A DNA stretch of 16,926 nucleotides from Candidatus Sigynarchaeum calidifontis (GTDB taxonomy: Archaea; Asgardarchaeota; Lokiarchaeia; Sigyniarchaeales; Sigyniarchaeaceae), in the NCBI GenBank assembly GCA_030587475.2, contig JAUQYZ020000063.1:1-16926 (forward strand), given 5' to 3'. The notes beneath the pieces are model-generated. The model was given only the letters and a program-made list of their open reading frames with translations, was not told the origin of the DNA and searched no databases. Positions within the stretch are counted from its first letter, which is position 1, and the number at the start of each line of letters is the position of its first letter. The translations under genes and the position numbers were made by a program. Shown piece by piece: positions 1-16,926 of the stretch.

Positions 1-1230
1 CGAACCATTGCCCTCGAGGAACTCGCGCGGCGGCTCGGCATCACGGAGAAGACGGTCGAGGAGAGCCTCGCGTCGCTCATCGCCCGCGGCGACAACGCGG
101 GCTACATCGATTTGCGGACGCGAGAATTCAAGCTCGACACGGTACGGCCATCGATCTCGGCCGCATCGCAAAAAGGGCAGGGCAAGCAAAGCGGTACCCA
201 GCCCGGGGTGCCGTTTGTTTCGAACCACGATGAAAAGTACGTGGAAGTTGTCCGGGAATACGATTTCGTCGGCGGGCAGGTGCACTTCAAGGTGGCCGTG
301 CGGAACAACTCGGCAGCTGCAATCTACGACGTCAAGGTCGTTCTCGACTATCCAGATGCGTTCCAGATCGACGACGAGATGATCTCTATCCCCGTGATCG
401 AGCCGAACAGCAGCCGTGGCGTCGATTTCTATCTCGAACCCACGAGCTGCGGGAAATCACAGGTCGGGGCTACGGTCATCTACAAGGACTACACGGCCAC
501 GCCGCACACCGTGCACGTGGAAAAGAAGGAGGTCTGGATCAAGTGCCCGCTTGTCGTTGCCACCATGGACAATCTCAACGACGTGATGCTGGTCATCCAG
601 AGCCTCCCGAGCGATGCGCGGACTTTCTTGATATCGGACATCGATGCACGGCTCGCCTACCACGCTGGTTTCAGGGCGATATCGCACTTCGACGCTCGAT
701 GCGTGGCAGCTCCCGAGAAGATGGAAGGTGACATGTTCGAAGCGGAAGCATATTTCGCTTCGAAAGTGAAGGTCGGCGGAGGGCGCATCGTGATCAAGCT
801 GACCGTGTCGGAGAAGAGCCAGATCATGGAGATACGGGTCTGGTGCGCCGAGGCAGGCCAGCTTACCGGGTTACTCGCCAAGATCATCGAATACTTGTTC
901 CAGGAGATCAACATCATCCGCAAGATCAAGGCCGATTCCCGCGAGAAGACCATCGATTTAATGGCTATTGCTCAAGGCATCACGGTTCTCTCGGATTACG
1001 TGATGTTACAGTGGAAGGCCGGGGACGTGTGCAACAAGCTGGAGGATCTCTTTGCGCGCTTGACACGCGTGCTAAAGACGGATGAGCTGCTCGACGAGAT
1101 GAAGGCATGGCTTGGCAAGTTGCGGGAGCAAGACGAGGACGCGAACCTGTCAAAGGAATTATCCGAGCAGCTCGCGCCCGTCGTTGAAAAATGGCAAGAG
1201 GCCATCAACCGGAAGGTCGTCCCGGAATAG
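1..1230 (+). CDS. 5'-truncated protein: PCI-like winged-helix segment, then Ig-like beta-sandwich plus platform (coatomer/adaptin appendage-like), then a C-terminal helical domain
   Basis: The frame of ORF 112..1230 is open back to base 1 (RTIALEELARRLGITEKTVEESLASLIARGDNAGYIDLRTREFKL), so TTG at 112 is not the real start. This segment fits the C-terminal winged-helix pattern of PCI domains. Residues encoded at ~232-888 show the beta-sandwich pattern (VHFKVAVRNNS..IYDVKVVL..IEPNSSRGVDFYLEP..VGATVIYKD) followed by an alpha/beta platform-like region. The CDS is confident; the domain calls are by eye. Confidence 0.7.
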   Translation, partial: RTIALEELARRLGITEKTVEESLASLIARGDNAGYIDLRTREFKLDTVRPSISAASQKGQGKQSGTQPGVPFVSNHDEKYVEVVREYDFVGGQVHFKVAVRNNSAAAIYDVKVVLDYPDAFQIDDEMISIPVIEPNSSRGVDFYLEPTSCGKSQVGATVIYKDYTATPHTVHVEKKEVWIKCPLVVATMDNLNDVMLVIQSLPSDARTFLISDIDARLAYHAGFRAISHFDARCVAAPEKMEGDMFEAEAYFASKVKVGGGRIVIKLTVSEKSQIMEIRVWCAEAGQLTGLLAKIIEYLFQEINIIRKIKADSREKTIDLMAIAQGITVLSDYVMLQWKAGDVCNKLEDLFARLTRVLKTDELLDEMKAWLGKLREQDEDANLSKELSEQLAPVVEKWQEAINRKVVPE

Positions 1231-1241
1231 ATGTCGTCACG

Positions 1242-2471
1242 TCATGCGGTCGGGAGCTTTTGGTGCCCTCCTTTCTTCGATACTTTTTGCTGGTGCAAGT
1301 AATAGAAGAGCACGATCACCGCGAGGCCGGCCAGCACGAGCACCCACCAGAAGTGTGCCAGGAAAGTCACGAATTCGAACCAACACGAGCTGCCCGTGCA
1401 CGAGCCGGCCGTCCACGTGCGCCCGGTCGCGGGGTCGGTGATCGCCAGCGTGGTGGCCGGGGCAACGCGGGTGAGCAAGAAGCCCTCGGCGACCTTCCCG
1501 ACCGCCCCGATCACGGCAGCCGAGACATGGGCGAGGTCATCCGACGTCGTGTGCCATTGGGGGTAGTCGAGGTCGATGATGTCGATGCAAGGGATGCCGA
1601 GACTAATGAACGGGACGTGGTCGTCGGTGATCGATTTCGCAGAAGGCGTCGTGGGAAAATACGTGCCGTATCCCAGGCATTGGCCCATTGAAAAGAAGGC
1701 GGAGAGCAATTGCTGGTTCGAGTTGAGTTCCTGGTTCGCGTGGAACCCGCTGCCACCCACCATGTCCAACAAAATGAACCCTTTCACGCGGCTCGCGCTG
1801 CCCGCCAGGCTCGCAAGGGTTCCCGCCATGTACGTCGAGCCCATGATCCAGTCGAACCCGTCCATCCCCTGCCCCCCGCCATCATAGCCTTGATCCTCCG
1901 CGTCGAAGAACACGAGCCACGTTTCCCGCGTGATGCCGAGCGACGCGTTCTGACAAGTCGCGTTCAGCACGCGGGCCATGTCGAGAAGGATGGCCGTGCT
2001 CGACCCGCCGTCGTTCGCCGCGGGCACGGGCTCGTTTCGCTTGCCAACGTCTGGATCATGGGTAGCCCTTGCCCGCGCGTCATAGTGACTTGCAAGGATC
2101 ACGATGTCCGCCGAGGCATTGCCCGGGACGAGCCATTTCCCGATGATATTCTTGCAAGGCACCCCATTCACCATAAAATGCTGCTCCACGACCGCGGCAC
2201 CACGCCCCTCCAGGACGGAATGAATGTACGCGGCGCTGGAGTTGATGCCCGCAGTGCCGGGGTAACGCGGCTGGTAGGAAAAAAGGGAAGTCAAGTGCGA
2301 CCAGGCGTTACCGGGCGATAGCTGCAGCGTGTACCGGATCTCGCTTTGCGCGGGGCTGGCGGCACCTCGCGTGGTGCCAGCGACCCACCCGGAAGCGAGA
2401 ACGGTGCTAAACGCGAAGACATATAGCACGGCGGTGAAACGTCTCGTCCCGCAGCGAGTCTGGCTTGCCAT
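1242..2471 (-). CDS. M28-family zinc peptidase / glutaminyl cyclase-like protein with N-terminal signal or TM segment and C-terminal membrane anchor
   Basis: M28 motifs SHYDAR, ANDGGSSTA, FFDAED, LLDMVG, DDHVPF and WHT. Hydrophobic N-terminus (AVLYVFAFSTVLASGWV) and C-terminal TM helix (FWWVLVLAGLAVIVLFYYL) followed by a basic tail. ATG at 2471 is preferred over TTG at 2480. Confidence 0.88.
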   Translation of the reverse strand: MASQTRCGTRRFTAVLYVFAFSTVLASGWVAGTTRGAASPAQSEIRYTLQLSPGNAWSHLTSLFSYQPRYPGTAGINSSAAYIHSVLEGRGAAVVEQHFMVNGVPCKNIIGKWLVPGNASADIVILASHYDARARATHDPDVGKRNEPVPAANDGGSSTAILLDMARVLNATCQNASLGITRETWLVFFDAEDQGYDGGGQGMDGFDWIMGSTYMAGTLASLAGSASRVKGFILLDMVGGSGFHANQELNSNQQLLSAFFSMGQCLGYGTYFPTTPSAKSITDDHVPFISLGIPCIDIIDLDYPQWHTTSDDLAHVSAAVIGAVGKVAEGFLLTRVAPATTLAITDPATGRTWTAGSCTGSSCWFEFVTFLAHFWWVLVLAGLAVIVLFYYLHQQKVSKKGGHQKLPTA

Positions 2472-2506
2472 GATCGACAAAGATACACCACGTCGTGAGT
2501 ATACAG

Positions 2507-2514
2507 CTTAAATA
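2507..2514. promoter_or_regulatory. Candidate TATA box in the short divergent intergenic region between the M28 and Fe-S genes
   Basis: CTTAAATA (reverse strand TATTTAAG) lies between divergent starts at 2471 and 2565. Confidence 0.4.
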
Positions 2515-2564
2515 GGGAACCGACCGATTATATGTTATCCAACGTGCGTGGGCGGAGAAAAACC

Positions 2565-3731
2565 ATGGCCGAAGTAGAGAATCCGGAGAAGGTATGGACG
2601 AAGGCAGCGGCCCCGATCATCGCCGCCGGCCCGCTCCCTTTCCAGCCTTCCGAGACACTCCTGCAGATCTTGAAGGCGTACTTGACCGAGGAGGAGGCGG
2701 CGTTTGTCGGGAAGGCGTTCAAGATAAAACAGTCACAAACGATGGAACAGCTGGTGAAGAGCACGAAAGGAATGGCGGAAGCAGATATCGTCAGGCTTTG
2801 CGAAAGCCTGGCGAAAAAAGGCTTCATGTTCAACCAGCCAAGCTCTTCTGGAATGATGGTCTACCGATTGCTGCCGCTCGTAGTCATCGGCGCGTTCGAG
2901 TACACGTTCATGCGAAAGGACCCGCCGGAAGGCATGGACGAGAAGAAACTCAAGGATCTTGCCAAGTCGTACGAGAAATTGCTTCACGAGCTGCGCGACC
3001 AGATCCAGAACGCGTATGACGCCGTGTTACCTTTGTTCCAGAAGCAGCCACCCGTCGATCGAACCGTACCCTTGCTCAAGACCGAAGATGGCAAGGAAAT
3101 CAAGATCGAGCAGCCGGTCGGTGAGGAAATCGGTGAAAAGATCTTACTTGCCAAGAACGTCGCCGACATCATCAAGAAATTCGACGACATTGCCGTGGGC
3201 AACTGCTTTTGCAGGGCATACCATGCTGTGCTCGGGGACAAGTGCAAGATCAATGCCCCGTTGGAGGTCTGCATGACTTTCGGGAAGTCCGCGCGGCACG
3301 TGGTGCAGCAAGGATTCGCTCGGAAGATATCGAAAGACGAGGCACTCGCGATCTTGCAAAAAGCAGAGGATGCCGGGCTCGTGCACAAGGCGTTCCACAA
3401 CAAATCAGACGTGAAGGAGATCGAAAATTCGATTTGCAATTGCTGCCCCGATTGCTGCGACACGTTCCAGTTCTGGCGGAATGGATCGACGCCGCTGGTC
3501 AATTACGCGTCCTACATCGCGAAGATCAACGATGATGGCTGCACGGGCTGCGGGACATGCGAGTCCAAGTGCCCAGTCGGCGCGGCGTACGTCGACGACG
3601 GCAAGGCGAAGATCAAGCAAGACGTGTGCATCGGCTGCGGCGTGTGCGCCCACTTCTGCCCGGAAAACACGATATCGCTGCTGGAGAAGCCGCGGATCGT
3701 GTTCCAGCCGCCACCACGGCTCAAAAAATGA
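2565..3731 (+). CDS. 4Fe-4S dicluster domain-containing iron-sulfur protein (N-terminal wHTH-like region, central Cys-rich domain, C-terminal 2x[4Fe-4S] ferredoxin)
   Basis: C-terminal CTGCGTCESKCP and CIGCGVCAHFCP motifs. Central CFCR..C..EVC..AGLVH..ICNCCPDCC pattern, typical of a family widespread in anaerobes. ATG at 2565 follows a purine-rich GGAGA; the alternative ATG is at 2532. Confidence 0.88.
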   Translation: MAEVENPEKVWTKAAAPIIAAGPLPFQPSETLLQILKAYLTEEEAAFVGKAFKIKQSQTMEQLVKSTKGMAEADIVRLCESLAKKGFMFNQPSSSGMMVYRLLPLVVIGAFEYTFMRKDPPEGMDEKKLKDLAKSYEKLLHELRDQIQNAYDAVLPLFQKQPPVDRTVPLLKTEDGKEIKIEQPVGEEIGEKILLAKNVADIIKKFDDIAVGNCFCRAYHAVLGDKCKINAPLEVCMTFGKSARHVVQQGFARKISKDEALAILQKAEDAGLVHKAFHNKSDVKEIENSICNCCPDCCDTFQFWRNGSTPLVNYASYIAKINDDGCTGCGTCESKCPVGAAYVDDGKAKIKQDVCIGCGVCAHFCPENTISLLEKPRIVFQPPPRLKK

Positions 3732-3771
3732 GCTGCAATCGCTCCATCGAAGAGATTTGCTTGTTGATAGG

Positions 3772-3798
3772 AAAAAAAACGAGAATTTCTTTTTTTTT
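3772..3798. terminator. Bidirectional oligo-T terminator region between convergent genes
   Basis: A8 run (3772-3779) and T9 run (3790-3798) between the stops at 3731 (+) and 3824 (-). This fits archaeal-type U-tract termination on both strands. Confidence 0.55.
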
Positions 3799-3823
3799 GA
3801 CGATTAATACTCTATTTACCAGG

Positions 3824-5047
3824 TCATGGCAAGAATTCCCGCAACTTGGCGAGGAACAAACCGACATCCTCCACGATGCCGATGGCTTGCGCGGATCCCC
3901 TGTCGATGAGCTTCGTCACGACGGCCGGGTTTATGTCCACGCACACGGTCTTGACCGACGATGGCAGGAGATTCCCGGCGGCGATGGCGTGTAGCGTCGA
4001 TGCCAGCAAGAGAACCATCTCCGCGGGCCTGAGGAGCTCGGCCATCTGGTCTTGCGCCTGGAGGACATCGGTCACGACTTCCGGGAGGGGTCCATCATCG
4101 CGGATCGAGCCCGCGAGCACGAACGGCACGCCGTGCTCGATGCACGCGTGCATGATGCCCTTCGTCAAGATGCCCGAGGTGATGGCTCCCCGGATCGATC
4201 CCGCTCCACGAATCGCGTTGATCGCTCGAAGGTGGTTGCGATGACCGCCTTCCATGGATTCTCCGGTCTCGATGGAAATGCCCAAGGACGTTCCAAACAA
4301 GGCATGCTCGATATCATGCACCGCGAGTGCATTCCCGGCGAGGAGTGCATTCACGTATCCTTTCTTGATGAGAGTCACGAGATGATCGACGCCACCTGTG
4401 TGTACGATCGCGGGGCCAGCAACGACCGCGATCTTCCCTTTCAATCGGGCGATCTCCTCGGCGATCTTCTTGATGGTCGTTTCGGACGGCTTCTCCGACG
4501 AGATCTTCGATACCATGAAGTCGAAGACCTTCGACCGCTCTCGCGGCCGTTGTGGGGGCAGCACCCGCACGCCACCGCTTCTCACGACGATCAGGTCCCC
4601 GTTTCGAACGTCCTTGATCTTTTTCGTCCGCGCTTTCCCTTGCATGGTGTTCTCGACGACGATTACGCAGTCCATGCGGGGATCCTTGACCTCCACCCAT
4701 TTCCCGCCCAGGCGTATGAGCGTGGGATGGTTCGTCGTGGAATAGAAGTTTTTCGGCAATATCGTGTCGCCCGGGGCAGGCTCGAGCGCCACGTCTCTCT
4801 CTTCCTCGTGCATGACACCGAGTTTCTTGACAGCTTCGAGGACTTGCTCCAAAGCCGGCTTTGAACCAGCCTTGATCAGGATGCGGGCTCGGCTCTGATC
4901 CTTGTTCGTCTTTCCGATCACGAAATCGAGGATTTCAAAATCCCCGCCAAGCTCGACTATCTTGTCGAGGATCTTCGCCAAGACGAGTGAATCGATAAGA
5001 TGGCCTTCCAGGTGCACTTCTTCGCTGCATTCTTGCACGGGCCTCAC
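3824..5047 (-). CDS. TIGR00300 family protein (LOR/SDH-related; ornithine cyclodeaminase-like, homologous to the C-terminal part of ArgZ/AgrE)
   Basis: Family motifs LEGHLIDS, FYSTTNHPT, GPAIVHTG, GNALAVHDIE, GHRNHLRAIN, LAGSIRDDGPLP, LHAIAAGN and CVDINPAVVTKLIDRGS. GTG start, with a TATATA element about 40 bp upstream (5084-5090). Confidence 0.92.
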   Translation of the reverse strand: MRPVQECSEEVHLEGHLIDSLVLAKILDKIVELGGDFEILDFVIGKTNKDQSRARILIKAGSKPALEQVLEAVKKLGVMHEEERDVALEPAPGDTILPKNFYSTTNHPTLIRLGGKWVEVKDPRMDCVIVVENTMQGKARTKKIKDVRNGDLIVVRSGGVRVLPPQRPRERSKVFDFMVSKISSEKPSETTIKKIAEEIARLKGKIAVVAGPAIVHTGGVDHLVTLIKKGYVNALLAGNALAVHDIEHALFGTSLGISIETGESMEGGHRNHLRAINAIRGAGSIRGAITSGILTKGIMHACIEHGVPFVLAGSIRDDGPLPEVVTDVLQAQDQMAELLRPAEMVLLLASTLHAIAAGNLLPSSVKTVCVDINPAVVTKLIDRGSAQAIGIVEDVGLFLAKLREFLP

Positions 5048-5405
5048 TTGCTACGTGTTCGTGTTTTATCATGCGCGCCCGTCATATATAGGCAATTGGT
5101 GGCAAGTGGCTGCGCGCGGGCTCGAATCCAGGCAAAAAAAACGCCTCGATATGCATCGGAATGATCCCTATCGTTCTGTCGGTTAATTCATTCACCAGCT
5201 TTGCCACCATCGCTGCCAGTGGAGCCATTCGTCGCGTTCCAGCCACCATCGAAGCGCGTGAAAAGGTTTCTACCGGCGACGACGGTGCAGTTCCTCTACC
5301 CCGGCGCGATCCAATCATCTTTTTTCTCGGTACGTCTATCGCAATAGCTACTTTTTTCTTGGAACAAGACTAGCTTGGATCATCACTTGTTTCAAGTGAC
5401 ACACC

Positions 5406-5831
5406 ATGGCAGACAAAGAAGCCTTGAAAGCGAAATTATTGCCCAAGTTTAAAGCCCAGCAATTCGGATTCGAAGACCTCGCCGATGCACTCCAATTAAT
5501 GTGCGAGTTGGGGAACACCGAAGAGGATTTCCAGGATGAATATGAAGATTTCACGAAGACCTACCAGTTCGCCGTGAGCGATAAACCAGAAAGCGACTGG
5601 ATGTGGTTAAAGGTCGAGAAGGGAAAATTCTCTTGTGGCAAGGGAAAAATCGACAAGAAGGACTTGACCTTCACCATGACCGCCCAGCTCGCGGCGGACA
5701 TGATTTCCGGGAAGGTCAATTCGAACAGCGCCTTCCTTTCCGGCCAGCTAAAGCTCGATGGCTCCGTGAAAGACGGTGCCAAGTTCCAGGGCATGCAAGC
5801 CATCATGCGCGACGTGCTCGGCCTGGATTGA
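5406..5831 (+). CDS. SCP2 sterol/lipid-binding domain protein
   Basis: SCP2 signature TYQF...WLKVEKGKFSCGKG...DLTFTM...MISGKVNSNSAFLSGQLKLDGS. Confidence 0.88.
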   Translation: MADKEALKAKLLPKFKAQQFGFEDLADALQLMCELGNTEEDFQDEYEDFTKTYQFAVSDKPESDWMWLKVEKGKFSCGKGKIDKKDLTFTMTAQLAADMISGKVNSNSAFLSGQLKLDGSVKDGAKFQGMQAIMRDVLGLD

Positions 5832-5904
5832 ATAATCCATCTATTTTCTTCATTTTTTGCCGGGATAACGTCTTGGATAATATTAAAAAAGGGATTAATA
5901 TACA

Positions 5905-6353
5905 TTAGAAAAGATTTGCCCGGATTTCTTGCATCGTGATGCTACGGGTCACGTTGCGGTTTGGCGTCGCGAAATAAATCTGGTTGCTTCCTGTAGCATC
6001 GTATTGCGATGCCCACATCACGCGTGCCGTGTGGACACCTGCCGCGAGTCTCCCTGACACCCATGAAAGCGCTATGCACGTCGCACCTTCCTCCTGAGAC
6101 CCAGACGCGAGCTGGTGGTACCAACCGACCTTTTCCTGCGCCACGACCACCCCGTCGACCTCGAGGGTGATGTTGAATCGCACAAAAAAACGGCGCAGTT
6201 TACTCCATATTCATTAAACAAGTATCCCCCCTATTGCATGTAATCAGGGGGTGGTTGGTCCTTGGGCAACAGCGCGCCGGCTATGAAAATCGTGATGACC
6301 GCGCCGGCAGCAAGAATGACGGCAATAGAGCCTAAGCGCTTTTTTCTCACCAT
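5905..6353 (-). pseudogene. Probable disrupted membrane-anchored surface protein: N-terminal TM fragment (6353-6231) plus an out-of-frame beta-rich C-terminal fragment (6183-5905)
   Basis: SD GGAGGTG precedes ATG at 6353, which gives MVRKKRLGSIAVILAAGAVITIFIAGALLPKDQPPPDYMQ* (40 aa, stop 6233-6231). The downstream 92-codon ORF is in another frame, has no SD, and reads like a beta-rich domain C-terminus (FNITLEVDG..GVHTARVMWAS..RSITMQEI). Confidence 0.5.
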
Positions 6354-6612
6354 GATCTCGATGCACCTCCGGTCACGATTGTAGTTACGCCCATGTTGCA
6401 CGAGTCGATGCTGTGGCTCGGTGCATTGGACTAGTGCGACCGTATCACCAAGTATAGACCAATATTCTTCCTATTAAGCTTTGTGAAAGCGTCGTGCATG
6501 CCCTATATCATCGGTTCGGCCGGTGCTTACCCTTCAAGAGAACGTTTCTCGAATACGTGTGAACCGATCGAAGCCGATGCCCTGGACCACGTGATCAAGC
6601 AACAAACATATT

Positions 6613-7554
6613 CTAGAATTCCAACAAGCTGATGCTCATGATGGCCATACCGACAACGATGCCGACGATCACGAGATGGCCGTTGCCGTATTTGTGCGCC
6701 GTCGGCAATATCTCGTCGAGCGAGATGTATACCATGATGCCGGCGATGATCGCGAGTAACCCGGCGATGACTTGCGGGTTTAGAAAGGGTAAAAAGATGA
6801 TTGCGCAGACAAGAGCTCCTGCTGGCTCTGCAAGCCCGGACAAGAACGACCAGGTAAACGCCTTTTTCCGGTCGCCCGTGGCGCAGAATATCGGCAAGGA
6901 AGTCGAAACGCCCTCGGGAATGTTGTGGATGATGATCGCGAACGTGATGAGCAGGCCGAGGTTGATGTCGCTGAGCGTGGAGCTGAAGGTGGCCATCCCC
7001 TCGGGGAGGTTGTGGATCGTGATGGCAATCGCGGTCATGATGCCCGAGCGCAAGATGGACATCTTCTTTTGCTCCTCCTCGGAATGAACGATCATCTGGC
7101 GCCGGATAAACATGCGGCGGTGCAAGTGGGGGCCATTACCATTACCACGACCATGCCGAAACCCGTAGCCTTTACCGTGGCGGAGTCGGCGGCCATGACC
7201 GCGATCATCTTGAATATCACCGCCGGAATCTTGCTTGCCGGCCTCCACCGGGCTGGGCATGCACACACCGTTCATTCCGCCGTTTTCGAGAAAAGGTTCG
7301 GGTATAACCAGGTCGATGATGCCGGGCACTCCCATTCCGGCGAAGAATAAAAGGATTCCGACATTGCCCACGACTTCAATACCGTCTGGAAGTAATTCCA
7401 TGAATGACACGTAGATCATCACGCCCGCGGAGAGCCCGAGCCCGACCGACATTATGGACATCCTGGGTTTCTTGATAAGAAGGGCGAGGGCACTCCCGAT
7501 GCCAGTCGACAGGCCGGCGACCAGCGAAAAGAGCAATCCAAGCCAGATCTCCAT
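6613..7554 (-). CDS. zupT: ZIP-family divalent metal transporter ZupT
   Basis: Motifs LSAGVMIYVSFMELL, AITIHNLPEG, AIIIHNIPEG, SGLAEPAGA and AGIMVYISLDEILPTA. About 8 TM segments. SD GGTGG at 7565-7561. Confidence 0.95.
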   Translation of the reverse strand: MEIWLGLLFSLVAGLSTGIGSALALLIKKPRMSIMSVGLGLSAGVMIYVSFMELLPDGIEVVGNVGILLFFAGMGVPGIIDLVIPEPFLENGGMNGVCMPSPVEAGKQDSGGDIQDDRGHGRRLRHGKGYGFRHGRGNGNGPHLHRRMFIRRQMIVHSEEEQKKMSILRSGIMTAIAITIHNLPEGMATFSSTLSDINLGLLITFAIIIHNIPEGVSTSLPIFCATGDRKKAFTWSFLSGLAEPAGALVCAIIFLPFLNPQVIAGLLAIIAGIMVYISLDEILPTAHKYGNGHLVIVGIVVGMAIMSISLLEF

Positions 7555-7565
7555 GAATATCCACC

Positions 7566-7593
7566 TTAGGCTTGCCTAATTAGGCATAGCTAA
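7566..7593. promoter_or_regulatory. Two tandem 14-bp palindromic operators resembling DtxR/IdeR/MntR/SirR-family boxes
   Basis: TTAGGC-TT-GCCTAA (7566-7579, perfect 6-bp arms) is immediately followed by TTAGGC-AT-AGCTAA (7580-7593). Both lie between the TATA box and SD of zupT and resemble the TTAGGTTAGCCTAA-type core of DtxR-family boxes. Confidence 0.75.
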
Positions 7594-7598
7594 TAGGG

Positions 7599-7606
7599 TA
7601 TTTAAA
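7599..7606 (-). promoter_or_regulatory. TATA box of zupT
   Basis: TTTAAATA on the minus strand, about 45 bp upstream of ATG 7554. Confidence 0.65.
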
Positions 7607-7755
7607 CCTACTGGTTAACATTTTCGCCCCGCTTCAACCTTGTTTCGACAAAAATACCATCTCGTCGCCGGCCCACGCGTCACATGATTGGCGGAGATGA
7701 GGGAAAAGTCAAGATTGCGCCATCCGGTGCCGAGCCACATACCCCGTGCCATCGA

Positions 7756-10422
7756 TCACGACATGATAGCCACCGGGCCAAATAAACCACTCGGGCGCGA
7801 GTCCCTCTCGAATTTCAATGCCTTTGGATGATACGGCCCCAATTGTGCTTTGGACCAGTGCTTCTCCAGCGAAAATGAATGGTACTGGTTGGCTAGCGTG
7901 TTCGTCACTCGCACTTGCAGCACGTTTTTCCCCTTCTGCAGCACGTTCTTGAGCGGGAAAGAATAAGGGGACCATGATCTCGTTCCGAGATCCTTCCCGT
8001 TCAAGATTACTCTGGCGACGTATTTAACGTCCCCCAGGTCCAGAACTCGTGCGGCTCCTGCAATGGCCAGCGTGCAATCGAATTCGACGGAATATTCGAC
8101 CTCGCCCGAAAAGTTATCGCCCACCTTGCTTCGCCAATCCCCGAGCGGTACCGGAACTGGGATGGATGATGGATGCATCACGTGCTCGGACCTTGCAAGG
8201 ATGCCCGGCGGGGACACGTGCCCGCCAGCATTATTGCCCGAATAATCATGTATCTCGATACCCGCCTTGGTGATCACGTGGGAACGGAGGATCCGGCATT
8301 TCCAGCCCGTGCTGACGCCGATTAATTGCATCGAAGCGGGATGCCGGGGCTTGAAATCGCTGTTCAGGCCAGGTTGCATGCCCACCGTTCCATCCGTGCA
8401 GAACCAGATGACTTTCGATCCCGCAAAATGGAATTTGACCGGGATTTCCCAGTCCTTGCCAGTCCGTTCTGCATCTGGAATCGATTCGATTTGCCCGGAT
8501 CCTGGGTCGACGCGAAGAGGGATCCCATCATCATGAAAAATGATCGATGCTTCGATGCGATCCATGTGCTCGTTCGTTATGAAATATAAGGCGCCGGTCG
8601 AGAGTTGCCTCTTGCAGACCCGCAACCACGCGTGCAACTCGGGTGAATCCGGCTGGATCTCGACCAGCCGGGGAACGTGATCGCGAACTTGATCGATATT
8701 CACGAGCGTTGCTCCTTCTGGAATGGTGCATTGGTCGTCTTGATCGGCATCATTCGCGACCACCCATAGCACTTTCACGCCGGCGCGGGCGCACTTGCTC
8801 AAGGCGGACCGGGCAGCGGGGGAAATCCACGCGGTCGGCGATAGACAGATGACCCCGTACCGCATCGGCCCGATAACCAGCGCGCCTGGTTCGACCGAGA
8901 TCGCGGGGTCGACGAGCAAGTCATCATCGATGAAATCGAAATCACATTGAAGGTCGAGCAATCGCTGCACCACGCGATCGTGGGCTTCCGCGCGGCGACG
9001 CGTGTCTGGGGTTTTTGCCCAGAAGTCCCGGGCGGGATAATAGACGACAACGTGTATTTCCGGCTGCCCGCAGCTCAGCAAGTACCCGAGCCGGGCGATG
9101 TAACCATGGAGGTGCTCCATCGCGGGCCATAGCGGGTTCGAGTCCCCGAACACCGGCCGCTCGCCACCCGCGAACCAGTCAAGGTTGGACTGCTGGTACA
9201 CGGCGAGGTCAAAAAGCGTGATCCCGCGTACGGCCTGGTAATCCACGATCCATTTCATCTGGGCAGGGATGAGCCCCGACCCGTACACTGCAAATGATTC
9301 CGAGAGTGCCCAGGGCGATCCCTTCTGGTGGGCCACGCTCGATGCGTACTTCGGAAAATGGTGGTTTTTCTTCCCCGGCCAGAGCTGCCGCCAGATCACG
9401 TCGACGCCGGGGACGTCCATCCGTCGCAGCGGGCGTAGCACGTGGCCGAAGCCGTGGTGCAGGCAACCGAGCGACTCGTCCTCCCCGTTTAGATGCCCGC
9501 CCGAAAGGATCCCATTTTCATGGCACCAGCGCTGGATCTGGCCGAAATATGCAGTCGCGAAGCGATCGGACCACCAATCTGCATAATCCACGCGTGCTTG
9601 GATGTCGGAATCGGATTGTCCCTCGAATAACGACAAGAGCCGGGGCAAAAGATCGTATCCTTTCTTTTCGAGAAAGCCACCAGCCGCGTCATCCGTCCAC
9701 GGAGGCTTGGCGGGGATGTTGGGCTCGTCGGTGAACATCAAGGTGACCGTTTTTCCAAGGTGCGGTCGAAGGGCGGCCTTGTACCGGTCGTGAGTGATTC
9801 GCAAGAATTCCGCCGTGGAACGGGGATTCAACAAGTCTGGATATCGCCCCGACCGGTCGATAAAGAACGCGACGACCCTTGCCCGGCCAAATGGGATCTT
9901 GCACGTCTCGCCAGGGGCAAGATGGCGGACGAATTCCCATTCTTGGTGCCGTTTTTTTCCTTTCTTGTACAAGTTGGCGATCATGCAACCCGTCGGCACG
10001 TGTATCCTCCGTCCTTTCCACGCCATTATATTCCGCTTTTCCAATCGCTGGCGGACAAGTTCTGGAAATTGCTTGACCAGCTCGCCACACGCGCTTCCGG
10101 ATGGCCACCCGCCTTCATCGTATAGCCAGACGTTCATCCCCGCGCTGGCTGCCTCGTCGACCATTGCCCGATAAAGGTGGAAGAACGCGTCGCTCAAGTA
10201 TTCCGGCTCCAGCCGGGTAGGCATGGTGGTGGGTCGGAACGCCTTGGGCTCGGGCACCACCATCGGTGTCAAGGCTTGTCGTGCCCTCATGTCCCGTAGT
10301 TGGGACAGGAGCCCCTCCCGCGTGAGCCGGTCGTTCCAGATCCACATGTACCCCGGCCAGTAAAATGCATCGGGATTGGCCAAGCGAGCCGGCTCGAAAC
10401 TCGAGGTGATTTCTGGAATCAT
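7756..10422 (-). CDS. Glycoside hydrolase, GH106 (alpha-L-rhamnosidase)-like, with C-terminal GH2-type sugar-binding domain
   Basis: Motifs W.WN, EYLS..FF, WLYDEGGWPSG, FTDEP, GHL..E, PGVD and SESF. C-terminal LDLGDV..VARVILNGKDLG..W.PY.F..G.N.L.V.VTNT..N and SGLFGPV. No signal peptide seen. Confidence 0.82.
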   Translation of the reverse strand: MIPEITSSFEPARLANPDAFYWPGYMWIWNDRLTREGLLSQLRDMRARQALTPMVVPEPKAFRPTTMPTRLEPEYLSDAFFHLYRAMVDEAASAGMNVWLYDEGGWPSGSACGELVKQFPELVRQRLEKRNIMAWKGRRIHVPTGCMIANLYKKGKKRHQEWEFVRHLAPGETCKIPFGRARVVAFFIDRSGRYPDLLNPRSTAEFLRITHDRYKAALRPHLGKTVTLMFTDEPNIPAKPPWTDDAAGGFLEKKGYDLLPRLLSLFEGQSDSDIQARVDYADWWSDRFATAYFGQIQRWCHENGILSGGHLNGEDESLGCLHHGFGHVLRPLRRMDVPGVDVIWRQLWPGKKNHHFPKYASSVAHQKGSPWALSESFAVYGSGLIPAQMKWIVDYQAVRGITLFDLAVYQQSNLDWFAGGERPVFGDSNPLWPAMEHLHGYIARLGYLLSCGQPEIHVVVYYPARDFWAKTPDTRRRAEAHDRVVQRLLDLQCDFDFIDDDLLVDPAISVEPGALVIGPMRYGVICLSPTAWISPAARSALSKCARAGVKVLWVVANDADQDDQCTIPEGATLVNIDQVRDHVPRLVEIQPDSPELHAWLRVCKRQLSTGALYFITNEHMDRIEASIIFHDDGIPLRVDPGSGQIESIPDAERTGKDWEIPVKFHFAGSKVIWFCTDGTVGMQPGLNSDFKPRHPASMQLIGVSTGWKCRILRSHVITKAGIEIHDYSGNNAGGHVSPPGILARSEHVMHPSSIPVPVPLGDWRSKVGDNFSGEVEYSVEFDCTLAIAGAARVLDLGDVKYVARVILNGKDLGTRSWSPYSFPLKNVLQKGKNVLQVRVTNTLANQYHSFSLEKHWSKAQLGPYHPKALKFERDSRPSGLFGPVAIMS

Positions 10423-10529
10423 TGAGTATACCTTGCGGTTCCGTACGTTTTATTCCAAACGCCGAGGGGCGATCCGATCCCCGCCTTGCACCATTGGTGC
10501 AGACGTGGAAAAGGATAATAAAGCCGTCG

Positions 10530-11027
10530 ATGCAATACCCCTTCATGAAATGGGATCTATCCTTGTTCACCGCCGAGATCGTCGGCCGCACCTTGACACT
10601 CGACCTCAAGGCAAAGCCGTCGGAGATCGAGCGCCACTTCAAATATGACACTGGAGAATACTTCAAGTGCCGCCAGCTGCTCATCAACTTCGGATACAAC
10701 GAGTTCAAGAAGGCCTTGAGACTCGGGACGATCCAGCTCGATGAGTTCCGGGTGGACACGTTCTACAACTTCTTCAACGCGATCCAGAAGGTCGAGTCGG
10801 GCGCCAGCTTGGCCGGGGGCCCGTGCCCGAGTTGCGGTACGCATAACGACTTCGGCATCACCTATTGCGTGTCGTGCGGCTCCAGCATGGATGCCGTCCC
10901 CGGCGGCAAAGGCGATGAAGGTCCCGGTATCGACACCAGTTTCCCCGAAAGCGCGTGCCCGAAATGCGGGTTCGAGAAGCCAGAAGGCGCGCGCTTCTGT
11001 CCCGGCTGCGGTGCCCGTCTCGAATGA
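10530..11027 (+). CDS. Double zinc-ribbon domain protein
   Basis: CPSCG..CVSCG and CPKCG..CPGCG pairs at the C-terminus. The start is uncertain: ATG 10530 is chosen because TTG 10422 collides with the divergent GH start. Confidence 0.75.
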   Translation: MQYPFMKWDLSLFTAEIVGRTLTLDLKAKPSEIERHFKYDTGEYFKCRQLLINFGYNEFKKALRLGTIQLDEFRVDTFYNFFNAIQKVESGASLAGGPCPSCGTHNDFGITYCVSCGSSMDAVPGGKGDEGPGIDTSFPESACPKCGFEKPEGARFCPGCGARLE

Positions 11028-11040
11028 AACTACCAAAGGA

Positions 11041-11137
11041 TAAAAAGCCGAGATGCAAAAATAAAAGCATTTAAGAGCTTTTTGAAGCTCTGGAAAAAAA
11101 GGCACGAGGATAAGCAAGAAAAATAAAAGCAAATATA
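11041..11137 (-). terminator. T-rich termination region downstream of cdhA
   Basis: Several A5-A7 runs on the plus strand (T-tracts on the minus strand) between the convergent stops at 11027 and 11158. Confidence 0.45.
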
Positions 11138-11157
11138 GCGACTGGAACGCCATGCAA

Positions 11158-13512
11158 TCATTTCTTGGCCCGCGCGGTGCCGAGCCGCTCGACCATGGTC
11201 GGGTCGATGATCTCGCGGGGTTTCCAGTTCTTCGCCTTGAGGATCTCCATGATCTCCGACTTCAAGGTCACGGGAATGTCGGCCTCGACCCGGATGTACG
11301 ATGCCAGGTCGGGGGGCAGGCCGCCGATGTATTTCTTGTGGAGGTCGATCCAGTTCGTGAGCTTGATGCTGCGGCCCTTGATCGAGTCGGCGGGGCGTAG
11401 CGCGAGCTTGGCGATGGCCACGATGGCCTCTTCCTTGGATTCGGCTGCGTAGATGAGGTGCTCGGGGCACGGATCTGCCACGTGCTCGGTGCCATCGCGG
11501 GCGTTCCACACCTTCCAGCGGGCTGGCTCCTCGGGACGGCCGAGGTATGCCCGCCGGTACTCCGCACCATGCGGGCCGATGACGACCGGGATGCCCATGG
11601 CGTTTACACCCGTCGCGATCGACGCCGCTTTCTGGCTCATGGCACCCCACGAAAGGCCAACTGCGCCGACCCGGTGCAGGTTGTAGTCCGCGATCTCCTC
11701 GAAATTGCCGCGGAGCGGGCGCCGGGCGAAAATGTTTGCCACCTTGGCGGCGGTTCCCGTGATATGGCAATTGGCCACGCAAGAGCCGACATTCACGAGG
11801 CAGCCGCGCTCGACCACGCCCGTGTACTTCTCGTAGAGGGTTTGCTTCGTCTCCGGGTCGCGGTACAAGCCGATGTCCATGGCTTCGCAGCCACTCGTGA
11901 GCACGATGTAGCCGCGCTTGCAGAACTCGTCGGCGATCTCGGCAACCTCGTTGATCTTCGACGGGTAATTGGCGCAGCCGACGATTGCAACCACGCCCGG
12001 TATTTCGCCGAGCACGACCGGCGCGCCGATGTTGCGGATTTCGACATCGGTGACGGGGCCGCGGCCAGCGCGTACCTTGAACTTCTCCGCCTTGAGCAAG
12101 TCGATCGCCGAGGACTGGATCAAGTTGAGCGGGCTGATACCTTGCGGGCATTCGAGCTCGCAACGGCCACAGCCGAGGCACTCGGACTCGAGCGCCTTGA
12201 GCTTCGAGAAGTCCCTGTCGATGGCAGCTTGCACGGCCTCGGCCAGGGGCAGGTCGTTCGGGCACGCGCGGTTGCAATTCTCGCATGCCGTGCAGTTGCT
12301 CGCCTCCTCGACCATCTCGTCGGCCTTGGGGTAGATGCTGACGCCCTTCCGCTTGTCATGGAGGGCCAGCGCCACCTTGACCGCGACGCGGCCCGCCTTT
12401 TCGGGGCGGAGGATGAGCACGCCGTCGACCTTGTGATCGACGAGATCGCTCACGATCTTGTCTTCATCGTCCCCGGTCCGATCGGGCAGGCCCATCATGT
12501 TCTTCTCGTTCGTGGCGATGAATGCCGCCTTGATCTTCTTGGCTTCCTCGATGTTATCCGTGCGCACGCACTGCTCGTCGACCATCACGACGTCGGGCAC
12601 GCCGGAGCGGATAAACCGCAACTGGCGTGACATCGAGCCGACGATCTTGGCCTGGTCCCAGTATCGCGTGAGGTCGTGTGCCGTGCAGCAAATGGCCGCG
12701 ACATCGACCTTGTCGTTGAGGTTCTGTTCCTTGATATAGTCGACCATCTCGATGCCGGGGGCCGCGTTGTGCCCGATCATGAGGATGCTCGGCTTCGACG
12801 CGTCCATGCAGCCCATGCCGACGTCGACGAGGGGCGTCTCTTGCCCTTGTTTCTTGAATAGCATGATCTGGGCGAGGTCGGATGCCTCGAGGCCGATCAT
12901 GTCCATGACGCCCGCGTGCATGGCCTTGGCCTCGTAATCGATGAAGCTGCCCTCCTGTCCGGTGTGGCCAGCGCTGAGGAGGTGGACGATCTGGGATTCG
13001 ATGAACTTGAAGACCTTCTCGAGGTCACCGAGCGTGTTGATCTTGATGCCGCAAATGAGGCGGGAGATGGGTGCCTCGACCGCGATGTCGTCACCAAGGT
13101 TGATCGGGTAATCGGGGCCGTATTTTTCGATCATCCAATGGAGCAAGTGGATGCCGTGGGAGCTGTGGCAAGCAGCACCGATGCAGCACGCGATCTCGAC
13201 GATGCGCGCTTGCTGGGTCTTTATGTCGATGCCGCACGCGCCGCGACGGCCCTTGGCGAGGTTGCATTTGCCATAGGTGCACAGGCAACACATGTCGCAA
13301 ATGGGCGCATATGCCGGGGGATACCGGTTCAAGAGGTTCAAGTACCAGTTTCGTAATTCGGTCAAATTCGGCATCGGGGTCGGGCCTTGCGGTTCGAACG
13401 CCGCCTCTTCCTCGAAGGCGATGTCGCCGATTTTCAAGTCCAGACCGGTGATGTTCCCGAACGCCGTGTCCATTTTATCGATTTTAATCCTTGCCGCGTT
13501 TCGTTGAACCAT
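11158..13512 (-). CDS. cdhA: Archaeal CO dehydrogenase/acetyl-CoA synthase (ACDS) complex subunit alpha
   Basis: GPTPMP, CDMCCLCTYGKC..RGACG (B/D clusters). C-cluster ligand motifs GHN, ICCTAHD, DEQC, VGCANY, SGC and GSCV. The extra ferredoxin clusters CTACENCNRACP and CLGCGRCELECP are specific to the archaeal alpha subunit. WGAMSQKAASIATG is also present. Start is ATG 13512 or ATG 13560. Confidence 0.96.
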   Translation of the reverse strand: MVQRNAARIKIDKMDTAFGNITGLDLKIGDIAFEEEAAFEPQGPTPMPNLTELRNWYLNLLNRYPPAYAPICDMCCLCTYGKCNLAKGRRGACGIDIKTQQARIVEIACCIGAACHSSHGIHLLHWMIEKYGPDYPINLGDDIAVEAPISRLICGIKINTLGDLEKVFKFIESQIVHLLSAGHTGQEGSFIDYEAKAMHAGVMDMIGLEASDLAQIMLFKKQGQETPLVDVGMGCMDASKPSILMIGHNAAPGIEMVDYIKEQNLNDKVDVAAICCTAHDLTRYWDQAKIVGSMSRQLRFIRSGVPDVVMVDEQCVRTDNIEEAKKIKAAFIATNEKNMMGLPDRTGDDEDKIVSDLVDHKVDGVLILRPEKAGRVAVKVALALHDKRKGVSIYPKADEMVEEASNCTACENCNRACPNDLPLAEAVQAAIDRDFSKLKALESECLGCGRCELECPQGISPLNLIQSSAIDLLKAEKFKVRAGRGPVTDVEIRNIGAPVVLGEIPGVVAIVGCANYPSKINEVAEIADEFCKRGYIVLTSGCEAMDIGLYRDPETKQTLYEKYTGVVERGCLVNVGSCVANCHITGTAAKVANIFARRPLRGNFEEIADYNLHRVGAVGLSWGAMSQKAASIATGVNAMGIPVVIGPHGAEYRRAYLGRPEEPARWKVWNARDGTEHVADPCPEHLIYAAESKEEAIVAIAKLALRPADSIKGRSIKLTNWIDLHKKYIGGLPPDLASYIRVEADIPVTLKSEIMEILKAKNWKPREIIDPTMVERLGTARAKK

Positions 13513-13590
13513 GGTAATTTCACGGTATAGGTTGATAGAGATAGGTATCTCTTTGTGCATTTATGCTGTTCGAATTACCAAATAGTTGCG

Positions 13591-13607
13591 TCTTATAATA
13601 AATAAAA
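13591..13607 (-). promoter_or_regulatory. Candidate TATA region of cdhA
   Basis: TTTTATTTATTATAAGA on the minus strand upstream of the cdhA start. Confidence 0.5.
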
Positions 13608-13703
13608 CCCTCCGGTTTCGGCCAGATCGGGAAATGAACCGCCATGAAAACGCCCATTTCTCGAAGCTTGCATCTCATCTCATGTCCATTTTCGTTAAAG
13701 GTT

Positions 13704-14150
13704 TCAAATCGACAAGTTTCTCGCAAAACCTACACCACCGGCTCCCAAAGCCACATAGCCTCGCTCCGCGACACGTTTATCTCCCGATGCGATGATGCGA
13801 TCCGGAAGGACGAACACGCGGCCACGCTTTATTTTTCCATAATTCTCTTCGATATCGGCGCATGATTCCGCGAGGATCTGGGTTCCTGGAGGAAGAGACA
13901 ATCGTGTGACCAACACGCGATCCATGAGCAGCGCATCGAGAGGATCGAGTTTCCGAAACACGTCTTGCAAGCTTGGATAGACATCTCCCGAGAAGAACTC
14001 TGCATCCATCTCGATCAATCGCTTAAAGAAGACCGATATTTCTTCTGCTAATTCCGGCGAGGGATTCTTCAGGTACAATTTGATAATCTTGATGATTTTT
14101 CGACTATTTCTGCTCTTTAAAGCCCGGTCCAGTTCGCTCCGGGCTTCATA
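13704..14150 (-). pseudogene. Start-less gene fragment, weakly PIN-domain-like
   Basis: The frame of ORF 13704..14078 stays open to 14150 (YEARSELDRALKSRNSRKIIKIIKLYLKNP...) and then meets TGA with no upstream ATG. LDPLDALL, ILAE and IASGDKR loosely resemble PIN motifs. Confidence 0.4.
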
Positions 14151-14158
14151 TCATTCGG

Positions 14159-14329
14159 TTGAATGATATTGAGAAGCGCGTGGGGTTGCATGAGGTAGAC
14201 ATCGCCCAAATCAAGTCATGGGTCGGCACGGTGTTCGAGCGCGCCAACGCCATGGAACCGAAAGTCAACGCGATGGAAAAGACAATCAACCAGTACGTCT
14301 CCAAGAAACAACGCCCAGAGACCGTGTAG
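14159..14329 (+). pseudogene. Short coiled-coil-like ORF or C-terminal gene fragment (56 aa)
   Basis: LNDIEKRVGLHEVDIAQIKSWVGTVFERANAMEPKVNAMEKTINQYVSKKQRPETV*. Heptad-like hydrophobic periodicity and gene-like codon usage, but only a TTG start with no SD. Confidence 0.4.
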
Positions 14330-14443
14330 AGAAAGAAGAAGGCTTTCCTTTTCCCGATTCAACCCGGATGCTCATGGATTTTGGATCCGAGCCGCATCCT
14401 GAAATTCTTCCTCATTATCACGTCCTTGAAACGATAAGCCCAT

Positions 14444-14464
14444 TATCCAATATCCAATATCCAA
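14444..14464. repeat. 7-bp tandem repeat (TATCCAA)x3
   Basis: Read directly in the sequence: tatccaa tatccaa tatccaa. Confidence 0.9.
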
Positions 14465-14480
14465 TGAACACCCGCTTCTT

Positions 14481-15356
14481 TCACGGTTCCAGCGGCCCGA
14501 ACTTGTCTCGATACCTTGAGACCAGCTTTTCGAGGCTATCGGCCCGCGCCTTCTCTTGCTCGGCCCGCGCCTTCTCTTGCTCGGCACGTGCCCTCTCTTG
14601 CTCGGCACGCGTGAGTAGCATGACCGGTTCGGTCGGGTGCACCAGGATCATGCGGTACGTGGCAAGACCGCCTTTGAGCCGCACCCGGCGCTCCATCAGC
14701 CCGATCCGGAACGGAACGATCCCGCTCGTATCGATGAGCTTGCCCGGGTCGTCGCAGAGGTCTCTCGTTAACGGTTCCCCCTCCTTGATGATGGTTTGCT
14801 TCAGATCGTGGATGCTGTACTGCCGCGTGCTCGGTTGATAAATGTAGGCGCGTAGAAAAGGCGGCTTGTATGTCGACGTGGCAACGTGATACGTGGGAAA
14901 CGTGATGTACAGTGGGATGGCGAGGAGACGACTTTTATCAACGTGGTCGCTCAAGTCGACCGCCCACGAGCTCTTTGACATCACGTTAACGGCCATCGTG
15001 GGAACGCGGTTTTCGTGCTCAACGGCCGCGTATGACGAGAGCTCGTAATCGATCATGAAGCCGCGGAAATAGGATATATCGAACTGGATGTCATATTCAT
15101 CATCCTTGCTTGCCTCGTTCGTGGGATCCTTGAAATAATGGTGCAAATCCCACGTTGTTCGATCGCCGGGGAAATTTGACCGCAACACGTCGTATAAATA
15201 ATTTATTTCCGCTGAATGCGGCTCGCTTTCTCGCCGCCCGAGACGGGGCTTGTCGGGATCGAAGTCCGGCTGTACCACGTTTTTATGGCGGGTGAGTGGC
15301 AGGCGCCCGGGCATCTCGTCTTCCGTCATCTTCAACTCGGCATCGATTCGTTCCAT
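14481..15356 (-). CDS. Uma2/DUF820-like PD-(D/E)xK-fold protein with C-terminal RAEQEKA heptad repeats
   Basis: ESEPH, QFDISYF and VPTMAVNVMSKSSW..D....K...LAIPLYITF match the Uma2 layout (PD...P..V.EV.S.S...D...K...Y...G.I..Y). The C-terminal LLT-RAEQERA-RAEQEKA tail is typical of such proteins. TATA TTTAAATA at 15406-15399. Confidence 0.7.
   Translation of the reverse strand: MERIDAELKMTEDEMPGRLPLTRHKNVVQPDFDPDKPRLGRRESEPHSAEINYLYDVLRSNFPGDRTTWDLHHYFKDPTNEASKDDEYDIQFDISYFRGFMIDYELSSYAAVEHENRVPTMAVNVMSKSSWAVDLSDHVDKSRLLAIPLYITFPTYHVATSTYKPPFLRAYIYQPSTRQYSIHDLKQTIIKEGEPLTRDLCDDPGKLIDTSGIVPFRIGLMERRVRLKGGLATYRMILVHPTEPVMLLTRAEQERARAEQEKARAEQEKARADSLEKLVSRYRDKFGPLEP
14539..14611. repeat. 21-bp coding tandem repeat, about 3.5 copies
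   Basis: tcggcccgcgccttctcttgc x2, then tcggcacgtgccctctcttgc, then partial tcggcacgcg. Encodes RAEQE(K/R)A on the minus strand. Confidence 0.95.
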
Positions 15357-15489
15357 GGTTATCGTTTTGTATATCTTGAAAACATGTCTTTATGAACCTA
15401 TTTAAAGTACCAAGATATCGAATGGCTTCTATTTCAGGGATGGTGTCGATGGAAAGGATGTTCCGATGTGAGTAAAATCGATAAAAACC

Positions 15490-15613
15490 TTCTTGTTGAT
15501 GATGCCTTATTCGTTGACAGATTGCTCCTCACGAAGGAGCAGGCTCGTTGCAAGGAAGTATAGTCAACATCGATCCTTCCCGGCCCTTCGATGAATCAAA
15601 TAAAACGACCATC
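15490..15613. repeat. Diverged non-coding direct repeat, copy 1 (carries a 19-bp insertion)
   Basis: Aligns by hand to 16629-16733 at 77/105 identities with a single 19-bp indel (15528-15546). Includes the exact 14-mer CCTTCGATGAATCA. Confidence 0.85.
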
Positions 15614-15738
15614 CTCATCCTCTTCCTCATCCAAGCTGTGCAGCAATTTTTCCGCCAGAATCGCGCTCTCGTGGAATGGGAGTTGGAGGGCTTCCTTTTC
15701 GATCTCGTTGATTCTTGAAAGCGCGAAAAATTAAACAT
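15596..15738 (-). pseudogene. Remnant of a putative addiction-module antitoxin (TIGR02574/Unstab_antitox-like)
   Basis: The frame 15712-15596 reads INEIEKEALQLPFHESAILAEKLLHSLDEEEDEDGRFI*, matching the family pattern E.EAL.LP..ERA.LAE.LL.SLD. ATG 15738 is out of frame, and the usual W..EA.RR C-terminal half is missing. Confidence 0.65.
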
Positions 15739-15760
15739 GTCGACTGAAATCACGCCAATC

Positions 15761-16159
15761 CTATAGAAGTGATCGGTTCTGCATTAGATATAATTTCTCC
15801 TTATAACTCGAAAATTGATTTTGTAGTATACGATGCTTGCAATCATTCCATTCTTTCCTCGTGATGTAGAAATATTCCGCTAAAACGACTGGATCCCCGA
15901 ATACAACAGCGTATTTCTCCAAGATAGTGCGCCGGATGTGTAAGGGAAGTAACTCGAAGATGTGCATTTCATAAGGGGGGATAATCTTTTGAAGCAATTC
16001 CTTGAAGATCACGAGATTTCGCCTCTTGTCTCGATCCATCGTGATGATCGCCACGTCAATATCCGATCTCGGTCGTCTCTGCCCTTCGATGCACGAGCCG
16101 AACAAGATGATTGGCCACATTGCCAGACTTGCCAGGTCGCGCCGTGCACGGTCGAGCAA
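15761..16159 (-). CDS. mntA: Minimal nucleotidyltransferase (MNT) antitoxin
   Basis: LFGSCIEGQRRPRSDIDVAII is the GSx10DxD motif. Adjacent to a HEPN gene. Start is TTG 16159, or possibly ATA 16171, which lies 6 nt after the SD-like AGGTGA. Confidence 0.88.
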   Translation of the reverse strand: MLDRARRDLASLAMWPIILFGSCIEGQRRPRSDIDVAIITMDRDKRRNLVIFKELLQKIIPPYEMHIFELLPLHIRRTILEKYAVVFGDPVVLAEYFYITRKEWNDCKHRILQNQFSSYKEKLYLMQNRSLL

Positions 16160-16163
16160 CTCG

Positions 16164-16577
16164 TTATTTATCGCCCGTCACCTTTTTCAAGAATGACTCG
16201 ATGATTTCGATCCAATCAACGAGAACCCTCTTCAATTCCCCGAGGGAATCGAGTACAATTGCATCGTCGACGCCGTTATATCGATGCACGAGGATGTTCC
16301 GCATGCCATTTGCAAGCTTGAGCCGTTCCCCTTGTTCCTTGCTCATCTTGAACATCTCGATAGCTTTATCGATGTTATAAGCGTCTTCCATGATTTCAAT
16401 ACCTATATCCTTCAATGCCATCGCGATCATATCGATGATTCCCTCGATACTGGTCTGAACAGTATAGAAGAGCCCACGTTTCTCGAGCTCGTTTTTCGGA
16501 ACGGTATCGAAGTAATGCAAGTTTTCGGTGATGTAGTTGATCTTGTCCCGATACCGTTTCTCTCTGAGCTGATCCAT
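16164..16577 (-). CDS. hepT: HEPN-domain (DUF86/HepT-like) RNase toxin
   Basis: GMRNILVHRYNGVD is the Rx4HxY motif. 137 aa. An AT-rich TATA-like element lies about 30 bp upstream (16607-16616). Confidence 0.92.
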   Translation of the reverse strand: MDQLREKRYRDKINYITENLHYFDTVPKNELEKRGLFYTVQTSIEGIIDMIAMALKDIGIEIMEDAYNIDKAIEMFKMSKEQGERLKLANGMRNILVHRYNGVDDAIVLDSLGELKRVLVDWIEIIESFLKKVTGDK

Positions 16578-16628
16578 CGGTGAATAGTTGATGAATGCCG
16601 GGTGAAATAAATATAACGAGCCGTATAG

Positions 16629-16733
16629 TTCTTGCTAATCATTCCTTATTGGTCGACTGATCGCTCATTGCAAAAAAGCAAAGCCAGTATCGGTTCATCT
16701 TCAGCCTTCGATGAATCACATGGAACGACCACC
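16629..16733. repeat. Diverged non-coding direct repeat, copy 2
   Basis: See copy 1 at 15490-15613. Confidence 0.85.
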
Positions 16734-16926
16734 GACGAGCCCCCGGGTGCACGTCATCGCCCAGAGCCACATCGACCTCGCCTGGCTCTGGCGCTGGGAG
16801 CCGGAGACCGTGCACGTGTGCTGCAAGGCCACCTTCGGGCAAGCAATCGCCAACCTCGACGCCTATCCTGATTACGTGTTCTCGCCTGCCATCATCACTC
16901 ACGTCGTTGGCAACATTTTCCAGGTG
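16711..16926 (+). CDS. GH38 alpha-mannosidase N-terminal region (runs off the window; may be a fragment)
   Basis: This ORF is not in the ORF track. It reads MNHMERPPTSPRVHVIAQSHIDLAWLWRWEPETVHVCCKATFGQAIANLDAYPDYVFS..., with the GH38 zinc-binding SHID.AWLW motif and the ET...TF..A..L...YP.Y.F pattern. Confidence 0.8.
   Translation, partial: MNHMERPPTSPRVHVIAQSHIDLAWLWRWEPETVHVCCKATFGQAIANLDAYPDYVFSPAIITHVVGNIFQV

Follow-up and report, generated by a model that had tools for sequence, protein, structure and literature searches.

The region at nucleotides 232-888 (+) of the 16,926-nucleotide window, which is the whole stretch of Candidatus Sigynarchaeum calidifontis DNA analysed here, encodes what is, at the level of its predicted fold, an adaptin/COPI-type ear: an Ig-like beta-sandwich with a TBP-like platform directly after it. 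The best explanation of the evidence as a whole, to which we attach a probability of roughly two in three, is that this ear is part of a soluble multidomain scaffold of about 799 amino acids (aa) found in Lokiarchaeia-type Asgard archaea and serving as an ESCRT-linked adaptor. Its domains run in the order of three to four zinc ribbons, a winged-helix array, a linker, the sandwich, the platform and a Vps28 C-terminal bundle, and of these domain identities, together with the family assignment given below, we are very nearly certain.

The domain architecture is not new, having already appeared in print in 2021 and 2024. Liu et al. (2021, Nature; bioRxiv 10.1101/2020.10.19.343400) described a fusion of Vps28/Vps23 with adaptin/COPI C-terminal domains and E3 UFM1-protein ligase 1, and AP/COPI domains of Asgard archaea were the subject of a report by Eme et al. 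(2023). Makarova et al. (2024, mBio, PMC10936438) list the family cog.003822 in their Table S2 and propose ESCRT-II docking; the same family is not explicitly listed in the supplementary HHpred table of that paper. The protein described here belongs to asCOG cog.003822, a membership inferred from its architecture and its homologues and not from direct alignment to a listed sequence: zinc-binding domains, UFL1-like winged helices, an adaptin C-terminal region and Vps28-C are all found in one Asgard polypeptide.

A gene divided between two contigs

The source assembly is a 5.0-Mb draft of 269 contigs, estimated as 89% complete, in which contig C40 begins with the window. Frame P0002, of 409 aa, runs open from base 1 of this contig to a stop at 1228-1230 (+), and nt 1-1230 (+) are the C-terminal 409 codons and stop of a gene of about 799 aa whose 5' end is missing at the contig start; because the window begins where contig C40 begins, the gene is taken to have been split by the assembly. 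The N-terminal part, approximately 390 aa, lies on contig C101 in a terminal open reading frame with a Met start (L003:3-1418:-), which aligns collinearly, with 61% identity, to aa 1-430 of the homologue P0077 (806 aa), while the part in the window corresponds to aa 477-805 of the same homologue at 74% identity. The two contigs overlap, in that nt 1-98 of C40 are 97% identical, with three mismatches, to the last in-frame 98 nt of the C101 frame. Beyond this overlap the end of C101 diverges from C40, which gives it the appearance of a contig end that is chimeric or stems from a strain variant. When joined, C101 and C40 produce a gene of about 799 aa, in agreement with orthologues elsewhere, which are 784-806 aa long.

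Judged by sequence comparison, the frame is a real gene, with homologues to E 2e-191 and, in an exhaustive search, 621 cluster representatives at E<=1e-3. Its named homologues are 'PCI domain-containing proteins' of Promethearchaeota/Lokiarchaeia, including NEF87_003698 of Ca. Lokiarchaeum ossiferum. In most of the 621 representatives the similarity is limited to the initial ~230 query residues, comprising the sandwich and the alpha/beta region, and since this shared part recurs in proteins of 300-2300 aa, it is a mobile module. A profile search for the module in 201 genomes of the phylum found it in 106 of them; in one other family it often occurs in several or tandem copies. The orthologue of approximately 790-800 aa is roughly single-copy and conserved across the order to which the organism belongs, a full-length version, with unbroken frames of 786-824 aa, being present in nearly all genomes of that order (39 of 40 in f2 and 3 of 3 in f3). 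The genome analysed here also contains a paralogue that combines an alpha-solenoid with an ear and lies beside a Rab-like GTPase; in the speculative scheme given further below, it could be a proto-adaptin large subunit.

On its 3' side, within the window, the gene is convergent with an M28 peptidase gene, and its upstream neighbours on C101 are an MNT/HepT toxin-antitoxin pair and RmuC. No conserved or ESCRT gene neighbourhood was found, the flanking genes differing in all three genomes compared. ESCRT components are encoded elsewhere in the genome, with a Vps22-like protein (EAP30, 39 bits) and Vps25 (41 bits) on contig C70, as well as four Snf7 genes. A search of sequencing runs returned no RNA run, and its only match, a DNA run of small share, came from a hot-spring metagenome study.

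Sandwich and platform in the predicted structure

Nt 232-888 (+) correspond to aa 78-296 of the 409-aa frame. A first-pass annotation, made from the sequence alone, had recognised here a beta-sandwich directly followed by an alpha/beta region, and had likened the pair to the beta-COP/adaptin appendage; the residues it quoted are identical to the translation, which is stop-free, and both elements appear in the predicted structure. The AF2 model, which covers aa 78-409, was computed from an alignment of 60 sequences and has a mean pLDDT of 94.1; it contains a seven-strand Ig-like sandwich of GAE/adaptin-C2 type at model residues 4-103 (nt 241-540 (+)). The alpha/beta platform follows at model residues 106-232 (nt 547 to 924-927 (+)), formed by a beta-alpha-beta-alpha-beta5 domain at 106-205 and a long closing helix that starts at residue 208 and continues into a four-helix bundle, to residue 329.

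Comparison of the model with known structures places it among the coat ears. Foldseek ranks first, among PDB entries, the appendage of beta-COP from the COPI leaf (9qpq_H, E 2.4e-10), and it is accompanied by the ears of beta2-adaptin (1e42_A, E 8.4e-10), gamma-COP (1pzd, E 1.4e-8) and alpha-adaptin (1w80_A, E 1.9e-8), the best PDB matches thus being coat ears at E 2e-10 to 2e-8. Each ear match spans 236-247 columns, with sandwich and platform both aligned, and ear families fill the top 14 ranks, the sole exception being BBS9 at rank 12 (6vbu_9, E 2.6e-7); BBS2 and BBS7 also match. When both subdomains were aligned with VIA-align, the beta-COP ear scored Z 13.3 over 217 residues, the alpha ear Z 12.9 and the beta2 ear Z 12.4-12.8, with 199-217 residues aligned among the two-domain ear matches. 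Taken by itself, the platform matches 2mj7, the ear of AP-4 beta, with Z 13.2 and rmsd 2.8 Å over 118 of 141 residues. The sandwich, when considered separately, has a generic Ig fold that best matches a GH20 accessory domain (Z 13.6), and scores Z 10.4 with the GAE domain of GGA2 and Z 9.8 with the gamma2-adaptin ear. The first-pass expectation of an appendage-like fold in an archaeon is therefore upheld by structure prediction and Foldseek, and the region does not reduce to a generic CARDB/Ig domain lacking a platform and any match to coat or BBSome appendages, for the platform, the coat ears and BBS9, BBS2 and BBS7 were all found.

Profile searches, also suggested by the first-pass annotation, gave weak support at the level of sequence. 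The families Alpha_adaptinC2, B2-adapt-app_C, Coatomer_b_Cpla and COP-gamma_platf gave no match above the Pfam gathering score, and the best Pfam match, GAE_BBS1, was sub-threshold at E 0.003-0.005 (17.7 bits vs a cut-off of 27). Among 60 relatives, at E<=0.01, GAE_BBS1 was matched in 8 and Alpha_adaptinC2 in 5 (best E 2.6e-4), all of them sub-threshold, and the module profile retrieved no adaptin from the PDB sequences, only the Ig domain of a GH20 glycosidase (E 3.7e-4). Language-model neighbours fall in adaptin, AP-3 and COPI ear clusters with scores of 0.79-0.84, which serve as a lead only.

This lack of significant sequence similarity to coat families suits a rival explanation, that the sandwich and alpha/beta region are a structural analogue only, made up of a generic Ig domain and a helix-grip/TBP-like domain, and sharing neither common descent nor functional likeness with the ears of coats. 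It would also account for the many unrelated proteins that match the Ig part (Z 12-13.6), and for the inter-domain geometry: the two-domain superpositions on ears have an rmsd of about 8-10 Å, which means that the inter-domain (hinge) angle differs from that of the solved ears. Yet both subdomains match ears, in the same order and at similar lengths, and neither the predominance of ears among the top 14 Foldseek ranks nor the AP-4 beta match of the platform is easily explained by analogy. Furthermore, published HHpred comparisons of archaeal appendage proteins with beta-COP/beta2 ears gave 98% probability, albeit for Methanosalsum proteins and not for the present one. We consider mere analogy improbable, and retain the interpretation of the region as an ear.

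Domains on either side of the ear

The half of the protein on contig C101 consists of Cys-rich zinc ribbons (DZR-like; three to four) and tandem winged helices, the repeat of which matches PCI (E 4.9e-16), E3_UFM1_ligase (E 2.4e-9) and DDRGK (E 8e-8). The last PCI-type winged helix of this UFL1/DDRGK1-like array has its C-terminal part in the window, at nt 1-135 (+), as indicated by a Pfam PCI match (E 0.005, aa 2-37), by the repeat on C101 and by the orthologues. Full-length orthologues score above the cut-offs for PCI (PF01399), PF09743 and PF09756, with 51.8-54.4 bits for E3_UFM1_ligase and 39.5-45.2 bits for DDRGK; the tandem winged-helix array that characterises UFL1/DDRGK1 through PF09743 and PF09756 is thereby present. 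A Ser/Gly/Gln/Pro-rich linker without a domain match, hinge-like in composition, leads from the array to the ear at nt 136-240 (+), and since homologue matches start at about aa 80, it lies outside the conserved module. Upstream of the ear, zinc ribbons and winged helices stand where adaptins and COPI large subunits have a HEAT/alpha-solenoid trunk, which is absent, and the N-terminal half includes no beta-propeller or coiled coil of the BBSome type.

The character of this half underlies the main rival to the ESCRT adaptor, a UFL1-like modifier scaffold. According to this explanation, the protein would be an E3 or scaffold of UFL1/DDRGK1 type for a ubiquitin-like modifier acting on ribosomes or membrane proteins, in which the ear and Vps28-C provide accessory recruitment and modification, not delivery to ESCRT, is primary. 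In addition to the E3_UFM1_ligase, DDRGK and PCI scores over Pfam cut-offs, it can draw on the asCOG name of cog.003822, which stresses the UFL1 domain, and on one UFC1-like match in the genome that exceeds its cut-off at 28.3 bits. That match, however, is partial, being limited to positions 14-95 of 155; Ufm1 itself has no match in the 89%-complete genome, and the Pfam matches cover generic winged-helix repeats only, not a catalytic or UFC1-binding element. On balance we judge the modifier scaffold unlikely, while allowing it some weight.

Automatic annotations of homologues, including JGI names, would instead make the protein a DNA-binding transcriptional regulator of the DtxR/ArsR/Lrp family, and the winged helices do produce weak matches to HTH families. 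Nevertheless, they score best as protein-protein modules of PCI/UFL1/DDRGK type, known regulators do not resemble a protein of ~800 aa that carries an ear and a Vps28-C bundle, and there is no conserved neighbouring gene as a target. A role in transcription is consequently the least credible of the alternatives.

On the other side of the ear, a helical tail of ~110 aa was correctly noted in the first-pass annotation; it occupies aa 296-409 of the 409-aa frame, and it is the Vps28 C-terminal four-helix bundle (nt 925-1221 (+)). In structure it matches the C-terminal domain (CTD) of Vps28 in 2j9w_A (Z 14.0, rmsd 2.7 Å, 97 of 101 residues aligned, 18% identity) and in 2j9u_A (Z 12.6, rmsd 2.0 Å, 92 of 94 aligned). 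In sequence, the four best matches of the tail profile among PDB sequences are all Vps28 CTDs, and PF03997 matches 11 of 20 orthologue tails with a best E-value of 8.5e-9; one orthologue, at 36.7 bits, clears the cut-off of 24.5, and the tail of the present protein attains only E 0.07. The PF03997 alignments in orthologues are confined to profile positions ~87-187, that is, the C-terminal domain, and the N-terminal Vps28 core responsible for Vps23/Vps37 assembly is absent, the N-terminus being composed of zinc ribbons and winged helices. A scan of the whole genome with PF03997 gave no match at E<=1e-3; control genomes were equally silent, so the scan is uninformative on canonical Vps28.

The first-pass annotation had considered this tail to fit the sandwich-platform-helix arrangement of BBSome subunits BBS2/7/9, and a GAE-platform-helical module like their C-termini does find some encouragement in the alignment with BBS9, which extends over model residues 3-310, into the helical part (Z 12.6, 241 aligned), in the matches to BBS2 and BBS7, and in GAE_BBS1 as best, if sub-threshold, Pfam match. 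The superposition on BBS9 has an rmsd of 20 Å, however, the tail is fitted better by the Vps28 CTD, also by sequence, and the beta-propeller or coiled coil is missing upstream. The BBSome fit is accordingly given up for the tail, and as an explanation of the whole it is very improbable. Of the further suggestion, that this is a vesicle-coat-related module, the ear fold stands and the tie to coats does not: since the tail is a Vps28-C bundle, the ear module is linked here to ESCRT.

Proposed role and relation to known systems

Eukaryotic ESCRT-I contacts ESCRT-II through the face formed by its Vps28 CTD, and ears act as hubs that bind short linear motifs; those of adaptins and COPI recruit accessory proteins at pockets for motifs of the FxDxF, DPF/W and WxxF kinds. 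By analogy, an ESCRT-linked adaptor of the present architecture would dock on ESCRT-II through its Vps28-C bundle, both Vps22 and Vps25 being encoded by the genome, while the ear, on its hinge, may be a partner-binding hub, probably operating via short linear motifs. Cargo or a ubiquitin-like tag might attach to the winged helices and the zinc ribbons, which, like the ear, would be offered to cargo or to accessory proteins, and the protein would then function as an alternative ESCRT-0/ESCRT-I-like adaptor that passes substrates to membrane remodelling by ESCRT-III/Vps4. This docking mechanism, the most economical model, follows the proposal of Makarova et al. (2024) and what is known from eukaryotes, and we put it forward tentatively, as somewhat short of an even chance. 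An interaction of lokiarchaeal Vps28 and/or Vps23 with Vps22 has been published from yeast two-hybrid experiments. A predicted complex of the Vps22-like protein with the Vps28-C-like tail scored 0.00 vs a mark of 0.32, a result that counts neither for nor against binding.

A bolder proposal would see in the ear an ancestral coat appendage, at work in ESCRT-dependent sorting that predated coats, with the protein replacing ESCRT-0/I and coupling tagged or ribosome-associated cargo, held by the winged helices and zinc ribbons, to ESCRT-II. We regard this as speculative and rather unlikely; for the present protein the idea is already in print, and novelty could come only from experimental proof or from the solenoid-ear paralogue. 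More generally, the union in one Asgard polypeptide of a vesicle-coat ear, an ESCRT-I/II link and a UFM1-ligase scaffold is relevant to the way in which archaeal modules came together as the eukaryotic trafficking machinery, a point already made in print in 2021 and 2024. The window adds another orthologue, an independent structural confirmation and the near-universal, approximately single-copy status of the protein in its order.

The ear resembles those of AP-2 alpha/beta2, AP-4 beta and the beta-/gamma-COP subunits of COPI in having an Ig sandwich and then a TBP-like platform, over ~230 aa and preceded by a flexible linker; unlike them, it has no HEAT/alpha-solenoid trunk, continues at its C-terminus into a Vps28-C bundle, has a different inter-domain angle and shows no sequence similarity above Pfam cut-offs. 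The order of GAE and platform is likewise that of BBS2/7/9, and the match reaches the following helix, but the beta-propeller is lacking, a Vps28-C bundle forms the tail and the structures superpose poorly. With Vps28 of ESCRT-I the protein shares the four-helix bundle of ~95 aa, by structure and, in orthologues, by sequence; lacking the N-terminal core for Vps23/Vps37, it is not an orthologue of Vps28 and possesses the ESCRT-II-facing domain only. Tandem winged-helix repeats over the PF09743, PF09756 and PF01399 cut-offs connect it with the UFL1/DDRGK1 scaffold and PCI domains, from which it departs in the zinc ribbons before the array, in the ear and Vps28-C after it, and in a genome where Ufm1 was not found. 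Only with cog.003822 is the architecture without difference, the present copy being merely split over two draft contigs: all four domain types are there, their order is the same, and so is the lineage, the Lokiarchaeia.

The assembly break and gene context

The gene for the window protein (P0002) is divided between the start of its contig and C101, a second contig of the same genome, which carries the N-terminal half. Window positions 1-98 overlap the end of C101 (L003 145-250) over 98 nt at 97% identity, and the terminal ~145 nt of C101 are unrelated; this suggests that, where the assembly breaks within the gene, either the strains are heterogeneous or the end of the contig is chimeric. Genes for HepT-like (HEPN) toxins occur on both contigs: one towards the opposite end of the window (16164-16577, minus strand) and another, accompanied by an MNT nucleotidyltransferase partner, on C101 (L016:2455-3247, plus strand), where the pair lies directly upstream of the N-terminal half of the window gene. 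Elsewhere in the window, a Prismane/CO-dehydrogenase-family protein of 800 aa with an inserted 4Fe-4S dicluster domain (11158-13560, minus strand) and an ArgZ-like/LOR-SDH protein (3824-5047, minus strand) belong to ordinary metabolism and have no relation to the ear/Vps28-C finding.

Conserved residues of the module

In an alignment of 60 diverse module sequences, Cys150 and Cys182 of P0002 (window 448-450 and 544-546) are each more than 90% conserved; one sits in a loop of the sandwich, within the motif P-x-x-C-G-K-S, the other in the linker between sandwich and platform, within the motif K-C-P. R85, G91-G92, K97 and N102 are further conserved in the same alignment, as is a T-G-x-L-A motif in the first part of the last helix of the platform. 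These residues could form a structural clamp or a metal site at the domain interface.

Module paralogues in the same genome

The shorter paralogue of the window protein on C89 (626 aa; L002:628-2508, plus strand) is 39% identical to it across aa 81-405. It shares the ear and Vps28-C module with P0002, alongside double zinc ribbons, a single winged helix of the PCI type and a long linker. A module-bearing protein on C133 (L006:898-2313, plus strand) proceeds from a helical/winged-helix-like N-terminus through the ear to a C-terminal zinc ribbon. Another, on C140 (L007:403-1770, plus strand), combines TPR/SNAP-like helices with TRAP-beta-like Ig domains and matches the module in the sandwich only.

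A solenoid-ear protein and its likeness to coat subunits

A further paralogue, P0248 (475 aa; L008:712-2142 on C198, plus strand), joins an N-terminal alpha-solenoid of about 10 helices (with a weak HEAT_ECM29 match) to a sandwich of the Ig type and a platform, and ends in a zinc ribbon; its named homologues are from Lokiarchaeota or Sigynarchaeota. Its gene is convergent with one for a Ras/Rab-like GTPase of 346 aa (L008:2155-3192, minus strand), which has an N-terminal extension of ~180 aa. The AF2 model of P0248 (pLDDT 84.5) found its best Foldseek match in the COPI coat triad chain 5a1u_E (E 3.5e-11, 563 columns), with the beta2, alpha and gamma-COP ears next in rank. Further large chains, from the COPI coat-leaf entry (5nzr_B/G/K), align as well, over 500-626 columns; superposition of the solenoid is loose (rmsd >25 A). 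Asgard AP domains have been described as 'not fused to each other' (Eme et al. 2023). P0248 has the look of an adaptin large subunit in miniature.
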